Of a stretch of 64,000 nt of DNA, positions 1-64,000 are shown piece after piece. The notes below the pieces were generated by a model, which saw nothing but the letters and a program-made list of their open reading frames with translations, ran no database searches and was not told the origin of the DNA. This DNA is from Capsulimonadaceae bacterium. Its GTDB lineage: Bacteria > Armatimonadota > Armatimonadia > Armatimonadales > Capsulimonadaceae. Numbering within the stretch: the stretch's first letter is position 1; each line of letters opens with the position of its first letter. The stretch spans positions 4,320,001-4,384,000 of the forward strand of contig OZ244065.1 in assembly GCA_965215505.1 (NCBI GenBank). The letters are read 5' to 3'. Both the position numbers and the translations under genes were made by a program.

Positions 1-984
1 CGGCCCGATCACGCCACCGACCGAGAACGGCCGGTCCTGGAAGATGCGCCCCACCGTCTTGATCGGGGCACCGATCTTGGTGGAGTCCTGATAGGAGGGG
101 AAGACGTCCACCACATAGGCCGTGGTCAGGGCGGCATCAATCGGCCCCAGGCTGGTGAAGGGGTGCCCGAACAGCAGGAGCCGGTTGCCGTCGCGGTAGG
201 TCACGGTCCCGGTCGCCGTCAGGTCCATGTCGCCCTGCACCAGCGAGACGCCCACGGCGGAGCCGGGAACGAGGGTCGCCCCCTTTGCCAAGGGGTTCGT
301 GTCCGTGTCCCCGCCCGCCCCGCCGCCTGCCATGACGTTGAAGTGGAACGGCGACAAAGACTGGTTCAGCCGGCTGATGTTCTGCGCGCTGAACCCGCTC
401 GCCATCAGCGGCAGGTCGCCGCCGGAAAAGTTCGGCAACGCCACCCCCGCGCTCATGTTCCCGTTCAGACCCGCACCCATCGCCGTAGGCGGCCTGGCGC
501 TGAGGGAAGAAGGCTTGGCGGGCAGGTCGGGACTCCAGGCGTCGAACATGTACTCAATGGGCGTCGCGTACCCGATGGGGTCCTTGGCGAATTGGTTGCC
601 CAGCGAGATCGCGCCCACGAGCCGCCCGCCGATATAGATGGGGCTGCCGCTCATGCCGTGCGCGATCTCCATGTGCCGGGCGACGACCGGCCCGTCCAGC
701 ACGCGGAAGGCGATATAGTCCTTGCCCTCGTTGAACTTGGAGACGACGCCCAGTATCTCGACCCCGAAGCGGGTGATCTTGGTGCCTTTAAAGACGGTCA
801 GCGCGTAGCCCTTCATGCCGGGGCGCAGCTCACTGACGTGCATGAACTTCTTCGAGTCCCACTGAAGCCGCTGGCTCGGCGCGGGGTGGGTGACGGGCAC
901 GGGTGGCCGGGCGTCGGCACTCCCGGCAGCCAGCAGGAAGGCGGCCAGCGCGGTGCCGAGAGCGAAACGAGGGAGTTGCTTCAT
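1..984 (-). CDS. SpoIVB peptidase S55 domain secreted protein (runs off window start)
   Basis: Manual minus-strand translation from ATG at 984: signal peptide MKQLPRFALGTALAAFLLA, then LRPGMKGYALTVFKGTKITRFGVEILGV...IAHGMSGSPIYIGGRLVGAIS...YATPIEYM, typical S55 motifs. Absent from the ORF track because no stop lies in the window. Confidence 0.85.
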   Translation of the reverse strand, partial: MKQLPRFALGTALAAFLLAAGSADARPPVPVTHPAPSQRLQWDSKKFMHVSELRPGMKGYALTVFKGTKITRFGVEILGVVSKFNEGKDYIAFRVLDGPVVARHMEIAHGMSGSPIYIGGRLVGAISLGNQFAKDPIGYATPIEYMFDAWSPDLPAKPSSLSARPPTAMGAGLNGNMSAGVALPNFSGGDLPLMASGFSAQNISRLNQSLSPFHFNVMAGGGAGGDTDTNPLAKGATLVPGSAVGVSLVQGDMDLTATGTVTYRDGNRLLLFGHPFTSLGPIDAALTTAYVVDVFPSYQDSTKIGAPIKTVGRIFQDRPFSVGGVIGP

Positions 985-1077
985 AGAGTAGGGTATTTCT
1001 TGCCGTATGTTTTTGTCGCGGGCTGAGGCTAGAGATCGTTTAGTCGCTGATGCTATGTGTTGACAAGGCGGGACGAG

Positions 1078-1103
1078 GGACGAGTGATTTCAATCACTCG
1101 TCC
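1078..1103. repeat. REP-like palindrome GGACGAGTGATTTCAATCACTCGTCC
   Basis: Inverted repeat GGACGAGTGA/TCACTCGTCC; related to the palindromes at 31994-32141. Confidence 0.6.
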
Positions 1104-1131
1104 TGATGGCTGGCTCTCATCCCGTTCTTAA

Positions 1132-1533
1132 CTACGCGCTCTTGGCGTAGACTTGTTCCGGGTCGAACTGGGGCGCGGTGATCGTCCGCCACTCCTCGCC
1201 CTCATCCGCCACTTCGCGGTAGTAGCAGGTGGGGTGCCCCGTATGGCAGGTCGCGCCGACGGGCCGGGCCAGGACCAGCAGCGAGTCGTCGTTGCAGTTG
1301 ACCCGCAGCGAGACGAAGTCCAGGGTATTCCCGCTGGTTTCCCCTTTGGTCCAGAGCTTCTGCCGGGAGCGCGTCCAGAACGTCACCTTGCCCGCCCGCA
1401 GCGTCTTTTCTAGAGCGGCGCGGTTCATGAAGCCGAGCATCAGGACGTCTTTGGTGTCCGCGTCCTGCACGACGGCGGGGACCAGGCCGCCTTCGGCCCT
1501 GTCCCAGCGAATTTGTTCCACAATCGAGGTCAT
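1132..1533 (-). CDS. hisI: phosphoribosyl-AMP cyclohydrolase
   Basis: GLVPAVVQD..VLMLGFMN..FWTRSRQKLWTKGETSGN..CNDDSLL..TCHTGHPTCYY motifs; start placed at ATG 1533. Confidence 0.95.
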   Translation of the reverse strand: MTSIVEQIRWDRAEGGLVPAVVQDADTKDVLMLGFMNRAALEKTLRAGKVTFWTRSRQKLWTKGETSGNTLDFVSLRVNCNDDSLLVLARPVGATCHTGHPTCYYREVADEGEEWRTITAPQFDPEQVYAKSA

Positions 1534-1537
1534 AGAG

Positions 1538-2764
1538 TCACACCCGTAGGAAAAGTTTCCGGCGGCGCATCTCCAGCAGCGCCAGCCAGACGACGAAGAG
1601 GTAGCCCAGCGTGTAGGCCCAGCCGCCCCGGTACGGCCCGTAATGCATGATCGCCAGGTGCAGCCAGGCCTGCTCCAAGGTTTCGCGCGTCCCATTAGGC
1701 ATGGGCCAGGTCCAGACGCGCAGGATGAACACCTTGATCAAGATCGGCCCGACATAGGCCGCGATGGCGTTGGAGCCGTACACCACGAACGGGAAGGCCA
1801 GCCACGCCGGCCACTTCCAGCCGCTCGCGTCGATCAGGGCATAAAGAAGCGTCAACACGCCCCCGCCCAGCCCCGCTGTCAGCAAGATGTAGGAGGCGGT
1901 CCAGACCGGCTTGTTGTAAGGCAGGCTGAAATGCCAGGCCCAGCCGCCGGCCGCCAGCAGGCCGCTGAAAGCCAGCAGGACGATGACCTTCTCCACAGGC
2001 TTCCACCGCTCGCGCCGCAGGATGTCTCCGAAGACTGTCCCGATCAGCACCAGCGCCGCCGTCGGCACGACCGAAACCAGGCCGGAGAGGTGCAGTCTGT
2101 CAAGGTACGTCCGGTTCAGATACCAGATGGCGTTGGCTTCCTCGCGGAACGCCCCGCGCCCCAGGCCCGGCACCGGGAAGTGCTGGAGGACGGCGGCGTG
2201 CCCGGACAGAAGCCCCAGCGCGACCGGCAGCCGCAGCCACACCGGCAGGACCGAGAGCAAAGCCCCGGCCCCGTAAGCCAGCCCGATAAGCTGCAAGACG
2301 TTCAGGTCGAACACCGGCCGCTTCAGGAGACTTGAGTCGATCAGGCAGCCCAGGAAGACCAGCGCCAGGACCCGGCCCAGGGCGCGCAGGCCGTACCGCC
2401 AGCCCCCTGCCCCCTTCCGGCGCGCACCCGCCGCCGAGAACGGCAGGGCGACCCCGACGATCAGCAGGAACCACGGGAAGATCAGGTCGGCAAATCTCAG
2501 CCCGCCGTTCCAGGGCGCGTGCATGAGCTGCGCGGGCGTCCGTTCGTCCAGCGCGATGTTGTTGACCAGCAGCATCCCCGCCGTGGTCAGGCCCCGGAAA
2601 GCGTCCAGCGAAACCAGGCGCGTGCCGGACGGGCGCTTGGGGTCCGCCGTTTTAGGAGCCGCCATCTGAGGAGCCGCCATCTGAGGAGCCGCCATCTGAG
2701 GAGCCGCCATCTGAGGAGCGGCCTGTTCCTGTGAAGTCAGTTGTGGCGGCGCTTTGAGGGTCAT
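1538..2764 (-). CDS. heparan-alpha-glucosaminide N-acetyltransferase-like (NagX/DUF5009) membrane acyltransferase
   Basis: RLVSLDAFRGLT..MLLVNN..HAPWNG..ADLIFPWFL, NKPVWTASY, YGSNAI motifs; multi-pass hydrophobic. Confidence 0.85.
   Translation of the reverse strand: MTLKAPPQLTSQEQAAPQMAAPQMAAPQMAAPQMAAPKTADPKRPSGTRLVSLDAFRGLTTAGMLLVNNIALDERTPAQLMHAPWNGGLRFADLIFPWFLLIVGVALPFSAAGARRKGAGGWRYGLRALGRVLALVFLGCLIDSSLLKRPVFDLNVLQLIGLAYGAGALLSVLPVWLRLPVALGLLSGHAAVLQHFPVPGLGRGAFREEANAIWYLNRTYLDRLHLSGLVSVVPTAALVLIGTVFGDILRRERWKPVEKVIVLLAFSGLLAAGGWAWHFSLPYNKPVWTASYILLTAGLGGGVLTLLYALIDASGWKWPAWLAFPFVVYGSNAIAAYVGPILIKVFILRVWTWPMPNGTRETLEQAWLHLAIMHYGPYRGGWAYTLGYLFVVWLALLEMRRRKLFLRV
2655..2719 (-). repeat. 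15-bp tandem repeat (GGAGCCGCCATCTGA) x4+, encoding AAPQM
   Basis: Directly visible perfect tandem copies; in-frame at the N-terminus of the acyltransferase. Confidence 0.95.
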
Positions 2765-2815
2765 CCGGTGTTAATCCTGAGCGAACCCACCCCAGCACTT
2801 GTCGCGGGGCGGGGT

Positions 2816-3346
2816 CTAATCCAGCCACCGCGCCGCCACTGCCGTGCCTATCGCCAGAAAGGCCATAACAAGCACCGGAGCGCAGCCCTTCCCCTGGGCG
2901 AACTCCACCTGCCCCTTGACGTCATGGCGGGGGTTGTTCGCGGGCGGCTTGGACGAGTAATCGGGCGCGGAGATCGCGTACCGCGCGGGCGCGCGGCTGC
3001 CGCGCCAGACGTGCAGGGCGGCGTCGGTGTTGCTCGGCGGGTAGTTCGAGGTCACCTGGAACAGCGCCTCGCCGTCCTCGGCGTCTATCCGGCCCCCCTC
3101 CCAGCGCAGCCAGCTCGCGCCGGCCTCGTCGGTGAACCAGTGGATCGCCTGCCAGCCCGGCGGGGTCATCTCGTTCGTCACCGCCTCGGGGTAGGGGACG
3201 CGGCCCGGAGCGCCGCCGAAAAAATAGGGTCCGATGTCGAGCCGCGTGATCCCCGGCCCGTTCGCCTCCTCGGCGATGTTGAGCTGGTACATGAAGCCGG
3301 TCACGACCTGCATTGTCTCGACATACGGCGCTGTAATCATGGGCAT
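2816..3346 (-). CDS. hypothetical protein with C-terminal hydrophobic anchor
   Basis: 176-aa ORF with normal composition; ends KGCAPVLVMAFLAIGTAVAARWLD. Confidence 0.7.
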   Translation of the reverse strand: MPMITAPYVETMQVVTGFMYQLNIAEEANGPGITRLDIGPYFFGGAPGRVPYPEAVTNEMTPPGWQAIHWFTDEAGASWLRWEGGRIDAEDGEALFQVTSNYPPSNTDAALHVWRGSRAPARYAISAPDYSSKPPANNPRHDVKGQVEFAQGKGCAPVLVMAFLAIGTAVAARWLD

Positions 3347-3477
3347 CCTGGGGGCAATCCTCTTGAGTGGTGGGAGATCGGGCGGATACGGCGGATAAGA
3401 TGCGCTATTGTACCAGATTCCGCGCCCGTTTGCCTACACGCGGGCTGGAAACGCCGGGCCGTTCTTGACTCCCGTTC

Positions 3478-3507
3478 TTGACTTCCCGCCCCGCCGTGTG
3501 CTATACT
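3478..3507 (+). promoter_or_regulatory. sigma70-type promoter of rpsR
   Basis: TTGACT-18nt-TATACT with extended TG(n) -10. Confidence 0.65.
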
Positions 3508-3608
3508 CACGGGCATTCGTCTTCACGAAAATCACACACCCGCAAGTCGCACCGCCTCTCTCTTCGCCGAGAACGGGGCGGTGAGGATCGCAACGAGAGG
3601 ATTTCACC

Positions 3609-3902
3609 ATGGCTTACGGTGCCCCAAGCGGAGGCCCGCGCGGCGCGCGCCCCGGCGGTCCGGGCGGACCCGACCGCAACAAGAACCGGCGCTTCAAGCG
3701 GCGCAAGGTCAGTTCGCTGACCATCAACAAGATCAAGACGGTGGACTACAAGAACGTCACCCTCTTGAGGACGTTCACCGACGAGCGCGGCAAGATCATC
3801 CCCCGCCGCCGCTCCGGCGCGACCGCCAAGGAGCAGCGCATGATCGCCGTCTCCATCAAGCGCGCCCGCGAGATCGCCCTGCTGCCCTTCGTCAAGGATT
3901 AG
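3609..3902 (+). CDS. rpsR: 30S ribosomal protein S18
   Basis: [54 protein letters not shown] upstream. Confidence 0.97.
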
Positions 3903-3905
3903 TCG

Positions 3906-3938
3906 AAACGCCCCGGCCTGAACAGGCCGGGGCGTCTT
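3906..3938. terminator. hairpin after rpsR
   Basis: ACGCCCCGGCCTG-AA-CAGGCCGGGGCGT inverted repeat. Confidence 0.6.
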
Positions 3939-3953
3939 CGTTTGGAGGCCCGA

Positions 3954-4316
3954 ATGAACCGCCTGCTCCTGCTGACCATGCCCCTCGTTTTAACCGCTGT
4001 GGCCCCGGCGGCCCAGGCACAGACGCCGAAGAAGCCCGCGCCGACGACGGTCCCTGCGCCCGTGGTCGCTCCTGCGCCGAAGCCCGCTCCTGCGCCGAAG
4101 CCCGCGCCTGCGCCGAAGCCCGCGCCTGCCGATCCCCTCGCAGGCGTGCGCGTCCATCTCGCCGCCCTGCGCTCTCTGCCGCTGACCCAACCGCAGGCGG
4201 CCCTCCGGGCACCGCAGACCGTGCCACTCTCCTTCACGCCCTGGGCGCATGAGGTGCCGGTTGCGATGTCTCATGCTGCCGTCCAATCATCAGTCAGCTC
4301 CGGCTGTTTCCGCTGA
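3954..4316 (+). CDS. secreted Pro/Ala-rich hypothetical protein (APAPKP repeats)
   Basis: RBS GGAGG, signal peptide MNRLLLLTMPLVLTAVAPAAQA, 18-bp repeats encoding APAPKP. Confidence 0.7.
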   Translation: MNRLLLLTMPLVLTAVAPAAQAQTPKKPAPTTVPAPVVAPAPKPAPAPKPAPAPKPAPADPLAGVRVHLAALRSLPLTQPQAALRAPQTVPLSFTPWAHEVPVAMSHAAVQSSVSSGCFR

Positions 4317-4319
4317 CGG

Positions 4320-4356
4320 GAAAGCCCCGGCCCATGCGGGCCGGGGCTTTCTGCCG
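4320..4356. terminator. bidirectional hairpin, copy 1 of a 37-bp repeat
   Basis: GAAAGCCCCGGCCC-ATGC-GGGCCGGGGCTTTC between convergent genes; near-identical copy at 8344-8380. Confidence 0.75.
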
Positions 4357-4457
4357 CCTGAGCTACGGTCACTACAGGCGGCGCAAGGAGTTCGGTGTTA
4401 CTCTGCCGTTCGGTGTTTGGAAGTGTCCGCCTCTTCCAAGCCTTGGACATCCACCCT

Positions 4458-4835
4458 TCACCGTGCCCAGGGCGGTGCCCCGACCTCCGTTCCATCAGCC
4501 ATCGTCGCCCGCCCCTCTGCGGAAAGGCAGGCGATCAGATGAGCCGCCTCAGCGCCGGGGTTGCTTAACTGGAGCGGCGTGTGGGCCGGGACCGAGACAG
4601 CATCCCCGCCACTCACTTCCACGGGTTCGCCGGCGATGGTGAAGACGACCGAACCTCCCAGCACGAGAAAAACTTCCTCATGGTCCAGGTGATGCGGCGC
4701 ACTGACCGCGCCCGGCAGCGCCGTCACGCGCCAGGAAGAAAGTTCCGTCGCCCCCCGGCTTGGCGCCGTCTGCCCCGTGAACTCGAAGCCGGGTACACTG
4801 AATGTCGGCGCATCCGCGCCGCGTACAACTGCCAT
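4458..4835 (-). CDS. cupin domain protein
   Basis: PHHLDHEEVFLVLGG..GDAVSVPAHTP cupin motifs. Confidence 0.85.
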   Translation of the reverse strand: MAVVRGADAPTFSVPGFEFTGQTAPSRGATELSSWRVTALPGAVSAPHHLDHEEVFLVLGGSVVFTIAGEPVEVSGGDAVSVPAHTPLQLSNPGAEAAHLIACLSAEGRATMADGTEVGAPPWAR

Positions 4836-4883
4836 AGTGTGAGTCCTCCTTTTCGTGCGTGCGCCAAGCCTGCGAATGGCGCT

Positions 4884-4902
4884 TAGTAAGTCAGGCTTAC
4901 TA
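4884..4902. promoter_or_regulatory. putative MarR operator
   Basis: TAGTAAG-tcagg-CTTACTA perfect inverted repeat between divergent cupin and MarR genes. Confidence 0.6.
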
Positions 4903-4966
4903 TGTAGTTAGTGTACCTGTCTAAGTGGGCGCTGTCAACCCTGATGCGCTTCTTCGCGTGATTACC

Positions 4967-5446
4967 ATGAACAGAGAAACATCCTCCCCAGCCGGCACGG
5001 ACCACCGGCAGCTTCAAGAGCTCCGGGACAACCACATCGGGCGCTTGTTCCTGCAAGCGCACCGCGCCTTCGCCAAACGGAGCATCGGCAAACTCCGGGA
5101 GCGGGGGCATGACCACCTCACCCTGGCCCACACCGCCCTCCTCCCTCACCTCGATCTCGAAGGCACCACGGTCACAGTGCTGGCGGAACGGGCGGGGATG
5201 ACCAAACAATCCATGCGGCAACTGGTGCTTGACCTGGAAGCCAAAGGCTACGTCACGCGGGCTGACGATCCCAGTGACCGGCGGGCGACGCTCGTCACCT
5301 TCACGGAGGAAGGCTGGCGCTTTCTGCGTGACGCCCACGAGATCAAGAAGGAGATGCAGGCCGAGTATCTGGCGATTCTCGGTCAGGAGCGCATGGAAGC
5401 CTTGGAAAAGTCACTCGCAGAGATCATCCAGGAGGCCGGGTCATGA
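4967..5446 (+). CDS. MarR family transcriptional regulator
   Basis: TVLAERAGMTKQSMRQLVLDLEAKGYVTRADDPSDRRATLVTFTEEG winged helix. Confidence 0.9.
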   Translation: MNRETSSPAGTDHRQLQELRDNHIGRLFLQAHRAFAKRSIGKLRERGHDHLTLAHTALLPHLDLEGTTVTVLAERAGMTKQSMRQLVLDLEAKGYVTRADDPSDRRATLVTFTEEGWRFLRDAHEIKKEMQAEYLAILGQERMEALEKSLAEIIQEAGS

Positions 5447-5572
5447 ACTGGGACGGAGTCATGGCTGGGGCACCTGTTGTCCCCGGCCGTTCTGCGCCAG
5501 TGCCCTCTCGAAAGCGGCTTTCATCTCGGCCTCGGTCATTTTCGCCGTGATCCTGCCGACGCTCCTTCCTTT

Positions 5573-5764
5573 TCAGTCTCCCAGCCTCTCGATGAGGCCC
5601 ATCACCCAGCACAGGGGGCAGCCCCGCAGCGCGACCAGCCCGCCCACACCTAGAGCGAGCGCGAGCAGAATGTGGGGCGACCCAGCGACATACGAGCCGG
5701 CGAAGAGCGCGCCTGCGGCGGCGCCCCTGAGCAGATGCACACCCAACGAATTGCTCCCAAACAT
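5573..5764 (-). CDS. small membrane protein with GCPLCW (CxxC) motif
   Basis: 63 aa, two hydrophobic segments, RBS GAGGAGG-like upstream; follows the ECF sigma gene. Confidence 0.65.
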   Translation of the reverse strand: MFGSNSLGVHLLRGAAAGALFAGSYVAGSPHILLALALGVGGLVALRGCPLCWVMGLIERLGD

Positions 5765-5776
5765 ACTGACCTCCTC

Positions 5777-6292
5777 TCATGCCAGCAGGTGTTCACGCAC
5801 CAGTTGCCGCCCCCGGTAGAGGCGCGTCTTGACCGTCTCCGGCACCAGCCCCAGCCGCTCGGCGATCTCGCGGACGGTCATCTCCTCGAAGTCGCGCAGG
5901 AGGATCACGTCCCGGTAGATGGCGGGCAAGGACTGGACGGCCAGCGTGATGTCCATCCGCAGTTCTATGTCGGAATGGGCGGACAGGTATGCCTCCTCCT
6001 GGACCGCCTCCAGGTCGGCGTGGCCCGGCCGCATCAGCCGCAGGCACTCGCGGCGGACGATCTGGAATATCCACTGGGAGAAGGTCCCGACCGAGCGCAG
6101 CGCGGACACCTTGCGGTAGACGATGATCAGCGCCTCCTGCACGGCGTCCTCGGCGTCGGCGGTCGTCAAACAGGTCAGGGCGGCGTAGCGGCGCAGATTC
6201 GGGCGGCAGAGGATGAGCAGGCTTTCGAGCGCCGCCGCATCCCCCTGCCGCGCGGCCTCCAGGAGCCGCTTGTCGTGCTGCCCAGCCGTCAA
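5777..6292 (-). CDS. ECF-type sigma-70 factor
   Basis: AARQGDAAALE..DAEDAVQEAL..FSQWIFQIVRR..LPAIYRDVILLRDFEEMTVREIAERLG..TVKTRLYRGR; TTG start at 6292 overlaps the upstream stop. Confidence 0.9.
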   Translation of the reverse strand: MTAGQHDKRLLEAARQGDAAALESLLILCRPNLRRYAALTCLTTADAEDAVQEALIIVYRKVSALRSVGTFSQWIFQIVRRECLRLMRPGHADLEAVQEEAYLSAHSDIELRMDITLAVQSLPAIYRDVILLRDFEEMTVREIAERLGLVPETVKTRLYRGRQLVREHLLA

Positions 6293-6525
6293 GGTGTCTT
6301 CTCCGCGCGCTGCTTCTTGAGGTTCTGCTGGATGCGCCGCCCGGCCAGGGCGCACATGGGGCAGAAGCCGAAGAAGCCCGTCAGCACCGCGACCGCCCCG
6401 GAAGCCGCCAGGACATACCCGAGGGGCGTCCCCCTCATCCCGACCAGTCCGAAGGCGACCAGGGCGAACCCCGCGAGGACGCGAACCGCGCGCTCGGCCG
6501 CGGGGACATTCTTTGCGTAGATCAT
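6289..6525 (-). CDS. DUF2892 (YgaP-like) membrane protein
   Basis: KNVPAAERAVRV..LTGFFGFCPMCALAG motif. Confidence 0.85.
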   Translation of the reverse strand: MIYAKNVPAAERAVRVLAGFALVAFGLVGMRGTPLGYVLAASGAVAVLTGFFGFCPMCALAGRRIQQNLKKQRAEKTP

Positions 6526-6703
6526 TCTTCCGATTTCTCCTCTCCGTAATGATTGGCCTGCATTGACAAGAGGAGGGAAGTGGGCCGAAAAGTTTCAGCC
6601 CCTTTGACATGTTTTGGACGTCGAGGATTGATGGAACGCAAAAACGTCTCGGCCTGTTCAGGCCGGGGCTTCCTGCCGTCTAGCGGGCTTCCTGCCGTCT
6701 GGG

Positions 6704-7360
6704 CTAGGCTGGTGCCAGGCGGCGCAGAGCATCCAGGACCGCCGACGGCTCGGCCCGCTGCGAGTGGTCGGCAAAAACCTGAGCGAACTGAATGGTGCCG
6801 CCCCGGTCAATGACGAATGTTCCCGGCAGCGGCAGCTCGCGCGAGTCGTCGCCGTTAGCCTTCGGCAAGTCCACGCCGAACTGTCCCTGCAACTGATGGA
6901 TCGGATCGCCTAGCTTGTAAACGACGCCGAACTGCCGCGCGACGGAATTCCCCTGGTCGCTGAGAACGTCGTAACCTAGTTCCGCCGTTTCCGCAAAGGA
7001 CAGTGTCGCGTCCGGGGTCTGCGGCGAGATCGCCACCAGAGTCGCTCCCAGCGCCTTGATCTCCGGCAGGACCTCCTGGTAGGCGCGCACGGCCATGTTG
7101 CAGAACGGGCACCACGCGCCCCGGTAGAACATCACCACGACGGGGCCGCGCGCGCGCAGATCGGCCATCCGCACGGTCCGCCCGTGTGCGTCCGGGAGGG
7201 CGAAGTCGGGCGCATCCTGCCCGACCGAGAGGCTCCGCTCGGCGATGCCGGAATGGGAAAGTTCGCCGATCCATTCCTGGATCGTTTTGACTGCGGCTGG
7301 GGGTGCCTGCTTGAAGAAGTTCGTTTTGAACGCGGTGATCTGGGCTTCGAGTGTCGCCAT
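6704..7360 (-). CDS. peroxiredoxin-like AhpC/TSA family protein
   Basis: APDFALPD..VVMFYRGAWCPFCN..LVAISPQ..LPLPGTFVID. Confidence 0.9.
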   Translation of the reverse strand: MATLEAQITAFKTNFFKQAPPAAVKTIQEWIGELSHSGIAERSLSVGQDAPDFALPDAHGRTVRMADLRARGPVVVMFYRGAWCPFCNMAVRAYQEVLPEIKALGATLVAISPQTPDATLSFAETAELGYDVLSDQGNSVARQFGVVYKLGDPIHQLQGQFGVDLPKANGDDSRELPLPGTFVIDRGGTIQFAQVFADHSQRAEPSAVLDALRRLAPA

Positions 7361-7465
7361 GGGTTTCTCCTTGTGTTTTTTTGCATTGTGCGGTATTATT
7401 GTACCGCCGCCTCATAGCATGGGTCTATAATTAAAAGCGGCATAATCTTAAGCGAGCGTATCACA

Positions 7466-8338
7466 ATGGACTTTATCGGCGCGGCGTTGGAGAAGATGAA
7501 GGTGACGGCGGACGCCGTGGGCCACTCGGAGGTCTGCGCGCCCTGGCAGATGGAAGGGGGCGACCGGCTCCCGGCCGCGTACTACTTCCTGCGGGGGCGG
7601 GGGGAGATCGCCCTGGACGGGCAGGGGGCGCACCGCCTCGAAGCGGGCGACCTGATTTTCGTGCCGCGCGGGGAGAAGCATGTCGTCCGTGACGGCCCGG
7701 CACTGCCCGAGGGGGCGGGGAGGAGTCATTTCCTCCATGCGACGATTCAGGCGGAGATCGGCGGCGACTGCCCGTTCATCTCGGCGCTGCCGTCGCTGCT
7801 GATTCTGAGGGCCGGGGAGCGGGCGGACTGCCCCCATCTGGACACCCACTTGCAGAGTCTGGTCTGGGAGTCCGCCACCGGCGGACCCGCCTCGGAGCTG
7901 CTGCTGGCCCGTCTGTGGGAGGTCGTGTTCCTGCTGGCGTTCCGCACCTATCTCTCCCAGGCCACCCACCAGAACGCGACGGGATGGCTGGCCGCCATTC
8001 GGGACCCGCAGATGGCGCGGGCGTTGGGCGCGATCCAGGGCCAGCCGCACGTCCCCTGGACGGTGGAGGGTCTGGCGGCGGAGGCGGCGATGTCCCGCGC
8101 CACGTTCATTCGGCAGTTCACCCGCATCATGGGGGAGCCGCCGATGAAGTTCCTATACCTGCACCGGATGGGCGTCGCCGCCAGCCTGCTCCGTCAGGGC
8201 CAGGGTAATCTGGCTGCGGTCGCCGCCCGTGTCGGCTACGGCAGCGAGGCCGCGTTCAGCAATGCTTTTCACCGCTGCTACGGTTCTGCCCCCGGTGCGT
8301 ACCGCACCGCTCATCTGCGTGTCCCGCCGACTGCCTAA
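7466..8338 (+). CDS. AraC family regulator with N-terminal cupin
   Basis: PWTVEGLAAEAAMSRATFIRQF..VGYGSEAAFSNAFHRCYGSAPGAYR. Confidence 0.92.
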   Translation: MDFIGAALEKMKVTADAVGHSEVCAPWQMEGGDRLPAAYYFLRGRGEIALDGQGAHRLEAGDLIFVPRGEKHVVRDGPALPEGAGRSHFLHATIQAEIGGDCPFISALPSLLILRAGERADCPHLDTHLQSLVWESATGGPASELLLARLWEVVFLLAFRTYLSQATHQNATGWLAAIRDPQMARALGAIQGQPHVPWTVEGLAAEAAMSRATFIRQFTRIMGEPPMKFLYLHRMGVAASLLRQGQGNLAAVAARVGYGSEAAFSNAFHRCYGSAPGAYRTAHLRVPPTA

Positions 8339-8343
8339 ACACA

Positions 8344-8380
8344 GAAAGCCTCGGCCCATTCGGGCCGGGGCTTTCTGCCG
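8344..8380. terminator. bidirectional hairpin, copy 2 of the 37-bp repeat
   Basis: 35/37 identical to 4320-4356; between convergent genes. Confidence 0.75.
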
Positions 8381-8431
8381 TCCGGAGCGGCCATAATTCC
8401 CGCGCACCGATGGGCCGCGCTTCCAGCCGGC

Positions 8432-8776
8432 CTAATCGGTCTGAGCCGCCTCGCCCGCCCGCTCCAGGAATCGCTCCCCCCACTCCTGCATCGCCATCAG
8501 CACCGGGCGCAGTGTCCGCCCGTAATCGGTGAGCGAGTACTCCACCTTGGGCGGTATCTGCGCGTACACCTGCCGATGCACAATGCCATGCATTTCCAGT
8601 TCGCGCAGTTGCTGGGTGAGCATCTGCTGGCTCGCACAAGGGATCGCGCGCCCCAACTCTCCGAAACGACGCTCCCCATGAAGCAACTCGTGTAAGATCA
8701 ACGGCTTCCATTTGCCGCCGATGACGGAAAGGGTGGCCTCGACCGAACAGAGTTTGGTTTTCTTGGGCCGCCCCAT
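8432..8776 (-). CDS. HxlR family winged-helix regulator
   Basis: CSVEATLSVIGGKWKPLIL..RRFGEL..MLTQQLRELE..PPKVEYSLT. Confidence 0.93.
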   Translation of the reverse strand: MGRPKKTKLCSVEATLSVIGGKWKPLILHELLHGERRFGELGRAIPCASQQMLTQQLRELEMHGIVHRQVYAQIPPKVEYSLTDYGRTLRPVLMAMQEWGERFLERAGEAAQTD

Positions 8777-8907
8777 GTTCTCACTCCACTCCTCAGTCAG
8801 TTCTTCCAGAGTATGCCGGGGAAAAATGCGTTCTTGTTTCTGAAAACGCCAAGCGGTACACTGGACTGCCGCCGCAAAACATCGGGCGGCGTGAAAGGAA
8901 CCCTACC

Positions 8908-9699
8908 ATGCCCCTATCGGGAACACGCCTGACGCTGATCGGCGGCCCAACACTGCTCCTGGAGATCGGCGGCCTCCGCCTGCTGACGGACCCGACCTTT
9001 GACCCGGCCGGCGGCGAGTATCATACCGCCAGAGGTGTCGTGCTACACAAAACGGCCGGACCGGGGCAGGCACCTGAAACGCTGGGCCGCATTGACGTGG
9101 TGCTGCTGTCGCATGACCAGCACTTCGACAACCTAGACACGGCGGGACGTGACCTCCTGCCGTCTGCCGGCAACGTGCTCACCACTGTTTCCGGGGCCGC
9201 GCGCCTCGCGCTGCCGAATAGCGTAGGGCTGGGGCAGTGGCAGAGCGTAGAACTCGCCCTCGCCGGGACTGAAGGCTCAACGCTGCGGGTGACCGGCGTT
9301 CCGGCGCGACACGGACCCGAAGGCATCGAGGCGATGCTCGGGGAGGTCACGGGCTTCGTGCTCGAATGGGGCGACAGCGTCCTCTATCTCTCCGGCGACA
9401 CGGTCTGGTATGAGGGGGTCGCTGAGATCGCCCACCGGTTCCCGCGCGTCGGCGCGGCAGTCCTGTTCCTCGGTGGGGCGCGAGTGGCGCAGGGCGGGCC
9501 GCTCCTGACGATGGACGGTGCGGAGGCCGTGCTGGCGACCCGCGCACTGAACCCGCAGAAGGTCATCCCTGTCCATTATGAAGGCTGGCAGCATTTCCGC
9601 GAGGGACGCGCCCAGGTGGAACAAGCATTCGCGGCGTCGGGCTTATCCGAGCGCCTTCTGTGGCTCCATCCCGGCGAGCCGCAGGAGGTGATGGTCTGA
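8908..9699 (+). CDS. MBL-fold metallo-hydrolase
   Basis: LLTDPTF, LSHDQHFDNLD, PARHGP, SGDTVW, PVHYEGW. Confidence 0.9.
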   Translation: MPLSGTRLTLIGGPTLLLEIGGLRLLTDPTFDPAGGEYHTARGVVLHKTAGPGQAPETLGRIDVVLLSHDQHFDNLDTAGRDLLPSAGNVLTTVSGAARLALPNSVGLGQWQSVELALAGTEGSTLRVTGVPARHGPEGIEAMLGEVTGFVLEWGDSVLYLSGDTVWYEGVAEIAHRFPRVGAAVLFLGGARVAQGGPLLTMDGAEAVLATRALNPQKVIPVHYEGWQHFREGRAQVEQAFAASGLSERLLWLHPGEPQEVMV

Positions 9700-9704
9700 A
9701 CGCA

Positions 9705-9737
9705 AGACGCCCTTCTGCCATCGGCAGGAGGGCGTCT
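9705..9737. terminator. bidirectional hairpin
   Basis: AGACGCCCTTCTGCC-ATC-GGCAGGAGGGCGTCT between convergent genes. Confidence 0.7.
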
Positions 9738-9750
9738 CGTTCTGCGGCTC

Positions 9751-10176
9751 CTACACCAGCTTCGCGTCCAGCACGATCTCCGTCCCGGCCAGCGCCTTGG
9801 AGACGGGGCATCCTGCTTTCGCGCCCGCCGCAAGCTCCTGGAACCTGGCCTCGTCAATGCCCGGCACCGCCCCTTCGGTGGTCAGCTCGATCTTGCTAAT
9901 CGAGAAGCCCGGCCCGTCGGGGCCGAAGTGGACCTTGGCCGACGTGTGGATGCGGTCCGGCGGGAAGCCCGCGTGTTCCAGCATGGCCGAGAACTGCATC
10001 GAGAAGCAGCCCGCATGGGCCGCCCCGATCAGCTCTTCGGGGTTCGTCCCTGTGCCCTCTTCCATGCGCGACTTGAACGAGAACGGGCCTTCGAAGGCAC
10101 CGCTGCCCAGCTTCATCGTGCCCTTGCCGGTCATCAAACCACCCGACCATTGGGCGTCTGCGTTGCGAACTGCCAT
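9751..10176 (-). CDS. osmC: OsmC family peroxiredoxin
   Basis: GTNPEELIGAAHAGCFSM..AKAGCPVSKAL. Confidence 0.95.
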   Translation of the reverse strand: MAVRNADAQWSGGLMTGKGTMKLGSGAFEGPFSFKSRMEEGTGTNPEELIGAAHAGCFSMQFSAMLEHAGFPPDRIHTSAKVHFGPDGPGFSISKIELTTEGAVPGIDEARFQELAAGAKAGCPVSKALAGTEIVLDAKLV

Positions 10177-10211
10177 CTGTTTCTTTTCTCCTCTGAATTG
10201 ATCCGGGGCCT

Positions 10212-11072
10212 TTAGCCTTGGGGGGCGACGCCATGGCTCTTGAGCCAGGCGTACATCTTCTGGTCGCCGTCGGCGGCGTCTTTGGCGTTGTAGGAGGGAC
10301 GGTAGTCGGCGTGAAAGCCGTGGCCCGCGTCCGGGTAGACGGTGATCTGCGAGGTGGCCGCCGTGCCGCCCGCCGCCTTCAGGGCGGCCCGCATCGCCGC
10401 GATGCTCTCCTGCGAGATGCCCTGGTCCTGCCCGCCGTACAGCCCCAGCACGGGGGCCTTGATCTGGGCGGCAAGCTCCGTCGGACTCTGCGGGCGCAGC
10501 ACGTCCCCCTGACCGTCCAAATGCCCGTACCAGGCGATGCCCGCCTTTAGGGTCGGGTTGTGTGCCGCGTACAGCCAGACGATCCGCCCGCCCCAGCAGA
10601 AGCCCGTGATGCCCAGCTTGGACACGTCCCCGTGCCCGCTGTTCTCGGCCCAGATGACGGCCGCATCCAGGTCCGTCATCACCTGCTCGTCAGGCACCTT
10701 GGAGACGATGGGCATGATCTGGCCGATGTCGGCGGCCTTGGACACGTCTCCCTGGCGCGCATATAGCTCGGGCGCGATGGCGAGGTAGCCCTGCTTGGCG
10801 AACCTTCGGCAGACATCCTTGATGTGTTCGTGGACGCCGAAGATCTCCTGTACGACCAATATCACCGGGAATGCCTTGCCCTTGGCGGGCATAGAGTGAT
10901 AGCCGGGGATCGTCCCCTCCGAGGTTGGGATCTGGATCTCCCCCGCCGTCAGCCCCGCCGCGTCCGTGTGGATCGTCTGCGCCGAGACCGGCTGCACGGC
11001 CAGGGCGAAGCCCACCGCCAGACTCGTCTTCATCGTCGTGGCGACGAACTCGCGCCGCGTTACTTCCGTCAT
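10212..11072 (-). CDS. dienelactone hydrolase family protein, Tat signal
   Basis: TRREF Tat motif; [16 protein letters not shown] nucleophile, GHGFHADYR. Confidence 0.93.
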
Positions 11073-11085
11073 GTGTGTTTCTCCT

Positions 11086-11928
11086 CTACTTCAGCTCGAA
11101 CCCGCGCTCCTGCAAGACCTGCCGCCAGATGTCGCGGCCTGACAGCGATTCCGGTCCGGCCACGCGCTTGGCGGAGTGGTTGGCCCAGGTCCCCGGTACG
11201 TTCATGTTCTGCGCCTCGTAGAATCCGCGCATCGTCTGGCCGTAGGCCGTGACGGACTCGTCGCGCGCCTGGGCGTCATAGGTCTCGTGGTGAATCAGGC
11301 CGGGCTGGGGGAGGCGCGGCTTCACGGCGGACATGTCCCCGGCGGCAGGGTAGCCTACCGCCAGGCCGAACAGGGCGATGACGCGCGGGGGCAGGTTCAG
11401 TAGGGCAGCCAACTCGCGCGGGTGGTTGCGCGCCCCGCCCACATAGCAGATGCCCAATCCCATGCCCTCGGCGGCGGTCGCGGCGTTCTGTGCGGCAAGC
11501 GAAGCATCAACAACTGCCGTCAGGAACATTTCCAGATAGCCCAATGCCCCACCCGGCATCCCTTCGCGGGCGGAGGCGGCCGTCAAGCGGGCCAGGTCGG
11601 CACAGAAAACCAGGAATAGAGGTGCCTGCCGGATGAAGTCCTGGTCCCCGGACAGCGCCGCCGCCTCGGCCTTGCGGGCGGGGTCCTGGATGGCGACGGC
11701 GCTCCACACCTGCAAGTTGGACGAAGACGCCGCGCTCTGCGCCGCCGCGCCCAGCAGTTCCAGCGTCCCCGGCGGCAGCGGCTCGGGGCTGTAGCGGCGG
11801 ACGGACTTGTGCGCCAGCAGCGTCTCCAGGACGGGGTTGTCGGCGAACGCGCCGGGCGGCAGAGTGGGGGCGTCGGGGCCGTAGCGCTGCGCCAGCAGGC
11901 CCCCGAGCGATTCGGCAGATTCGGTCAT
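11086..11928 (-). CDS. NADPH-dependent FMN oxidoreductase (NfsA/NfrA-like nitroreductase)
   Basis: [46 protein letters not shown]. Confidence 0.9.
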
Positions 11929-11970
11929 GCCGCTTCAACAGGAATTAGGGGCCGGGGAGTTCCCGGCGCC

Positions 11971-12143
11971 TGCCACGGGTTGAAACCCGAGGCACCGAAG
12001 TTCCCAGCGTCCAGGGGACGCAAGAAGGGAAGATGTTGCCGCGTAGGGGCGGGGTCCCCCCGCCCTCCTATCCTGATTCTTGCTTTGTCCTAACGTCGCT
12101 TCGACGGCGGGCTTTTCTGCGCCTCGGGTTTCAGCCCGTGGCA
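11971..12143. repeat. composite REPIN-like element with nested GTAG-REP
   Basis: 23-bp terminal inverted repeats TGCCACGGG(T/C)TGAAACCCGAGGC (1 mismatch), internal GTCCAGGGGAC, and GTAGGGGCGGGGTCCCCCCGCCC at 12043-12065. Confidence 0.7.
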
Positions 12144-12174
12144 ATCCGCCTTCCGTTCTGGTACACTCCCAGTC

Positions 12175-14381
<2,207 letters not shown>

Positions 14382-14446
14382 ACCGTCCCGCTCACGAATA
14401 GGTCAAGGGGGCGCGGTTCGCCGCGCCCCCGTTAGCCCTATCTCCA

Positions 14447-15718
14447 CTAGCCGTGCAGAGGTTTTTTCCGCGACGGGGCGGTCAAACCCTTCGGAACCTG
14501 TGACTTCGAGACGACGTAGCCGACCTCGATCCGGTCCCCTTCCCGCCAGCGCCGCGCCAGAAGTGCGTAGCCGCCCGCAGGTGCCGGCGTCGCCTGCGCG
14601 ACGCCGTTGATCCATATCCTGGCGGGCTGTCCGGGCGGCAGGAAGACGCGCAGCCAGGCCGCCCGAGGCGTTGCCGTGCCCACGGTGATCGCCCGGACGC
14701 CCCCGGCCGTCTTCTGCTCCAGGCGGAGGCCGTGGAAGACGGCGGCCGAGTCGCGGCGCGTGTTCACCGCCAGCCCCAGCGGGGCGCGCGTCCAGGCCGC
14801 CCGCGCCATCTCCGGCCCGTCCGGCGGCAGGCGCTCCAGGGCGGCGGCATAGCCGGGCCGGCCGGTCAGCAGCAGCATCTCGGCGGTCAGGGCCTGGGAG
14901 TGCGGCCCGCGCGCCCATTCCTGCCGCGCCCGTGCCAGCAAGGCCGGCTGCCCCGTTGCCTCATAAAGCGCGCACAGGCCCAGGCCGTCGCCATTGTCTG
15001 ACCCGTCGCTCAGGGCGGCCTGCCGGCGGGCGGCGGTGAGGAAGCGCGGGTCGTCGGTCTCCTGGAACAGCCGCGCCAGCGGGTAGATCCAGGCCGGGTC
15101 CGGCCGGCTCTGGGCGGCAGCGGCCATCCGTCCGCCCGCCGAAAGCGCGGCCTGGATCGCCGCCGGCCGCCCCGCCGCCGCGTAGTAGGCCAGGAGACCG
15201 CGCAGGCACGACCGCTGCGCCGCCGCCTCGGCGGGCGACCAGGGCCGACGGGCCGCGCTTGGGGCCGAACCGCCCGGCCCGAATGTCCCGTCCTCCGCCT
15301 GAGTCGCCAGCAGGCGGTTCGCCACCCGGTCCTGCTTGGCCGTCAGGGAGTCCGGCTCGCGGCCCCAGGCACAGGCCGCTTCCAGCCAGGCCCCGGCCGC
15401 CCCCGCGTCGCCTCTGCCGGGGCGTTCGAGTCCCGCCAGCAGGCGATCCTCGTCGGCCCGCAGCAGCGCGGCCACCCACGGGTTGCCGGGGATGCGGACT
15501 GCCCCCGGCGGGGCGGGCGGGAGCCGGAAGAAGGGAGACGGCGCGGCGGGCGGCGGGGGACGGCGCTCCCAGACGGGGAGGTTGACCGTCTCGAACCGTG
15601 AGGGGGAGTGGCCCCGGCACAGCAGGGCGAAAAACGGGGCGGGGCCGAGCAGCAGGAAGCCGAGGGCCAGCGGGCCGAGGCGAGCGTATCGGGATGGGCG
15701 CAGGGCGGTACGGGACAT
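14447..15718 (-). CDS. membrane-anchored degenerate GH127 (beta-L-arabinofuranosidase)-like protein
   Basis: GAWLEAA, LATQAEDG, GLLAYY, LARLFQETDDPRFL, LYEATG, GGYALLARRWREGDRIEV resemble the GH127 scaffold; shortened. Confidence 0.55.
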   Translation of the reverse strand: MSRTALRPSRYARLGPLALGFLLLGPAPFFALLCRGHSPSRFETVNLPVWERRPPPPAAPSPFFRLPPAPPGAVRIPGNPWVAALLRADEDRLLAGLERPGRGDAGAAGAWLEAACAWGREPDSLTAKQDRVANRLLATQAEDGTFGPGGSAPSAARRPWSPAEAAAQRSCLRGLLAYYAAAGRPAAIQAALSAGGRMAAAAQSRPDPAWIYPLARLFQETDDPRFLTAARRQAALSDGSDNGDGLGLCALYEATGQPALLARARQEWARGPHSQALTAEMLLLTGRPGYAAALERLPPDGPEMARAAWTRAPLGLAVNTRRDSAAVFHGLRLEQKTAGGVRAITVGTATPRAAWLRVFLPPGQPARIWINGVAQATPAPAGGYALLARRWREGDRIEVGYVVSKSQVPKGLTAPSRKKPLHG

Positions 15719-15866
15719 GCCCTGATTATACCCGACCCCGTCAGACCCTCTCCCGTGCGGCGGCATCTTGACAGCCTGGCCCGCTGGCGGGTAGATTGAT
15801 GTACGAAACCGTGTCCGCCGCAGGCGGCTTCACGCACCGCAGGTTTTATCGTCTCGGACGGCGGCC

Positions 15867-16673
15867 ATGAAAAACGCAGCACCAAAAAACAGCGCGCCCT
15901 CGGAAACGCAAGGGGGGCCTCCGGCCCGTCCCAGGCCGTTTGAAGGGGTCACGATCCTGGGCGTCCGGGTGGACTGCATCTCCCCCGCCGAGACTCTGGC
16001 CGAGATAGACCGCTTCGTCGCCGCGCGGACTCCCCACCACATCGTCACTGCCGACGCCTCCATGGTGATCACGGCCCGGCACGACCCCGCGCTGCGGGCC
16101 ATCATCGAGGGGGCGGACCTTGTGACCCCGGACGGCTTCGGCATCCTGTGGGCCTCGCGCCAGGTGCGGACGCCGGTCCCGTACAAAGTCTCGGGCGTGG
16201 ATCTGGTCGGGGAGTTGTGCCGTCTGTCGCCGACGAAGGGCTACCGCATCTTCTTCTTCGGGGCCGGGCCGGGGGTGGCCGAGGAGGCCGCCGTCAAGAT
16301 GCGCGCCGAGTATCCGGGCACCCAGATCGTCGGGACGCGCGACGGCTTCTTCACGCCCGCGCAGGAGCCGGAGGTCGTGGCGCAGATCCAGGCCGCCCGC
16401 CCCGACATCGTCCTGGTCGCCCTGGGCATCCCCAAACAGGAGAAGTGGATCACCCGCTACAAAGGCGTACTCGGGGCCTCCGTCCTCGTCGGCGTCGGCG
16501 GCTCCTTCGACGTCTTTTCGGGCCGCGTCCGTCGCGCGCCGCCCTTCATGCAGCAGCACGGCTTCGAGTGGCTGTACCGCCTGTACAAGAACCCCCGGAA
16601 ATTCGCCAAAGTGATGACCCTGCCGGAATTCGCCTGGCTCACCCTGCGCCAGCGTTTCGGCGGCGCCGCCTGA
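15867..16673 (+). CDS. WecB/TagA/CpsF family glycosyltransferase
   Basis: DLVTPDGFGI, VSGVDL, VALGIPKQEKWI, GVGGSFD, RAP..EWLYRL. Confidence 0.95.
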   Translation: MKNAAPKNSAPSETQGGPPARPRPFEGVTILGVRVDCISPAETLAEIDRFVAARTPHHIVTADASMVITARHDPALRAIIEGADLVTPDGFGILWASRQVRTPVPYKVSGVDLVGELCRLSPTKGYRIFFFGAGPGVAEEAAVKMRAEYPGTQIVGTRDGFFTPAQEPEVVAQIQAARPDIVLVALGIPKQEKWITRYKGVLGASVLVGVGGSFDVFSGRVRRAPPFMQQHGFEWLYRLYKNPRKFAKVMTLPEFAWLTLRQRFGGAA

Positions 16674-16702
16674 CAGGACATGACCCGCCCCCCAAGCCGG
16701 GT

Positions 16703-16882
16703 CTACTTCTTCGGCGTCTTCGGTGGGTCAGGCGTCTTAGTGATCGGGCCGATCACGATGGGGATTTTGCCGTCCTTCCCCTTCTTATCGCCCGCGAATG
16801 CGGCCTGCGGCGCGGCCAGCGCGCTGCCCAGCGTCAGGCCGGCCAGTGCGATCAGCCACCCGCGCGTGTTCTTCTGTTTCAT
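16703..16882 (-). CDS. 59-aa secreted Lys/Pro-rich peptide (not in ORF track)
   Basis: Manual translation MKQKNTRGWLIALAGLTLGSALAAPQAAFA-GDKKGKDGKIPIVIGPITKTPDPPKTPKK*; GAGGAGG RBS upstream. Confidence 0.7.
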   Translation of the reverse strand: MKQKNTRGWLIALAGLTLGSALAAPQAAFAGDKKGKDGKIPIVIGPITKTPDPPKTPKK

Positions 16883-16956
16883 GGTCGTTCATCCTCCTCG
16901 GACACTGTTTAGTCGCCAAAACGACGCAAAATGTTCCCGCTAACTCTGCTCACCGC

Positions 16957-18054
16957 TCACAAATCCGGCAGCGTCACTCCCCAGCCCGCCCCGGCATCTT
17001 CAGCCATGACGATCTCCTCGCCTTCCGCCGTGAACCCGCCGGAAAGGCCCGGTATCGGGCGCAGGAGGCGGTGCGAGTCTAAGTCCAGGTAGTCGAACGC
17101 GCCCGTGCCCGCCGCGACCTGGGCGGCGGCGGCGATGCCCAGCCCCGTTTCCAGCATGCAGCCCAGCATCAGCTTCTTGCCGGACGCCCGGCAGAGCGCG
17201 ATGATCTGCAATGCGCCGACGATTCCCGACTTCATCAGCTTGACGTTTACCCCGTCCACCGCGTCCTCACCCAGCAGGCGCTGGACCTCGGAGGGGGTGC
17301 GCGCGGCCTCATCGGCGAACACCGGCATTCCGGCCCGTTCGCGGACGTATCTCAGGCCCGCCACATCCCCAGCCGCCACGGGCTGTTCCAGCAGGTCTAT
17401 CGCCGCCCCCGTCGCGGCCAAAGCGCGGGCGAACGCGACCGCCTCGTCCGGCGCGAAGGCCTGGTTGGCGTCTATCCGCAGGCGGACGCCGGGCACGGCC
17501 CGGACGATCTCCCCGATGCGGGCGAGGTCGGCGGCAGGCCCTTCCGGGTCACCGACCTTGATTTTGAGCGACCGGAACCCCTCAGCCCAAGCGGCCCCGG
17601 CGAGGGCGGCGGCTTCGTCCAGGGGGACCAGCGGAATCGTCAGGTCCGTCGTCACCCGCGCCGATGCCCCCCCGAAGTGCTGCCAAAGCGGCAGGCCCCG
17701 GTGACGTGCCCAGACGTCGTACAGCGCCATCTCCAGCCCCGCCCGCGCGGCGGGCGCGTCGTGCAGCAGGTCATTGGCCAGAGCGAGGAGCGGCTGGAGC
17801 CGGTCGGTCGGCATCCCCTCGAGACGCGGGCCGACCGCAGCCAGGGCCGTTTCCACCGACTCGACGCTCTCGCCAGTCACATAGCCGACCGGGCAGCTCG
17901 CTCCGACCCCGGCCTCGCCCGTTTCCGTCGCGACATGGACACGCACGTTGCGTGCGTCGTGCGCGCTGCGCGCGGCGATGACGAACGGCGCGACGAGCGG
18001 CAGCGTCCAGGGCCGGGCGCGGACGGAGATGATACGCATGGCCTCGTTACGCAT
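16957..18054 (-). CDS. dipeptide epimerase (L-Ala-D/L-Glu epimerase, enolase superfamily)
   Basis: LKIKVG, RIDANQ, LLEQPV, FADEA, NVKLMKSG, GCMLET, DLD. Confidence 0.9.
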   Translation of the reverse strand: MRNEAMRIISVRARPWTLPLVAPFVIAARSAHDARNVRVHVATETGEAGVGASCPVGYVTGESVESVETALAAVGPRLEGMPTDRLQPLLALANDLLHDAPAARAGLEMALYDVWARHRGLPLWQHFGGASARVTTDLTIPLVPLDEAAALAGAAWAEGFRSLKIKVGDPEGPAADLARIGEIVRAVPGVRLRIDANQAFAPDEAVAFARALAATGAAIDLLEQPVAAGDVAGLRYVRERAGMPVFADEAARTPSEVQRLLGEDAVDGVNVKLMKSGIVGALQIIALCRASGKKLMLGCMLETGLGIAAAAQVAAGTGAFDYLDLDSHRLLRPIPGLSGGFTAEGEEIVMAEDAGAGWGVTLPDL

Positions 18055-18382
18055 GCCCCCATTGTACCGCACTTGGCGGCCGAGCGCAAGCGGAGGCGGC
18101 TGTGGGTCAGGGCGACCGCATACCGACGTTGTTTCCGTGCCATGACCCGCCGATGCCAGGAATGGCACGGCTATCCCTGCTGAGTGCCGCAGATTTGAGT
18201 GCCGCGAAGCGGTACTTCCTGGCGTCCTCGCCGCGTAGCCGTGCGTTTCAACGCACGGTCGGGGTTGGATGCGATTGCCCTGGCAAGTTTGTCTCGCCTG
18301 CCTGAAGTTTGTCCCGCCTGCCTGCCGGGTAGAGTCAAGCACAAACCGTTTCGCAGTCGCTCTTCAAAGGAGAAATCTCACC

Positions 18383-19225
18383 ATGGCACATCTGTATGCT
18401 TCATTCGCGGACGCCTCGCTGGCGGAAAAGGCGGCAGGCGCCCTGCTCGATCATGGGGTCCGCCAGGAAGACCTCAGCCTGGTCGCGAACGACCAGTATG
18501 GCCAGACGCGCGAGGCTTATACCACCCACGGCGTGAACCCCCAGTACGGTACGGCAGCCGCCGAGGCGGGCGTCGGGGGCATCGGCGATCGACTGGCGCA
18601 GACCGGCGACCGGCTCGCCGGGTCGGTCACGGGCGCGTTCGGCGCGGAAGGCGCGGCGGCCGGTTACGAGACGGCGGCGGCGGAGCGCGCGGGCAACGTG
18701 GGCGTCGGGACGGTCGGGACCATCGGTAACGCGGGCGTCTACAGCACCGGCACCCCGACGACGGCCGTTGCCGGGGACCTCAACCCGCTGGACCACGGCG
18801 GCCCGGACTCGGCCATGAGCCAGGGCGATGCTGCTACGGCGGCCAAGCACGGCATCAGCACGACGACTCCCGAGGACGCGGGCGAAGGCGCGGTCAAAGG
18901 GACGGGCATCGGCCTTGGGGTCGGAATCCTGGCCAGCCTGGCGGCCCTGACTGTGCCCGGCATCGGCCTGGTCCTTGGCGGCGGCGCTCTCGCCGCTGCC
19001 CTGGGCGCGACGGCCCTGACGGCGGGCGCGGGGGCCATCGCGGGTGGCGCGACCGGCTACCTCAAGGACCAGGGCGTCCCGCACGAGGCGGCCGAGCGCT
19101 ACCACGGCACGGTGGCTGGCGGCGGTGCGGTTCTCTCGGTCAACGTCCCCTCGGGCGACGTTGACCAGGCGACGGCCGAGGGCGTCCTGTCCAAGTACGG
19201 CGCGGCGGACGTGAACGCCTACTGA
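18383..19225 (+). CDS. general stress protein-like (YflT-type) Gly/Ala-rich membrane protein
   Basis: LYASFADASLAEKAAGALLDHG..DLSLV; LAALTVPGIGLVLGGG..GVPHEAAERY; AAGGAG RBS. Confidence 0.75.
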   Translation: MAHLYASFADASLAEKAAGALLDHGVRQEDLSLVANDQYGQTREAYTTHGVNPQYGTAAAEAGVGGIGDRLAQTGDRLAGSVTGAFGAEGAAAGYETAAAERAGNVGVGTVGTIGNAGVYSTGTPTTAVAGDLNPLDHGGPDSAMSQGDAATAAKHGISTTTPEDAGEGAVKGTGIGLGVGILASLAALTVPGIGLVLGGGALAAALGATALTAGAGAIAGGATGYLKDQGVPHEAAERYHGTVAGGGAVLSVNVPSGDVDQATAEGVLSKYGAADVNAY

Positions 19226-19264
19226 TCCGAAGGCGGCCAACCGAAAATCCTTCCGAAAGACTCC

Positions 19265-19293
19265 TTGACAAGCGGGGAGAGACGTGTTAGAAT
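19265..19293 (+). promoter_or_regulatory. consensus sigma70 promoter of the pil operon
   Basis: TTGACA-17nt-TAGAAT. Confidence 0.8.
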
Positions 19294-19432
19294 AGGGGGC
19301 GTGGAGGAATCCACGTCCTCTTTTTTCAGTCCGCGCACCCAGGGACCAGCACTTTCCCAACGCGCCCCACGCGACATAAACGAATTTTATGATGAAAACG
19401 AGCGCAAGACCAAAGCGAGATCGAGGTAGCTT

Positions 19433-20986
19433 ATGCCCGCCGGGCCACTGATCGGAATTGATATCGGGTCGCAGCAGATCAAGATCGCCGAGTTGCGCCC
19501 CGGCAAGACCGGGCTGACCGTCACCGCCCTCGGCCTCGGGCCGACTCCGGCCGGCGTCGTCCAGAACAGCATCATCACCGACCCCGCCGCCATGGGGGCC
19601 GCCATCAAGAGCCTCATGCGCGAGAGCGGCATCACCATCAAGCGCGCCGTCGGCTGCATCACCGGCCAGAACGCCGTCGTCATCCGCATCATCGAAGTCC
19701 CGCGTATGACCGACGCCGAGCTGAAAGAAACCATGAAGTGGGAGGTCGAGCGGCACGTCCCGTTCGCGCCCTCCGAGACCGTCCTGGACTACCAGCCGCT
19801 CGTCCCGCGCACGGCTGAGGCCGCCAGTGGCCCCAACATGGAGGTGCTGCTCGCCGTCGCACAGCAGGACGCCGTTTCCAACTACATTGACACCCTGTTC
19901 GCGGCGGGCCTCGACCCCGTCGCCATTGACATCGAGCCGCTGGCGATCTCGCGGGCCATCCTGGACCTCCAGAACGGCGTCCCCGTCGCCCGGCCCCAGG
20001 TGCCGTTCGGTGAGCCGGCCTTCGCCGACGGCCCCGAAGAGACGGTCGCCATCGTCAACATCGGTGCGGCCAACACCGACATCGCCATCTTCCAGGGCGG
20101 CCAGCTCACCTTCCCCCGCTCCCTGCCCCTCGCCGGGGACAGCCTGACGCGCGCCATCGCCGAGGCGATGCAGTACACCATGGAACAGGCCGAGCGCGTC
20201 AAGCGCGACTACGCCGTCGTCCAGCTCGACCGCATGGCCGTTTACACCGGCACCGCCTACGAGGAGGGCTACGAGACGCCGCAGTTCCAGGATGAGGACA
20301 ACTTCAATCTCGGCGACGACAACCCGTTCGACCTCGGCGGGCAGAGCGCCGAATTCGGCAACGCCTTCGGCACCCCCTTCGGCGGAGCCTCCGATGCGCC
20401 CCTCGGCGGCACCGCCTTCGGCGGCGGTCCTGCCTTCGACGACCAGGAGCGGACTCAGCCCATCGAGCGGCGCACGCTCAATCTCGCCCGGCCCGCGACC
20501 TCCGACGCGCCCCCCGCCTTCATGCCGCCCACCGACGATGCCGGGTTTGGGATGGCGGGTGCGGGCGGCGGCCCGGACGAGTCCAAGCTGCGTGACGACA
20601 TCTTCGAAGCCATCGCGCCCGTCCTGGGCGAGCTGGCCTCCGAGATCCGGCGCTCCTTCGACTACTACCGCAGCCGGGGCGCGCAGGTGTCCATTGACCG
20701 TGTGCTGCTGACCGGCGGCAGTGCTGGCCTGGCGAACCTCGCCGCCTTCCTCCAGAACGAGCTGCAAGCGCCGGTCGCCGTCGCCAGCGCGCTCACCGCC
20801 CTCCCGGTCACGTCCAAGCACTTCGACCCGTCCTACCTGCCGACCATCGGACCCGCCTTCACCATCGCCGTCGGCCTGGCCGCGCGGGACGTCGTCTTCG
20901 GCGCGAACCCGATGCCCAAGAAGCCCAAGCCGGTCAAGGCGGCCAAAGTGGCTGCCGGATCGGTCACGGCCCCCCCGGCTTCCTAA
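19433..20986 (+). CDS. pilM: type IV pilus assembly protein PilM
   Basis: IGIDIGSQQIKIAEL, WEVERHVPF..LDYQ, VNIGA..T, EIRRSFDYY, LTGGSA, IAVGLAAR; contains an acidic insertion. Confidence 0.93.
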   Translation: MPAGPLIGIDIGSQQIKIAELRPGKTGLTVTALGLGPTPAGVVQNSIITDPAAMGAAIKSLMRESGITIKRAVGCITGQNAVVIRIIEVPRMTDAELKETMKWEVERHVPFAPSETVLDYQPLVPRTAEAASGPNMEVLLAVAQQDAVSNYIDTLFAAGLDPVAIDIEPLAISRAILDLQNGVPVARPQVPFGEPAFADGPEETVAIVNIGAANTDIAIFQGGQLTFPRSLPLAGDSLTRAIAEAMQYTMEQAERVKRDYAVVQLDRMAVYTGTAYEEGYETPQFQDEDNFNLGDDNPFDLGGQSAEFGNAFGTPFGGASDAPLGGTAFGGGPAFDDQERTQPIERRTLNLARPATSDAPPAFMPPTDDAGFGMAGAGGGPDESKLRDDIFEAIAPVLGELASEIRRSFDYYRSRGAQVSIDRVLLTGGSAGLANLAAFLQNELQAPVAVASALTALPVTSKHFDPSYLPTIGPAFTIAVGLAARDVVFGANPMPKKPKPVKAAKVAAGSVTAPPAS

Positions 20987-21049
20987 AGGGCCGTCCCGAA
21001 ACCGACCCGTCCGAGAGACACCCGCCCGAGAGACACCCGAGAGATCACA

Positions 21050-22204
21050 ATGCTCCGAATCAACCTGCTGCCCCCCTATGTGACGCAGAGGCGTCTTACC
21101 AAGCGCCTCATACCGGTGTTCGCCCTGCTGCTGCTGGCGTGCATCGCTCTGCCCCTCTTCCTGTATGCCAACATGAAGGCGCACCTGAACGACATAACGC
21201 AGCAGGCGGAGGCGGACGAGACGGCCAAGGCCGCCAATGACGCCCTGGATGCCCAAGCCGCCAGCACGACGGCGAAAGTGCAGCCCATCCTGGACAAAGT
21301 GAACTTCGTTGACGGGGTCCACAAGTACAACCGTGACCAGGTCACCACGCTCGTCGCCGTCGCGAACCAAAGCCCCAAGAAGAGCTTCATCTACAGCGGC
21401 ATGGCCCCCGGCGCGGGCTACTCGACCATGACCATCAACGCCTACTCGCCCAGCGTCGAGGAAGCCGGCCGCTACCTCGAGGCGATGTACCAGCAGCCCG
21501 CCTTCACCTCGGTCGCCGTGGACAAGATCCCCGGCTACCCCGACAATGTCCAGCACCGGTGGTATCTCGGCCCGATCAAGCCTCAGTACATGGTGTTCGC
21601 CGACGGCGCTTCGGCGTCCGGCGGCGGTGCCGCCGCCGGCGGCTATCCCGGTGGCGGCGGCGGCGCTGCCACCGCCACGGCGGGCGGCTTCAATGCAGCC
21701 AGCCTCGCTCTGAACGGACCCAACAATATCCCGCCCGGCGTCGGCCCGCCCCCGCCTGAGCTGATCGGCGGCCTCGCCACGGGCGGCGGTGCCGCAAGCG
21801 GCGGCTATCCCGGCAGCGGCGGTGGCGGCGGTTACCCCGGCGGTGGGGGCGGAGCGCAGGCCGGTGGCGGCGGCTACAGCCCGAACTTCCTGCGAATCGC
21901 CCTGGCCGGCGTCAGCCCCTTCGCCACCCCTGACGTGATCGCGCGCATTCTGAGGAACAAGATGCGTCAGGTCCACATGGTGACCATCCCCAAGGGCTTC
22001 AACGTCACCGTGACGGCGGGCATCAACAAGCCTTACGCCCCGCTGACCGCACCGACGCCCCCCGGCGGCGGACCGGCGGCGGGCGGTGCGCCGGGCGGCT
22101 TCGGCGGCGGTGCAGGCGCTTACCCCGGCGGCGGCGGTGCGCCCGGCGGCTACCCCGGTGGGGGTGCCCCCGGCGGCTATCCCGGAGGCGCGGCGTCAGG
22201 CTGA
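21050..22204 (+). CDS. pilN: PilN-like alignment subunit with GGYPGG tracts
   Basis: N-terminal RINLLP motif plus TM plus coiled coil, directly after pilM. Confidence 0.85.
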   Translation: MLRINLLPPYVTQRRLTKRLIPVFALLLLACIALPLFLYANMKAHLNDITQQAEADETAKAANDALDAQAASTTAKVQPILDKVNFVDGVHKYNRDQVTTLVAVANQSPKKSFIYSGMAPGAGYSTMTINAYSPSVEEAGRYLEAMYQQPAFTSVAVDKIPGYPDNVQHRWYLGPIKPQYMVFADGASASGGGAAAGGYPGGGGGAATATAGGFNAASLALNGPNNIPPGVGPPPPELIGGLATGGGAASGGYPGSGGGGGYPGGGGGAQAGGGGYSPNFLRIALAGVSPFATPDVIARILRNKMRQVHMVTIPKGFNVTVTAGINKPYAPLTAPTPPGGGPAAGGAPGGFGGGAGAYPGGGGAPGGYPGGGAPGGYPGGAASG

Positions 22205-22220
22205 CGCTCAAGGAGACCCA

Positions 22221-23054
22221 ATGAAAACAGCGCGCCTCAGTCCCGTCGTCGTCGCCGCCGTCGGCACTGTACTATCCCTCCTGGCGATCGCCCTGATCTT
22301 CTTCCTGATGATCAAGCCGACGCAGGACGACACCGTGACCCAGCAGGCACGTCTTGACGCCGCCGCCCCCGGCACCGACCCGGAAGATCGGGAAGCAGGG
22401 CTTGCCCGGAACAAGAAGACGGCCCAGGCCAAACTCGCCCAGGCCAAGGTCAATGTGCAGAAAACGCAGATGCAGTGGGCACAGGTCGAAGCCGCAATCA
22501 TGCCTCCGTTCGACGTGAGCAACCGCCGCAAAGCGTTCCGGCAGCTCACCTATGAGCTGACGCACAACCTCGCGCCCGATCTACAGAAGCAGCTCACGGC
22601 CGGGGGCGTCACCTCGTCCACGAGGTTCGCACTGCCGCCGCCGCCCACCAGTCCGAACGACCCGATGATCCGGCCCGGCGTGATCGAGATCCCGCTCGGC
22701 ACGGTCACCGTCAACGGCGACTTCCGGCACATCCTGGCGAACTTCAACGACTGGCAGTATTTCAACCGCCTGGTCAAAGTAGACGGCCTGACCTTGACGG
22801 GCAACAGCCCGTACATGCAGGGGAGCTACACCGCGACGCTGTACATCTTCCCACAGGGTGACACCAATCCCGAGCCGCCCCTCGCCAAAGCGGGCGGGGC
22901 CGGCGGAGCCGGCGCACCCGGTGGCGGCGGCAGCTATCCCGGCGGCGGCGGCGGCGGCAGCTATCCCGGCGGCGGAGGCCCCCCCCCCGGTGCTGGAGGC
23001 CCTGGCGGCTACCCCGGCGGCGGTGGCCCCGGAGCCTACCCCGGCGGCCACTGA
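22221..23054 (+). CDS. pilO: PilO-like subunit with C-terminal YPGG tract
   Basis: TM plus coiled coil; IEIPLGTVTVNGDFRHILANF..FNRLVKVDGLTL PilO/GspM-like; AAGGAG RBS. Confidence 0.8.
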   Translation: MKTARLSPVVVAAVGTVLSLLAIALIFFLMIKPTQDDTVTQQARLDAAAPGTDPEDREAGLARNKKTAQAKLAQAKVNVQKTQMQWAQVEAAIMPPFDVSNRRKAFRQLTYELTHNLAPDLQKQLTAGGVTSSTRFALPPPPTSPNDPMIRPGVIEIPLGTVTVNGDFRHILANFNDWQYFNRLVKVDGLTLTGNSPYMQGSYTATLYIFPQGDTNPEPPLAKAGGAGGAGAPGGGGSYPGGGGGGSYPGGGGPPPGAGGPGGYPGGGGPGAYPGGH

Positions 23055-23174
23055 GAAGAATGGAGTTCGGCGCGTTAAGTCTTACGCTAAAGTTTAACGC
23101 GCCTGCATTGAAGGCTTTCCCGTTGGGAACACTCAGAACGGGTATGACCAACGGAAAGCGAGGGAATTGTCTGC

Positions 23175-24191
23175 ATGGACTGGTTCAAAGATAAGAAAAA
23201 CCTGCCGATCGTGGTGGCTCTGGCCGTCGTCGTGTTCCTGGGGGCGGGCGGCCTGATCGCCATGGAACTCGGCCTGTTCAACGGCGGCGCGGCGACGCCC
23301 ACGGCCTCCGCCCCGCCCAGCGGCGCGGGCTATCCGGGTGGTCCTGCCGCCGCCCCCGGTCCTGCCGCCTCTCTCGGTGCGGGTGGCTACCCAGGTGCGC
23401 GCCCGGCGGGCCGTCCCACCCGTGGCGCGGCAGCCGCCGCCGCAAAGGCGTCCCGTCCGGCCACCCCCGGCGCGGTGGTCACCGCCGTGAAGGGGCCTGT
23501 CAACCCGATGACCAGCGCGGACCCGTTCGCCCTCCCCGGCCCGCACAAGGCCGTCGCTTCGGCTGGTGGCCCGAACGTCGCCGGCATGCGGCCCCCCCTG
23601 CGGGACACCCTGCCGCCCCTCAACCTGTTCACGCTGCGCCCGCCGACCCCGCAGGTTGCGAGCAGCCTGACCCTCCCCAATGGGGGGGACGAGACGCTGG
23701 CCGGGACCCGCGTTTCCGGCATCGTGACCGCCGCCGACGGCATCTTCGCCGTACTTGACGTCAATGGAAGCTCACAGACCGTCAAGCCGGGTGACTCTCT
23801 GCCCGGCGGCAGCAAAGTCGCCTCGATTCAGTCCACCGGCGTTACCCTGCACACGCCCGAGGGGAACACGATTACCGTGCCCCTGTCTAACGGTCCGCCC
23901 CAGCAGAACCCGCAGCCCGGTTACGGCGGCGGCTTCGGGGGCGGCGGCTATGGCGGTGGATATCCCGGTGCCGGCGGCTATGGTGGCGGGTATCCGGGTG
24001 CCGGCGGCTTCGGCGGTGGTGGCGGCTACCCCGGTGGTGGCGGCTTCGGCGGCGGCGGGTATCCGGGTGCCGGCGGCTTCGGCGGCGGCGGTGGCTTCGG
24101 CGGCGGTGGCGGCTACCCCGGTGGTGGCGGCTTCGGCGGCGGTGGCGGCGGTTACCCCGGCGGCGGTGGGGGAGCGGGTGCGCCCGAGTAG
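23175..24191 (+). CDS. PilP/GspC-like membrane-anchored subunit with long Gly-rich tail
   Basis: N-terminal TM, DPF motif, RVSGIV..FAVLDVNGSSQTVKPGDSLPGGSKVASIQSTGVTL (HR/PilP-like beta domain). Confidence 0.7.
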   Translation: MDWFKDKKNLPIVVALAVVVFLGAGGLIAMELGLFNGGAATPTASAPPSGAGYPGGPAAAPGPAASLGAGGYPGARPAGRPTRGAAAAAAKASRPATPGAVVTAVKGPVNPMTSADPFALPGPHKAVASAGGPNVAGMRPPLRDTLPPLNLFTLRPPTPQVASSLTLPNGGDETLAGTRVSGIVTAADGIFAVLDVNGSSQTVKPGDSLPGGSKVASIQSTGVTLHTPEGNTITVPLSNGPPQQNPQPGYGGGFGGGGYGGGYPGAGGYGGGYPGAGGFGGGGGYPGGGGFGGGGYPGAGGFGGGGGFGGGGGYPGGGGFGGGGGGYPGGGGGAGAPE

Positions 24192-24204
24192 AGAGAGGAA
24201 CACG

Positions 24205-24957
24205 ATGAACAGGTCTATTTTCTCTCTCCTCGTTCCCGTCCTTCTGGCTGGGGGCGGCCTGGCGGCACGGGCACAGACCGGGGCAGATTCCAAGCCGGTC
24301 ACGCTCAACGTCTCGCAGGTCCCCATACAGACGGTCCTGAAGACGCTTTTCAACGGCGCTGGCGTCCGCAGCTTCGTGATAGACGCGGACGTCCCGCGCA
24401 CGGCACTCGTCGGCTCGATCAGCCTGAGCGGCGTTCCGTTCTCGGTCGCGCTCAAGCAGGTCCTGGGGGCGGTCAGCCCGCCCTTGGTCGCCGAACTCCA
24501 GGACGGCATTTACCACGTCCGAACTAGTGCGTCCGCGCCGCCGGACTTTGGGCCGCAGGCTGGTTTTCCCCCGGCCGATGCCGGACAGAACAACATCTAC
24601 AAGATTCGCATCAGGCACTATGATGCGGGCATGATTGCGGACGCCCTGACCCGCCGCGGAGGCATCATCCAGCTGCCGCCGAACTTCGTCATTCCGTCGA
24701 GCGCGAGCGTGGCGGGTGGGCCGACCGGCCCGAACATAACGACGGTGGGCGCGGCGGCCGGCCAGCCCCCGGCGGCTCCAAACGGCGGCGGGCTTCAGAA
24801 CGGCACGGCGACCGGCGCGAACGTCCTGCCGCCCGGCGTCAAGCGCATCTTCATCCTCGCGAGTGACAACTCTCTGGTGGTCGAGGCCACCGCCCAGGGC
24901 TACGAAAACCTGACCGACGAGCGCCTGCTCTCCGGCGGGTACACGCCAGTCTATTAA
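24205..24957 (+). CDS. secretin N-domain paralog without beta-barrel (STN/N0-like plus N3-like)
   Basis: Signal peptide; KPVTLNVSQVPIQTVLKTLF; LPPGVKRIFILASDNSLVVEATAQGYENL aligns with PilQ LPDGVTRIFALQSNNSLLVQATVDGYNTV. Confidence 0.75.
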   Translation: MNRSIFSLLVPVLLAGGGLAARAQTGADSKPVTLNVSQVPIQTVLKTLFNGAGVRSFVIDADVPRTALVGSISLSGVPFSVALKQVLGAVSPPLVAELQDGIYHVRTSASAPPDFGPQAGFPPADAGQNNIYKIRIRHYDAGMIADALTRRGGIIQLPPNFVIPSSASVAGGPTGPNITTVGAAAGQPPAAPNGGGLQNGTATGANVLPPGVKRIFILASDNSLVVEATAQGYENLTDERLLSGGYTPVY

Positions 24958-25000
24958 AGGCTCTCTTCGACGGCTTTATCGAAAGAAAAAGGAAAAACCC

Positions 25001-25816
25001 ATGAAAATCCGATACACGCGACGTCATGCGGCCCTCGCCCTTGGTGCCCTGGCCCTGCTCGGCGGCTCGGTCGTGGCCACCCCCGCACGGGCGCAGGACG
25101 CCAGCGCGGCGTCCGACAAGCCCATCACGCTGAACCTCCAGAACGTCCCCATCCAGACCGCCCTGAAGCTGCTGTTCAACGCTGCGGGCATCCACAACTA
25201 CACCATCGCTTCGGACGTACAGGGGACCGCCAACATTAACAGCGCCAATGTTCCCTTTACGATCGCCCTGACTAACCTGCTGAACTCGGTCGGCGCGGCC
25301 TTCACCGTCGAGAACGGCAGCTACAACGTCGCCATCAAGCGGCCCACGCCGGCACCCCCCGTGGTCGTCACCCCGCAGCCGAACGGGAACACGATCGTGG
25401 GCGGCAGCCAGGACTCGACGGCCAGCACGGCGGATCAGCCCAAGCGCTTCTACCCGATTCCGGTCAACAAGTACGACGCCTACTACCTTGCCCTCCTGCT
25501 CGGCTCGCAGGGCCTCGTCCGCGTTGACGTCAACGGCATCCTGCCCTCCCAGTTCAGCCAGGCCACCGGGCAGGGCCAGGGCGGTCAGGGCGGCCCCGCC
25601 GGCGGCATCACCTCGGTCGGTGGCCAGGGCGGTCGCGGCGGCGGCTTCGGCGGCGGTGGCGGCTACGGCGGTGGCGGCGGCGGCTTCGGCAGCGGCGGCG
25701 GTGCCCGCGGCAGCGTCGGCGGCGGCGGCGGCGGCTTCGGCGGCTTTGCCATCATCAACCCCGCCGGTTCGCAGAACACAAGCCCGCAGGGCACGCCCCC
25801 CCAGGGCACGAACTAA
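25001..25816 (+). CDS. second STN/N0-like secretin N-domain paralog with Gly-rich tail
   Basis: Signal peptide; KPITLNLQNVPIQTALKLLF is paralogous to the preceding gene; FYPIPVNKYDAYYLALLL resembles the N3 start. Confidence 0.72.
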   Translation: MKIRYTRRHAALALGALALLGGSVVATPARAQDASAASDKPITLNLQNVPIQTALKLLFNAAGIHNYTIASDVQGTANINSANVPFTIALTNLLNSVGAAFTVENGSYNVAIKRPTPAPPVVVTPQPNGNTIVGGSQDSTASTADQPKRFYPIPVNKYDAYYLALLLGSQGLVRVDVNGILPSQFSQATGQGQGGQGGPAGGITSVGGQGGRGGGFGGGGGYGGGGGGFGSGGGARGSVGGGGGGFGGFAIINPAGSQNTSPQGTPPQGTN

Positions 25817-26006
25817 TCGGACCCCGGTCCCCCCACCCGTCTTGGCGGGGGGACCCTACCAATCATTTAATCAGGCCCGCGTTGCGCGGCGACGACGAAG
25901 CGCTCCATTCTGCACTCATCTCCCTGTCTGACCCCCCACTCAAGTCGGGGCAACCGACTTCTCGCGACTTCGCAACGCTTCCATTTTCCGTTCAGGAGGA
26001 CATCTC

Positions 26007-27941
26007 ATGGGTTTATATCGAAGACGATCGGGCTTAACCGCCGCGTGCGGCCTGCTGGCTCTGGCGGGGCTGGCGTCCGCCGCCGCCCCGGCCCGGAGCG
26101 CCGAGGACGCCCCCCCCACGGCGAACGGCCGTGGGATCAGCATGGACGTGGCCGGTGCCGACATGCACACAGTCGTCCACATGCTGGAGCAGCAGGCCCA
26201 TGTGGATGCCCTCGTCCATGATGGCGACAAGCCGTTCAAGCCCATCAATCTCCATCTGGATGAGGCGTCCCTGCCGAAAGCGCTGAGGACCATCGCGGCC
26301 AGTGCGGGCGCGAAAGTCAGCAAGAATGAGGACGGGGTCTACGTCTTCGAGCCTCTCACCGCCGACAGTCCGGCCGCCCCGGCAAGCCCTGCACCCGCCG
26401 TCCAGGCCCCCGCCGCGCCGCAGCAACCCGCCGACAACCGCCCCGAGGCGCGCTACCCGTCTGGGTCGCTGCACTGGCAGTCCATCGTCCTCCAGCATGC
26501 CGTCCCGAATGACATCCTGAGGATCATGCACTGGGACCAGGACCTCGTCGAACTCGACCCCTTCAAGCCCGTCGAGGCCCCCCAGCAGCGCCCCAACGTG
26601 TCCTCATTCGGCGCGAACACGATTCTCCCGTCCAGCCTCGCCGGTCTCGGCGGCAACGGCTTCCCGAACAACAACTACAATAACGGCGGCTACCAGAACG
26701 GTGGCTATAACAACGGCGGCTACCAGAATGGCGGCAACCCGTCCGTGCCGCTCGGCACCGGCAATGGTGGTCCCGCCGGCGCGAACTACGCGAACTCCGC
26801 CCACCGCAGCGCTGAACCCGGCTCCCCCGGCCAGGCCAACCAGTTCCCCGGCGGCGGCTTCGGCGGCGGCTTCGGCGGCGGCCAGTTCGGGGGTGGCGGC
26901 GGCCAGTTCGGCGGCGGCGGCCAGTTCGGGGGTGGCGGCGGCCAGTTCGGCGGCGGCGGTCAGTTCGGCGGCGGCGGTCAGTTCGGGGGTGGCGGCGGCC
27001 AGTTCGGCGGCGGCCAGTTCGGCGGCCAGGGTGGGCCGGGCGGGGCGGGCGGACGGGCCCAGCTTCCCGACGGTGTGACGCGCATCTTCGCCCTGCAAAG
27101 CAACAACTCCCTGCTGGTCCAGGCGACCGTGGATGGATACAACACGGTCAAAAACCTGGTCCGCATCCTCGACATCGCCCCGCGCCAGGTCCAGATCAAG
27201 GTCGAGTTCGTCACCGCCAGCGTCGTGGACGTGGATAACCTCGGCGTCAACTTCGACCTCGTGCCCTATCCGGGTCTGGAACTCGCCACGAACCAGGGCA
27301 GCAGCGCCATCAGCACGACGGCCGCGCCGACCTTCCTGCAATACGCCACCGGCAACATCGTCGCCCAGCTTTTCCAGACGCTCACCCGCACGCGCGGCAA
27401 GGTGGTCCAGGCGCCGATCATCACGACGACGAACAACGTGGCGGCCAGCATCAACGTGTTCACCCAGATCCCGTTCTTCACCTCCTCCAGCGTGGTCACG
27501 GGCGGTCTGAACAACAACACGGTTAACAACACGCAGGCCAACTTCATCACCCTCAACACGGGCCTGACGATTGCGCCGCGCATCAACAGCGACGACTCGG
27601 TCACGATGAACCTCTCGCCGACGATCACTGACGTCACCGGCCAGCCCGCCGTCGGCGGCATCCCGCCGACCGTCACCCAGAGCATCACCACCCTCCGCAC
27701 CGTCCGCAGCGGCGACACCATGGTCCTCGGCGGCCTGGTCCGCAAGCAGGAAACGACCTCGACCCAGCGCATCCCGATCCTCGCCGACATCCCGGTCTTG
27801 GGCGGCATCTTCCGCACCCGCAACAAGCAGATCAACGACACCGAGCTGCTGATCTTCGTCACGCCGACCATCATCGGCGACAGCAACGACAGCGCGACCG
27901 CCAATGCCAACGGCGGCCAGAGCGTTACCGTCACGCCGTAA
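26007..27941 (+). CDS. pilQ: outer-membrane secretin (PilQ/GspD family)
   Basis: LDIAPRQVQIKVEFV, APIITTTNN..A.I, GLTIAPRIN, VRSGDTMVLGGL, IPILADIPVLGGIFR..ELLIFVTPTII. Confidence 0.93.
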   Translation: MGLYRRRSGLTAACGLLALAGLASAAAPARSAEDAPPTANGRGISMDVAGADMHTVVHMLEQQAHVDALVHDGDKPFKPINLHLDEASLPKALRTIAASAGAKVSKNEDGVYVFEPLTADSPAAPASPAPAVQAPAAPQQPADNRPEARYPSGSLHWQSIVLQHAVPNDILRIMHWDQDLVELDPFKPVEAPQQRPNVSSFGANTILPSSLAGLGGNGFPNNNYNNGGYQNGGYNNGGYQNGGNPSVPLGTGNGGPAGANYANSAHRSAEPGSPGQANQFPGGGFGGGFGGGQFGGGGGQFGGGGQFGGGGGQFGGGGQFGGGGQFGGGGGQFGGGQFGGQGGPGGAGGRAQLPDGVTRIFALQSNNSLLVQATVDGYNTVKNLVRILDIAPRQVQIKVEFVTASVVDVDNLGVNFDLVPYPGLELATNQGSSAISTTAAPTFLQYATGNIVAQLFQTLTRTRGKVVQAPIITTTNNVAASINVFTQIPFFTSSSVVTGGLNNNTVNNTQANFITLNTGLTIAPRINSDDSVTMNLSPTITDVTGQPAVGGIPPTVTQSITTLRTVRSGDTMVLGGLVRKQETTSTQRIPILADIPVLGGIFRTRNKQINDTELLIFVTPTIIGDSNDSATANANGGQSVTVTP

Positions 27942-27959
27942 GGCCGGCGAATAAACGCG

Positions 27960-27991
27960 AGAGGGCGGGGCTTTGCCCCGCCCTCTTTTTT
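27960..27991 (+). terminator. rho-independent terminator of the pil operon
   Basis: AGAGGGCGGGGC-TTT-GCCCCGCCCTCT followed by T-run. Confidence 0.85.
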
Positions 27992-28073
27992 CTGTCCCTA
28001 GGCCGCATCGGGTATAATCACCCCCAGAGTCTCTCATCATCGTTTGGTCCAGTCCTTAGTCCAGGAGTCCACC

Positions 28074-29261
28074 GTGTTCCGATTTCTTACCGCCGGCGAG
28101 TCCCACGGCCCCGCCCTCACCGCCGTCATCGAGGGCGTCCCCGCCGGGCTGCCGGTCCTCGCCGGGCCGATCAACGCCCAGCTCAAGCGCCGCCAGGGCG
28201 GCTACGGGCGCGGCGCGCGCCAGAAGATCGAGTCGGACACAGTCGAGATCCTGTCCGGCGTCCGCTTCGGGCTGGCCCTCGGCAGTCCCCTCACCCTCGT
28301 CGTCCGCAACCGAGACTGGGCCAACTGGACCGTAAAGATGTCCGCCGAACCCCTCCCCGAAGGCCAGGCCCCGCCCCCCATCACCGTCCCGCGCCCCGGC
28401 CACGCCGACTACACCGGCATGATGAAGTATGGCCATGACGACCTGCGGAACACCCTGGAGCGCTCCTCCGCCCGCAACACCGCCACCCTCGTCGCCGTCG
28501 GCGCGGTCGCCCGCGCCCTGCTGGCCGAGTTCGGCGTCTCGGTCGCCTCCCATGTCGTCAACATCGGCGGCGTCCGGGTCAACGCCGACCACATTGATCT
28601 GCGCCAGGTCGCCGCGCTGGCAGAAGACAGCCCCGTCCGTGTCGCCGACCCCGAGGCCGAGGCGCGCATCATCGCCGCCATTGATGAGGCCAAGTACCGG
28701 GGCGACACCCTGGGCGGCACCTTCGAGGTCGTCACGCTGGGCCTCCCCGTCGGGCTAGGCTCCTACTCGCAGTGGGACACGCGCATCGACGGCAAGCTGG
28801 CCCAGGCGCTCATGGCGATCCAGGCCATCAAGGGCGTCGAGATCGGCATCGGCTTCGGGGCCGCCGACGTCCCTGGCTCCCAGGTCCATGATCCCTTCTT
28901 CTATGACGACGCTGAGGGCGGCTCGGACGCCCGCTTCCGGCGCGGCTCCAACAACGCCGGCGGGACGGAGGGCGGTATCACCAACGGCGAACCACTCGTC
29001 ATCCGGGCCGTGATGAAGCCCATCGCCACCCTGATGAAGCAGCTCCCCTCGGTCAACCTCGAAACCAAAGAGGGCGTCCCCGCCTTCGCCGAGCGGTCCG
29101 ACGTCTGCGCCGTCCCCGCCGCCGCGGTCGTCGGCGAGGCGATGGTCGCCCTCGTGCTTGCCCAGGAGATGTGCCTCAAATTCGGCGGCGACAGCCTCGC
29201 CGAGATGCGCGCCAACTACGACGCCTACCAGCACACCGTTTCAGGGCGCATGAGCAAGTAG
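28074..29261 (+). CDS. aroC: chorismate synthase
   Basis: FLTAGESHG, RRQGGYGRG, PRPGHAD, ERSSAR, GDTLGG, NNAGGTEGGITNG, ERSDVC; GTG start after AGGAG. Confidence 0.98.
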   Translation: MFRFLTAGESHGPALTAVIEGVPAGLPVLAGPINAQLKRRQGGYGRGARQKIESDTVEILSGVRFGLALGSPLTLVVRNRDWANWTVKMSAEPLPEGQAPPPITVPRPGHADYTGMMKYGHDDLRNTLERSSARNTATLVAVGAVARALLAEFGVSVASHVVNIGGVRVNADHIDLRQVAALAEDSPVRVADPEAEARIIAAIDEAKYRGDTLGGTFEVVTLGLPVGLGSYSQWDTRIDGKLAQALMAIQAIKGVEIGIGFGAADVPGSQVHDPFFYDDAEGGSDARFRRGSNNAGGTEGGITNGEPLVIRAVMKPIATLMKQLPSVNLETKEGVPAFAERSDVCAVPAAAVVGEAMVALVLAQEMCLKFGGDSLAEMRANYDAYQHTVSGRMSK

Positions 29262-29291
29262 GGGAAACGAAGAGCTGAGAGGAGAACCGAC

Positions 29292-29570
29292 ATGACTGTG
29301 ACGCTGGAACTTTCCCCCGAAACCGAGGCAGACCTGCGCGAGCGTGCGGGAAAGTGCGGCCAGTCCGTTGCCGACTATCTGTTGACCTTGACCGTATTAA
29401 GTCTCTATCGTGACTTATCTTTATCTGAGAGGGAGAGGGACATCGTCAGAGAACGAATAGCAGACCGGCTCGCAGGCGATAAGGGGATGCTGCTAGCGGA
29501 CTACCAATCTGAGGTCGTGGCAAAGCGTGAGGCGCGTAAGCGGCAGCAAGAAGCCGAAACCGCCGCATGA
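29292..29570 (+). CDS. putative antitoxin-like small protein
   Basis: MTVTLELSPETEADLRERA..GQSVADYL ribbon-helix-helix-like N-terminus; resembles 41635 ORF; GAGGAG RBS. Confidence 0.6.
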   Translation: MTVTLELSPETEADLRERAGKCGQSVADYLLTLTVLSLYRDLSLSERERDIVRERIADRLAGDKGMLLADYQSEVVAKREARKRQQEAETAA

Positions 29571-29592
29571 GCGGAGGCATACATCCTTGACT

Positions 29593-30258
29593 ATGCCTGA
29601 CTTCTCGGGCGCGTTCTGGTTCTACGCGCAAGAGGCTCTGCAAACATGGGGCGGTCGTAGCGTCTCCGTTGAAGTCCGCGAGGTGGGCACACTCACTCTG
29701 ACCTCGGGCAAGATCGTTGCCTGTGATGGCCTGATTCCGAGCGACGAGCCGTTCACGCAAACAGTCACCCCTGGCTCCTACCCTGTCGTCTTGTGCCTGG
29801 TCAGCGGCGACAAAGGGTGGCCCATCATTGCCTGTGCCATGCTGCGCTTCAAAGACGAGATGCCGCGCACCTGGAAACTTGCGACGGTCGCCGGTCAGAG
29901 CGAGGTTCCTGACCGGAAGGGTGAGATTGTCGGCTATGGAGTAGACACCGGGGACGGATGCTTCGCTGACCTTGACGCGATGCGGGAGTTGATAAGTCTC
30001 CAGGAGCCATATGAGCGGTTCAGAGACGCGGTGACTAAGTCTCGCTCAGACTGGTTTGACTATAACCTGGACGTTGAACCGCCCACCAACATCATCACCT
30101 TTTCGTCCGGCGAGGGGGACGGGACTTATCCTTCTTATTTCGGCTACGACGCAGATGGCGATGCCCTTTGCCTTGCGACTGACTTTGGCATCATTGCGCC
30201 CCTGCCGGAGACACACACAGAAGCGCCGAGCAAGTATCAACTGAGGCTCGACCTTTGA
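29593..30258 (+). CDS. DUF4241 domain protein
   Basis: LTLTSGKIVACD..PGSYPV..YGVDTGDGCFAD..FSSGEGDGTYPSYFGYDADG..LATDF. Confidence 0.8.
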   Translation: MPDFSGAFWFYAQEALQTWGGRSVSVEVREVGTLTLTSGKIVACDGLIPSDEPFTQTVTPGSYPVVLCLVSGDKGWPIIACAMLRFKDEMPRTWKLATVAGQSEVPDRKGEIVGYGVDTGDGCFADLDAMRELISLQEPYERFRDAVTKSRSDWFDYNLDVEPPTNIITFSSGEGDGTYPSYFGYDADGDALCLATDFGIIAPLPETHTEAPSKYQLRLDL

Positions 30259-30836
30259 CGGTAATACGGAACATAGTCCTCATCGGCTTCATGGGAACGG
30301 GCAAAAGCGCTGTGGGCCGCGTCCTCGCCCGGCGGACGGGCTGGCATCACCTGGACACCGACGCCGAGATCGAAAGGGCGGCGGGCCGGACCATCCCGGA
30401 GATATTCACCGAAGAAGGCGAACCCGCCTTTCGCGCCCGCGAGGCCCTTCTCCTCTCCTCTCTGGCTCCCCCAGAATTAGGTTTTAGTGGGGTGGGGGCG
30501 GGGGGGGCCTCTCTCATCCTCTCCACCGGCGGCGGGACGCCCCTGCGCCCCGAGAACGCCGCCTTGCTGAAACGGATCGGCACCGTCGTCTGGCTCCAGG
30601 TCGCGCCCCCGGCCATCCTCGCCCGCGTCCAGCGCAGCCTGCACGAGCGGCCCCTGCTGGCCGGGCATCGGGACAATCCCTTGGGGCGCATCGAGGCCCT
30701 CCTTGCCGACCGCGCGCCGCGTTATGCCGCCCTGGCCGACTACACCCTGGACACCTCGGACTGCGCGAACTCGGAAGAAGCCGCCGACCGGCTGGGACGC
30801 CTGCTCGCACCCGATTTTGACACATCTCCCTCATGA
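30255..30836 (+). CDS. aroK: shikimate kinase
   Basis: IVLIGFMGTGKS, DTDAEIE, IFTEEGEPAFRARE, STGGG, RPLL. Confidence 0.95.
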   Translation: MTVIRNIVLIGFMGTGKSAVGRVLARRTGWHHLDTDAEIERAAGRTIPEIFTEEGEPAFRAREALLLSSLAPPELGFSGVGAGGASLILSTGGGTPLRPENAALLKRIGTVVWLQVAPPAILARVQRSLHERPLLAGHRDNPLGRIEALLADRAPRYAALADYTLDTSDCANSEEAADRLGRLLAPDFDTSPS

Positions 30837-31963
30837 CAAATACCACACAGACCGTCCGCGTCAGCCTCAGCGACCGCTCCTATGACATCCTGGTCGGGCG
30901 CGGCCTGCTTGCCCGTCTAGGAGAGGAAACCGCCGCCCGCGTGGCGGGCGGCAAGGCGGCGGGCCGGTCGGCCTTCATCCTCAGCAGCGCGGCCATCGCT
31001 AACCGCTACGGCGCGTCCGCCCGCGAAAGCCTGGAAGCGGCGGGGTTCCGGGTCCACACCGCCCTCATCCCCGCCGGGGAGCGGGCCAAGACATTGGCCT
31101 CGGTCAGTCGCCTGTACGCCGCCCTGTATGACCAGGCCGCCGACCGGCGCACCGTCGTCGTCGCATTGGGCGGGGGCGTCATCGGCGACATGGCGGGCTT
31201 CGTCGCCGCCACCTACACGCGCGGTCTGGACTTCGTGCAGGTGCCGACCACCCTGCTCGCCCAGGTGGACAGCAGCGTCGGCGGCAAGACCGGCGTGAAC
31301 TTCGGGTCGGCCCAGAACTCGGCCAAGAACCTGATCGGCGCGTTCCACCAGCCCCGCCTCGTCATTATTGACCCGGACACGCTGGGCACCCTTCCTCTCC
31401 GGGAACGGCGCTCCGGCCTCGCCGAAGTCATCAAATATGGTATAATAGGCGACAAAGATTTCTTTACGCTCCTGGAGCGCGAGTCGGCGGGCCTGCTCGA
31501 CCTCTCTTCGCCCCACCTGGAACACGTCCTGGCCCACTCCTGCGCGCTCAAAGCCCGCGTCGTGGAGCAGGACGAACACGAGGGCGGCCTGCGCGCCATC
31601 CTGAACTTCGGCCACACCGTCGGCCACGCCCTGGAGTCGCTGACGCGCTACCGGGTCTACACGCACGGCGAGGCCATCGCATTAGGCATGGTCTCAGCTT
31701 CGCTGATCGGCGAGGAAGTCGGCGTGACCAAGCCGGACGATACCGCTGCCCTGACCGCCCTCCTGCGCGCCTCGGGCTTCGCCGTCCGCCTGGACCCGGC
31801 GCATTCGGTGGACGAGATCACGCGGCTCCTGGCCTGGGACAAGAAGAGCGTCGGCGGGTCGGCCCGCTTCGTGCTGATGGAGGAGATCGGGCGGGCGACG
31901 CTCGGCCACCGGGTCCCCGAATCCGCCATCCGCCGGGCACTGGAGCGGCAGCGAAGTTTGTAG
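30833..31963 (+). CDS. aroB: 3-dehydroquinate synthase
   Basis: ALGGGVIGDMAGFVAATY.RG, PTTLLAQVDSSVGGKTG, KNLIGAFHQP, LNFGHTVGHALE, HGEA. Confidence 0.98.
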   Translation: MTNTTQTVRVSLSDRSYDILVGRGLLARLGEETAARVAGGKAAGRSAFILSSAAIANRYGASARESLEAAGFRVHTALIPAGERAKTLASVSRLYAALYDQAADRRTVVVALGGGVIGDMAGFVAATYTRGLDFVQVPTTLLAQVDSSVGGKTGVNFGSAQNSAKNLIGAFHQPRLVIIDPDTLGTLPLRERRSGLAEVIKYGIIGDKDFFTLLERESAGLLDLSSPHLEHVLAHSCALKARVVEQDEHEGGLRAILNFGHTVGHALESLTRYRVYTHGEAIALGMVSASLIGEEVGVTKPDDTAALTALLRASGFAVRLDPAHSVDEITRLLAWDKKSVGGSARFVLMEEIGRATLGHRVPESAIRRALERQRSL

Positions 31964-31993
31964 GGGTGACGTGGCGGGGAAAAGGACGCACCC

Positions 31994-32144
31994 GGACGAG
32001 TGAATGAATTCACTCGCTGAGGGGGACCTGTCCAGGGGACAGAAGACAAGAATAGGAACGAAAGGCAGGCACGCAATTTTATCCCGTTCCGTTGTCCCCT
32101 GGACAAATCTGTTGTCAGCGAGTGAATTCATTCACTCGTCCTAC
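31994..32144. repeat. REPIN-like inverted REP pair
   Basis: Perfect 27-bp IR GGACGAGTGAATGAATTCACTCGCTGA (31994-32020 / 32115-32141) plus inner 13-bp IR TGTCCAGGGGACA; right copy reads GTAG-GACGAG on the minus strand. Confidence 0.8.
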
Positions 32145-32170
32145 GCACCACCGCGACGACCTGCAACCAG

Positions 32171-32458
32171 ATGACCAAAAAGCCGCCGCTCTGGGCCGAC
32201 CTGTTGCTGACCTTTTGGGTGATCGTCGTCGCCGTCTTCTACTTCGGCGGCTACTTCCTGCCCGCACAGATCGGCATCTACACGCCGCTCGGGGCCGTAT
32301 TCTATGCCCTGATGCTGCTGGTCGCGGCGGGGACGCTGGCCTGGAACTATCTGCACCGGGCCGACGCGAAAAGTAAAAACACGAGAAGCGCCGCGAACCG
32401 AGACGGCGCAAAAAATGGCAAAACGAACCGACACAAAGGACACGCGCACGAAGATTAG
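32171..32458 (+). CDS. small two-TM membrane protein
   Basis: Two hydrophobic helices followed by a basic tail. Confidence 0.6.
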   Translation: MTKKPPLWADLLLTFWVIVVAVFYFGGYFLPAQIGIYTPLGAVFYALMLLVAAGTLAWNYLHRADAKSKNTRSAANRDGAKNGKTNRHKGHAHED

Positions 32459-32474
32459 AAAGAACCAGATCTCG

Positions 32475-33158
32475 ATGCGAATGCGAACGATTTTGACACT
32501 CGCGGCCCTCGCGCCGCTCTTCCTGGCGCGGGCCGGGGCCGCCGCGGCCACCTATCAGGCCGACGGCGTGGTGCTGCACCAGTGTTCCTGCGCCTATGCC
32601 TGCCCGTGCATGTTCGAGAACGGCCCCGACAACTGCGCCCTGGCCGCCGTCTACCATCTGGACAAGGCCGCCTTCGGCGGCGTGGACGTCAGCGGCCTCT
32701 CGATGATCTCGATCGACGGGGCCGTGGACGCCCATAAGGGCGCGGCCTGCTGCGCGCCGAGAAACACGGCGCAAACTGCGAAAACGAACGTGCCCGCAGG
32801 CGTCGTCTACCTTGATGCCCGTGCGACCCCAGCCCAAAGGTCCGCCCTGCTCGCCCTGCTGCAAGCCCACGGCGAATGGCCCGGCGCGGGCCGGCCCGTC
32901 AGGAGCGTGCCGATCCGGTTCACCAAGACCGCGCGCGGCTACAAGACGGTCGTGCCCGGCCTCTTCGAAGGCGAGACGGAGGCTGTCAAAAGCCGCAACG
33001 GGTCGGCCATTCTGGTGGACGGCGTCGGCTTCGTCGAGGGTCCCCGCTGGACCGTCGGCCGCAGCCTCACCAACGACCTGCACGACCCGGCCCTGGGCCT
33101 GAAATGGCACCTGCCGGATACGAACGGCTCGTGGTCGCTGTTCCACTGGGCCTCGTAG
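32475..33158 (+). CDS. DUF1326-like secreted Cys-rich protein
   Basis: Signal peptide; CSCAYACPC..C, GGVDVSGL, YLDARATPAQRSAL. Confidence 0.75.
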   Translation: MRMRTILTLAALAPLFLARAGAAAATYQADGVVLHQCSCAYACPCMFENGPDNCALAAVYHLDKAAFGGVDVSGLSMISIDGAVDAHKGAACCAPRNTAQTAKTNVPAGVVYLDARATPAQRSALLALLQAHGEWPGAGRPVRSVPIRFTKTARGYKTVVPGLFEGETEAVKSRNGSAILVDGVGFVEGPRWTVGRSLTNDLHDPALGLKWHLPDTNGSWSLFHWAS

Positions 33159-33185
33159 CCCGGTCCTCCGAGGAGTATTACTTTC

Positions 33186-35399
33186 TTGTCTGTCCAGGTG
33201 AGCGATCCGCGCTATGAGATACTAGAGAACGCCGCCGGCCCCGAGACGCCGCCGTACCAGTTCGCTAAGGCCCGCGACCGGGAGGAGGGGCGCGTCGTCG
33301 TCCTGCAAATGGTGCCCGCGCCCGTCTTCGACCGGGACGCCCGCGCGAGGCAGGAGTTCCAGGCCGCCGTGCGCGAGGCCCAGACCCTCGACCACCCCGG
33401 CATCCTGCGCGTCTTCGGGCAGGGGGTGGCCGAGGGCGGCGACCTGTATGTCGTCCGCGAGCTTCTGCGCGGCATCACGCTCCAGGAGCGCATCCGGCGC
33501 ATCGCCCCTTTCACCCTCGCCGTCGCCGCCGACATCGCCCAGGCCGTCGCCGAGGCCCTCGTCGCCGCCCACCGGGACGGGGTCGCCCACGGCGACCTGC
33601 GGCCCGCCCACGTCCTCCTCAGCCCCGAGGGCCAGATCAAGACCGCCGACTTCGCCTATGGGGCCGTCGTCGCCGCCCGCGCCGACGCATCGGGCCGCAC
33701 GGCCTACCTCGCGCCCGAGCTGACCGGGGGTGCCTCCTCCTGCGCCGGCGACCTCTACGCCCTGGGCGCGATCCTCTACGAGATGCTGACCGGCGTGCCA
33801 CCGCTCGCCGGCACGACCCGCGTCTCCTCCCCCCGTGACGTCAACCCCGGCGTCCCCCAGGCCCTCGACGGCCTTGTGCGGAAGGCTTTGGCCGCCGACC
33901 CGAACGCCCGCTACCGGTCGGCGAGTTCCCTGCTGTCCGACTTGCAGGCCATTCGGGACGCCCTGCGGACCGGCAAGTCGCTGGCCTGGTCGCCCCAGGC
34001 GGAGAAGCCCGGCGACCGGGCCGGGGAGCCGAAGGCCGAAAAGAAGCCCGAGAAGCGCGCCCCCCGCCCGCCCGCCGCCGAAGTCCCGCCGCTCGTCCCG
34101 CGCGAGGAAGCCGCCGCCGTGGCCCCCGCCCCCGTCGGGGCCATCTCCGCCGCCGCGCTCGACCTGGAAGAAGAGGCGCGGGGGGAAGAGGCATGGGAAG
34201 AAGAAACACGACAGGAAAAAAGAAAAGGGGACAAAAGACAACCCATGCGGGAACGACGCGAGCGTGAACCCTCCTCCGCCCTGGGCCGACTGACGGCGGC
34301 CGTGATCGTCCTCTTCGTCCTCGCCATCATCGGCCTGTCCCTCTACTTCGTCAAAGAGTTCGCCGCCGTGCCCGACGACATCCAGGTCCCCAACCTGATC
34401 GGCAAGACCTTTGATGACGCCAAGCGCACGGCGAGCCAGCAGCACTTCACCCTCGTCGAGAGCCAGGCCAGCGACTACAGCGACTCCATGCCGGAGAACC
34501 AGATCTACCGGCAGGACCCGCCCCCCGGCCGCACCATCAAGGCCGAAAAGGAAGTCACCGTCTACCGCAGCCTCGGCCCGCGCCTCCTGACCATCCCTCC
34601 GCTCGTCGGCACGACCCAGGACTACGCCACCCACGCCCTCCAGAACGCCAGTCTGCCCCAGGGGGACATCGCCCAGGAATACAGCGAGCGCGTCGCCGCC
34701 GGCATCGTCACCCGCCAGTCGCCCGAGGCGGGCAGCAAGGTCGCCCGCAATACGGCCGTCAACTTCACCGTCTCCCGAGGCAAACAGCCGCCGGACGCGC
34801 CCGCCGCCGCCGCCGGGGACCCGAACGGGCCGGACAAGGCGGACCTGCACTGGCACGCCGCCGCCCGCGCCGAGTCCTACACCGTCGTGCGCTCCCTCGA
34901 CGGCGACACCAAGACGGTCGCCCGCGGCCTGACCGACACCCACTTCACCGACACCGACCTCAAGCCCGACACGACCTACGCCTACACGGTCAGCGCCGTC
35001 AACGCGGCGGGCCCGTCCGGGCCGAGCGACTCGGTCCTGGTGACCACCCAGGCCAAGCCCGACGTGCCGCTCGTCATGCCCCCGGACGCGGTCGTGACGC
35101 CCGCCCCGGACGCCGGGACGACGCCGGACGCCGGCGGGTCCGCCGTGGTCGGGGGCGACCCCGCCGCACCGAAGACGGGCCGCCTGCGCCAGTTCACCGT
35201 CGAGTTCCGGGTCCCGCGCCGCCCGCGCCACACCCAGAACGTCCAGATAGACCTCCAGGACGTCACCGGGACGAACCTGGTCTATGACGAGAACCAGGAG
35301 CCGGGCGAGAAGATCAGCGTCCCGCTCCAGGGCTTCGGCAACCGGGTCAAGTTCAGCATCCTGATCAACGGGAAACTCGTCAAGCAGCAGACGCTGTAA
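33186..35399 (+). CDS. PASTA-domain Ser/Thr kinase-like protein (PknB/Stk1-type, probable pseudokinase) with FN3 domain
   Basis: HPGILRVF, HGDLRP, YLAPE, DLYALGAILYEMLTG; TM; two PASTA repeats (VPNLIGK, IPPLVG); FN3 (FTDTDLKPDTTYAYTVSAVNAAG). Confidence 0.85.
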   Translation: MSVQVSDPRYEILENAAGPETPPYQFAKARDREEGRVVVLQMVPAPVFDRDARARQEFQAAVREAQTLDHPGILRVFGQGVAEGGDLYVVRELLRGITLQERIRRIAPFTLAVAADIAQAVAEALVAAHRDGVAHGDLRPAHVLLSPEGQIKTADFAYGAVVAARADASGRTAYLAPELTGGASSCAGDLYALGAILYEMLTGVPPLAGTTRVSSPRDVNPGVPQALDGLVRKALAADPNARYRSASSLLSDLQAIRDALRTGKSLAWSPQAEKPGDRAGEPKAEKKPEKRAPRPPAAEVPPLVPREEAAAVAPAPVGAISAAALDLEEEARGEEAWEEETRQEKRKGDKRQPMRERREREPSSALGRLTAAVIVLFVLAIIGLSLYFVKEFAAVPDDIQVPNLIGKTFDDAKRTASQQHFTLVESQASDYSDSMPENQIYRQDPPPGRTIKAEKEVTVYRSLGPRLLTIPPLVGTTQDYATHALQNASLPQGDIAQEYSERVAAGIVTRQSPEAGSKVARNTAVNFTVSRGKQPPDAPAAAAGDPNGPDKADLHWHAAARAESYTVVRSLDGDTKTVARGLTDTHFTDTDLKPDTTYAYTVSAVNAAGPSGPSDSVLVTTQAKPDVPLVMPPDAVVTPAPDAGTTPDAGGSAVVGGDPAAPKTGRLRQFTVEFRVPRRPRHTQNVQIDLQDVTGTNLVYDENQEPGEKISVPLQGFGNRVKFSILINGKLVKQQTL

Positions 35400-35423
35400 G
35401 GGCGCGACTCGTCGCGCCCCTAC
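35398..35423. repeat. GTAG-type REP (minus orientation)
   Basis: GGGCGCGACTCGTCGCGCCCCTAC. Confidence 0.65.
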
Positions 35424-35450
35424 GCGGGCGGCACAACCACGGGGAATGTT

Positions 35451-36149
35451 ATGCCCATCAAGATCGCGCCGTCCATCCTGTCCGCCGACTTTGGCGCTTT
35501 CGCCGAGGCCGTCGAGGAGTTGACGGCGGCCCAGGCCGACTACATCCACATTGACGTTATGGATGGCCATTTCGTGCCGGTCATCACCTTCGGTGCCCAG
35601 CTCGTGCGCGCCCTGCGCCCCGTCACGGCCGTGCCCTTCGACACGCACCTGATGATCGAGCATCCCGAGCAGTACGTCGCCGAGTTTGCCAAGGCCGGCT
35701 CCAACATCGTCACCATCCACCCGGAGACGACCTTCCACCTCAACCGCGTCCTGCACCAGATCAAGGACGCCGGGGCCAAGGCGGGCGTCGCCCTGAACCC
35801 CGCCACCCCCGTCAGCGCCCTCGAATGGGTGCTGGGCGACCTGGACCGCGTCCTGGTGATGACCGTCAACCCCGGCTTCGGCGGGCAGGCCTTCCTGCCC
35901 GAGATGCTGCAAAAGATCCGCGCCCTGTCCGAGCTGCGGGCCGCCCACGGCCTCCGCTTCGAGATCGGCGTGGACGGCGGCGTCAACCCCGACACCGCCC
36001 CGCTCGCCGCCCGCGCCGGGGCCGACACCCTGATCGCCGGCAGCGCCGTGTTCCACCACCCCGAAGGGCTGGCCGACGCCGTCGCCGAGCTGCGCCGGCT
36101 GGCGACCGAGGCCGCCGCGCCCGCCCCCGTCCGGAACGGGGGCCGCTGA
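35451..36149 (+). CDS. rpe: ribulose-phosphate 3-epimerase
   Basis: IAPSILSADF, HIDVMDGHFVP, DTHLM, MTVNPGFGGQ, VDGG. Confidence 0.98.
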   Translation: MPIKIAPSILSADFGAFAEAVEELTAAQADYIHIDVMDGHFVPVITFGAQLVRALRPVTAVPFDTHLMIEHPEQYVAEFAKAGSNIVTIHPETTFHLNRVLHQIKDAGAKAGVALNPATPVSALEWVLGDLDRVLVMTVNPGFGGQAFLPEMLQKIRALSELRAAHGLRFEIGVDGGVNPDTAPLAARAGADTLIAGSAVFHHPEGLADAVAELRRLATEAAAPAPVRNGGR

Positions 36150-36150
36150 G

Positions 36151-36567
36151 ATGGCCCTCCGCGCCGCCCTCGCCCTCGCCCTGCTCGCCGCCGCCGGCTT
36201 CGGCGTCTGGGAAGTGCGCCGCTGGTTCACGCCCGAGGGCCGCGACTCGATCTCGCACAAGCAGCGGCTCCTGCGGCTCTGGGGCCTGTTCTTCCTGCTT
36301 TCCGTCCTGGGCCTGTGGCTGGGCGGGACCTTCCTGCCCACCCCGCACACGCCCAAGGCGCTCATCGGCTGGGTGCAGTACTGGATGCTGACCGTCTCCG
36401 CCTCCCTGCCCCTGATCCCCCTGGCCCTGCTGGACCGGCGCGAGAACCTGCGGCACCTGGCCGAGTCCAGCCGCCAGCTCGCCGCGCTCCGCCAGTCGCT
36501 CATCCAGGATGCCCTCGCCGCCCGCGCCGGGGGGGACGCCGGAGCGCCCCCAGACACGCCCGCCTGA
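36151..36567 (+). CDS. hypothetical membrane protein
   Basis: Three hydrophobic segments; starts 1 nt after the rpe stop. Confidence 0.7.
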   Translation: MALRAALALALLAAAGFGVWEVRRWFTPEGRDSISHKQRLLRLWGLFFLLSVLGLWLGGTFLPTPHTPKALIGWVQYWMLTVSASLPLIPLALLDRRENLRHLAESSRQLAALRQSLIQDALAARAGGDAGAPPDTPA

Positions 36568-36644
36568 CCCAGACACGCCCGCCCAACCGGCGGGCGTTTG
36601 CTTTACCATAACCGTTTTTGTCATAACCGTTCAAGGAGCTACGC

Positions 36645-37763
36645 ATGCACAAAGAACTGACCGCCCGTGCCGCCGCACGCCTTAAATCCGTCGCCGGGGG
36701 GGCCGCCGCCAAGACCGTCACTGTCGGCCTCGACGCCTTCGTGGACGAGATCATCCGCGTCGTGGACCGGCGCGCGTCCGACACCGAGTTCACCACCATC
36801 GAGCAGATCAGCGAGCTTGGCACCCGCATCATCGGCGCGGCGGGACAGAGTACCAACCTGGAGCTTGTCGTCGAGCGCGTCAAGCTCGGCGGCAATGGAC
36901 CCATCATGGCGAACGCCCTGGCCGCGCTCGGCCCGCAGGTGACCTGCCTCGGGCCGCTGGGCGAGGGCCAGGTCCACCCGGCCTTCGCCGAGATGGCCGA
37001 GCGCGCCACCTTGATCTCGCTCGGCGCTCCCGGCCACACCGATGCCCTGGAGTTTGAAGACGGCAAGGTCATGCTCGGCAAGCTGGAGCCGCTGAATGAT
37101 GTCACCTGGGCGCGCGTCACGGAGCGGGCGGGGGAGGGCGGCCCGGCCCGGCTGTTCGCCCAGGCCGACCTCGTCGCCCTGGTGAACTGGACCATGATCC
37201 CCGCCATGTCCGCGATCTGGGAGGACCTGCTGGCCCTGCTCGCCGCCCAGCCCGTCGCCCCCCGCCGCTTCTTCTTCGACCTGGCCGACCCCGAGAAGCA
37301 CAACGACGCCAAGGTCGCCGCCGCCTGCCGCCTGCTGTCCCGGTTCCAGGAGTTCGGCCCCACCATCCTCGGCCTGAACGAGAAGGAGGCCTTCCGCGTC
37401 GGCGCGGCCCTGGGCTACGAGGGCGGCCACCATGGGCGGACCGAAGTCCGCGCCGTCACCGCCTTCGTCAGCGCCAAACTGCCCGTCGAGGCCGTCGTCG
37501 TCCACCCCCGCGCCTACGCCGTCGTCGGCGCGCACGGCGAGATCACCGCCGACGTGGACGGCCCGTTCATTGAGAACCCCGTCATCTCCACCGGCGCGGG
37601 CGACCACTTCAACGCCGGCTTCTCCCTCGGCAAGCTGCTCGGCCTTGCCGACGACGAGGCCGCCACCGCCGCAGTAGGCACGTCCGGCTACTACGTCCGC
37701 CACGCCGCCAGCCCGACGCTGGCGCAGCTCGCGGAGTTCTTGGAGAGTCAGGCGGCGGGTTAG
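36645..37763 (+). CDS. PfkB/ribokinase-family carbohydrate kinase-like protein
   Basis: KLGGNG, LNEKE, STGAGDHFNAGF; AAGGAG RBS. Confidence 0.8.
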   Translation: MHKELTARAAARLKSVAGGAAAKTVTVGLDAFVDEIIRVVDRRASDTEFTTIEQISELGTRIIGAAGQSTNLELVVERVKLGGNGPIMANALAALGPQVTCLGPLGEGQVHPAFAEMAERATLISLGAPGHTDALEFEDGKVMLGKLEPLNDVTWARVTERAGEGGPARLFAQADLVALVNWTMIPAMSAIWEDLLALLAAQPVAPRRFFFDLADPEKHNDAKVAAACRLLSRFQEFGPTILGLNEKEAFRVGAALGYEGGHHGRTEVRAVTAFVSAKLPVEAVVVHPRAYAVVGAHGEITADVDGPFIENPVISTGAGDHFNAGFSLGKLLGLADDEAATAAVGTSGYYVRHAASPTLAQLAEFLESQAAG

Positions 37764-37918
37764 GGAGAACGCCATGGGCCAGAGATAACGCTTGAAAATG
37801 TGCTGTGGATGGAGAAACGCTCCCAGAGGCGTGAGGTGAGCAAGCTCGCTCGGCAATATGGACAGTTCTTGCTGTATAATATGGTAGCCCTCTATGTGCC
37901 TCAAGATTCGGGAGCAAC

Positions 37919-40900
37919 ATGAAAACCTGGAAGCAAGCTGTTCACACTCTGTTCCTGCTCTGCGGCCTTCTGCTCCTCTTCGTGCCTTGTGCCAAAGCCC
38001 AATTGACCGACGATGGCAAAGTGGATGTCGTCCAAGCACACTTCCACTTCACAAATCTCGACGGCAGTGCGATCAGCCACGACGTCTTGACAACTGTTCT
38101 GAAAACGCCCCTGCCAAACGCCTCCACCAGCACGAACTACACGGTGACCTATCTAGATGCGGGCCTCCTCCTGTCCAATTACATGGACCAGAAGCAGAAG
38201 TTCGACAGCGGAAACTACAGCGAATACACGATAGACTTCGACCGCCTCCTCGTGGAAGACTTGAGCGCCTGGCTGGGCTTGTTCGGCATTGAAACCTGGC
38301 TCTCTGCCACCGATGTTTACGACTTCATCGCGAGTCACGGCTCAACCTTCAAGAGTCAACTGACGCAGAATTTAGAAGACAGTAGTCTTGACATCTTCAA
38401 CGCGGTCGGCAATCAATACACCACCACACAGACTGTGACCGAGACTTATGGGGAACTTGGCTCCGACATCTATGGCAAGTTCGGCGCTGCCACCGATGGC
38501 ATTTACGCCCTCTACGACACGCTGGAAGCTTTCCGACAAGTCACCGTCAACAACATGCTGGCGGTCTACATGAGGAACTGTTTCGGCACCGACGATGAGA
38601 GCGATGCCAACGCCTGGCTTGTCGCCGAAGTCGAAGCGGGGAACTCTTTGGTTCGGGACGATCTAGACCGCATTCACCTGGACTGCCGCTATGCCTACGC
38701 GCTGAAGCAGAAGCTGGGCGTGATCCAGCCTGACCTCGACCAATACACGAGTGATGTCAAGGCCCTGCTCGTTGGCGGCGTCAAGATCACCTACACGCCC
38801 GATGCGTATGCGCTGCACGCCCCGGTTCAAGTGAATATGAACGCCTCCGGCTCGACGGGAACATTCGGCAGCAGCATTACCAGCTACCAGTGGACCGTAG
38901 ACGGCTCCCAGGTCAGCACTTCTTCGACCTACACCGGAGCTTACTTTGCGGTCGGGCAGCACACTGTCCAATGCACCGTCACCGACAGCACCGGGACACA
39001 GATCACTGGCAAAGACACCATCAACGTCGGCCCGCCGCCGATTCAAGTCACGAACTTCGACCCCGATCATCTCACCGCGACCGTCACGACCCCGGCGAAC
39101 AGCCTGGTCAACAACCCCAACGGCTGCACCTGGAACTTCGGCGACGGGAGTGCGCCGGTGGTCAGCAGCACCAGCACCCCGGTTCCCCACACCTTCCCCA
39201 GCGGCCAAGTTTACACGGTGACTCTGACGGAAGCGACGTTTGTAGACACTACTGTCACCGGCACAACCAGCGTCAACTTCACCCCAAACCCAACGGATGT
39301 CTACAGCTACGCGCTGACCAACAGCGAAGATTGGGGCATCAGCGGCAGCCCCTACCGCATTCATGGGACATTGACGATCCCTGTGGGAGTGCGCCTGACA
39401 CTGGAACCAGGCGTCGTTCTACAATTTGACAACAGGGCTGGAATTAATGTCTACGGCAAACTCATTTCCAACGGGCAGTCTTCTCCTAAACAGCGCGTCT
39501 ACCTGACTTCTTACCGTGATAACTCGCCTCCTTCCCTGCCTTCACCGGGAACGGATGCCGGGCAGTCCGGCGACTGGCAAGGACTTACGTTCTTCCCAGG
39601 CTCTTTCGGCACATTGACAGCCTGCGTGATTCGTGAGGCCCTTAATGGTGCCGCCGGGGATATACCAGTCATCGCAGGCGCGATTTTTGATCGAAGCCCC
39701 GTTTCCACTAATTCACCGATAGCGTTGACGGTGAGCGGGAACGTGTTCAACGCCAGCGGCCTGAGCATCCTCAACAGCAACAGCCAGGCGGGCAGCCGCG
39801 ACGTGAGCGTGAGTGGCAACAGCTTCGGCAGCGGCAGCAGCGCCACGTTCTCCTACAGCCTGGGCGTACTCACGATGAGCGGCAACACCAGCGGCGACGG
39901 CGTTCCCGTCCCGTTCAACTTGGGCCTTGCAAACTCTTCCAGCCTGTCCTTGTCCGGGGCCAACACCTGGACCCCGCAGCCGGGCGTTCACTTGATCAAC
40001 TACGGCCTATTCGTTATGGCAGGCGCTACACTCAACCTGGGCAGCGGCCTGGTCATCCAGAATTACGTCTATTCCAGCTCCTATGTTGCCGGCGACCTGC
40101 GCGGGCCGACCTCCGGCAGCCCCGCTATCCTGACTGCACTCGGCGATGCCAGCCCCTACGGCGGAACGGACAGCGCGGGCAACTCAGACTGGTCGGGGGT
40201 CGCTTACGCCGCCGGACTGACGGCAAACCTTCAAGGGATTGTCATCCGCCACGCCGGCTATGGGGTTCAAGGGTTGCCGACCATCATCACCGGCGGCACC
40301 TTCGACCGATGCGACCAGGCGATTGGCGTGGACCGCACCTCTACCGACTACTATCAGGGGACGCCGCGCACTATCCCCCTGACCCTCAGCGGCAACACGT
40401 TCCTGAGCAGCCGCGTCTCCACGAACTCGCCGGTAGCGCTGACCGTAAGCGGGAACGTGTTCAGTGGCAGTGGCCTGAGCATCCTCAACAGCAACAGCCA
40501 GGCGGGCAGCCGGGACGTGAGCGTGAGTGGCAACAGCTTCGGCAGCGGCAGCAGCGCCACGTTCTCCTACAGCCTGGGCGTACTCACGATGAGCGGCAAC
40601 ACCAGCGGCGACGGCAACCCGGTCCCATTCAACCTGGGCGTCGCAAACTCCTCCGGCCTGTCCCTGTCCAAGATCAATGCCTGGACCCCGCAGCCGGGCG
40701 TTCACTTGATCAACTACGGCCTATTCGTTATGGCAGGCGCTATACTCAACTTGGGTAGCGGTTTGGTCATCCAGAATTATGTCTATTCCAGCTCCTATGT
40801 TGCCGGTGACCTACGCGGGCCGACCTCCGGCAGCCCCGCTATCCTGACTGCACTCGGCGATGCCAGCCCCTACGGCGGAACGGACAGCGCGGGCAACTCC

Positions 40901-41521
40901 GACTGGCCGGGGGTCGCTTACGCCGCCGGACTGACCGCAAACCTCAGTGCCATTACTATTAAACACGCTCTTGTAGGACTGACCGCTGATACTGCTAACC
41001 TGAACAACTGCACCTTCACGCAGAACAGCACTGGTGTTTTAGTCAACAACGGCGGCGGCACCTACCGGAACTGCTCCTTTACGCAGAACCGAATAGCAGT
41101 CCAGAACAACAGCACCAATGTCGTGGATGCGCGGGGCAACTTCTGGGGTGATCCCACCGGCCCCTACAATGCCAAGAGCAATCCGGGTGGCCTGGGCAAT
41201 GCCGTCAGTGATTATGTGTTGTTCGGAACACTATCGCCTGTGCTGACTTCCCTGACGTTTCCCTCCCCGGTCCCCTGCGGCACCGTCCTGACCGCCACCG
41301 TGACACTCAGCAGCGCCGCCCTTTCTGATACCGTCGTCGGCCTGTCCAGCAGCGACCCATCCGTCGTGCGCGTCTCGCAGTCTGTGGTCATCCCGGCGGG
41401 GGCCAGCAGCGCGACGTTCGCGATCAACACGTTCCGCAGCCACACGACCAAGACGGTGACGCTCCGGGCGGCGCTGGACCAAGTAGCCCAAACGAATGAC
41501 CTAACCATCACGGGAAGGTAA
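37919..41521 (+). CDS. large secreted protein: PKD domains, parallel beta-helix region, C-terminal Ig-like domain
   Basis: Signal peptide; SITSYQWTVDG and WNFGDGS (PKD); GSPYRI..LTLEPGV, DARGNFWGDPTGP; internal duplication. Confidence 0.85.
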   Translation: MKTWKQAVHTLFLLCGLLLLFVPCAKAQLTDDGKVDVVQAHFHFTNLDGSAISHDVLTTVLKTPLPNASTSTNYTVTYLDAGLLLSNYMDQKQKFDSGNYSEYTIDFDRLLVEDLSAWLGLFGIETWLSATDVYDFIASHGSTFKSQLTQNLEDSSLDIFNAVGNQYTTTQTVTETYGELGSDIYGKFGAATDGIYALYDTLEAFRQVTVNNMLAVYMRNCFGTDDESDANAWLVAEVEAGNSLVRDDLDRIHLDCRYAYALKQKLGVIQPDLDQYTSDVKALLVGGVKITYTPDAYALHAPVQVNMNASGSTGTFGSSITSYQWTVDGSQVSTSSTYTGAYFAVGQHTVQCTVTDSTGTQITGKDTINVGPPPIQVTNFDPDHLTATVTTPANSLVNNPNGCTWNFGDGSAPVVSSTSTPVPHTFPSGQVYTVTLTEATFVDTTVTGTTSVNFTPNPTDVYSYALTNSEDWGISGSPYRIHGTLTIPVGVRLTLEPGVVLQFDNRAGINVYGKLISNGQSSPKQRVYLTSYRDNSPPSLPSPGTDAGQSGDWQGLTFFPGSFGTLTACVIREALNGAAGDIPVIAGAIFDRSPVSTNSPIALTVSGNVFNASGLSILNSNSQAGSRDVSVSGNSFGSGSSATFSYSLGVLTMSGNTSGDGVPVPFNLGLANSSSLSLSGANTWTPQPGVHLINYGLFVMAGATLNLGSGLVIQNYVYSSSYVAGDLRGPTSGSPAILTALGDASPYGGTDSAGNSDWSGVAYAAGLTANLQGIVIRHAGYGVQGLPTIITGGTFDRCDQAIGVDRTSTDYYQGTPRTIPLTLSGNTFLSSRVSTNSPVALTVSGNVFSGSGLSILNSNSQAGSRDVSVSGNSFGSGSSATFSYSLGVLTMSGNTSGDGNPVPFNLGVANSSGLSLSKINAWTPQPGVHLINYGLFVMAGAILNLGSGLVIQNYVYSSSYVAGDLRGPTSGSPAILTALGDASPYGGTDSAGNSDWPGVAYAAGLTANLSAITIKHALVGLTADTANLNNCTFTQNSTGVLVNNGGGTYRNCSFTQNRIAVQNNSTNVVDARGNFWGDPTGPYNAKSNPGGLGNAVSDYVLFGTLSPVLTSLTFPSPVPCGTVLTATVTLSSAALSDTVVGLSSSDPSVVRVSQSVVIPAGASSATFAINTFRSHTTKTVTLRAALDQVAQTNDLTITGR
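39701..40944 (+). repeat. intragenic duplication (~530 bp x2, 714-bp period)
   Basis: 39701-40230 vs 40415-40944 encode near-identical VSTNSP..AAGLTANL segments. Confidence 0.9.
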
Positions 41522-41634
41522 GAGGGGGTGAGGAACGGGCGGCACGGAGCCAATTGCCAGAGGCACCGCGCCCTGCGCCTGGTTTTCTTGCCGACCTATT
41601 CACTTTGCCATAATAGATCAGGAGGCCATCTCTA

Positions 41635-41922
41635 ATGACGATCATGCTGGAACTTGACCCGACCCAGGAGGCCCGACTGCGAGATCAGGCTGAGGCGTTG
41701 GGGCTTGCCCCGGCTGACTTCCTCAAGCGAGTGGCCGGCCTGGATAATCCGCCGGAACCCGCGGAGAATGTCTTCGCGGGTAAGTCTCTGGCTGATGTGC
41801 TGGGCGAGAGCGTCGGGACGGTGGATAGCGCGGAACACTTCGGCGGACAGCCCTCCGACTTGTCCACTCGGACCGGGAAAGCATTCGGGGAGATGTTGCA
41901 CGAAGAACACGCCCGCCAGTAG
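41635..41922 (+). CDS. putative antitoxin (VapB-like position)
   Basis: Small protein with AGGAGG RBS directly upstream of a PIN gene; C-terminal DLSTRTGKAF. Confidence 0.7.
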   Translation: MTIMLELDPTQEARLRDQAEALGLAPADFLKRVAGLDNPPEPAENVFAGKSLADVLGESVGTVDSAEHFGGQPSDLSTRTGKAFGEMLHEEHARQ

Positions 41923-41928
41923 AGGAAC

Positions 41929-42339
41929 GTGATGACACTGACTGACGCCGGGCCGCTGGTGGCACTTTTGGACAAGAACGACATCCGGCATGTCCCGTGC
42001 CGCGCTTTCCTGCCGCGCCTCTCCCCGCCGATGCGGACGGCATGGCCGTGCTTCACCGAAGCCATGTACCTGCTGGGCAGGACCACCGGCCACCAGGGAC
42101 AGGATCAACTCTGGGAATGGGCGGGGAGCGGATTCCTGGACTTCTATGAGATCACGCCGGAGCAGAGGCTGGAAATGCGTCTCCTGATGACGAAGTACAA
42201 GGACCGGCCGATGGACCTAGCGGATGCCTCCCTGGTCGTGGTGGCGAACGCGCTGGGCATTCGCCGCGTCTTCACGACCGATGGCGACTTCCTCGTGTAC
42301 CGGACCGAGGAGAACAAGCCGTTCGAGGTCGTGCCCTAG
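41929..42339 (+). CDS. vapC: PIN-domain (VapC) toxin
   Basis: LTDAGPLVALLD..H, TEAMYLL, MDLADASLVVVA, FTTDGDF. Confidence 0.92.
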   Translation: MMTLTDAGPLVALLDKNDIRHVPCRAFLPRLSPPMRTAWPCFTEAMYLLGRTTGHQGQDQLWEWAGSGFLDFYEITPEQRLEMRLLMTKYKDRPMDLADASLVVVANALGIRRVFTTDGDFLVYRTEENKPFEVVP

Positions 42340-43446
42340 ATGCACGAAGACCACTACTACATGCGCCGCGCCCTGCGGCTCGCCGCCCTCGGACGCCACG
42401 CAAGCCCGAACCCGATGGTCGGGTGCGTCCTCGTCAATGACGCGGGCCGGATCGTCGGCGAGGGCTGGCACCCGCAGCCGGGACAGCCGCACGCCGAGGT
42501 CTTCGCCCTGCGCGATGCCGGTGTCCTGGCGCGGGGGGCGACCGCCTTCGTGACCCTGGAACCCTGCGCGCATCATGGGCGGACGCCGCCCTGCGCGGAC
42601 GCTCTGCTTGCGGCGGGCGTCCGGCGCGTGGTCGCCGCCATGACCGACCCGGACCCGCGCGTCGGCGGGCAGGGGCTGGAACGGCTCCGAGCGGGCGGGG
42701 TAGAGGTGTCCGTCGGGGTGGGGGAGGCGGCGGCGCGGGCGCTGAACGCGGCCTACCTCAAGCACCGCACGACCGGCCTGCCCTGGGTCGTGCTGAAAAC
42801 GGCCATGACTTTGGACGGCAAGATCGCGACCGAGACGGGCGACTCGAAGTGGATCACCTCCCCTGTCGCCCGCCGTGCCGTCCACCGACAATTGCGGGAC
42901 CGGTGCGACGCCATCCTGACCGGGGTGGGGACCGTTCTGGCCGACGACCCCGCTCTGACGACCCGGCTGATGCACCGACAGGGCCGTGACCCGTGGCGCA
43001 TCGTCGTGGACAGCCGCCTGCGGACGCCGCTTGACGCGCAGGTGGTCCGGCAGGCGGCGGGCGACGGGAAGACGATCTTCGCGACGACCGCCTTGGCCGA
43101 CCCGGCACGGCGGGACCTGCTGCTCTCCTCGGGCTGCCAGGTCCTCGTCTGTGGCGACGACGCGGGCCGCGTCTCGCTGCCCGACCTGATGCGCCGCCTG
43201 GGAACCCGAGGGGACATCATCGGTGTTCTTGTAGAGAGTGGCGGGGCGCTGGCGGCGGGCTTGCTGTCTGCAAGCCTAGTAGGGCGCTGGCTCTGCTTCA
43301 TCGCCCCCAAAGTGGTGGGCGGACGGGCCGCGCCCGGACCGGTCGGCGACCTGGGCACTGCGCTCATGCGCGACGCCCGCGCCGCCTCGTTCCGGCGGGT
43401 GCGCCGCTGCGGGCCGGACATCGTGATAGACGCCCGCTTTGGGTAG
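42340..43446 (+). CDS. ribD: riboflavin biosynthesis deaminase/reductase
   Basis: SPNPMVGCV, HAEV, TLEPCAHHGRTPPC, TLDGKIAT, KWIT, DDPALT. Confidence 0.97.
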   Translation: MHEDHYYMRRALRLAALGRHASPNPMVGCVLVNDAGRIVGEGWHPQPGQPHAEVFALRDAGVLARGATAFVTLEPCAHHGRTPPCADALLAAGVRRVVAAMTDPDPRVGGQGLERLRAGGVEVSVGVGEAAARALNAAYLKHRTTGLPWVVLKTAMTLDGKIATETGDSKWITSPVARRAVHRQLRDRCDAILTGVGTVLADDPALTTRLMHRQGRDPWRIVVDSRLRTPLDAQVVRQAAGDGKTIFATTALADPARRDLLLSSGCQVLVCGDDAGRVSLPDLMRRLGTRGDIIGVLVESGGALAAGLLSASLVGRWLCFIAPKVVGGRAAPGPVGDLGTALMRDARAASFRRVRRCGPDIVIDARFG

Positions 43447-43489
43447 AATGCCCATACCAGATCATTTCGGGAGGTGAGGAGACCGCGCC

Positions 43490-44167
43490 ATGTTTACAGG
43501 AATCATCCAAGAAGTCGGCCGAGTCGAGGCCATCGAGCGCGGCGAGCAGTCCGCCCGATTCACCATCCGCGCCGGGCATACTTTAGACGGCGTGAAGCTC
43601 GGCGACAGCATCGCCGTCAACGGCGCGTGCCTCACCGTGGTCCAGTCCGAGCTGGGCACCGTCGCTTTTGATGCCATCTATGAGACCTTGCAGAAGACCG
43701 CCCTGGGCGCGCTCGCCATCGGCGATGAGATCAACCTGGAGCCGAGCCTCGCCGCTAATGGCCGCTTCGACGGTCACATCGTCCAGGGCCATGTGGACGG
43801 CGTCGGCACCATCGCCTCCATCCGCGAGGTGGATAACTCCTATTACATCTACATCACCGCCTCCCCGACCCTCCTCCGCTATATCGTCCGCAAGGGCAGC
43901 ATCGCGATAGACGGCATCTCGCTCACCGTCGTGGATGCCGACGACAAGACATTCTCCGTCGCCATCATCCCCCACACCTGGGACCACACCAACCTCCACA
44001 TCCGCCGTGCGGGCGACCAGATCAACCTCGAAACCGACATCGTTGGCAAATACATCGAGAAGCTGGTCGGCGGCGACTACCTCCGCGCCGAGACGACCCC
44101 CCTCCGCATCGCCGACCTGGAGCGCAGCGAGCCGGCCCGTTCCGGCCCGATGACCGCCTACCGGTAG
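43490..44167 (+). CDS. ribE: riboflavin synthase alpha chain
   Basis: MFTGII, GDSIAVNGACLTV, GHIVQGHVD, KGSIAIDGISLT. Confidence 0.97.
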   Translation: MFTGIIQEVGRVEAIERGEQSARFTIRAGHTLDGVKLGDSIAVNGACLTVVQSELGTVAFDAIYETLQKTALGALAIGDEINLEPSLAANGRFDGHIVQGHVDGVGTIASIREVDNSYYIYITASPTLLRYIVRKGSIAIDGISLTVVDADDKTFSVAIIPHTWDHTNLHIRRAGDQINLETDIVGKYIEKLVGGDYLRAETTPLRIADLERSEPARSGPMTAYR

Positions 44168-44175
44168 TAGTCAAT

Positions 44176-44436
44176 ATGACGCACCTTTTGCAGATACCTA
44201 CCCCTGCCGCGCAGATGGAGATGACGGAGGCACTCGCCTCAGCGGTCGCGGCAGCGGCTAAACTTTCCGTTGAGGATCAGAACTACATCGCTTGGCGCAT
44301 CATGGAAGAGACCGCTGAAGAACAGAAGTGGACTGACAGCCTCGCCGGCTCCCTCGATGTTCTCGACCAAATGGCAGCGGAAGCTTTACAGGAACATGCT
44401 GAAGGCAAAACACGGCCTTTGGAAGAGCTTTTGTGA
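44176..44436 (+). CDS. putative antitoxin
   Basis: AAKLSVEDQNYIA..EEQKW..LDQMAAEALQEHAEGKTRPL; overlaps the toxin start; start may be 44215/44221. Confidence 0.75.
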   Translation: MTHLLQIPTPAAQMEMTEALASAVAAAAKLSVEDQNYIAWRIMEETAEEQKWTDSLAGSLDVLDQMAAEALQEHAEGKTRPLEELL

Positions 44437-44703
44437 ACTCCAAAACCAAGGAGAGCTTCCGCAAGCGCTTTGAGACTCTTCCTGACGATGTCCGCATCTT
44501 GGCGCGACAAGCCTACCGGCATGGCGACAAGACCCCTGGCACAGCAGCTTGCAGTTTAAGCAGGTGCATCGGAACAAGCCCTACTACTCCGTTAGGATCG
44601 GGCTGCACTGGCGGGCCATGGGGTGAAGACCGGCAATGAGATCGTGTGGTTCTGGGTCGGCTCCCATGCCGAGTATGACGGGCTGCTCAGGCAACTGAGG
44701 TGA
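44433..44703 (+). pseudogene. RelE/ParE-superfamily toxin with two frameshifts
   Basis: Frame 1 MNSKTKESFRKRFETLPDDVRILARQAYR; frame 2 WRQDPWHSSLQFKQVHRNKPYYSVRIGLHWRAMG*; frame 3 (V)KTGNEIVWFWVGSHAEYDGLLRQLR*; single-base losses near 44520 and 44622. Confidence 0.8.
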
Positions 44704-44753
44704 TGTGGGTGCCATTCATGGCGCATCGAACTAGACGTAGAACAGAGGCGCAG

Positions 44754-46007
44754 ATGCCGGACAACCCGTTTAACACAGTCGAAGAGGCCATCGCCGACCT
44801 GCGCGCGGGCAAGATGATCGTCCTCGTGGACGACGAAGACCGCGAGAACGAGGGCGACTTCGTCATGGCCGCCGAACACATCACGGCGGAGGCGATCACG
44901 CTGATGACCCGCCGCGCCTCGGGCATCATCACCGTCCCCATGCCCGAGGAGCGGCTGCTGGCCCTCAACCTGGAGCTGATGGTGCGCGAGAACAGCGAGT
45001 CCATGCGGACCGCCTTCACGATCACCGTGGACGCCAAAGAGGGCACGACGACCGGCAGCAGCGCCGCCGACCGCGCCCTGACCATTCGCCGCCTGGCCGA
45101 CCCGCAGGCGAGGCCCTCCGACTTCAACCGGCCCGGCCACGTCAACCCGCTCATGGCCCGCAACGGCGGCGTCCTGAAACGGGCGGGCCACACCGAGGCC
45201 GCCGTGGATCTCATGCGGATGGCCGGGCTTCAGCCGGTGGGCGTCATCTGCGAGATCATGGGCGACGGCGGCGACATGGCCCGTGTCCCTGAGCTTGCCG
45301 AACTGGCGCGTCAGTTCGACCTGAAGTTCATCACCATCGCCGAGCTGATCAAGTACCGGCGGCGGCGCGAGAAGCTGATCCATAAGGTCGCCTCCGCCAA
45401 GTTGCCGACCCGCTACGGCGAGTTCATCGCCCACGCCTACGAGAGCGACGTGGACCCCGCGCCCTATACGGCTTTCACTATGGGCGACATCGCCGACGGC
45501 AAAGACGTTCTAGTGCGGATTCACTCCTCCTGCGTCACCGGGGACCTGCTAGGCTCGCTCAAGTGCGACTGCGGCGATCAGCTCCACCTCGCTTTGGAGA
45601 AGATCGCCGAGGCCGGGCGCGGCGTCCTGCTCTACATCGAGCAGGAGGGGCGCGGCATCGGCATCACCAACAAGATCAAGGCTTACGCCTTGCAGGACGC
45701 GGGCGCGGACACGGTCGAGGCGAACGTCGCCCTCGGCTTTAAGCCGGACCTGCGTGACTACGGCATCGGCGCGCAGGTGCTTGTGGACCTCGGGGTCAAG
45801 CGGCTGCTCTACATGACCAACAACCCGGCCAAGCTTGCCGGTCTGGAGGGCTACGGCCTGGAGATCGTGGACCGCATCCCGCTCCACTCGCCCCCGAACG
45901 CCTCCAACCGCCGCTACATGGAAACCAAGCGGACGAAGATGGGCCACCTGCTCGCCGAGGACCTGCCCGCCCCGCTGGACGAGCAGGACGGCCCGGAGGC
46001 GGCTTAG
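44754..46007 (+). CDS. ribBA: bifunctional DHBP synthase / GTP cyclohydrolase II
   Basis: DDEDRENEGD, RPGHV, RAGHTEA, VRIHSSCVTGD..KCDCG, QEGRGIG, TNNPAK. Confidence 0.98.
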   Translation: MPDNPFNTVEEAIADLRAGKMIVLVDDEDRENEGDFVMAAEHITAEAITLMTRRASGIITVPMPEERLLALNLELMVRENSESMRTAFTITVDAKEGTTTGSSAADRALTIRRLADPQARPSDFNRPGHVNPLMARNGGVLKRAGHTEAAVDLMRMAGLQPVGVICEIMGDGGDMARVPELAELARQFDLKFITIAELIKYRRRREKLIHKVASAKLPTRYGEFIAHAYESDVDPAPYTAFTMGDIADGKDVLVRIHSSCVTGDLLGSLKCDCGDQLHLALEKIAEAGRGVLLYIEQEGRGIGITNKIKAYALQDAGADTVEANVALGFKPDLRDYGIGAQVLVDLGVKRLLYMTNNPAKLAGLEGYGLEIVDRIPLHSPPNASNRRYMETKRTKMGHLLAEDLPAPLDEQDGPEAA

Positions 46008-46012
46008 AGGAA

Positions 46013-46158
46013 GGGCCGACACACAGGTCGGCCCCTACGGGCATACGGCCACTGCGTAGGGGCGTACCTGCGTGTGCGCCCTTCTGGCTCCGTGTGCGCC
46101 CTGTGATCTGCCTGCTCCGTTCCCCTCCGACTCCCCCAGAATTGGGGGCCGCGGGGCG
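46013..46158. repeat. cluster of palindromic repeats (two GTAG REPs in opposite orientation plus CTCCCCCAGAATTGGGGG element)
   Basis: GGGCCGACACACAGGTCGGCCCCTAC, GTAGGGGCGTACCTGCGTGTGCGCCC, CTCCCCCAGAATTGGGGGCCGCGGGGCG. Confidence 0.75.
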
Positions 46159-46184
46159 ATTTCTTGTGAACATTTTGGGGAGAA

Positions 46185-46664
46185 TTGTCGTATAACATGG
46201 TGACACACGAGGGAATGATGACCGCTTCCGGCCTGCGCTTCGCCGTCGTCCTGAGCCGGTTCAACTCGCTGATCGGGGACCGGCTTTTGGAGGGCGCGCT
46301 GGACACGCTCAGGCGGCACGGGGCCTCGGACGACGACATCACGCTGGCCCGCGTGCCCGGCGCGTTCGAGATACCCCTGGCCGCCTCTGAGCTGGCGAAG
46401 GCCGGAACTTTTGACGCCGTGATCTGTTTAGGTGCTGTGATTCGGGGCGCGACCGCGCACTTCGATTACGTCGCCGGCCCGCTGGCGTCCGGGCTGGCGA
46501 GTATCGCCGTCCAGACCGGCGTGCCGGTTCTGTTCGGCGTCCTGACGACCGACACCATCGAGCAGGCCCTGGAACGGGCCGGGACCAAGGCCGGCAACAA
46601 GGGCGCGGACGTTGCCGCCGCCGCCATCGAGATGGCGAACTTACTGCGTGAAATCCGCGTATAA
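46185..46664 (+). CDS. ribH: 6,7-dimethyl-8-ribityllumazine synthase
   Basis: [50 protein letters not shown]; start may be ATG 46197. Confidence 0.98.
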
Positions 46665-46722
46665 GAACGTGTCACCGAGACACATTCCGAGAAATAGAAT
46701 TCTGATGAGGTTTGTAGAACAA

Positions 46723-47979
46723 ATGAAGAAAGCAAGCTCCTACGCCGTCGCCTTCACGGTCGGTGCGGCGGCCTGTGCCGTCGGCCTCAAGACCTTCGGC
46801 GACCCCGTCTCTTACCTGGGCGGCAGCGCCTCCAAGCAGGCCGTCCTCGCCTCCCTGACCACCACGCCCCCTATGCACCGGGCCGTCGGCGACTCGGTCG
46901 TGGCCGATGCCGCCGCCAAGGTGGATGCCGCCGTCGTCACCGTCCATACCGAGGGCAAGCCCGTCGGTCAGGCCGGCGCGTTTGGGAACGACCCCATCAT
47001 GCGCCGCTTCGGCTTCGGCGGGGGCGGCCCCGTCACCCCGAAGGGGGCCGGGTCGGGCATCATCATCAGCCCTGACGGCTACATCATCACCAATGACCAC
47101 GTCGTCAAGGACACGGCCAAGCTGACCGTCAACGTCGGCAACACCGCCAAGGCTTACACCGCCCGTGTGATCGGCACCGACCCCATCACCGACATCGCCG
47201 TCGTCAAGATCGACACGGCGGGCGTCAAGCTCCCGGTCGCCCAACTCGGCAACTCCGACGACGTCCGCATCGGCGATTGGGCCATTGCCGTCGGCAACCC
47301 GCTCGATGTCGGGACGACCGTCACCCTGGGCATCATCAGCGCCCTCAACCGCTCCGGCCAGAGCGCCGAGGGGCAGGCGATCCTGCCCGCCATCCAGACC
47401 GATGCCGCCATCAACCCCGGCAACTCCGGCGGTGCGCTCGCCAACATCAACGGCCAGGTGATCGGCATCAACGAGGCCATCCTGTCGCCGAGCGGGACGA
47501 ACTCCGGCATCGGCTTCGCCATCCCGATCAACCGGGCCAAGCAAATCGCCGCCCAACTCATCAAGAACGGCAAGGTCGCCCACCCGTACCTCGGCGTCTC
47601 CTACGCGGCGGTCGCTTCTGTTTCCGCCGATGACCGCGCGCAGACGGGCATCCCCGCCACGCTCGACCAGGGAGTCGTGATCGGCAACGTGTATCCCGGT
47701 TCCCCGGCCGCCCAGGCTGGCCTGCACCGATACGATGTCATCACGCAGGCGAACGGCCAGGCCATCACCGACCAGGACTCGCTGAACAACATCATCCAGA
47801 TGCAGGGCGTCGCAAGCACCCTGACCCTCCGCATCCTGCGCGACGGCCAGCCGCGCACCGTCGCCGTCGCCCTGCGCGAGCGGCCCGCCACCTTCGGCCT
47901 GGAGCAGCAGCAGCAGGACCCGAACCAGCAGGACCAGCAGCAGTCGCCGTTCGGCCAGATGCCCTTCGGCCAGCCGTAA
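46723..47979 (+). CDS. HtrA/DegP-type serine protease with one PDZ domain
   Basis: TNDHV, DIAVVK, QTDAAINPGNSGG; C-terminal PDZ; Q-rich tail. Confidence 0.95.
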   Translation: MKKASSYAVAFTVGAAACAVGLKTFGDPVSYLGGSASKQAVLASLTTTPPMHRAVGDSVVADAAAKVDAAVVTVHTEGKPVGQAGAFGNDPIMRRFGFGGGGPVTPKGAGSGIIISPDGYIITNDHVVKDTAKLTVNVGNTAKAYTARVIGTDPITDIAVVKIDTAGVKLPVAQLGNSDDVRIGDWAIAVGNPLDVGTTVTLGIISALNRSGQSAEGQAILPAIQTDAAINPGNSGGALANINGQVIGINEAILSPSGTNSGIGFAIPINRAKQIAAQLIKNGKVAHPYLGVSYAAVASVSADDRAQTGIPATLDQGVVIGNVYPGSPAAQAGLHRYDVITQANGQAITDQDSLNNIIQMQGVASTLTLRILRDGQPRTVAVALRERPATFGLEQQQQDPNQQDQQQSPFGQMPFGQP

Positions 47980-48004
47980 GCGTTCTGAGCGAGTCGGCTA
48001 CGCG

Positions 48005-48038
48005 GAAGGGCCTCCCATTAGGGAGGCCCTTCTTTTTT
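48005..48038 (+). terminator. rho-independent terminator
   Basis: GAAGGGCCTCCC-ATTA-GGGAGGCCCTTC followed by T-run. Confidence 0.85.
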
Positions 48039-48076
48039 GTGCGCCCGCTTTTTTGTGCGCCGGGTACAATGGAGCC

Positions 48077-49867
48077 ATGACCGAAGCTCAAACAGGGGCG
48101 ACGAACGACCCGGCAGCCCTGATTCACCACCTCTCTCGCCGCGCCATCGAGGCCGACGAGGCGCAGGCGCTGCTCGACGAGATGAACCTGGCCGCCATGG
48201 AGGCCGTCGGTGCGGACCGTGCCTTCATCGCCCTGGCCCACGACGCGACCGGCGAACTGGCCCTGGTCGCGACGGCCGGCTCCGGCTGGACCGACGACTT
48301 CCGCGCCATGCGCCTGCGGATTGACGAGACGGGCCGCAGCGGACGTCCACCCGGCGGGCGGGCGGGGGAGACGCGCAGCGGCATCACCTCCCACGTCGCC
48401 GCCACCGGCCGTCCGTACATCACCGGCGACGTGGACGCCGACCCGTACTACTACGCCTTCTTCGATGACGTGTGCAGCGAGATCGCCGTGCCCCTGCTGG
48501 ACGGCAACGGGCACACGCGGGGCGTCATCAACATCGAGAGCTTCCGGCCCGACCACTTCACCGACGCCCACCTGCGCCTGGTCCAGTCCCTCGCCGACAT
48601 CGCCGTCCTGCGCCTCCTGATGGACGGCTCGCGCGCCCGCGAGGCCGCCCTGGTGGAGATCGGCAAGGACCTGTCCGCCATCGGCGACACCGAGCAGCTC
48701 ATGCGCCGCGTCGTGGACGTCGCCTCGGCCCAGCTCCGCTTTGAAGACTGCTCGCTCTTCGTGCTGGACAAGGACAAGCAGCTCCTCGTCTTGCAGGCCG
48801 CGCGCGGCGGCCTGGCCGGACGCATCGGCACGGCGACCTACCCCGTCGGCGAGGGCCTGACCGGCTGGGTGGCCGAACACGGCGAGCCGATCCGCGTCGG
48901 CAACCCGCGCGACGACCCGCGCTGGAAGGGTCGCTTCGAGGAGTTCCCCATCTCCGACGTCGGCGCGTTCCTCGCCGTCCCCGTCTTCGGGCGCAGCGGC
49001 GTCCTGGGCGTCCTGCGCGTCCTGCGCCGCAAGAGCGTCGCGCCCTGGTTCCGCCGCGAGTTCACCGAGGACGACGAGAGCGTCCTGCTGACCATCGCCT
49101 CCCAGCTCGGCACCGCCATCGAGAACGGGCGCATATTAGACCGCCTGGTCAACACGGAGCGTATGGCCGCCTGGGGCGAGCTGTCCGCCAAGGCCGCGCA
49201 CATGATCGGCAACCGGACCTTCGCCATCAAGGGCGACCTCAACGAGCTGGAATACCGCCTGTCCGATCCCGAGGACCGGCGGCCCGAGTACCGCAAGCTG
49301 GCCGAGGGCATCCGGCACGGCATCTTCCGCCTCGAAGAGATCTTGCAGGAGTTCCGCGACTTCGTCCGCGCCACCCAGATCGCCCTGGCCGAGTACCAGC
49401 TCAACGACCTCATCCGGCAGTGCGTTGACGAGAGTTTCCCCAAGCGCGGCCCGATCACGCTGACCCTGGAGCTTGCCCCGGACCTGCCCCCGATCCTCGC
49501 CGACGCCTCCCGCCTGAAGCGCGCCTTCTCCGAGCTGATCGAGAACTCCCTCTCCTTCCAGCCCGACGGCGGCACCCTCCTCATCCGCACCCGCCGCGCC
49601 GACCCCGTCCAGGCCCACGCCCTGGCCGCGCTCCCGCGCGGCCGCGTCTACCTCCAGGTCGAGTTCCAGGACACCGGCCCCGGCGTCCCCGCCGACCTCA
49701 AGCCGCGCATCTTCACCCCCTTCTTCACTTCCCGCGCACGGGGCCTGGGCCTGGGCCTGAGCATCGTCAAGGGGATACTGGAGGCCCATCGTGGTAACAT
49801 CGTCGAGGTCGGCGCGTTCGGAAAAGGTGCCCACTTCATCGCCTTCCTGCCAGCCAAAGGGGATTAG
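48077..49867 (+). CDS. cytoplasmic GAF-GAF sensor histidine kinase
   Basis: Two GAF domains (SEIAVPL..GVINIES; GEGLTGWVA); H-box AHMIGN; ELIEN, DTGPG, IFTPFFT, GLGLGLSIV. Confidence 0.92.
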   Translation: MTEAQTGATNDPAALIHHLSRRAIEADEAQALLDEMNLAAMEAVGADRAFIALAHDATGELALVATAGSGWTDDFRAMRLRIDETGRSGRPPGGRAGETRSGITSHVAATGRPYITGDVDADPYYYAFFDDVCSEIAVPLLDGNGHTRGVINIESFRPDHFTDAHLRLVQSLADIAVLRLLMDGSRAREAALVEIGKDLSAIGDTEQLMRRVVDVASAQLRFEDCSLFVLDKDKQLLVLQAARGGLAGRIGTATYPVGEGLTGWVAEHGEPIRVGNPRDDPRWKGRFEEFPISDVGAFLAVPVFGRSGVLGVLRVLRRKSVAPWFRREFTEDDESVLLTIASQLGTAIENGRILDRLVNTERMAAWGELSAKAAHMIGNRTFAIKGDLNELEYRLSDPEDRRPEYRKLAEGIRHGIFRLEEILQEFRDFVRATQIALAEYQLNDLIRQCVDESFPKRGPITLTLELAPDLPPILADASRLKRAFSELIENSLSFQPDGGTLLIRTRRADPVQAHALAALPRGRVYLQVEFQDTGPGVPADLKPRIFTPFFTSRARGLGLGLSIVKGILEAHRGNIVEVGAFGKGAHFIAFLPAKGD

Positions 49868-49968
49868 TAGGGTACACGCACTAGATTCAAGGCCATGCGA
49901 CCATGTGGGCTAGGAAGCCGACTGCTGGGACCCGCTATGATAAGCAAATGGCACCAGTCACAGCGTCC

Positions 49969-50430
49969 TCACCGGCCCCGCTCGGCCTCATCCCCAGCCG
50001 TCGCCGGATCAAGGTTCTGCATGACCCGGCGCAGCAGTCGACTCAGGGTTGCGACCTCTTCGGCTGTGAACCCTTGCAGCGCGACCGCGTTCCCCTCCAG
50101 CAAGACCGCCCGCGCGTCGGGGAGCTTCTCTAGGGCGGAAGGCGTCAGGGAGATCAGGCTGCTGCGTTTGTCGTGCGGGTTGGGGGTGCGCCGGATCAGC
50201 CCGTCCCGTTCCATCCGGGCCAGCAGGTGCGTCATGGTCGGCTGCTCGACCTGGGCCAGTTCGGCTAGCTCCTTCTGAGTCAGCGAGGAGCCGTCTTTTA
50301 GCGCGACCAGCACTGGCATCTGGGCGATGGCGAGGCCCAGCGCGTGGAAGCGTTCCTCCCCCCAGCGGGTCATCAGGCGGGCCGACCGGGCGATGAAGTA
50401 ACCCGGTGGCCGATGTGTCTCTGAGTCCAA
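49969..50430 (-). CDS. MarR family regulator
   Basis: LTQKELAELAQVEQPTMTHLLARMERDGLIRRTPNPHDKRSSLISLT. Confidence 0.92.
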   Translation of the reverse strand: MDSETHRPPGYFIARSARLMTRWGEERFHALGLAIAQMPVLVALKDGSSLTQKELAELAQVEQPTMTHLLARMERDGLIRRTPNPHDKRSSLISLTPSALEKLPDARAVLLEGNAVALQGFTAEEVATLSRLLRRVMQNLDPATAGDEAERGR

Positions 50431-50548
50431 GCAAGTCTCCTGAGCGGGGATGTGGCCGCAACGCCTGGAAGCTGAGGCGCGGAATTATTTTAGCACAACA
50501 CCTAATGATTCTACTCCAAAACGATAGTTAGTATGGTATGCTATTTAC

Positions 50549-51751
50549 ATGGTCATCCACGCAACAGACGCGCACAGGAACAAGCCGAGCATCGCCATCG
50601 TCGGGGCCGGTCCCGGCGGTTTGACGCTCGCCTGCATCCTGCACCTCCACGGCCTCCAAGCGACGGTCTTTGAAGGCGAGGCGTTTTCCTCGGCCCGGCC
50701 CCAGGGCTGGTCGCTCGACATGCACCCGGAGGCCGGACAGTATGCCATCGAGTGCGCCGGCCTGACCGCCGAGTTCAAGCGCATCGCGCGCTATGAAGAT
50801 CAGGAGATGCGGGTCTACGACAAGCACGGCACGTTGCGGCTCGCCGACACGGACGTTTCGGAGAAAGACCGCCCCGAGGTGGACCGCGAACAGCTCCGGC
50901 AGATGCTTCTGGACTCGCTCCCGCCAAGCGTCATCCTGTGGGACCATAAACTCAGCGAAGTCCGGCCCCAGGACGATGGGGCCTTTGAACTTGTCTTCCA
51001 GAACGGGACGCGCGGGCGGTTCGACCTGGTCGTCGGGGCGGACGGTGCGTGGTCGCGCGTGCGGCCTCTCGTCTCGGACGCGCGGCCCATTTACAGCGGC
51101 GTCACCATGGTCGCCCTCGGCATTGACGACGCCGACGCGCGCCACCCCCACCTCGCGCGCCTCGTCGGGCATGGCATGATGTTTGCCCTCGGGGACGGCA
51201 GAGCCTTGACCGGCCACCGGAACGCGAACGCACACATCGGCATCTACGCGGGACTGCGCGTACCGGAAGACTGGGCCAAGACCGGCGGCCTTGATATGTC
51301 GTCAAGTAGCGCGATGCGGGCCGGCCTGGCGGCCCACTTTGGTGGCTGGTCTGGCGACCTGCTGCGCTTCATCCATGACTGCGATGACGACATCACGCCC
51401 CGGCCCATCTATGCCCTGCCGATCGGCCACCGCTGGGAACACCGGCCCGGCGTCACACTGCTGGGCGATGCGGCCCATCTGATGTCCCCGTTCTCCGGCG
51501 AGGGCGCAAACCTCGCCCTGCGGGACGCGGCCGACCTCGCCTGCGCCCTGACGGGGGAGGGGGACTGGCGGGCGGCAATCCGGGGCTACGAGACCGTGAT
51601 GTTTGCCCGCGCGGAGGAGGCCGCGGTGGGGGCGGCGGAGGGGATCAATGAAGTCTTCTCCGAAGACGGCCTGACCCACGTTCTCGGCTTCATGGAGCAT
51701 ATGGCCGGGCATCACGGTGACGGAGGGGGCCATGACCTTGAAAATATGTGA
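50549..51751 (+). CDS. FAD-dependent monooxygenase, TetX-like
   Basis: GAGPGG, RPQGWSLDMH, RPEVDR, GADGAWSRVR, LGDAAHLMSPFSGEGANLA. Confidence 0.88.
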   Translation: MVIHATDAHRNKPSIAIVGAGPGGLTLACILHLHGLQATVFEGEAFSSARPQGWSLDMHPEAGQYAIECAGLTAEFKRIARYEDQEMRVYDKHGTLRLADTDVSEKDRPEVDREQLRQMLLDSLPPSVILWDHKLSEVRPQDDGAFELVFQNGTRGRFDLVVGADGAWSRVRPLVSDARPIYSGVTMVALGIDDADARHPHLARLVGHGMMFALGDGRALTGHRNANAHIGIYAGLRVPEDWAKTGGLDMSSSSAMRAGLAAHFGGWSGDLLRFIHDCDDDITPRPIYALPIGHRWEHRPGVTLLGDAAHLMSPFSGEGANLALRDAADLACALTGEGDWRAAIRGYETVMFARAEEAAVGAAEGINEVFSEDGLTHVLGFMEHMAGHHGDGGGHDLENM

Positions 51752-52190
51752 GCTCATCTGCATCATCCTCTCGGCCCTGGTCGCCGGGGTCTTCTGGGGA
51801 CCCTGGGCGGGCCTGACCCGGTCCAACGCCACCTTCGAGCCGGACGTCTTCCTCGCCATCGTGCGCCGGATGAGCCAGAATCTGGCACCCCTGATGACCG
51901 TCCTGATGCCGGTTGCCCTGCTGTCAACAGTCCCGGTCCTGCTCCTCTCGTACAACGGGCATTCGATGACCTTCTTTCTGACCCTGGCGGGCCTCGCCCT
52001 CTTCATCACCGCCCTGGCCGTGACCATGCTCGTCGAGGTCCCCATCGTCAAGCAGATGGAGGCGTGGACGGTCCCCACGCTGCCGGGCGACTGGCGGCAG
52101 CGCCGCGACCGATGGGGGGCGTTCCACGTTGTCCGAGTGGCCTCGTCCCTTGTGGGCCTTGTCTGCCTCCTGGCCGGGGCGATCTTCTAG
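51732..52190 (+). CDS. DUF1772 (anthrone oxygenase-like) membrane protein
   Basis: Four TM segments; VEVPI..W..P.DW..RDRW..HVVR. Confidence 0.8.
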   Translation: MTLKICELICIILSALVAGVFWGPWAGLTRSNATFEPDVFLAIVRRMSQNLAPLMTVLMPVALLSTVPVLLLSYNGHSMTFFLTLAGLALFITALAVTMLVEVPIVKQMEAWTVPTLPGDWRQRRDRWGAFHVVRVASSLVGLVCLLAGAIF

Positions 52191-52234
52191 GGCGTCTCAA
52201 CGCTTCTGCTCCTATAGCCCTTCGTCCACCAGTG

Positions 52235-52813
52235 TTAATGGAGCTTTCCGCCCTTTTCCAGCATTTCGAGCAAGACGGTGAAGCGCCGTGTTCTTATTTC
52301 TGGTTTTCTTGCGGTCTGTAATCGCCAGGCAATTGCGTACACATTTGTTCTGTCGAGTGTCGCAAAGAACGCCTCGGTCTTCTCATTCTGCCGCACGGCT
52401 AATAAGAAATCGTCCGGGATAACCATGTCCTTCGACGAGTCGTAGGCCGCCTGCCAGCGACCATCTTGTTGTGCATCTTCGACTTCAGCAAAGCCGGCCG
52501 GCTGCATCCTTGCCGAGTCGATCAGATGCGCCACCTTCGCGACGTTCCGTTTAGACCACAAGCTTTTAGGCCGCCGTGGTGTAAATTTTTGCAGAAAATA
52601 GTCTTCATTGTAGCTCTTCCGCTGTCCATCAATCCAGCCATAACAGAGCGCCACATCAAGCGCTTCATCGTAGGTGACAGTTGCAATACCAGAAGCTTTT
52701 TTCGCGATCTGTAGCCAGACCCCTTGCTTGGTATGAGAGTGACCTGAAAGCCACTGCTCCCAAGCTAACGAGGATACGAACGATCTGATCTGAGCTTCGG
52801 TATCGCTAGCCAT
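52235..52813 (-). CDS. YdeI/OmpD-associated family protein
   Basis: EALDVALCYGWIDG, FTPRRPKSLWSKRN, M.PAG, IPDDF..AFFATL. Confidence 0.9.
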   Translation of the reverse strand: MASDTEAQIRSFVSSLAWEQWLSGHSHTKQGVWLQIAKKASGIATVTYDEALDVALCYGWIDGQRKSYNEDYFLQKFTPRRPKSLWSKRNVAKVAHLIDSARMQPAGFAEVEDAQQDGRWQAAYDSSKDMVIPDDFLLAVRQNEKTEAFFATLDRTNVYAIAWRLQTARKPEIRTRRFTVLLEMLEKGGKLH

Positions 52814-52893
52814 GATGTGTCCTATTGGGCCTCTGAAGGCGGATGAATGAACTTGACCGTCCATGTTTCCGGGGATGGGTGCGGCCTCCGCCG

Positions 52894-53787
52894 CTACCGG
52901 AACTCTGCGGCATCCGGCCCCATCAGCGCGGACCGTTGCAGCAGCTTCTTGATCGTCCACCCGTCGTCTTGGGTTCCGTTCTCCATGTCGCGGCAGGCCC
53001 CCTCGATGAGCTGTGCCCACCAGAGCGGCGTGATCATCTCCCACTCCTCCGGCTCCAGGGGCGACACCTCGGCATACCCGTGGATGACCTCGTCATACTT
53101 GCCCCGCCAGGAGAGGGCGAAGTCGCCGACGCGGTGGTCCCAATGGCTGAGTTCGAAGTCGAGGATGCCGCTCAAGCGGCCGTCGGCGAAGCGGAGGTTC
53201 CAGGGGGTGAAGTCACCGTGGACGACGAGGCCGGGCCGGGCCGGGAGCTGAAGGCCCGCAACGCGCTCGCGGGCGCGTCCCAGGTGCCACCGGAGAACGC
53301 GCACATCTTCCGGGTATGCCGGCTCATTCCTGGCCAGGGCAGCATCCAGAGCCGGGTCAGCCAGGATTTTCTCACAGCGCCGCCACCCCGCCCGCTGGCC
53401 CATCTCGGGGATCTGTGCCAGACCGGCGTGGAACTGTGCCAGGAGGCGGCCCCGCGCTCGCTGCTCTTCCCGACCGCCGTGCGGGTCAGTCGCCGGGGGG
53501 AGGTCGCCGGGGAGGAACGGGGCGAGGCTCCAGACATGCCCGGCCAGCTCCGTCGGCCCGGCGACCGTAGGCGCGACGGGCCACCCCAGGGCAGCGAGAC
53601 TCGCCACCAGGCGCACTTCGTAGTTGATTAAGGCCCAATCAATCGTGTCCCCCGACTGCCACCACCGGCGCAGCACCCACTGCCGCCGCGACTCGACGAG
53701 CCAGTGCCGGTTGCGCGTACCGCCGAACGGGGCGACGAGGCGGACGCCGAACTGTGCGAGGACTTCATCGTCCGGCGGCATCATCAT
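52894..53787 (-). CDS. aminoglycoside/homoserine-kinase-type phosphotransferase
   Basis: LAQFH, VHGDFTPWNL, GILDFE. Confidence 0.85.
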   Translation of the reverse strand: MMMPPDDEVLAQFGVRLVAPFGGTRNRHWLVESRRQWVLRRWWQSGDTIDWALINYEVRLVASLAALGWPVAPTVAGPTELAGHVWSLAPFLPGDLPPATDPHGGREEQRARGRLLAQFHAGLAQIPEMGQRAGWRRCEKILADPALDAALARNEPAYPEDVRVLRWHLGRARERVAGLQLPARPGLVVHGDFTPWNLRFADGRLSGILDFELSHWDHRVGDFALSWRGKYDEVIHGYAEVSPLEPEEWEMITPLWWAQLIEGACRDMENGTQDDGWTIKKLLQRSALMGPDAAEFR

Positions 53788-54377
53788 CAGGATACGTTCA
53801 GCCTCTCTTCAAGTGCCCGCCGGACGCCCGGCCATTCGTCGTCAATGATGCTGAACCGGACGGAGTTCCTCTTGCGCCCGTCCGGCATGATGCGCTCGTG
53901 CCGGATGATGCCTTCCTCTTTCGCCCCGAGACGGAGGATGGCGCGGCGCGACTTCTCATTGATCTCGTCCGTCGTGAACTGCACGCGCACACAGTTAAGC
54001 TCCTCGAAGGCGTAACTCAGCATCAGGAACTTGGCCTCGGTGTTCACGAACGTCCGCTGCCACGAGGCGGAGAGCCAGGTGTGGCCGATCTCCAGTTTCC
54101 TGTTCTGCCGGTCGATCTTCCAGAAGCGTGTCGCGCCCACGATGCGGTCAGCTTCGATGACTCTGACGACGAAGGGGATCACGGTCCCGCTCGCCCGACC
54201 TTCGAGCGCCGCGCGGATATAGCCCTCCACGGTTTCGGCAGAAGGGACGACCGTAAACGGCAGGTTCCAGAGTTCGCCGTCGGCGGCGGCCTCTACCAAT
54301 GTGGAACCGTCCGACGCCAGAAGCGGTCGGAGCTGGACTCTTGGCCCGGTGAGTGTCTCCATCAACGCTGAGGCCAT
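53787..54377 (-). CDS. GNAT (RimJ/RimL-type) N-acetyltransferase
   Basis: LEIGHTW..QRTFVNTEAKFLML, RVQFTTDEINEKSRRAILRLGAKEEG. Confidence 0.92.
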   Translation of the reverse strand: MASALMETLTGPRVQLRPLLASDGSTLVEAAADGELWNLPFTVVPSAETVEGYIRAALEGRASGTVIPFVVRVIEADRIVGATRFWKIDRQNRKLEIGHTWLSASWQRTFVNTEAKFLMLSYAFEELNCVRVQFTTDEINEKSRRAILRLGAKEEGIIRHERIMPDGRKRNSVRFSIIDDEWPGVRRALEERLNVS

Positions 54378-54458
54378 GAATAAATCCATACGCGGCGGCT
54401 CATCTCTTCTTCCCGAACAAGTCAGCCACCTGGCTGTGGAAGCCCGGCAGCAGATCGT

Positions 54459-54689
54459 TCAGGTCAATCTCCCTTGCGAAGTTGTCAGAATACCGTGGTC
54501 GTCGGCATACGGGCCGATGACACGCCCCAACCAGATCACGATCTGGTCATGCTTGTAGCTTGTCGGCACTTCCTTGATTCTCCCGCCCACTAGCTCCCAT
54601 TTGCGCCCGTCGCGGGGCAGGCGTATCAGGTCCTCATCCGTGATTCGCCCTTCCGTGGTTGTCTTTCGTAGTGCCCCAGCAGCGGCCAT
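54459..54689 (-). pseudogene. truncated Uma2-family endonuclease (N-terminal part only)
   Basis: TDEDLIRLPRDGRKWELVGGRIKEVPT..H matches the Uma2 N-terminus; stops at 76 aa before the PD..E.K core; has its own promoter and AGGAGG RBS. Confidence 0.7.
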
Positions 54690-54806
54690 GGGTGTCCTCC
54701 TGTCTGCTTCTCACTGTCCCCATTATACCGCGCGGCGGGGTGTCCCGTCGCGCCGCCGCTCTTTCCTGTGGTACAATGAAAGGACCCCGATTAGTAAGGA
54801 CCCGCA

Positions 54807-56840
54807 ATGCGCCTTCTGACCATTTTTGCCCTCGGTTTTTCCCTGCTCACACCCTCTTTCGCGGCCCCCGCGCCGCCGGCCTCCGTGCTGGATGCGGCCC
54901 GGCACAAGGTCTACCCGGCCCTCGTCAACATCGCCGTCGTCTTCCGCTACTACAGCAACGGGCGGACGCAGCGCGCCCCGGCGGGCGGCAGCGGCGTCAT
55001 CATCAGCCCGGACGGCTATGTGCTGACCAACTTCCATGTCGCGGGCCACACGACCCACATCACCTGCACCCTGGCGGACGGTGAGGCTCTGGAGGCCCAT
55101 GTGGTGGCCGACGACCCCCTCTCCGACCTCAGCGTGCTGAAGCTGGTCCGGGCCGGCCATGGGCCGCTGCCCTACGCCGCCCTGGGCGACTCGGACAGAT
55201 TGCAGGTCGGGGACGCCGTGCTGGCGATGGGCAACCCGCTGATGCTGTCGTCGTCCATGACCCTGGGCATCGTCTCCAACACCAAGCGCGTCTTCACGGA
55301 CTTTACCGGCACCGAGATGCAGGACGTGGAACTGGACGGCGGCGAGAAGACCGGCACGTTCACCCGCTGGATACAGCACGACGCACTGATCCTGCCCGGT
55401 AACTCGGGCGGGCCGCTGGTGAACCTCGCCGGCGAGGTGGTCGGCATCAACGAATTGGGCGGCGACGGCGTCGGCTTCGCCATCCCCTCCAACCTCGCCC
55501 GGCAGGTCTTCCAGGACGTCATGCACTCCGGCCGGGTGCGGCGCGGCTGGCTGGGCCTGAGCGTCATGCCCGTGGACAAGATGGGGCGGACGACCGGCGC
55601 GCTGGTTTCGTCCGTCACCCCGGCCTCGCCCGCCGCCCGCGCGGGCGTGCAGCCGGGCGACATCCTGCTTGCGCTCGACGACTCCCCGGTCACCGTCCGC
55701 TTCTTCGAGGAGGTCCCCCTGTTCTATCAGCGCGTCGCCCGGCTCCCCGTCGGCCACTCTGCCAGCCTCCGCTTCCTGCGGGACGGCCAGCCGCGCAAGG
55801 TCGTCGTGTCGGTGGCGACGCTGGAGCCGTCGCTGGGCGCGGAACAGGAGTTCCGGGGGATGGGCGTCACGCTCCAGGCCCTCACCCCCGCCATGGCGCT
55901 GGCGCGTCACCTGCCGGACGACCGGGGCGTCCTGGTGACCGGCGTGCGGCCCGGCCAGCCCTTCGAGGCGGCCCAGCCGCCGGTCGCGGCGGAGGACGTC
56001 ATCCTCGCCGTGAACGGCCATTCCACCCCGACCCTCGCCGCCTTCCGCACGGCCGTGGACGCCATCGAGAAGAGTGCCGTGGGCCGCAGCGGCTTCCCCG
56101 TGGCCCTGCGCCGCAAGGACGAGAACCTGATGGTGATCGTCAAGGCCGACACGGACAAGACGCCCGACGACGGCGGCGAGCTGCCCAAAGCCTGGCTCGG
56201 CGTCAAGACGCAGGTGCTGACGCCGGAAGTCGCGGACGCGCTCGGCATGACCGGCCAGACCGGGTTCCGCGTCACCGAGGTCTACCCCTACACCGAGGCG
56301 AGCCGGGCCGGGCTGAAGCCGGGCGACATCATCACCTCGCTCAACGGCACCGCCCTGGAGGCTTCCCACGCCCAGGACGCCGAGGACCTGACCCACGGGG
56401 TCGAGGCATTGGCCGTCGGGGACAAGGCGCAGCTCGGCCTCCGGCGCGGGGCCGTCAAGAGCACCCTCGCCGTCACCCTGGAGCGGACGCCGGACTCGGC
56501 GGTGCAGGCGAAGACCTCCCGCTCCAAGGAGCTTGAGTTCACCACACGCAGCATCACGCTGATGGACAAGGCGGACAACCACTGGCCCGAAAGCCAGCAG
56601 GGCGTCCTGGTGACCGAGGTGACGACGGGCGGCTGGGCCAGCATCGGCGGCCTGCACACCGGCGACCTGATCCTGTCCTTGAACGGCCGCAAGGTGGAAG
56701 ACATCCCCTCGTTCGAGCGCGTCCTGTCGGCACTCGCGCACACGCACCCGAAGGTCGTCACTGTGTTCGTCCGCCGCGACGCCCTGACCCACTTCGTCTT
56801 CATCGAGCCGGACTGGTCCCGTCTGGCCGCGTCCGAATAG
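54807..56840 (+). CDS. secreted trypsin-like serine protease with multiple PDZ domains
   Basis: TNFHV, DLSVLK, PGNSGGP; repeated PDZ motifs (WLGL..GVQPGDI, WLGV..GLKPGDI, GLHTGDL). Confidence 0.92.
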   Translation: MRLLTIFALGFSLLTPSFAAPAPPASVLDAARHKVYPALVNIAVVFRYYSNGRTQRAPAGGSGVIISPDGYVLTNFHVAGHTTHITCTLADGEALEAHVVADDPLSDLSVLKLVRAGHGPLPYAALGDSDRLQVGDAVLAMGNPLMLSSSMTLGIVSNTKRVFTDFTGTEMQDVELDGGEKTGTFTRWIQHDALILPGNSGGPLVNLAGEVVGINELGGDGVGFAIPSNLARQVFQDVMHSGRVRRGWLGLSVMPVDKMGRTTGALVSSVTPASPAARAGVQPGDILLALDDSPVTVRFFEEVPLFYQRVARLPVGHSASLRFLRDGQPRKVVVSVATLEPSLGAEQEFRGMGVTLQALTPAMALARHLPDDRGVLVTGVRPGQPFEAAQPPVAAEDVILAVNGHSTPTLAAFRTAVDAIEKSAVGRSGFPVALRRKDENLMVIVKADTDKTPDDGGELPKAWLGVKTQVLTPEVADALGMTGQTGFRVTEVYPYTEASRAGLKPGDIITSLNGTALEASHAQDAEDLTHGVEALAVGDKAQLGLRRGAVKSTLAVTLERTPDSAVQAKTSRSKELEFTTRSITLMDKADNHWPESQQGVLVTEVTTGGWASIGGLHTGDLILSLNGRKVEDIPSFERVLSALAHTHPKVVTVFVRRDALTHFVFIEPDWSRLAASE

Positions 56841-56880
56841 CAGTCCTCTGACCGTGTTGCTTCCAAGAAAGGCCCTGTTT

Positions 56881-57774
56881 ATGAACCGCCGTATAAAGGT
56901 TTGCATTATCGCAAGCGCGCTCGCCGCGTCCCTCGCCCTGCCCGCCGTCGCCGCCCGCGCCGACGACGTTCCCGCCCAGATCCAGAGCCTCGTCGCCAAA
57001 CAGTCCGCCGCCATCGTGACCGTCAAGGCCGTCCTCAAGATGCAGGCGACGGGCGGCGGTGCCTCCCAGAGCAGCGAGTCCCGGACCGAGATGCAGGGCG
57101 TGGTCGTGGACCCGTCCGGCCTCATCATGGTGTCCAGCGTCCCGTTCTCCCCCGAAAAGCTGATGGAGATGATGGGCATGCCGAAGGACTCCACCTCGGA
57201 CAGCCCCAAGATCACGCCCACCGACTTCAAGGTCGTCTTCGAGCGCGACGAGAAGGAGTACCCCGCCTTCCTCGCCGCCACCGACACCACACTGGGCCTG
57301 ACCTTCATCCAGATCACCGATCTGGCCGGGCGCGTGGTCACGCCCGTCACGTTCGCCGACGCCCCCGCGCCCGCCCTCGGCGACCCCGTTTTCGCCCTGT
57401 CACGCCTCAGCAAAGGCTACGACTACGCCCTGTTCTACGAGAGCGCGCGCGTCAGCGGGTCCATCGCCAAGCCGCGCGCCGCCCTGATGCTGGACGGCGG
57501 GATCTCGGAGCTGGGCCTGCCCATCTTCACCCTGTCCGGTGCCCCCGTCGGCGTCCTGACCAACGTCGCGGCGGGCGTCGCAAGCGGCGAGTCGAACGAG
57601 GCGACGAGCATGCGGATGATGATGCGCCTCTTCGGCGGCGGGGGCGGCGGCAACCGCCCCGGCCTTTTCGTCGTGCCCGGCTCGGTCGTCGGCCCGGTCA
57701 TCGCCCAGGCGAAGGCGCGCGCCGCCGAGATCACCGCCCAGCGCGCCAAGACGCCGGCTGCGCCCGCGAAGTAG
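56881..57774 (+). CDS. secreted trypsin-fold-like protein lacking the catalytic triad
   Basis: Signal peptide; GVVVDPSGLIM, GLPIFTLSGAPVGV scaffold without His/Asp/GNSGG. Confidence 0.7.
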   Translation: MNRRIKVCIIASALAASLALPAVAARADDVPAQIQSLVAKQSAAIVTVKAVLKMQATGGGASQSSESRTEMQGVVVDPSGLIMVSSVPFSPEKLMEMMGMPKDSTSDSPKITPTDFKVVFERDEKEYPAFLAATDTTLGLTFIQITDLAGRVVTPVTFADAPAPALGDPVFALSRLSKGYDYALFYESARVSGSIAKPRAALMLDGGISELGLPIFTLSGAPVGVLTNVAAGVASGESNEATSMRMMMRLFGGGGGGNRPGLFVVPGSVVGPVIAQAKARAAEITAQRAKTPAAPAK

Positions 57775-57799
57775 GGGAAGAGAAGACTAAGAGAAGAAA

Positions 57800-58450
57800 C
57801 TAGGAGAGGGGAGGGGCCGGTCCGAGTGCGGGCCGGCCCTGTGCTTGAAACCAGCCCAGAAAGGCGTCCGTCCGCGCGAAGTAGTCCGCGATGTCGGCTG
57901 AGGCCAGCAGCGCCCGGATTTCCGGCGTGTCGAAGTCGCGCGTGTTGCCGCTCAGGAAGGCTTTTTCCTCGTCCGGGTTCTGGAGCGCGTGTTCCTGAAT
58001 GACGGTGAGGATCAGGTTGTCTGTCGGGTCCTTGGTCGGCCCGGCAGCGAGGTCGGCGGCAAGAGTCGCCAGGGTCAGCGGCAGTATCTCAGCGGCGAAA
58101 TAACCCGCCTGGAGACCGGCCAATTTCCTTTGAACATCACCCAGGCGATCCCTGATGTCGTTGAGCAGATCAAAGTTTTCCGTCCTTGCTTGCTGGAGAT
58201 GCTGAACGAGAGCCTTGGCGTGGGTGGAGGTAACGTCACGGAGCAGTTGACTGATCTGCATGTCCAGAGTCTGGCGAAAGAAGTTCCTTCGCTTCCGCTC
58301 ATCCTCGAATGAAGACCAGGCTTCCATCAGGCAGATAGCCGGAACAGCAATGCGTAGGTCCGACGATGCGAGATGCAGCAAAGCGTCGGCGTTTGCGTCA
58401 CGGCCCGTCGCAGTCGCCATGATGAAATTGGTTTCGATGTAGAGGATCAT
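57800..58450 (-). CDS. PIN-like domain protein (DUF4935-like)
   Basis: LYIETNF, CLME, DNLIL, FLSGNTRDF. Confidence 0.75.
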   Translation of the reverse strand: MILYIETNFIMATATGRDANADALLHLASSDLRIAVPAICLMEAWSSFEDERKRRNFFRQTLDMQISQLLRDVTSTHAKALVQHLQQARTENFDLLNDIRDRLGDVQRKLAGLQAGYFAAEILPLTLATLAADLAAGPTKDPTDNLILTVIQEHALQNPDEEKAFLSGNTRDFDTPEIRALLASADIADYFARTDAFLGWFQAQGRPALGPAPPLS

Positions 58451-58914
58451 AAGCCCCCGCGTGAGGTGGCCTCCTCGTGACGTATGTTTTCCGTCGTGCC
58501 CCCGTCGAGACGTTCCGCCAGACCGATTTTGCCTAACCTGTCGAGGAATGGCGGCGTCTCCGATTTCCACCGATAGGCGACGTCACGCAGCCAAGTCTCA
58601 ACCAAAGCTGTGAGATAATCCCCATAGACCCGTTTCCCGATGAACTCGGGATCATAAAACGAGAGTGCGTCCGCCGTCGGCAGGTGCAGCAGCTCGGACA
58701 GCGCCGCGCCGTCCCACCGGAAAATGCGGATGTCCTCCAGCGTCACCAGCATGGCGTAGGGGAGAACGGTCCCGGCTTCGCGGAGGTCGTCCGTGAGCTG
58801 CTGCCGGTCGTAGATGTTTTCCTTCGGACGCCCCTTCACCTCGATGAGCAGGACGGGCCGGTCCTGGGCGTCCAGGGCGATGATGTCGGCGCGGATCGGG
58901 TTCAGTGTCTTCAT
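58447..58914 (-). CDS. small PD-(D/E)xK-like (HsdR N-terminal-like) protein
   Basis: RADIIALD..PVLLIEVK..Q..YAMLV; overlaps the PIN gene start. Confidence 0.65.
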   Translation of the reverse strand: MKTLNPIRADIIALDAQDRPVLLIEVKGRPKENIYDRQQLTDDLREAGTVLPYAMLVTLEDIRIFRWDGAALSELLHLPTADALSFYDPEFIGKRVYGDYLTALVETWLRDVAYRWKSETPPFLDRLGKIGLAERLDGGTTENIRHEEATSRGGL

Positions 58915-58959
58915 GGCGCGTTCTCCTGAGAGGAGTATACCCGGCCCTCGGCGCAGACT

Positions 58960-59922
58960 TCAGCGCGGGACGGGGATCTTGCCCAGGGCCTCCTCGATGA
59001 GCTGGACGCCCGAGACGCCGCCGTACTTGGCTTTCGTGTCCAGCATCATCCGGTGGGCCAGGACCGGGGCGGCCAGGGCGTGGATGTCGTCGGGCAGGAC
59101 GTAGTCGCGGCCTTCCGTCAGGGCGCGGGCTTGGGCGGTGCGGAACAGGGTCAGCGACCCGCGCGGCGAGACGGCCAGCCGGACGCGCGGGTCGGCCCGC
59201 GTCCAGTCCACCAGCCGCAGGATGTACTCGGCAAGGGCGCGGTCCACGCGCACCTCCCGGACCTGCCCCTGGAGGCGCAGCACGTCCGCGCCGGAGATGA
59301 CCGGCTGGAGCGAGTCGAAGGGGTGTTCCCGGCTCTGCCCGTAGAGGATTTCGAGTTCGTGCGACAGGTCCGGGTAGCCCAGCGTGATGCGGACGGCGAA
59401 GCGGTCCAATTGCGCCTCGGGCAGCGGGTAGGTCCCGTGGAAGTCGGTCGGGTTCTGCGTGGCGACCACGAAGAACGGGCGCGGCAGGTCCCGCCGCTTC
59501 CCGTCCACCGTCACCTGCCCCTCGCTCATCACTTCCAGCAGGGCGGACTGCGTGCGCGGCGAGGTCCGGTTGATCTCGTCGGCCAGCACGACGTTGGCGA
59601 AGACCGGCCCCTCCCGGAACGTGAACGAGCCATCGGCGGGGTTGTAGAATGAACTCCCGGTGATGTCGGCGGGCAGCAGGTCCGGCGTGAACTGGATGCG
59701 CCGGAACACGCCGTCCATCGAGCGCGCCAGCGACTTCGCCAGCGTCGTCTTGCCCGTCCCCGGCACGTCTTCGAGCAGGGCATGGCCGCCCGCCAAAAGG
59801 GCCAGCAGCAGCAGGCGGATGGAGTCCGGCTTGCCCCGGATGACCGACGACAGGTTGGCCTCGATCTTCTCGACCGTGCGGGTGAAAGTCTCAGCCTCGG
59901 TGAACTCCGTGAAGACGGTCAT
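58960..59922 (-). CDS. moxR: MoxR family AAA+ ATPase
   Basis: [49 protein letters not shown]. Confidence 0.97.
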
Positions 59923-60389
59923 GCGGTTTCCTTTGGATGCAGGTTCTTGCGGTAGTACAAAGCCGTGTCGCCGGGCGGACAGTCTTCCAGCTTGCCGTAG
60001 AGGGTGTAGCCCAGCTTCTCGTAGAAGCCGGGTGCCTGAAACGTGCTGGTGGCGAGCCGGGCGTAGAGGCATCCGCGCTGGTATGCCTCCTCCTCCGCGC
60101 GTCCCACCAGTTCTCTGCCGAGGCCCCGTCCCCGGTGGACTTCCTCCACCCAGAGGACACTGATCTCCAGCCACGCCCGCAGGCCGTGCGTCCGCCCCGT
60201 CAGGCCGCCGACGAGCGCCCCGCCGCCGTCCAGGACGAAGAATTGCAGCGGCATCGGCTGAAACCGCCCGTCCTGATTCTGCTCCCAAAGCGGGGAATGT
60301 GCCCCGTTGTACCCAATCAAGGCTTCCGTCAGGGCGTTCTCCCGCTCCTCGCTCACGGCGGCCTCGAACTCATAGAAGTTTCGCATCAT
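59919..60389 (-). CDS. GNAT N-acetyltransferase
   Basis: LWVEEVHRGRGLG, TSTFQAPGFYEKLGY. Confidence 0.92.
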   Translation of the reverse strand: MMRNFYEFEAAVSEERENALTEALIGYNGAHSPLWEQNQDGRFQPMPLQFFVLDGGGALVGGLTGRTHGLRAWLEISVLWVEEVHRGRGLGRELVGRAEEEAYQRGCLYARLATSTFQAPGFYEKLGYTLYGKLEDCPPGDTALYYRKNLHPKETA

Positions 60390-62355
60390 TGGACCTCCTC
60401 TCGAACCCGGCTTCCAGCGCCCGCAGCGCGGCCCTGAGCCGGGTGATCTCGGCCGGGGCGGGCGACGCGCCGAAGCGCGCCCGCCCGTAACCCGCCACGA
60501 ACGCCTCCCAGAGCGCAGAGAGGCCGCTCCCCTCCGACACCCCACTCCCCGGCGCTGCCTCAACCGCCCGCAGGTGTTCGCGCCAGGTCCGGCCTTCGGG
60601 GCAGGGCAGACCGTTCCGCGCCAGCAGCGACTCGAAGCGCACGGCCAGTGCGGCCAGGGCGGCGTCGGGCCGCGAGTAGTGGAAGCCCGCTGCCGCCTGC
60701 CGCCGGCGCTGCCAGTACCGGTATGCCTGCGGGACCAGAAGGCCCAGAATCAGCAGCCCGAAGACGGCCCCCCGCTCGGGCCAGCTCGCCGCCACCACCC
60801 ACCGGCGGATGAGGCCCAAGGCGTCCTGCATCCACTCCCAAGCCCGCCACCACACCGGGATCGGCCCGGCCTGCGCGTCCGGCCGGCCATCACCCGGCGT
60901 CGCGTCCACCGTCACCCAGCCCCGGCCCTTCACCCAACTCTCGGCCCAGGCGTGGGCGTCCCGCTGCCGGACCAGCGTCCAGCCCCTGCCGTCCGACTCA
61001 TAGGCGAAGTACCCGCTGGCGTACCGTGTCGGGACGCCCAGGGCGCGCAGCAGGACCACGGCGGCGGAGGCGAAATACTCGCAGTGGGCGCTCTTGCGCT
61101 CCAGGATGAAGTTCGAGATCGGGTCGCCCGCGCCGGGGTTGACCGTCAGACTGTAGCGGTTGTTGCGGCTCAGGAACAGCATCACCGCTCGGATCTTCTC
61201 CTGTGGGTCCGTCAGGCCGCCGCCGAACCGATGCGCCTCTTTGATGACGCGCGGGTCTATCTCGCGCGGCATCACCAGGTCGCGCGCCACCTCGTCAGGC
61301 GTCGGCGGCTTGTCGAGCAGGTCGGGGGGCGTGTCCCCTCGGCGCGGAACGATGTCATAGGCCAGTGCCGCCGCGTCCCCGTTGAGCGTTCGCAGCGGGC
61401 CGTCCGTGTGCGCCGCCCAGTCCACCGGGTGTTCGTCTTCGGTGCGGACGGACCCGGAATGCAGCGGCAGGAACAGCAGCGGGACCTCGTCGTCCAGCCG
61501 GACGACATGGACCGCCGCCCCCGCAGCCTTGCCCGGCGCGGGCCGGTACATCAGGAACGTCCGCCCCTCCAAAGCCGGCCCCCAGGTGCGGCCCGAATAG
61601 GTGTCGAATGTCATCCCGACGAGATACGGGTCCGTGCCCATGTCCCTGATACGCAGCACGCGGGTGAGCGAGTCACGCAGGGTGAACGACGAGCCGAGCA
61701 GCGGCTGCCCGCTCATGCCCATGCTGACCGAGACGTGCCGCCCGGAGAGGTTCTGCGGGCCGAGCGTGTTCAGCACGCTTTTGTAGTTGTAGAGGCCCGC
61801 GTGAGTCGCCCCGCCCAGGCCGAGGGCCAGCAGTGCGGGCAGCAAGGTCAGCCCGAGCGGGACTGCGGCGCGCGGGCGGAAGGCGGGCAGGGCCAGGGTG
61901 AAGAACAGGAAATAGGCCGGCGCAAGCACCCACAGGAAGTGGCGGTCATCGGTCGTGGTGCAGCCCAGGACGAACACCAAAGCAGACAGCAGCACGGTCA
62001 GCGGCGCGCGCGGCCCGCCCGTCGGCTCCCGCCGCCAGAATTGCAGGACCAATTCAGAAGCCGCCGCTAGGACGAACGAGAACGGGTAGCGCATGTCGAA
62101 GAAGGCGTTGTCGTCCTTCACCGCGTTCAGCAGATACCCGAACACGGCCAGCCCGATGACGACGATCCGCAGCGTCCACTTGGTCAGCGCGAAGTTTTCA
62201 AAGCGCGCCTTGAAGGCGTAAGACGCCGCCAATCCGAGGCCCAGCCCCGCCAGCGGCACGACCGCGCCGCTGCTCAGGGCCAGCGCGGTAAATGCCAGCA
62301 GGGCGGCCACGGCGGCCGGCCACGGCGGGTTCTGGTACTCGGCCTTTTCCCCCAT
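60370..62355 (-). CDS. transglutaminase-like (TgpA-type) membrane protein
   Basis: Multi-TM N-terminus; HCEYFASA, HAWAE, DATP catalytic triad motifs. Confidence 0.92.
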   Translation of the reverse strand: MGEKAEYQNPPWPAAVAALLAFTALALSSGAVVPLAGLGLGLAASYAFKARFENFALTKWTLRIVVIGLAVFGYLLNAVKDDNAFFDMRYPFSFVLAAASELVLQFWRREPTGGPRAPLTVLLSALVFVLGCTTTDDRHFLWVLAPAYFLFFTLALPAFRPRAAVPLGLTLLPALLALGLGGATHAGLYNYKSVLNTLGPQNLSGRHVSVSMGMSGQPLLGSSFTLRDSLTRVLRIRDMGTDPYLVGMTFDTYSGRTWGPALEGRTFLMYRPAPGKAAGAAVHVVRLDDEVPLLFLPLHSGSVRTEDEHPVDWAAHTDGPLRTLNGDAAALAYDIVPRRGDTPPDLLDKPPTPDEVARDLVMPREIDPRVIKEAHRFGGGLTDPQEKIRAVMLFLSRNNRYSLTVNPGAGDPISNFILERKSAHCEYFASAAVVLLRALGVPTRYASGYFAYESDGRGWTLVRQRDAHAWAESWVKGRGWVTVDATPGDGRPDAQAGPIPVWWRAWEWMQDALGLIRRWVVAASWPERGAVFGLLILGLLVPQAYRYWQRRRQAAAGFHYSRPDAALAALAVRFESLLARNGLPCPEGRTWREHLRAVEAAPGSGVSEGSGLSALWEAFVAGYGRARFGASPAPAEITRLRAALRALEAGFERRSNDAKLL

Positions 62356-62356
62356 G

Positions 62357-63709
62357 CTAGATCGTCTCCACCCCGCCATCCACCTGTGCCGACGTTAGGA
62401 CCGTCACGTCCCGGCCCTCCGGCGGCGGCAACGTGCAGGGCCGGTCGCGGACGATGACCACCTTGACGCCCGCCCCCTGCTCCCGCAGCCGCTCGACGAA
62501 GCCCTCCCGGACCGCGTCCCAGTCCAGCAGGACGCAGACGACTAGCGTGATCTGCGACAGGAACTCCAGTAGCGCCTGCTCCAGAGTCTCAAAGTCCTCG
62601 GCATCGCTCGCATCCACGCAGGCCAGCAGGTCCAGGATGTCGTCCAGAAATGCCGTTCCATGTCCCGTCGTGAGTCGGTGCAAATCCGGCCCCGCCGCGA
62701 ACAGGTCCACCAGATACTCCGACCGGGCCATGTAGTCGGAGACGGCCGCCGCCGTCGAGACGGCCCGCTCGAAGGCGGGCGGCGGGGGCAGGCCCGGCGC
62801 GGGCGGGGGCGCATGGGTGTCCAGGATCACCGCCGCCCGCAGCATGTATTCCTCCCGATACTCGCGCACCACGGGACGGCTCAGCCGCGCCGTCGCCCGC
62901 CAGTCAATGCTGCGGATCGGGTCGCCCTCGCGGTAGTCGCGGTTGCCGATGAACTCCAGCGAGTCGCCCAGGTGCGAGGCCAGTGCCACCTCGCCCGGCT
63001 GGTAGCGGCGGCTGGCCGGCACCTCCAGCCGCGCCAGCGGCGCGAACTGCGGGTAGACCAGCAGCGACTCGGTTCCGGGGAAGACCTGCTGTGCCATCAT
63101 CAGGCCCAGCGGATAGGCCGTCTCTACCCGGAAGCCGCGCAGCCGGTACGCCCCGCGCCGGCGGCACAGCAGCCCCAACTTGACGTGCGCCGTCTCGCCC
63201 GATGCCAGCACCGCCAGCCCGATGCCCTCCGGCGGCACCGAGTCCACGGCGGGCGGCAGCCGGTCCGGCAGGACGGTCCAGCCGATGCCGCGCCGGCCCA
63301 AGGCTTCCACGGTGATCTCGACGGCCAGCGTCTCGCCCGCCCCGATGCGCCCGGCGTGCGTCGCCCGCAGCCTTGCGTGGGGCCGCTGCCGGTACATGCC
63401 GACAAAGGCCGCCGCCCACAGCCCGAAGGCATAGGCGGAGGCCACATACCACTGCTGATCCAGCGACAGCGACGCGAAGGCCAGCGAAACGAACGTCGCC
63501 GCCAGGAAGTAGTGTCCCACGCGCGTCAGCCGCTGCGTGTAGACGCGCCACACCCAGGGGAACAAAATCCCCTGAAAGATGGGATGATAGCGGATGTCCT
63601 TGGTCGGCGTGAACCCGCTCATTGGCGGGAAGTGCGTGTTCAGCGTGAGGGGCGTATGCTTGCGGCTGGAAAAGGAGCGGAACGAGTTTTCGGGCGGGGG
63701 CGTTGCCAT
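62357..63709 (-). CDS. DUF58 domain protein
   Basis: RRGAY, YPLGL, LVYP, EFIGNRDYREGDPIRSIDWRATAR. Confidence 0.93.
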   Translation of the reverse strand: MATPPPENSFRSFSSRKHTPLTLNTHFPPMSGFTPTKDIRYHPIFQGILFPWVWRVYTQRLTRVGHYFLAATFVSLAFASLSLDQQWYVASAYAFGLWAAAFVGMYRQRPHARLRATHAGRIGAGETLAVEITVEALGRRGIGWTVLPDRLPPAVDSVPPEGIGLAVLASGETAHVKLGLLCRRRGAYRLRGFRVETAYPLGLMMAQQVFPGTESLLVYPQFAPLARLEVPASRRYQPGEVALASHLGDSLEFIGNRDYREGDPIRSIDWRATARLSRPVVREYREEYMLRAAVILDTHAPPPAPGLPPPPAFERAVSTAAAVSDYMARSEYLVDLFAAGPDLHRLTTGHGTAFLDDILDLLACVDASDAEDFETLEQALLEFLSQITLVVCVLLDWDAVREGFVERLREQGAGVKVVIVRDRPCTLPPPEGRDVTVLTSAQVDGGVETI

Positions 63710-63718
63710 GCGTGTCTC

Positions 63719-64000
63719 TTACGGGAGTGTACCCGAAGCCGGTCCCTTCTTCGGTCCACCCATCCGCCTGAGTCCCGCCCGGTCGGGGAGAAGCAGAACC
63801 AGCCTATTCCTGCCCCAAACAAGGATGCGCCCCGCGTTGTCAATGTTGACGGCTTCGGTAAGCACCTCGCCCGCGCGCTGGACCACAAGGCCGTTCAGGT
63901 CATACATCCGCCCCGCTCGGTAGAGGTAGGCGTGACTGTCATAGTTGGAGCGCTGTATCATTGGCGACAGGTTTAGTTTAACGGCGGGCATGCCTCCCAC
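63719..64000 (-). CDS. C-terminus of an extracellular HAF-repeat-like protein (partial)
   Basis: HAYLYRAGRMYDLNGLV..LTEAVNIDNAGRIL; start lies outside the window. Confidence 0.65.
   Translation of the reverse strand: MGGMPAVKLNLSPMIQRSNYDSHAYLYRAGRMYDLNGLVVQRAGEVLTEAVNIDNAGRILVWGRNRLVLLLPDRAGLRRMGGPKKGPASGTLP

Follow-up and report, generated by a model that had tools for sequence, protein, structure and literature searches.

The PilM-PilN-PilO-PilP-PilQ machine of Pseudomonas aeruginosa and Myxococcus xanthus (structures 3jc8, 2rjz, 5uvr and 2ivw) and the pilMNOWQ system of Thermus thermophilus are the closest described counterparts of the locus studied here. The Thermus work suggests that PilW flexibly links the platform to the secretin across a wide periplasm (PMC13039148). 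Within our window, the whole 64,000-nucleotide stretch of DNA that was analyzed, lies an operon for a type IVa pilus machine, in a genome of Armatimonadota (Capsulimonadaceae-like) type. Its genes, all on the + strand, run pilM-pilN-pilO, a membrane-anchored PilP/PilW-like connector, two small STN/N0 proteins, pilQ and aroC. The pil gene order is that of P. aeruginosa and M. xanthus, as are the PilM fold family, the PilN INLLP motif, the ferredoxin-like cores of PilN and PilO behind a transmembrane (TM) helix and coiled coil, and the secretin C-domain. In contrast to those machines, PilN has about 190 aa inserted into a loop, a TM helix takes the place of the lipoprotein signal in the connector, STN/N0 proteins are added before pilQ, and five proteins bear Gly-rich modules. 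PilW resembles our connector in being encoded between pilO and pilQ, membrane-anchored, Gly/Pro-rich and equipped with a GspC-HR-like C-terminal domain (PMC13039148). Unlike PilW, the Armatimonadota connector continues into a 100-aa Gly/aromatic tail after its beta domain, and similar modules occur on four more subunits, of which the cited Thermus passages make no mention (PMC13039148). We hold our description of the genes, of the tracts and of their conservation with high confidence.

The initial annotation had called the region a type IV pilus machine, and the individual genes bear this out. The product of pilM (19433-20986; 517 aa) matches Pfam PilM_2 at 1.3e-50 and TIGR01175 at 6e-63, with residues 6-487 spanning positions 5-348 of the 348-position profile. 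The latter alignment also delimits an acidic, cytoplasmic insert of about 135 aa rich in Phe, Gly and Asp (~20225-20633), which had not been listed before. PilN (21050-22204; 384 aa) begins with an MLRINLLP motif followed by a TM helix, a coiled coil and a ferredoxin-like core that the loop insert interrupts. Pfam and NCBIfam searches gave no match for PilN; its profile (A1) found PilN of PDB 3jc8 at 6.3e-8, and Foldseek placed its model closest to 3jc8_Na (probability 0.97, E 2.2e-2). PilO (22221-23054; 277 aa) likewise had no family match in a Pfam search, and its model matched 3jc8_Oa (E 3.1e-4) and the PilO structures 5uvr and 2rjz at probability 1.0. The Myxococcus proteins have 225 (PilN) and 205 aa (PilO), so that, by chain length alone, the earlier statement that model-system PilN and PilO lack such tails is consistent with our data.

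The connector (23175-24191; 338 aa) consists of an N-terminal TM helix, a Gly/Pro/Ala linker, a beta domain and a Gly/aromatic tail. Its residues 176-225 match TIGR03021 pilP_fam at 3.6e-7, with 31.2 bits, below the 34.65 cut-off, and its top PDB profile match is PilP 2ivw (E 0.54). Both small exported proteins are STN/N0-like by matches below cut-off. Protein A (24205-24957; 250 aa; Pfam STN 1.3e-3) has no Gly tail, ends in a PilQ-N1-like stretch and represents a second copy limited to the closest relatives, two of which (L051, L052) have both copies. Protein B, the 25001 protein (25001-25816; 271 aa), matches Pfam STN (4.8e-3) and the PilQ/HofQ N-terminal families, every match being sub-cut-off. 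The secretin gene pilQ (26007-27941; 644 aa) matches Pfam Secretin at 2.8e-37, together with Secretin_N. Its downstream neighbor aroC (chorismate synthase; 28044-29261; orthologues 80-87% identical) lies 3' of pilQ in operons of the same family and in 7 of 20 phylum-level loci.

The Gly-rich, low-complexity modules occupy the PilN loop insert and C-tail, the C-tails of PilO, connector and STN protein B, and the PilQ N0-to-N1 linker. In PilN, tract 1 (aa 184-216; 21599-21697) lies within the loop insert and measures 32 aa here versus 50 and 54 aa in the closest relatives; tract 2 (aa 237-283; 21758-21898) contains two YPG units, and the C-terminal Gly/Pro/Tyr tail (aa 334-384; 22049-22201; tandem repeats 22129-22190) three. 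The equivalent PilO tail (aa 215-277; 22863-23051; tandem repeats 22900-23048) has four. In the connector, two units fall into the Gly/Pro/Ala linker before the folded domain (~23277-23504) and six, with eight GG[FY]GG motifs, into the tail (aa 239-338; 23889-24188; tandem repeats 23924-24166), which is 63% Gly and 15% Tyr plus Phe. Protein B ends in a Gly-rich Phe/Tyr tail (~25562-25777), and the PilQ linker (aa ~215-345; 26649-27041; tandem repeats 26675-27029), joining the N-terminal domains to N1, reads (NGGYQ)n and then NQFPGG(GFGG)n(GGGQF)n. AlphaFold predicts the tracts to be intrinsically disordered, pLDDT below 50 coinciding with them (PilN 190-213, 242-274 and 341-384; PilO 227-275). 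As had been proposed, all follow a TM helix (PilN, PilO, connector) or a signal peptide (25001 protein, PilQ), and from this topology, read in the sequences and the AlphaFold helices, they are probably periplasmic.

Our counts agree with the 18 or so YPG units previously noted: six in PilN (aa 199, 253, 262, 358, 368, 377), four in PilO (239, 248, 264, 273) and eight in the connector (53, 72, 263, 273, 285, 296, 314, 327), although the two connector units in the linker do not belong to its tail. To describe them as mostly GGYPGG was loose, because the exact hexamer accounts for only 8 of 18; the remainder read SYPGG, AYPGG or GYPGA. The GGFGG and QFGG tracts were also found as reported, with GG[FY]GG occurring eight times in the connector, three times in the 25001 protein and twice in PilQ, which adds eight QFGG and three GGY[QN]. 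Judged by the amino acid composition of a heuristic proteome (1.71 M residues), about 0.15 YPG would be expected per 1000 aa, against 18 in about 1000 aa here; genome-wide, 230 were seen versus 264 expected. The tracts come in two flavors: PilN, PilO and the connector combine Gly/Pro with Tyr, Phe or Met (here GGYPGG), and the STN protein and PilQ use Pro-poor Gly with Phe, Tyr, Met or Leu (GGFGG, GGGQF), near the abductin consensus.

Type IVa pilus machines have 12-15-fold symmetry. At that copy number, some 450-550 Gly-rich residues per protomer would build a flexible, weakly self-cohesive polymer collar or tether that could tie the platform in the inner membrane to the secretin, accommodate differences in the width of the periplasm and withstand the load as pili extend and retract. 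We infer this cohesion and mechanical role and consider such a cohesive, elastic collar plausible, with a probability of about 0.42. The principal alternative, which we regard as rather unlikely, is that the tracts are passive entropic spacers, which would let the proteins bend and extend through a periplasm of great or varying width with no specific cohesion, their composition drifting freely through slippage and gene conversion. Two linkers, the one ahead of the connector's folded domain and the one between N0 and N1 of PilQ, each join two folded parts, as a spacer should, and the flexibility of Thermus PilW has been ascribed to its high Gly/Pro content and to a periplasm some 70 nm wide (PMC13039148). 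Of the eight tracts, however, four are C-terminal tails with a free end, joining no parts.

The tract DNA consists of imperfect tandem repeats with periods of 9-69 and 66-100% matches (34 rows), and tract length differs even among near-identical strains. In contigs from three other public runs (X2, X6, X7), most differences from the window are in-frame indels within tracts, which contain 11 of the 12 indel rows listed (of 31). These indels affect the PilN tail (22109-22144), the PilO tail, which also shows a 51-base skip, and the connector tail, where two runs share an 18-base deletion at 24053. The tracts are no assembly artifact, since independent assemblies of relatives contain them too, and in close relatives they persist, the number of units differing. 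Such fast turnover of units and of length between strains is what passive spacers would allow. The repeats are also in keeping with a further view, in our judgment very improbable, that the tracts are functionless, tolerated expansions arising from a lineage-wide build-up of Gly-codon repeats in exported proteins, the peak in the pilus operon being an accident of gene conversion among neighboring tails.

Across the phylum, the modules are kept and their units change by slippage. PilM was present in 41 of 41 relatives, the PilO profile matched 156 of 201 genomes, and the operon order was retained in 20 of 20 phylum-level loci that we fetched (GC 0.47-0.71). Tract positions are retained in more than 40 related operons over the same GC range, which argues against functionless expansions. 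The repeat unit itself changes among operons (GGYPGG, GGFPGG, GYPGQ, GFNGG, GGMGG, GGLGG or Ser-rich). Thus the tracts are conserved in position at varying length, but YPG is restricted to the sub-clade of the window and a few others; beyond these, F, M, L, W or N/Q serve as stickers, or there are none. That the literal unit is not kept outside the sub-clade fits functionless expansion. A GC effect does not account for the tracts, because the genome with GC 0.47 has Gly tails, (GGYGGY)n and GMMGMPGMMG, and the Tyr, Phe and Met codons are AT-rich. The NQF that starts the Gly/hydrophobic PilQ linker is conserved in 34 operons (at least 25 Gly-rich residues), contrary to what functionless repeats would predict.

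Every complete small STN orthologue seen ahead of pilQ bears an abductin-like tail of Gly with F/Y/W/M/L, which functionless expansion does not explain. In 42 tails from 43 loci, median length was 73.5 aa, Gly 58%, Pro near 0 and F/Y/W/M/L/I/V 16% (minimum 5.7%), with Asp plus Glu at most 4%; hydrophobic residues are therefore kept in 42 of 42 and acidic ones nearly excluded, neither of which passive spacing requires. A library of 1.84 billion proteins supplied 18 single-domain STN relatives; the full tail is present in 16 of these, and the other two stop as if truncated. The last residue is F, Y or W in 22 of 42 tails and R in a further 13, and this recurrent Arg/aromatic C-terminus (35 of 42) again speaks against functionless sequence. 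It raises another, improbable, explanation: the STN Gly tail, and perhaps others, might be a leash for a terminal Arg-plus-aromatic motif that docks on some other part of the envelope, for instance peptidoglycan, the secretin, a PDZ-like pocket or a protein of the outer membrane. Consistent with such anchoring, 28 of 42 tails have R within the last five residues and an aromatic near the end, and remote library members share the endings RGF, RGY, GYR and GWR. Protein B of the window (..PPQGTN) and that of its closest relative (..KSQTSK) nevertheless end otherwise, and the PilN, PilO and PilP tails share no common ending.

Several families depart from the sticker-bearing pattern. PilO and PilP tails are Pro/Ala/Gly without Tyr or Phe in seven operons (L135, L136, L138, L144-L147) and Ser-rich in two (L035, L038), and the PilO tail is almost missing in L038 (14 aa), L132 (12 aa) and L137 (18 aa). 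Sticker-free tails are what entropic spacers would permit.

Within one genome, the tails of PilN, PilO and PilP tend to match in their content of Tyr, Phe or Met. For PilO versus PilP (n = 30), Spearman coefficients were 0.78 for Tyr and 0.77 for Met, and matched composition overlap was 0.677 against 0.610 +/- 0.010 after shuffling, none of 2000 shuffles reaching the observed value, in sets of related genomes whose kin are not independent; when a single genome stood for each family label (n = 12), the result was again 0 of 2000. PilN and PilO tails (n = 21) agreed in Met (0.93; 0 of 2000), with weak one-per-family subsets (N-O, n = 4, 81 of 2000; N-P, n = 3, 324 of 2000), and the STN tail and PilQ linker co-varied modestly (F 0.47, Y 0.44, M 0.28). 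The DNA of the PilN and PilO tails shares about 60 identical bases in L041, 132 of 135 similar bases in L046 and about 215 in L133, and tail DNA similarity is twofold higher within a genome (32.4) than between genomes (16.2). Gene conversion thus homogenizes the tails of one operon in concerted evolution, and the co-variation stems at least partly from it. Tail matching produced in this way need not reflect selection for binding, and gene conversion between tails also favors functionless expansion. The shared code suggested by the initial annotation gains some support from the co-variation of Tyr and Met among the PilN, PilO and PilP tails, for which gene conversion accounts at least in part.

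Similar tracts are not exclusive to the operon, but they are strongly concentrated in it. Genome-wide, 35 six-frame ORFs carry a strict Gly/aromatic tract; four of these, ranking 3, 4, 7 and 10, belong to the seven-gene pilus operon, and PilO failed this strict scan. At least 10 unrelated exported proteins have similar tracts, including PKD, DUF5666, BamB-like propeller, alpha-2-macroglobulin, DUF3500, VIT-VWA and several family-less proteins. Tracts of this kind may thus be customary in this lineage wherever exported proteins are disordered, as functionless expansion supposes, a view that the concentration in one operon speaks against. The cytoplasmic DnaJ G/F region, RRM glycine-rich RNA-binding proteins and the ribosomal protein S3 tail likewise contain GGFGG, GGYGG or RGG, so that Gly/aromatic tracts per se also occur outside the pilus operon; these belong to well-known families and differ from the pilus tracts in being cytoplasmic and Arg-rich. 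A paralogous PilM-PilO-PilP-secretin locus in the same genome uses Ala/Pro-rich tracts instead, which counts against mere spacing. Against the cohesive collar stand the sticker-poor variants, the partly mechanical co-variation and the tracts in unrelated exported proteins.

The collar reading draws on analogies with galectin-3 and abductin, besides Thermus PilW. The galectin-3 N-terminal domain (PGxY/PGxW repeats) shows aromatic-dependent self-association and phase separation (PMC7060198). Like the ..PGGYPGG.. and ..PGAYPGG.. stretches of PilN, PilO and the connector, it is a disordered, extracytoplasmic Pro/Gly repeat with regularly spaced Tyr; in contrast to them, it belongs to a non-homologous animal lectin and has net negative charge, the tails here being nearly uncharged. 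Abductin, the bivalve hinge rubber, is described as a low-Pro random coil with the consensus GGFGGMGGGX (PMC13052691). The STN tails resemble it in being Gly-rich with Pro near 0 and in their GGFGG, GGMGG and GGMMGG units, although abductin is a cross-linked bulk material and these are 50-120 aa tails on the subunits of one machine. Cohesive domains of FG-nucleoporins are uncharged and disordered, with spaced Phe, and are densely grafted around a conduit. The (GGGQF)n linker of PilQ would similarly number 12-15 copies per secretin, with spacers that consist almost entirely of Gly and are far shorter than those of FG-nucleoporins, around a conduit passed by a pilus fiber rather than by soluble cargo.

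The genes of the machine lie on the forward strand in the order pilM (19433-20986), pilN (21050-22204), pilO (22221-23054), a PilP-like gene (23175-24191), two genes for small exported STN/N0-like proteins (24205-24957 and 25001-25816, here STN proteins A and B) and pilQ (26007-27941). PilM scored 212.8 bits with TIGR01175 (cut-off 133) and matched Pfam PilM_2 (1.3e-50), and PilQ was recognised by Pfam Secretin (2.8e-37), with a Secretin_N match (4.8e-5) below the cut-off of that family. PilN and PilO matched nothing in Pfam or NCBIfam. Residues L2, R3, I4, L6, L7 and P8 of PilN (INLLP motif) are invariant in 21 sequences, and a profile of 21 orthologues matched Myxococcus PilN (3jc8) at 6.3e-8. 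In its AlphaFold model a helix (residues 7-107) precedes a beta/alpha core, and Foldseek returned 3jc8 PilN as the best match (probability 0.97, E 2.2e-2), followed by periplasmic domains of GspL and GspM. By sequence alone the match of PilO is weak (PDB profile E 0.29); its model matched 3jc8_Oa at 3.1e-4 and, with probability 1.0, the crystal structures 5uvr and 2rjz of Pseudomonas PilO. Pfam PF04350 misses this PilO and matches that of a paralogous locus in the same genome. Four proteins have the features of a type IVa pilus machine: PilM (actin-like ATPase fold), PilN (INLLP motif, TM helix, coiled coil, ferredoxin-like periplasmic domain), PilO (TM helix, coiled coil, PilO fold) and PilQ (secretin C-domain preceded by N-domains).

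Directly downstream of pilQ lies aroC (28044-29261), as in operons of the same family and in 7 of 20 phylum-level loci, a position that recalls the pilQ-aroK-aroB linkage of Proteobacteria. Upstream of pilM, an ORF of 318 aa (18269-19225) encodes a Gly/Ala-rich protein with a hydrophobic stretch and no match in Pfam or NCBIfam. Antisense and shifted ORFs over the operon (up to 1191 aa; for example 18401-21976 on the reverse strand) encode Arg/Ala/Gly-rich nonsense and were dismissed as most likely by-products of 68% GC.

The PilP-like protein, hereafter the connector, scored 31.2 bits with TIGR03021, under the cut-off of 34.65, and its best PDB match, PilP 2ivw, is weak (E 0.54). PilP of known machines is a lipoprotein whose C-terminal beta (HR) domain binds N0 of PilQ. 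Its sequence begins with a TM helix that carries no lipobox or lipoprotein signal and continues into a Gly/Pro linker, and its gene lies between pilO and pilQ. The available text of a study of Thermus PilW describes a protein encoded at the same place, with a membrane anchor, a Gly/Pro-rich flexible region and a GspC-HR-like domain (PMC13039148); an N-terminal TM helix in place of a lipoprotein signal, as seen in the connector, is the layout described there. Both STN proteins gave weak STN/N0 matches to the N-terminus of PilQ/HofQ in Pfam and NCBIfam. STN protein A, which has no Gly tail, finishes in a stretch resembling PilQ N1 (..LPPGVKRIFILASDNSLVVEA..) and has the appearance of a recently duplicated PilQ N-terminus. 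Both STN copies also occur in the two close relatives L051 and L052. By the BLAST table, a few further operons of the same genus may have a second one; most have a single copy.

The initial annotation had drawn attention to Gly/aromatic tracts in the periplasmic subunits. Its counts of YPG units are exact (six in PilN, four in PilO and eight in the connector); the total of 18 holds, but the hexamer GGYPGG, thought to make up most of them, accounts for 8 of the 18. The other motifs are also present, with GG[FY]GG 8 times in the connector, 3 times in STN protein B and twice in PilQ, and with 8 QFGG and 3 GGY[QN] in PilQ. From amino-acid composition, about 0.15 YPG would be expected per 1000 residues. 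In the AlphaFold models of PilN and PilO, pLDDT falls below 50 at residues 190-213, 242-274 and 341-384 of PilN and 227-275 of PilO, and the stretches between these tracts fold; the PilN and PilO tracts are thus predicted to be intrinsically disordered. The tails in the window contain 49-63% Gly, 6-15% Tyr plus Phe and 0-3% charged residues, an uncharged spacer with regularly spaced aromatic or cohesive residues, a pattern from which several families with Pro/Ala tails depart.

The tracts are encoded by imperfect tandem DNA repeats (34 entries). Contigs of three other public runs contain near-identical copies. Of the 12 indels listed (19 more exist), 11 lie inside tracts, where they add up to whole codons, and the remaining one falls at the stop codon of the connector; these contigs break inside the longest tracts, on which parts the comparison is silent. 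An assembly artefact was rejected because the tracts recur in independent assemblies, and runs of GC-driven Gly codons were rejected as the sole cause because the tails are kept in genomes with GC of 0.47-0.52.

A PilN loop insert of about 190 aa (21540-22050, residues ~165-333) is present in the family of the window and absent from the sister family, and between the PilN tracts lie conserved islands (..LGPNG..N.PPGVGPPPPE.. and ..YS..FLR.A....SPFA.P..) modelled at pLDDT 70-88. Another insert, of about 135 aa, lies in PilM (20225-20633, residues ~265-400); it is cytoplasmic, acidic and rich in Phe, Gly and Asp (..FNLGDDNPFDLGG..FGNAFGTPFGG..). This insert seems conserved, since PilM orthologues from both families of the order align with almost all of the 517 aa; low complexity therefore extends beyond the periplasmic subunits.

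The operon comparison within the order drew on 22 genomes; PilM was present in 41 of 41 relatives. One check proposed by the initial annotation was whether the tracts keep their composition while varying in length. Among the three closest genomes they do so, GGYPGG being retained at every position with differing numbers of units: YPG occurs 6/4/8 times in PilN/PilO/PilP of the window, against 8/4/14 times at L051 and 9/4/13 times at L052; the sequence of L004, the remaining close relative, stops within pilN. In the wider genus the positions of the tracts stay but the repeat unit changes, to GGFPGG, to (GYPGQ)n, to GFNGG and GFNPG, to Q/N-rich tracts with Tyr and Phe or, in two genomes, to Ser-rich ones. 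Within this genus (g1), at least one [YF]PG occurs in the last 120 residues of PilN in 11 of 14 cases, of PilO in 11 of 14 and of PilP in 5 of 14. Tails of the sister family are of the Met type (GGMGG/GMPPG) or built of GGFPGG.

Within a genome, the compositions of the PilN, PilO and PilP tails co-vary. For PilO against PilP tails (n=30), the Spearman coefficient was 0.78 (Tyr), 0.77 (Met) and 0.48 (Phe); for PilN against PilO tails (n=21), Met content gave 0.93 and Tyr content 0.74. The composition overlap of PilO and PilP tails exceeded all 2000 shuffles both in the 30 genomes and with one genome per family label (n=12), and so did that of PilN and PilO in the 21 genomes; the one-per-label subsets for N-O (n=4, 81/2000) and N-P (n=3, 324/2000) are too small to weigh. 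In part, this co-variation arises because the tails share DNA. The PilN and PilO tails have about 60 identical bases in common at locus L041, 132/135 closely similar bases at L046, and about 215 bases with a near-identical start at L133. Between sister species, orthologous tails differ. The mean local DNA score of tails was 32.4 within genomes against 16.2 between them, the within-genome value being reached by none of 5000 shuffles, and the best-matching tail was that of the genome's own partner in 7 of 20 genomes. From their sequences, we conclude that the tails undergo concerted evolution by gene conversion. The co-varying compositions lend some backing to the shared sticker-spacer code put forward by the initial annotation, with Tyr/Phe stickers set in Gly spacers. 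Gene conversion explains how such a likeness arises and is silent on its selective upkeep. The STN tail and the PilQ linker co-vary more weakly (F 0.47, Y 0.44, M 0.28).

The arrangement extends to the whole phylum, the Armatimonadota. The PilO profile matched 156 of 201 sampled genomes, and the order pilM-N-O-(connector)-(STN protein)-pilQ was found in 20 of 20 operons, which span twenty family or genus labels and GC from 0.47 to 0.71. In all complete copies, the STN protein ahead of pilQ has a C-terminal Gly(Ser/Asn)-rich tail in which F, Y, W, M or L recur at regular spacing, in units such as (GGYGGF)n, (GGYGGY)n in the genome with GC 0.47, (GGM/GGMM)n, GSWGS.. and GGFGG/GGLGG. Across 42 such tails the median length is 73.5 aa, with 58% Gly, 16% hydrophobic residues (minimum 5.7%), at most 4% Asp plus Glu and Pro near zero; one further locus, cut by a contig end and outside the 42, has no visible tail. 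The last residue is aromatic or Arg in 35 of 42. At loci L031-L149 the extreme C-terminus usually combines Arg with an aromatic residue (GGFGR, GGRGF, GYRGW, YSRRY, NSNRW, GNRF); the copies of the window and its closest relative end differently. These Arg/aromatic ends could serve as tethered anchors, a possible alternative role for the STN tails.

When a library of 1.84 billion proteins was searched with a profile of the STN N-domain, 28,014 representatives scored E <=1e-3. The STN-like N-domain forms a very large unnamed family (P0042-P0188 among the library matches), in which many proteins contain the domain 2-9 times in tandem and lengths reach 1677 aa. When 32 members were fetched, 16 of the 18 single-domain ones had the tail and the other two ended as if cut. 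Close homologues of the small STN protein are named 'hypothetical protein' throughout. In PilQ, a conserved NQF start is followed by (GGF/GGL/GGQF/GFNGG)n as far as the N1 domain, and the linker has at least 25 Gly-rich residues in 34 operons.

Are such tracts a habit of the genome at large? A strict six-frame scan of the 6.18 Mb (25-residue windows containing 12 or more Gly and 3 or more Tyr/Phe/Trp) returned 35 ORFs, four of them in the pil operon at ranks 3, 4, 7 and 10; PilO does not pass this Gly/aromatic scan. The scan replaced a heuristic proteome of GC3-filtered ORFs, which missed the connector and other strong cases and whose 45% Gly window, with 148 proteins, was too permissive. Pfam matched 10 of the 20 non-operon ORFs scanned. 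A cytoplasmic group comprises two DnaJ G/F regions, RRM glycine-rich proteins and the tail of ribosomal protein S3. Tracts in the style of GGFPGG/GGYPGG/GGFGG occur in an exported group (PKD, DUF5666, BamB-like propeller, alpha-2-macroglobulin, DUF3500 and VIT-VWA), which also includes several proteins without a family. The tracts are therefore heavily concentrated in the pil operon, yet not exclusive to it. A second PilM/PilO-like/PilP-like/secretin/ATPase locus of the same genome (G000:C1:6087000-6096500, minus strand) has low-complexity sequence that is Ala/Pro-rich, not Gly/aromatic. In genomes of the Met type, a DNA pattern search and tail-protein searches (in G068 and G138) found Met-type tracts in the operon alone, by an insensitive method that missed even the sister tails.

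Outside the window, an alpha-2-macroglobulin-like protein (G000:C1:3705908-3710572, locus L064) has a GGFPGG/GGFGG tract followed by ..LPNGVARIFALQNNNSLSV.., which mirrors the PilQ sequence where the linker ends and the N1 domain begins with its first strand (..LPDGVTRIFALQSNNSLLV..). By blastn, identity is 67-73% over 73-135 bases; the likeness may stem from a transplanted segment of pilQ or from convergence.

Neutral repeat expansion is a possible source of the tracts. Three observations speak for upkeep of the modules as against mere tolerance: the tracts stand at fixed positions across the whole phylum and a wide range of GC; the STN tails and PilQ linkers keep hydrophobic residues and have almost no acidic ones; and the tracts are concentrated in one machine, from which the paralogous machine of the same genome differs. 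Maintained modules might act as passive spacers, as PilW is read in the available text of the Thermus study (PMC13039148). This is the main rival to our own reading, and the sticker-free Pro/Ala/Gly tails of several families favour it; half of the tracts, however, form tails that end freely at the C-terminus, something that linking alone would not require.

The low-complexity residues number roughly 450-550 per protomer, and type IVa pilus machines have 12-15-fold symmetry. By rough estimate, each machine would hold several thousand such residues within a few thousand cubic nanometres. Our preferred reading is a collar or tether, flexible and weakly cohesive, by which the platform would be coupled to the secretin, because the modules appear maintained, many end freely, their composition is like that of known materials and their local number is high. 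A bolder reading would be a phylum-conserved polymer phase built into the machine. PilN, PilO, the connector, the STN protein and PilQ would supply uncharged Gly-rich chains with Tyr/Phe/Met/Leu stickers, several thousand residues in all, and these would set round the periplasmic path of the pilus as a cohesive gel with rubber-like properties. The gel would bring about the self-assembly of the two membrane modules, seal or cushion the conduit and store or damp retraction force, and gene conversion would keep the subunit tails mutually compatible. FG-nucleoporin or abductin material would then have a counterpart in bacteria; we consider this reading unlikely, at perhaps one chance in six.

Type IV pilus machines rank with the best-studied nanomachines that span the cell envelope, yet the models are built on Proteobacteria, Myxococcus and Thermus, and here a whole phylum puts disordered Gly-rich modules on five periplasmic subunits. 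If cohesive, these modules would provide a rare bacterial periplasmic polymer phase bound to a machine, and a concrete mechanical element coupling platform and secretin under load. Even as spacers, they offer a clear case of concerted evolution between low-complexity tails of neighbouring genes, a conserved unnamed accessory protein (an STN/N0 domain with a Gly/hydrophobic tail, annotated as hypothetical), and natural Y-type, F-type and M-type variants convenient for swap experiments.

In the literature searched, with most subscription journals outside the search, we found no description of Gly/aromatic tails on PilN, PilO, PilP or PilQ and no report of a periplasmic condensate at a secretin; the nearest published remark, in the available text, concerns the Gly/Pro content of Thermus PilW (PMC13039148). 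The system is a known machine in a new form, not a new kind of system. In composition, its tracts match two experimentally characterised materials. According to the accessible portions of the respective papers, the galectin-3 N-terminal domain (PGxY-type) self-associates via aromatic residues (PMC7060198), and abductin is a proline-poor, random-coil rubber with the consensus GGFGGMGGGX (PMC13052691). The STN tails resemble abductin in their repeat type, with GGFGG, GGMGG and GGMMGG units and Pro near zero, whereas the tails of PilN, PilO and PilP, being Pro-rich, do not.

Follow-up and report, generated by a model that had tools for sequence, protein, structure and literature searches.

Barrel-less paralogues of the PilQ secretin N-terminal region in a type IV pilus operon of Armatimonadota

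Two genes lying between a pilP-like gene and pilQ in a Capsulimonadaceae bacterium, here called A and B, encode exported periplasmic paralogues of the T4aP secretin PilQ's N-terminal portion, and both originated when the 5′ part of pilQ was partially duplicated. In the pilus operon of Armatimonadota they are conserved and under selection, and we infer for them a ring-stacking or adaptor function. The window is the whole stretch of DNA that was analysed, 64,000 nt of contig OZ244065.1 (GCA_965215505.1), and all coordinates are positions within it (Table 1).

A and B are embedded in a pilM-N-O-P-A-B-pilQ unit. SD-like motifs precede A (AGAGGA), B (AAGGA) and pilQ, and zero terminator-like sites were found on the + strand of the interval from pilM to pilQ. 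The predicted promoter and terminator sites suggest that A and B share a transcript with pilMNOP and pilQ. Pfam gave no match for the pilN-like product and no significant match for the pilO-like product, and the pilP-like product matched TIGR03021 (pilP_fam) at E 3.6e-07 with 31.2 bits, under the cut-off of 34.65.

Table 1. The pilus operon and the domains of A and B, in window coordinates.
Feature	Position	Strand	Basis or remarks
Putative promoter site, sigma-70-like, TTGACA-17-TAGAAT, 11/12	19265..19293	+	Upstream of pilM; consensus match only
pilM	19433..20986	+	PF11104 PilM_2, E 1.3e-50
pilN-like, Gly-rich C-terminal part aa 222-384	21050..22204	+	Operon position, conserved synteny
pilO-like, Gly-rich tail aa 207-277	22221..23054	+	Synteny; start codon chosen by analyst
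pilP-like: N-terminal TM segment, HR-type domain ~aa 176-240, Gly-rich tail 229-338	23175..24191	+	TIGR03021
Gene A (P0001, 250 aa)	24205..24957	+	Signal peptide, N0 and split N3, without barrel
A, N0/STN domain, aa 29-110	24289..24534	+	pLDDT 80-90; VIA; STN in 29/31 family members
A, N3 first half, aa 129-165, HYDAG...PPNFV	24589..24699	+	Strand, helix, short strand; hhalign
A, N3 second half, aa 208-238, LPPGVKRIF..SDNSLVVEAT..	24826..24918	+	PilQ match; strand-strand-helix in models
Gene B (P0002, 271 aa)	25001..25816	+	Signal peptide, N0, N3 first half and Gly-rich tail
B, N0/STN domain, aa 39-113	25115..25339	+	B family profile vs 4AR0, E 7.3e-10
B, half N3, aa 149-185, RFYPIPVNKYDAYYLALLLG...	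25445..25555	+	Colinear with first strand and helix of N1/N3
B, Gly-rich tail, ~46% Gly, GGFGGG-type	25556..25813	+	Composition, family alignment
pilQ secretin, 644 aa	26007..27941	+	PF00263 E 2.8e-37 at aa 461-623; Secretin_N 4.8e-05
Intrinsic-terminator-like hairpin and T-run	27959..27987	+	Directly 3′ of pilQ; 13-pair stem, 10 GC

A and B matched each other over 164 residues (56 identical, 34%, E 5e-18), and the match covers the starts KPVTLNVSQVPIQTVLKTLF / KPITLNLQNVPIQTALKLLF, which an earlier reading made from the letters alone (the sequence-only reading) had taken to be paralogous. Both N-termini, read from sequence, carry a basic n-region, a hydrophobic core and ARAQ, in agreement with the signal peptides assigned in that reading; no lipobox Cys was read at or after the predicted ARA-Q cleavage site of either protein. 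Aligned by hhalign to a 48-sequence PilQ alignment, the A family (98.9%, E 2.4e-17) and the B family (99.4%, E 1.6e-21) were colinear with PilQ in the order signal peptide, N0, N3. PilQ itself has N0 at aa 44-117 and an N3 that a Gly/Phe/Gln-rich insertion splits into aa 155-190 and 353-395, followed by the barrel. B ends inside the Gly-rich loop that splits this N3 and A ends at the border between N3 and barrel, and neither protein matched the secretin barrel profile (PF00263) at E <= 1, against 2.8e-37 for PilQ. Homology of both proteins to the N0/N3 periplasmic region of PilQ without its barrel, the core of the earlier proposal, was thus borne out.

Residues 208-238 of A matched PilQ 353-383 with 17 of 31 positions identical (55%, E 2e-07), a stretch that lies within PilQ's own Secretin_N match (336-394, E 4.8e-05), and the first half of the A N3 was aligned by hhalign to PilQ 155-181, so that the split N3-like unit previously read in A was recovered in both its halves. 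The C-terminus of A lies 12 residues past the PilQ match, at PilQ ~395, where PilQ goes on with APRQVQIKVEF towards its PF00263 match; A does stop where the barrel of PilQ begins. Gene conversion between A and pilQ, considered as the cause of the similar N3 second halves, was rejected, as nucleotide identity there is only 59%. The codon comparison gave no sign of recent conversion, third positions being equal in 19 of 36 codons and the same codon being used for 8 of the 17 identical residues.

An N0 fold in A is well supported by structure prediction: model residues 30-110 reached pLDDT 80-90, and VIA aligned the modelled N0 with the N0 domains of EscC (3GR5; Z 10.9, rmsd 2.7, 84 aligned) and of Neisseria meningitidis PilQ (4AR0, Z 10.4, rmsd 6.0, 88 aligned; 4AV2, Z 10.1, rmsd 2.2, 79 aligned). 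Foldseek likewise matched the A model to 4AV2 (E 3.1e-4), and the sole PDB match of the A-family profile was 4AR0 (E 0.0056). The Pfam STN profile (PF07660) matched the family members counted in Table 1 at E <= 1 (best 1.3e-07) and is precomputed for many homologues of A and B; A and B themselves scored 18.9 and 17.1 bits, under the curated cut-off of 28.4. For N3 the models speak more softly. In the A model pLDDT falls to 30-50 over N3, and of 31 A-family members no more than 3 were hit by the Pfam Secretin_N profile (PF03958), with E 0.027 for the best. The model of an N3-only homologue (P0055) runs strand-helix-[loop]-strand-strand-helix with pLDDT 83-90 in the second half, and in VIA secretin N3 domains take its first four places (Z 4.8-5.0), with unrelated ferredoxin-like folds scoring equally high; Foldseek with this N3-only model gave zero matches at E <= 0.001. 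The strand-helix-strand-strand-helix topology common to the A and P0055 models hints at an N3 fold in A. The multi-stretch matches P0093, P0108 and P0146 from the representative search are cadherin/Big_9 repeat proteins and spurious.

In BLASTP, B gave no match to PilQ (best E 32), so the homology between the two is visible by profiles only. Besides 4AR0 (Table 1), the B family profile aligned to the solved PilQ structures 6W6M (154-282) and 6VE2 (286-406) and to residues 7-138 of HofQ (2Y3M, E 1.5e-4). The half N3 is colinear with N1/N3 of Vibrio cholerae and Pseudomonas aeruginosa PilQ and with residues 155-184 of the window PilQ. A complete N3 is missing from B: in 44 of 44 aligned family members a first strand-helix(-strand) is followed by the long, strongly conserved Gly-rich tail, and the half domain may not fold by itself. 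Alignment and profiles thus agree with the description of B as the first half of N3 and then a Gly tail, and profile matches to secretin N-domains were found for A and B alike, with a fold match for the N0 of A.

Homologues of conserved length comprise 36 A-family and 111 B-family proteins. In databases these genes are annotated as hypothetical proteins only. Estimates of dN/dS were 0.28 for A and 0.29-0.36 for B, lower in domains than in loops and down to 0.07-0.08 over the second half of the A N3, indicating that both genes are under purifying selection. The order pilMNOP-A-B-pilQ-aroC was present in 7 of 7 loci, which were found by A-derived patterns and hence contain A by construction. Across the phylum sample, a small-ORF match less than 2.5 kb upstream of pilQ and on the same strand was present in 52 of the 82 genomes with such a match (G101 included), and B-type genes stand directly upstream of pilQ phylum-wide in Armatimonadota. 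PilQ was present in 137 of the 151 sampled genomes, and 66 of the 151 had no A-family profile match, a count in which divergent B genes may be missed since the profile was not built on B. In conserved length, synteny and purifying selection the two genes depart from the picture of sporadic, degraded pilQ duplicates that would have spoken against the sequence-only reading.

A is lineage-restricted. A-type matches, that is an N3 second half in a small ORF, occurred in 4 of 151 genomes, all of the window's genus, and two genomes of the same genus lack A in the operon, which there reads pilP-B-pilQ. The architecture of A is variable as well, with N0 and N3 or N3 only; several metagenomic homologues, as well as loci L004-L006, have no N0. 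L007 has frame breaks, but these are found in its pilM and pilQ too and hence reflect assembly noise. In the A-less genomes no extra in-cis PilQ domain was seen, the gap between matched parts in L010 being no larger than in the window. B would be an old, phylum-wide component and A a younger, dispensable add-on.

The sequence-only reading knew of no described precedent. For T4P this stands, as no T4P system with barrel-less PilQ paralogues, or with such paralogues beside an intact PilQ, was found in the literature searched; overall it does not, since secretin N-domain proteins without a barrel, down to half-domains, are already known (RhcC1 in T3SS, GspDN1-3 in T2SS, N0-only VirB7/DotD). Rhizobial T3SS clusters keep a separate gene, rhcC1 (nolW), for a barrel-less secretin N-part that includes Secretin_N (PMC3459982, PMC4500985), and RhcC1 is proposed to link the SctD inner-membrane ring to a foreign, barrel-bearing secretin (PMC3459982). 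The foreign secretin RhcC2 is of the Tad type and without those N-domains, which RhcC1 supplies; a gene of its own for the secretin N-part only, with the barrel missing, is what RhcC1 has in common with A and B. In contrast, the system here is T4aP rather than T3SS, PilQ retains an N0 (44-117) and an N3 itself, and A and B are additional copies rather than the lost part of a split secretin.

Free-standing Secretin_N proteins also occur, as GspDN1-3, in the T2SS-derived system that some protists have in their mitochondria; one comprises an entire N-domain, the remaining two only its C-terminal or N-terminal half, and GspDN1 interacts with GspD in Y2H (PMC8134430). This pairing of full and half domains mirrors A and B. 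However, GspDN1-3 are eukaryotic and mitochondrial, neither an N0 domain nor a Gly-rich tail is described for them, and the cognate GspD is without the N-terminal region, so that there, in contrast to A and B, the gene was split and not duplicated. With VirB7 and DotD of T4SS the likeness is a free N0-fold domain in a trans-envelope machine: by VIA the N0 of A matched DotD (6X62_Dd, Z 8.5) and Xanthomonas VirB7 (6GYB_a, Z 5.7), and the N0 of VirB7 XAC2622 has been proposed to build one more ring layer (PMC3093366). These are lipoproteins with no sequence kinship to the local secretin and no N3, unlike A and B. The same domains in the same order, with matches in profile and fold, are present in the N0-N1(N3) regions of PilQ and HofQ (4AR0, 4AV2, 6W6M, 6VE2, 2Y3M), but in those proteins they are covalently followed by the barrel, whereas A and B end before it. 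RcpC/CpaB has a SAF / beta-clip fold unrelated to secretin N-domains and is no secretin paralogue. It is reported to be a separate periplasmic protein of Tad pili that forms a ring conduit under a secretin (PMC12307814).

It is quite possible, although we would not yet call it probable, that A and B serve as accessory structural subunits where the PilQ channel meets the PilN/O/P alignment complex. In T2SS and T4P, N0 docks the HR domain of PilP/GspC, and the N0 domains of A and B would be extra copies of this docking module. The complete N3 of A would be a ring-building-motif domain and, given a second half close to that of PilQ, would be packed onto or next to the N3 ring of PilQ; the half N3 and Gly-rich tail of B would join the Gly-rich segments of PilN, PilO, PilP and the PilQ N3 loop. 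Together the two proteins would add periplasmic layers or links from separate polypeptides rather than from extra in-cis N-domains. Since PilQ has an N0 and N3 of its own, the paralogues are not needed for supplying missing domains, and the idea of an obligatory extra ring is weakened by the loss of N0 from A in relatives and by the two same-genus genomes in which A is missing. A complex prediction with PilQ 36-400 and A 25-250, given as alignments, scored 0.01 against a mark of 0.32 and speaks neither for nor against binding.

A bolder version of this proposal, which we consider rather unlikely as a whole, is that Armatimonadota have a modular secretin, in which N0/N3 polypeptides encoded apart from PilQ, namely B throughout and A in certain lineages, would extend it inward as PilP-docked hetero-oligomeric rings, the half N3 of B being completed in trans. 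Around or within the conduit, the Gly/Phe-rich tails of B and of PilN, PilO and PilP would, with the N3 loop of PilQ, make up a disordered but cohesive mesh, which may be comparable in principle to FG-repeat phases.

Several other roles would account for part of these observations. A and B might be transient assembly factors that bind newly exported PilQ via like-with-like N0/N3 contacts and keep it soluble or template its multimerisation until barrel insertion, without taking part in the finished machine. The PilQ parts responsible for lateral ring contacts are precisely those to which they are homologous, no TPR-type pilotin gene was seen within the operon, and A is dispensable in relatives, as is often the case with accessory chaperones; this role is nevertheless rather unlikely, because lacking a lipobox Cys neither protein is a classical lipoprotein pilotin, and the long, strongly conserved Gly-rich tail of B is left unexplained. 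The same identity of domain types with the PilQ docking region, along with the varying presence of A among close relatives, would suit regulatory decoys or plugs, in which a free N0 competes for the PilP HR domain or a free N3 caps the PilQ N3 ring, tuning the count of secretins coupled to the inner-membrane platform or shutting idle channels. Such regulation is improbable given that B is conserved beside pilQ phylum-wide, and the constitutive co-transcription in one operon predicted from the sites fits a regulator poorly.

Similarity to HofQ, whose extramembranous domains reportedly bind DNA, raises the idea of periplasmic DNA receptors for natural transformation, with an N0 plus KH-like N1 module binding incoming DNA. 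The best NCBIfam rows include DNA uptake porin HofQ (A 1e-4, B 6e-5, far below cut-off), and the B profile aligns to 2Y3M as given above; yet PilQ N0 entries score better, marking this as generic PilQ-family similarity, no competence genes were seen in the immediate neighbourhood of A and B, and we hold this role to be very improbable. It is extremely unlikely that the two are STN-type signalling domains (TonB-dependent transducers/FecR) unrelated to the pilus: although the N0/STN fold also matches the signalling domains of FecA, FpvA and PupR, and the same genome encodes a BlaR1-M56 protein that carries an STN-like domain as a fusion, A and B are colinear with PilQ itself, signal peptide and N3 included, and are fixed in the pil operon. 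Their truncated architecture, and the loss or shortening of A in some relatives, could recall decaying, functionless leftovers of pilQ duplications, a view to which we give almost no credence in the face of intact signal peptides, lengths conserved in 36 and 111 homologues, dN/dS of ~0.3 (in A, 0.07 over the second half of N3) and a position upstream of pilQ kept in 52 of 82 genomes.

The position of secretin N-domains is believed to be set by the barrel to which they are covalently joined. Selected free copies of these domains beside an intact secretin would constitute a natural experiment on periplasmic ring templating, and equally on the coupling of the secretin to the PilNOP alignment complex. 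A and B adjoin Gly-rich repeats, where MAG contigs often end, and are thus easily missed in surveys of pilus systems. Split secretins have been described in rhizobial T3SS and in mitochondrial T2SS; the case presented here adds a third, bacterial T4P example to them, which suggests that the N-domain region of secretins is a portable module.

The two barrel-less genes between the pilP-like gene and pilQ, designated A and B, were found to encode paralogues that are 34% identical across 164 aligned positions (E 5e-18), both carrying a basic/hydrophobic leader that, as read from the sequence, ends in ARAQ and has no lipobox Cys. An N0 region and the first half of an N3 domain (N3a) are common to the two proteins, followed in B by a tail of ~46% glycine. 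Residues 208-238 of A are 55% identical to PilQ 353-383 (E 2e-07), and A ends 12 residues further on; at the matching point PilQ continues with APRQVQIKVEF and then enters its barrel (the PF00263 domain). B looks like a PilQ cut within its Gly-rich loop, and A like a PilQ cut at the barrel border. The sequence-only reading had described leader-bearing paralogues, a split N3-like unit in A that matches PilQ and stops where the barrel would begin, and a single N3 half before the Gly tail of B, and its description was borne out. Recent gene conversion was rejected as the source of the similarity between A and PilQ in the second N3 half (N3b).

Features of the pil operon and its surroundings (nucleotide positions are those of the window; aa, residues of the protein)
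Feature	Window position	aa	Strand	Match, domain order or location
pilM			+	PF11104, E 1.3e-50
pilN-like, pilO-like			+	between pilM and the pilP-like gene
pilP-like			+	TIGR03021, E 3.6e-07, just short of cut-off
A	24205-24957	250 in all	+	signal peptide - N0 - linker - N3a - (42-aa loop) - N3b - end
B	25001-25816	271 in all	+	signal peptide - N0 - linker - N3a - (Gly-rich tail) - end
pilQ			+	PF00263, E 2.8e-37; signal peptide - N0 - linker - N3a - (about 165-aa Asn/Gly/Gln/Phe-rich loop) - N3b - barrel
PilN Gly-rich tract	21713-22201	222-384		C-terminal
PilO Gly-rich tract	22839-23051	207-277		C-terminal
PilP Gly-rich tract	23859-24188	229-338		C-terminal
B Gly-rich tract	25526-25807	176-269		
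PilQ Gly-rich tract	26784-27107	260-367		insertion within the N3 domain
GC-rich inverted repeat (GGTCCCCCC ... GGGGGGACC)	25822-25855			190-base B-pilQ spacer
aroC, two small ORFs, aroK, aroB	28044-31963		+	downstream of the pil operon

BLASTP of B against PilQ gave no match. In profile-profile comparisons with a 48-sequence alignment of the window's PilQ and its orthologues, the A family (31 sequences) matched with a probability of 98.9% (E 2.4e-17; A 5-155 with PilQ 13-181) and the B family (44 sequences) with a probability of 99.4% (E 1.6e-21; B 13-176 with PilQ 12-184), both alignments being colinear over the signal peptide, N0, the linker and the first strand and helix of N3. Among solved structures, the B profile matched the N0 domain of Neisseria meningitidis PilQ (4AR0, E 7.3e-10) and extended colinearly from N0 into the first N1/N3 strand-helix of Vibrio cholerae PilQ (6W6M 154-282), Pseudomonas aeruginosa PilQ (6VE2 286-406) and HofQ (2Y3M 7-138); the A profile matched only 4AR0 (E 0.0056). 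Pfam STN scored under its curated cut-off for A and B of the window and was matched at E <= 1 in 29 of the 31 A-family members (best 1.3e-07), and Secretin_N in only three of the 31 (best E 0.027).

A was modelled with AlphaFold on a set of 31 sequences; the model (mean pLDDT 52) was confident only in N0 (residues 30-110, pLDDT 80-90). A structure search independent of Foldseek aligned this domain with EscC (3GR5, Z 10.9, rmsd 2.7, 84 aligned), N. meningitidis PilQ (4AR0, Z 10.4; 4AV2, Z 10.1, 24% identity) and the N0 domains of Myxococcus xanthus PilQ and GspD (Z 8.1-8.2), and also with N0-fold relatives outside the secretins (DotD, the signalling domains of FecA/PupR, and phage baseplate hubs). 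The best Foldseek match of the A model was 4AV2 (E 3.1e-4), supporting, together with the 4AR0 match of the B profile, the earlier claim of secretin N-domains. The C-terminal half of A was modelled at pLDDT 30-50 as strand-helix-loop-strand-strand-helix. The same topology was obtained for P0055, a natural N3-only homologue (136 aa) that avoids the long loop without sequence changes, on a 45-sequence alignment, with its strand-strand-helix half at pLDDT 83-90. Foldseek returned nothing for P0055 at E <= 0.001, its top rows being secretins; in the independent search the four best rows were the N3 domains of GspD, XcpQ, V. cholerae PilQ and ExeD (Z 4.8-5.0, two of them at 24-25% identity), tied at equal Z with unrelated ferredoxin-like domains. 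Because of this tie and the lack of a Foldseek match, assignment of the C-terminal half of A to N3 rests mainly on homology to the organism's own PilQ; the predicted fold is consistent with it but not decisive.

The genes lie on the + strand at 19.4-32 kb in the order pilM, pilN-like, pilO-like, pilP-like, A, B, pilQ, aroC, two small ORFs, aroK, aroB, in DNA of high GC (about 0.65-0.70). pilM is preceded by a near-consensus promoter-like site, and pilQ is followed, 18 bases on, by a strong hairpin with a T-run; the terminator scan found no + strand site between pilM and pilQ. A, B and pilQ each have a purine-rich SD-like motif before their ATG. The inverted repeat between B and pilQ is followed by no T-run and drew no call from the scan; it might serve in RNA processing, stability or attenuation. 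Gly-rich low-complexity tracts of the GGFGGG / GGYPGGGG type (33-58% Gly) occur in all periplasmic operon components except A, and none was found in cytoplasmic PilM.

The order pilM-N-O-P-A-B-pilQ-aroC was conserved, as far as each locus extends, in 7/7 loci from species-representative genomes, which were recovered with A-derived peptide patterns and so contain A by construction. The MAGs that carry the related loci bear the label Armatimonadota, in one case Capsulimonadaceae; aroC comes next after pilQ in every locus reaching that far, and L004-L007 also gave matches to aroK and aroB. Across 151 sampled Armatimonadota genomes, an A-family profile match (E <= 1e-5) was present in 85 and a PilQ orthologue (E <= 1e-40) in 137. 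Most profile matches are of the B type: they lie in ORFs 200-340 aa long and extend over N0 and N3a only. In 52 of the 82 genomes with a listed small-ORF match, the listed PilQ match follows less than 2.5 kb downstream, on that contig and strand (51 passed the filters, and G101 was added because its open frame exceeded the 450-aa limit). In many of the remaining 30, the match lies where a contig ends and PilQ begins another one, as seen for the B-type gene in fragmented MAGs such as G068, G079, G134 and G025. This suggests that Gly-rich, GC-rich repeats cause the breaks and that synteny surveys miss the gene pair as a result.

A-type matches, small ORFs that include N3b, were confined to four of the 151 genomes, all of the window's genus. 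The N0+N3 form occurs in the window, L001, L002, L007 and several metagenomic proteins, and a form with only signal peptide and N3 in L004, L005, L006 and, among metagenomic proteins, in a dozen that are 103-170 aa long; two genomes of the window's genus, G110 and G101, have pilP-B-pilQ with A missing. Given this wide spread of B and the sparse, variable occurrence of A, B appears to be an old component and A a lineage-restricted, dispensable one.

Barrel-less secretin N-domain proteins are already known as a kind. They include RhcC1 of the rhizobial T3SS, an N-terminal secretin remnant whose proposed role is to connect SctD with RhcC2, a barrel protein of Tad origin (PMC3459982, PMC4500985); GspDN1 of the mitochondrial T2SS-derived system, a full N-domain that binds GspD in Y2H, with GspDN2 and GspDN3 corresponding to its C- and N-terminal halves (PMC8134430); and the N0-only VirB7 XAC2622, a proposed extra ring layer in a T4SS (PMC3093366). 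In contrast to these, A and B sit in a T4aP operon, coexist with a secretin keeping both domains, and are two graded truncations in tandem, one with a Gly-rich tail. No description of such proteins in T4P was found in the literature searched, which covered few subscription journals. The ESM Atlas gave, as leads only, clusters of small proteins (160-240 aa) with STN and/or Secretin_N from other phyla, some auto-named NolW-like.

Besides pilQ, the organism's own genome has five further PF00263 matches over the Pfam cut-off, one marginal (29.2 bits), many secretins for a single genome. Two adjacent exported ORFs elsewhere in this genome (locus L009, 1039-1965 and 1979-2827; G000:C1, about 1377538-1379326) were not among the matches; they hold PilQ-like pieces in unusual order. 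In the first, a short secretin-like C-domain precedes an N0-like domain at the C-terminus; the second combines an N3, its loop short, with a short secretin-like C-domain. Locus L008 (1092-3383; G000:C1, about 3970091-3972382) encodes a 763-aa BlaR1/M56 peptidase-type membrane protein with a C-terminal STN/N0-like domain and then a short stretch resembling the two ends of a secretin domain; similar M56-STN fusions are among the distant matches (P0130, P0143, P0173).

Thirty-six homologues of A, itself included, were found at E <= 0.001 (mostly 240-275 aa, identity down to 43%); B has 111. All of these are either unnamed or called hypothetical. An exhaustive representative search gave 199 proteins (E <= 0.001), and every protein matched over its full length is small. 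Domain cores are conserved and loops variable in both family alignments. Against the orthologues in L001 and L002, at a near-saturated dS of 0.6-1.0, dN/dS was 0.28 for A (N0 0.19-0.38, first N3 half 0.22-0.29, second N3 half 0.07-0.08, loops 0.4-0.7) and 0.29-0.36 for B. Homologue counts, core conservation and dN/dS together show A and B to be working genes; a pseudogene reading, as decaying pilQ duplicates, is hardly credible. The frame breaks in L007 also hit its pilM and pilQ and were read as assembly noise.

Secretin N1-N3 domains are ring-building units. In T2SS and T4P, N0 docks the HR domain of GspC/PilP (PMC3169554; title of structure 3OSS). For A and B, the evidence establishes what they are (PilQ N-domain homologues), that they carry export signals and belong to the operon, and that they are under selection. 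The earlier interpretation is thereby supported in part, and the mechanism is inferred; that some relatives lack A, or only its N0, speaks against A at any rate being an obligatory ring. Roles as transient assembly factors are unlikely, as decoys or plugs doubtful, as DNA receptors more doubtful still and as STN signalling proteins very improbable. Since N0 docks HR, N1-N3 build rings, and free copies are under selection beside pilP and pilQ, the simplest reading, held tentatively, is that A and B are accessory structural subunits at the PilQ-PilP junction. The second N3 half of A may share a contact surface with the PilQ N3 ring, which would fit its very low dN/dS and PilQ-like sequence, and the free N0/N3 copies would add docking sites or layers made of separate chains.

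Follow-up and report, generated by a model that had tools for sequence, protein, structure and literature searches.

A long Phe-Gly-rich loop in the N3-type domain of an Armatimonadota pilus secretin: a candidate plug of the secretin channel

The secretin encoded in a pil operon of Capsulimonadaceae bacterium (Armatimonadota) carries a Gly-rich loop of ~165 aa with tandem Phe-Gly units, which in the predicted structure separates helix 1 from strand 2 of the N3-type domain adjoining the barrel. The insert is real, and it is an apparently undescribed variant of the N3 loop known from other secretins. With a probability of about 40%, we propose that these loops, possibly together with like arrays in the same machine, lie under the gate as a soft plug or gasket that heals itself and would be displaced when the pilus passes. 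The gene lies in a 64,000-nucleotide stretch of contig OZ244065.1 (assembly GCA_965215505.1, positions 4,320,001 to 4,384,000 of the forward strand), here called the window, to which all coordinates refer (Table 1).

That the protein is a secretin, as a sequence-only reading had proposed, is borne out by the Pfam Secretin model PF00263, which matches residues 461-623 of the 644-aa ORF with 128.3 bits against a cut-off of 27.5, and by the predicted fold. The AlphaFold2 monomer prediction, based on an alignment of 86 sequences, displays the secretin double barrel, a directly preceding beta-alpha-beta-beta-alpha domain of N3 type and an N0 domain, the two ring domains that are present in every secretin (PMC12114550), and Foldseek matches the model to 40 secretin chains, including InvG, EpsD, GspD, PilQ and pIV, with E values of 8e-22 to 5e-14. 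In order, the product consists of a signal peptide, an N0-like domain, a Pro/Ala linker, the split N3-type domain and the barrel, which is predicted to be normal and to keep its gate region. Of the 69 profile positions of the Secretin_N model PF03958, only 25-69 find a match (residues 336-394), as is expected if the first half of the domain precedes the insert. Neither the PilQ model TIGR02515 (132 bits, cut-off 284.35) nor the GspD model TIGR02517 (150.6 bits, cut-off 351.35) decides the secretin type; the gene is the last of an operon of the pilM-N-O-P-Q type, the position of PilQ, and is followed by aroC, aroK and aroB. N-terminal AMIN domains, which bind the cell wall, occur in many, not all, PilQ proteins, and in this secretin no Pfam match to AMIN was obtained at E values up to 0.01.

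Table 1. Features of the secretin gene and of the pil operon, in window coordinates
Feature	Position	Strand	Evidence
PilM	19433..20986	+	PF11104 E 1.3e-50; TIGR01175 212.8 bits, cut-off 133
PilN-like; internal and C-terminal YPGGGG arrays	21050..22204	+	Position; N-terminal 'INLLP'
PilO-like, by position only; C-terminal SYPGGGG array	22224..23054	+	Operon position
PilP-like, 338 aa	23175..24191	+	NCBIfam pilP_fam TIGR03021 E 3.6e-7, 31.2 bits, just below cut-off 34.65
Paralogue of the secretin N-terminal half, 250 aa	24205..24957	+	E 9e-8 over strand-strand-helix part, 2e-4 over N-terminal part
Partner gene, 271 aa	25001..25816	+	Weak STN match; E 4e-18 to the 24205 gene; AlphaFold2
Secretin gene, 644 aa	26007..27941	+	PF00263, AlphaFold2, Foldseek
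N0/STN-like domain, residues 44-116	26136..26354	+	AlphaFold2 pLDDT 90-97, strands and helices; Foldseek match to Neisseria PilQ N0 (4ar0)
N3-type domain, first half: strand 156-161, helix 167-173	26472..26525	+	AlphaFold2; conserved columns, e.g. L162, P167
Predicted disordered insert, residues 189-353, 165 aa	26571..27065	+	AlphaFold2 pLDDT <50 for 192-348
Asn/Tyr/Gly/Gln-rich part NNNYNNGGYQNGGYNNGGYQNGG, residues 221-243	26667..26735	+	Single occurrence; tandem repeat of period 15/30
Conserved block PSVPLGTG within insert, residues 245-252	26739..26762	+	P248 conserved in at least 90%; seen in distant homologues too
Conserved A-N-Q-F immediately ahead of array, residues 277-280	26835..26846	+	A, Q and F each conserved in at least 70%
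Phe-Gly array, two FGGG and eight QFGG(G)(G)(G) units, residues 285-340	26859..27026	+	Sequence; tandem-repeat analysis
N3-type domain, second half: strands 357-363 and 368-373, helix 375-388	27075..27170	+	Secretin_N profile 25-69, AlphaFold2
Secretin double-barrel domain, residues 394-623	27186..27875	+	Pfam, AlphaFold2, Foldseek

The earlier description of an N3-like domain interrupted by more than 100 aa, including NNNYNNGGYQNGGYNNGGYQNGG and eight QFGG units, proved correct, the interruption being ~165 aa long; positions 26640-27060 correspond to residues 212-352 of the ORF. Gly makes up 41% of the insert (67 residues), Asn and Gln together 20% (17 and 16) and Phe and Tyr 11% (13 and 5), while five residues (3%) are charged. 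Within residues 181-356 we count eight QFGG (starting at 293-337), ten FGG and 11 FG, with 4-7 residues between successive aromatic residues of the array. Composition-preserving shuffles contain 5.3 ± 1.7 FG, and 6 of 10,000 reach 11; the remaining 479 residues of the secretin hold 14 Phe and not a single FG. In the DNA, tandem-repeat analysis gives the array periods of 18/39/57 with 80-89% matches. Read contigs from four runs of four studies include none that spans 26902-26985, and the array indels seen in them are in frame (+3, +27, -3, +3), although at 90% likeness these may belong to Gly-rich repeats of other organisms. Phase variation was rejected, as all repeat units are multiples of three bases, and so was a coding artefact or alternative frame: the 86 homologues keep the frame, and the ORFs that overlap it on either strand are Ala/Arg/Pro-rich shadows such as a GC-rich gene usually casts. 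Within the insert, the NNNYNNGGYQNGGYNNGGYQNGG region is poorly conserved (low column occupancy in the alignment), and PSVPLGTG is possibly a short docking motif.

An insert of 97-178 aa is present in all 86 aligned homologues, down to ~30% overall identity, and in 84 of them it contains at least four Phe. Conservation of Phe, on which the sequence-only reading had staked its case, thus holds among close relatives and fails in the wider family, where at least three aromatic-Gly units are found in 42 of 120 cluster representatives and at least three Phe in 61; elsewhere Met, Leu, Ile, Tyr or polar Thr/Pro-rich loops replace Phe, some members being Thr/Pro/Asn-rich with no array. What persists is the pattern. 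The repeat unit depends on the lineage (QFGGGG, FNGGG, NPFGGGG, FPGGG, FGQGG, MGGG, LGGGG; several homologues read GGFGGMGGYGG-like), and the length and unit of the array turn over fast, even against an 80%-identical homologue, yet the array always adjoins strand 2 and keeps its hydrophobic residues spaced by a few Gly. Of 34 Armatimonadota-type loci, 31 have a Gly window with four or more hydrophobic residues equally far from the C-terminus, which we count in favour of a plug; at that distance none of 39 other loci has a Gly window with at least three aromatic residues. Arrays persist in loci of GC ~0.50 with mixed Gly codons (L023, L033), and loci lacking the secretin array tend towards lower GC (0.52-0.57; L006, L025, L031, L032).

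We also looked at Verrucomicrobiota. Among 40 secretin ORFs (the best Pfam Secretin matches in 61 + 2 genomes), one (L090) reaches a threshold of three or more aromatic residues per 40-aa window containing 12 or more Gly, and its stretch is not a comparable repeat array. A search of 81 genomes with an Amuc_1098-type pilus secretin model gave five flagged ORFs among its 30 best matches. L141 was set aside since it looks like a wrong-frame Arg/Gly ORF, and three of the other four (L143, L147, L151) carry a 30-40-aa Gly/Phe stretch in the last N-like domain, which by eye falls between strand 1 and helix 1, as against helix 1 and strand 2 in the Armatimonadota secretin.

The insert sits where InvG, PulD and pIV have their known variable N3 loop, which published work places at the channel or pointing into it: in an alignment residue 355 pairs with InvG 264 and residue 364 with PulD 313. 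The variable insertion of InvG (217-267) is described as a candidate for the periplasmic constriction; parts of it are ordered in the open state, and when the needle is present it leaves the lumen, threading outward between N3 and N1. In PulD, loop 288-303 is unmodelled and the paper names 'N3 domain constriction sites', and in pIV a disordered N3 loop is said to be directed at the centre of the pore. Like these three, the Armatimonadota loop is predicted to be disordered and joins helix 1 to strand 2 of the barrel-adjacent ring domain; it differs from them in its length (165 aa, 97-178 in the family, versus ~15-50 aa), in having a periodic hydrophobic-Gly array where theirs are Ser/Gly-rich or mixed, and in that the array is echoed in four more genes of the operon. 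ExeD, a type II secretion system (T2SS) secretin, has a short Gly-rich stretch at the same site, and the loop that the T2SS-like paralogue L079 carries there is made of Ser, Gly, Asn and Gln and contains few Phe. In BfpB, InvG and MxiD, N3 beta-hairpin extensions form an ordered layer or 'curtain' under the gate, that of BfpB being proposed to line the pilus path (PMC12114550). By analogy both these hairpins and the present insert would be N3 extensions below the gate; the hairpins are ordered and sit elsewhere in the domain, whereas the insert is predicted to be disordered and is repetitive. A literature search, with most subscription journals outside its scope, found no paper that links Phe-Gly or glycine-rich low-complexity loops to bacterial secretins.

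A scan of the 6.18-Mb genome (66.5% GC) for stop-to-stop ORFs of at least 100 aa in which some 40-aa window holds 20 or more Gly and four or more aromatic residues returned 15 ORFs, five of which are consecutive genes of the pil operon. The secretin is the sole one picked of the six secretin-domain genes in the genome, another point that we count for a plug, and the ten array proteins encoded elsewhere are mostly exported, their arrays being apparent linkers. The partner gene directly upstream, a small paralogue of the secretin N-terminus, encodes a signal peptide, an N0-like domain (residues 41-112, pLDDT ~95), one strand-helix and a Gly/Phe/Tyr array that runs nearly to the C-terminus (pLDDT <50 for 186-271). 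The paralogue preceding it is predicted to contain an N0-like domain and a split but complete N domain whose Gly-rich insert is shorter, and it lacks a barrel. In the PilP-like protein, which has no Pfam match, a membrane helix at the N-terminus is followed by a beta-rich domain and, at the C-terminus, by a YPGGGG/FGGGG array. The PilN-like and PilO-like proteins have neither Pfam nor NCBIfam matches; the N-terminal 'INLLP' of the former we take to be a PilN motif. Such similarity of arrays in four neighbouring pil genes points to a machine-wide role and not to pore filling alone. An array-bearing gene occupies the partner position in 22 of 24 related loci, versus 14 of 24 for the secretin array; in eight of the 24 the secretin has no aromatic array, and in all eight the partner array is present. 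Further array-bearing ORFs are found in nine of the 22 loci that have at least 4 kb of upstream sequence. The Tyr share of the aromatic residues in the loop correlates weakly with that in the partner tail (Spearman 0.47, p 0.024, n 23, kinship ignored), and we do not build on this.

If the loops do plug the channel, the 12-15 copies in the ring (the secretin stoichiometry given in the literature) would stick together via their hydrophobic residues, and might also hold on to the arrays borne by the N0-domain partner encoded upstream and by the PilN/O/P-like tails. Such a plug would limit leakage of a resting or not-yet-docked channel and, on passage of the pilus, would give way by moving aside, by compression or by threading outward through the gap between the N0 and N3 rings. 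There is enough mass to fill the vestibule, which we count in favour: 12-15 copies amount to 182-227 kDa and contain 156-195 Phe, in line with the earlier estimate of 'order of a hundred' Phe-Gly stickers. The same bulk counts against it when set beside the space available, as the dry volume of the loops (220-275 nm3) exceeds the lumen of the N3 ring (113-177 nm3), and with a 6-nm pilus in the ring they would fit only into an annulus of ~16 nm height (dimensions of ring and pilus from papers, heights assumed). The loops therefore cannot share the N3 ring with a 6-nm pilus and must be displaceable. The lumenal location of a 165-aa loop may be questioned too, as it is argued by analogy with distant secretins whose loops are short. 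The arrays that the PilN/O/P-like tails share with the loop may have some other purpose, as one would not look for these tails within the secretin lumen, and as the normal barrel keeps its gate a second seal is not obviously needed. We further set on the debit side the lack of Phe conservation in the wider family, the eight loci of 24 with no secretin array, the exit of the InvG loop from its lumen and the ten array linkers elsewhere in the genome.

There is a functional parallel in Pseudomonas aeruginosa. According to a 2026 paper, the gate of PilQ alone leaks and the periplasmic proteins SlkA and SlkB plug the lumen and are displaced on docking; Slk homologues are described there as mainly gamma-proteobacterial, and the authors expect plugs of other types in bacteria that lack Slk (PMC13392014). 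Compared by proposed role, the Armatimonadota loop would do the same job, that of a mobile, displaceable mass in the lumen backing a leaky gate. SlkA and SlkB are separate periplasmic proteins, whereas the candidate plug is a low-complexity loop within the secretin chain itself.

The sequence-only reading had likened the insert to FG nucleoporins. As characterized in PMC3553378, FG domains of the cohesive class have few charges, are rich in Asn/Gln and need hydrophobic residues for gelation; FG domains are several hundred residues long with up to 50 motifs and variable polar spacers, and a tight FG gel contains ~200 mg/ml, a value that the estimated local concentration of the loops would exceed. 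In favour of a plug, the insert shares with cohesive FG domains the repeated Phe-Gly (11 FG in 165 aa), the predicted disorder (pLDDT <50), the low charge (five residues, 3%), 20% Asn/Gln and anchorage at a channel wall. In size, motif number and spacers it differs from a nucleoporin, having 165 aa, 11 motifs and spacers of 4-7 residues that are mostly Gly, and the FxFG and GLFG motifs, FG types that nucleoporins possess, are absent. To our knowledge there is no transport receptor that would 'melt' through the Armatimonadota loops. The analogy thus stands for composition and falls short for the spacers and the receptor; the likeness is one of composition and setting only, with no homology. Gly runs punctuated by Phe, Tyr or Met are also found in abductin and in the tails of keratin and loricrin. 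These 'glycine loop' proteins are eukaryotic structural materials unrelated by descent and offer a lead for material properties only.

Two other accounts of the arrays have to be weighed, each of which we regard as unlikely and neither as less so than its rival. The arrays of the loop, the partner and the PilN/O/P-like tails could bind each other outside the lumen as a cohesive tether, for instance an elastic, length-adaptable link from a short secretin (N0 and N3, no AMIN found) to the inner-membrane alignment complex or the cell wall. This would account well for arrays in all five periplasmic components, for a partner array that is commoner than that of the secretin and accompanies every secretin lacking one, and for the extra array ORFs upstream; it is also consistent with the outward course that the InvG loop can take between ring domains, and with the lack of any match in the secretin to AMIN or another wall-binding domain. 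The correlation in Tyr share weakly agrees, but it may reflect only common genome composition and kinship. Against a tether, the loop is anchored at a site described as channel-facing. We know of no precedent for such a link in type IV pilus machines, and the literature search yielded none. Alternatively the array might be a tolerated low-complexity expansion, in which a surface loop that tolerates insertions was lengthened by slippage of its GGC-rich repeats into a flexible spacer that has no barrier or binding role. A GC-rich genome, an array that is a recent DNA tandem repeat with quick turnover of length and unit even at 80% identity, ten further proteins with similar arrays, loops in the family that lack an array, and the tendency of loci without the secretin array to lower GC are all what slippage would produce. 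It sits poorly with an insert of at least 97 aa in every one of the 86 homologues, with an array that invariably abuts strand 2 and keeps its hydrophobic spacing while the units change, with arrays at GC ~0.50 and mixed codons, with the concentration of one third of the genome's arrays in one operon, and with the conserved PSVP and ANQF blocks inside the insert.

Far less probable still is that the insert is ordered in the oligomer, either as an inner layer or 'curtain' like the hairpin of InvG, MxiD and BfpB or as a glycine-based fold invisible to monomer prediction. The ordered layer that those N3 extensions build below the gate (PMC12114550) and the partial ordering of the InvG loop in the open state provide models for it, and the conserved PSVP..G.G and ANQF blocks suggest specific contacts. 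Yet pLDDT stays below 50 for residues 192-348 with 86 sequences in the alignment, and the extreme composition and the variable number and unit of the repeats are hard to square with a fixed fold.

Secretins are very wide outer-membrane pores that must somehow be kept tight. The loop, long, conserved and of cohesive appearance, lies at the N3 site described as facing the channel and is a concrete candidate for a plug of the kind expected in bacteria without Slk; the matching arrays of the operon strengthen its candidacy. On a broader and more speculative view, which we hold to be doubtful, the pilus machines of Armatimonadota would contain a multi-protein cohesive Gly/aromatic meshwork of the N3 loop, the N0 partner and the PilN/O/P-like tails, acting as self-healing seal and sliding gasket around the pilus, a bacterial analogue of the FG barrier that arose independently and an alternative to Slk that is encoded in cis. 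If such a meshwork exists, the similar loops in some Verrucomicrobia pilus secretins would make it a recurrent solution. Were the plug real, the principle of a barrier made of disordered hydrophobic stickers would extend from nuclear pores to a machine of the bacterial envelope; were it not, the locus would still be a clean natural case of low-complexity arrays kept phylum-wide in one multiprotein machine.

The Gly/Phe insert that the sequence-only reading had placed at 26640-27060 (residues 212-352 of the 644-residue secretin) is correctly located, carries eight QFGG units and holds 11 FG dipeptides against 5.3 ± 1.7 expected (6/10,000 composition-preserving shuffles reach 11). The remaining 479 residues contain 14 Phe and no FG, and the Gly-Phe insert is genuine and stands out clearly on statistical grounds. 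The window spans 4,320,001-4,384,000 of a single-contig genome (6.18 Mb, 66.5% GC), which the names carried by homologues (Capsulimonas, Chthonomonadales, Fimbriimonadales, Armatimonadota MAGs) assign to Armatimonadota. Public contigs from four studies, of uncertain origin, end within the array at 26860-27005; the indels listed in the array on these contigs are all in-frame (+3, +27, –3, +3), a hint that repeat length is polymorphic.

Features of the secretin (by residue) and of the genes around it (by window position)
Feature	Position	Remarks
PilM	19433..20986 (+)	PF11104, E 1.3e-50; TIGR01175 above cut-off
PilN-like (by position)	21050..22204 (+)	Membrane-anchored; YPGGGG/FGGGG arrays, internal and C-terminal
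PilO-like (by position)	22224..23054 (+)	Membrane-anchored; YPGGGG/FGGGG array at C-terminus
PilP-like	23175..24191 (+)	TIGR03021 31.2 bits, cut-off 34.65; ends in YPGGGG/FGGGG array
Two small exported proteins	24205..24957, 25001..25816 (+)	N0/STN-like domain; between PilP-like gene and secretin
Secretin	26007..27941 (+)	644 aa
Downstream genes, in order		aroC, DUF4241 gene, aroK, aroB
DUF4241 gene	29527..30258 (+)	Between aroC and aroK
N0-like domain	44-116	Confident (AlphaFold2)
Strand and helix, first part of split ring domain	156-161, 167-173	AlphaFold2
Insert	189-353	165 aa, 15.1 kDa; 67 Gly, 17 Asn, 16 Gln, 13 Phe, 5 Tyr, only 5 charged
Insert, predicted disordered	192-348	pLDDT below 50 (AlphaFold2)
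String quoted in the sequence-only reading	221-243	NNNYNNGGYQNGGYNNGGYQNGG
Phe-Gly array	unit starts 293-337	Eight QFGG units, two FGGG units ahead of them
Two strands and helix, second part of split ring domain	357-363, 368-373, 375-388	AlphaFold2
Barrel	394-623	AlphaFold2

The protein is a secretin, as PF00263 scores 128.3 bits (cut-off 27.5) over residues 461-623 and a Foldseek search with its AlphaFold2 model retrieves 40 solved secretin chains at E ≤0.001, including InvG, EpsD, GspD, PilQ and pIV. Scores against both the PilQ and the GspD sequence model lie far under the cut-offs and Pfam finds no AMIN domain; identity as a type IV pilus secretin comes from operon context only. The model was built from an alignment of the protein with 85 homologues, hand-picked among the 120 matches listed, with fragments and near-duplicates removed. 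Because its predicted elements flank the low-pLDDT stretch and its fold is that of a secretin, the β-α-β-β-α ring domain adjoining the barrel is, in this model, interrupted after helix 1 and before strand 2; a sub-threshold Secretin_N match (Pfam) joins residues 336-394 to profile positions 25-69 of 69 only. In a sequence alignment residue 355 corresponds to InvG residue 264 and residue 364 to PulD residue 313. The variable N3 loop of InvG is described as originally proposed to explain a periplasmic constriction and, with the needle present, as threading out between N3 and N1, while for PulD loop 288-303 is unmodelled and N3 constriction sites are named in the channel (PMC6882859). The premise of the sequence-only reading, a disordered N3 loop facing the lumen in some secretins, therefore stands; the insert is an outsized form of this known variable loop.

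Across all 86 aligned sequences 97-178 residues (median 133) separate the columns of residues 178 and 356, the longest insert being our own, and 84/86 carry at least 4 Phe in it. The plan runs from a variable Asn/Gln/Tyr-rich part through a PSVP.G.G block (P248 ≥90% conserved) and an A.QF motif, also conserved, to a Gly-rich array that ends where 'LP.G' opens strand 2. The array unit varies by lineage (QFGGGG, FNGGG, NPFGGGG, FPGGG, FGQGG, but also MGGG, LGGGG and IGGG). For the wider family we queried 1.84 billion cluster representatives using just residues 356-644, which kept the repeat from biasing the outcome, and obtained 36,059 matches at E ≤0.001. We examined the 120 of the best 150 with enough sequence ahead of the match, scoring the 70 aa before strand 2: Gly reaches at least 35% in 81/120, at least three hydrophobic-Gly units occur in 75/120, at least three aromatic-Gly units in 42/120 and at least 3 Phe in 61/120, and some representatives have Thr/Pro/Asn-rich loops without an array. 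Conservation of Phe in orthologues, which the sequence-only reading called for, is thus found among closer relatives but not throughout the wider family. Of 34 Armatimonadota-type loci (39 less one without a recognisable secretin ORF and four truncated), 31 have, equally far from the C-terminus, a Gly window containing four or more hydrophobic residues, and 23 have one containing three or more aromatic residues. No locus among 39 sampled in other phyla has the aromatic window; a Methylococcaceae secretin among them carries a Ser/Gly loop at the insert site. In sum, the disordered insert characterises the family, and hydrophobic residues recurring periodically among Gly are common in it.

The genes around the secretin form a type IV pilus pilMNOPQ-type operon. 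The PilN- and PilO-like genes have no family match in Pfam or NCBIfam. Apart from the DUF4241 gene, the pilQ-aro run is typical. Scanning all six frames of the genome for 40-aa windows with ≥20 Gly and ≥4 aromatic residues yielded only 15 ORFs, five of which are consecutive: the PilN-, PilO- and PilP-like genes, the gene at 25001..25816 (hereafter the partner) and the secretin. Most of the remaining ten encode proteins with a signal peptide and Gly-rich linkers; one hit is the tail of an RNA-binding protein and one is evidently a shadow ORF. These ten, for example 2056883-2057776 (–), 4784842-4786341 (+) and 4896617-4897654 (+) in genome coordinates, have what look like linkers or tails of the GGYPGGGG/GGFGGPGG type, and furnishing exported proteins with such arrays may be a habit of the lineage. 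The secretin gene at 26007..27941 is the only one of the genome's six secretin-domain genes that the scan flagged. At the N3 insert site a T2SS-like, multi-N-domain secretin (L079, ~4.85 Mb) has a ~90-aa Ser/Gly/Asn/Gln loop with few Phe, and a short one (L082) has ~40 ordinary residues. Near its N-terminus L079 also carries a stretch rich in Met, Pro and Gly (GGMPGGMPPGGMP...).

Both small exported proteins are related to the secretin. The product of 24205..24957 is a barrel-less paralogue of its N-terminal half (E 9e-8 and 2e-4). In it a signal peptide precedes an N0-like domain and a full N domain interrupted by a ~70-aa Gly-rich insert lacking Phe; the protein might assemble into, or become part of, a periplasmic ring beneath the secretin. 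The partner, a paralogue of that gene (E 4e-18), has a signal peptide, an N0-like domain (pLDDT ~95), a single strand-helix and then a Phe/Tyr-Gly array, and resembles a secretin gene truncated within the N3 insert. In the protein atlas it falls in Armatimonadota clusters of ~240-aa STN-domain proteins; short barrel-less Secretin_N/STN proteins of other phyla there are leads only. Upstream ORFs of this family (loci L002-L045) have a terminal 60-120-aa Phe/Tyr/Trp/Met-Gly array, with the C-terminus mostly ...GGGRGGF. Among 24 related loci with enough flank, 22 have an array-bearing partner-type gene immediately upstream of the secretin gene, including 8/8 whose secretin has no aromatic array (14 loci have both arrays, 8 the partner's only, none the secretin's only and 2 neither); the partner's array is better conserved than the secretin's own.

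We rank first, at roughly 40%, that the insert would be a cis-encoded soft plug or gasket, by analogy with SlkA and SlkB. The Pseudomonas PilQ gate alone is described as leaky, which is why these proteins block antibiotic influx; they form a displaceable, mobile luminal mass that leaves upon docking of the inner-membrane complex (PMC13392014). The role proposed for the insert is alike, except that it is encoded in cis. Taking an N3 ring of 6-7.5 nm diameter from the literature and assuming a height of 4 nm, the lumen is 113-177 nm3, whereas 12-15 loops amount to 182-227 kDa, 156-195 Phe and 220-275 nm3 dry volume; the loops would therefore overfill the ring and spill below it, reaching ~475-850 mg/ml if confined to an assumed 10-nm vestibule. 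Loops and a 6-7-nm pilus cannot share the N3 ring, the pilus in Vibrio PilQ being described as already a tight fit, and the loops would have to be displaced for its passage, as the InvG loop is by the needle. The pore-filling gel of the sequence-only reading is plausible in amended form: the mass must be displaceable, and the whole periplasmic machine is involved, with five consecutive array genes. Its FG-nucleoporin analogy stands for composition and setting, since cohesive FG domains are described as poor in charges, with Asn/Gln-rich spacers and hydrophobic residues required for gelation, tight gels exceeding ~200 mg/ml (PMC3553378), and the insert is similar (3% charged, 20% Asn+Gln, 11% aromatic); judged against the definition of an FG domain, the insert falls short in length and number of motifs and differs in its spacers.

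Nearly as good a fit as the plug would be a cohesive tether or mesh lying outside the lumen, given that the PilN/O/P-like tails and the partner have arrays in common with the secretin and that the partner's is the better conserved, and we consider it possible, if the less likely of the two. That the insert is a tolerated slippage product is about as likely as the tether; the array DNA is a tandem repeat (period 18/39/57, 80-89% matches) and four loci without a secretin array have lower GC, while two others (L023, L033) keep arrays at a locus GC of ~0.50 with mixed Gly codons. Least likely, and improbable beside the predicted disorder, is an insert that is ordered in the oligomer.

The insert is a new form of a known variable loop. 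Its size, periodic hydrophobic-Gly array and phylum-wide conservation appear to be undescribed, as do the echo of the array in four other machine components and the dedicated array-bearing partner; the full-text literature covered, which leaves out most subscription journals, yielded nothing on such array loops in secretins. In Verrucomicrobiota, Gly/Phe stretches occur in 4 of the best 30 matches to Amuc_1098-type secretins. In three of these (L143, L147, L151) inspection by eye puts a 30-40-aa stretch, e.g. GGGDPFGGDPFGG, within the last N-like domain, after strand 1 and before helix 1 instead of between helix 1 and strand 2. Among the 40 best-scoring general secretin ORFs of that phylum none has a comparable repeat array, and one reached the aromatic threshold. 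Other plug types are expected by the SlkA/SlkB authors where Slk is absent (PMC13392014), and the plug hypothesis is plausible and timely.
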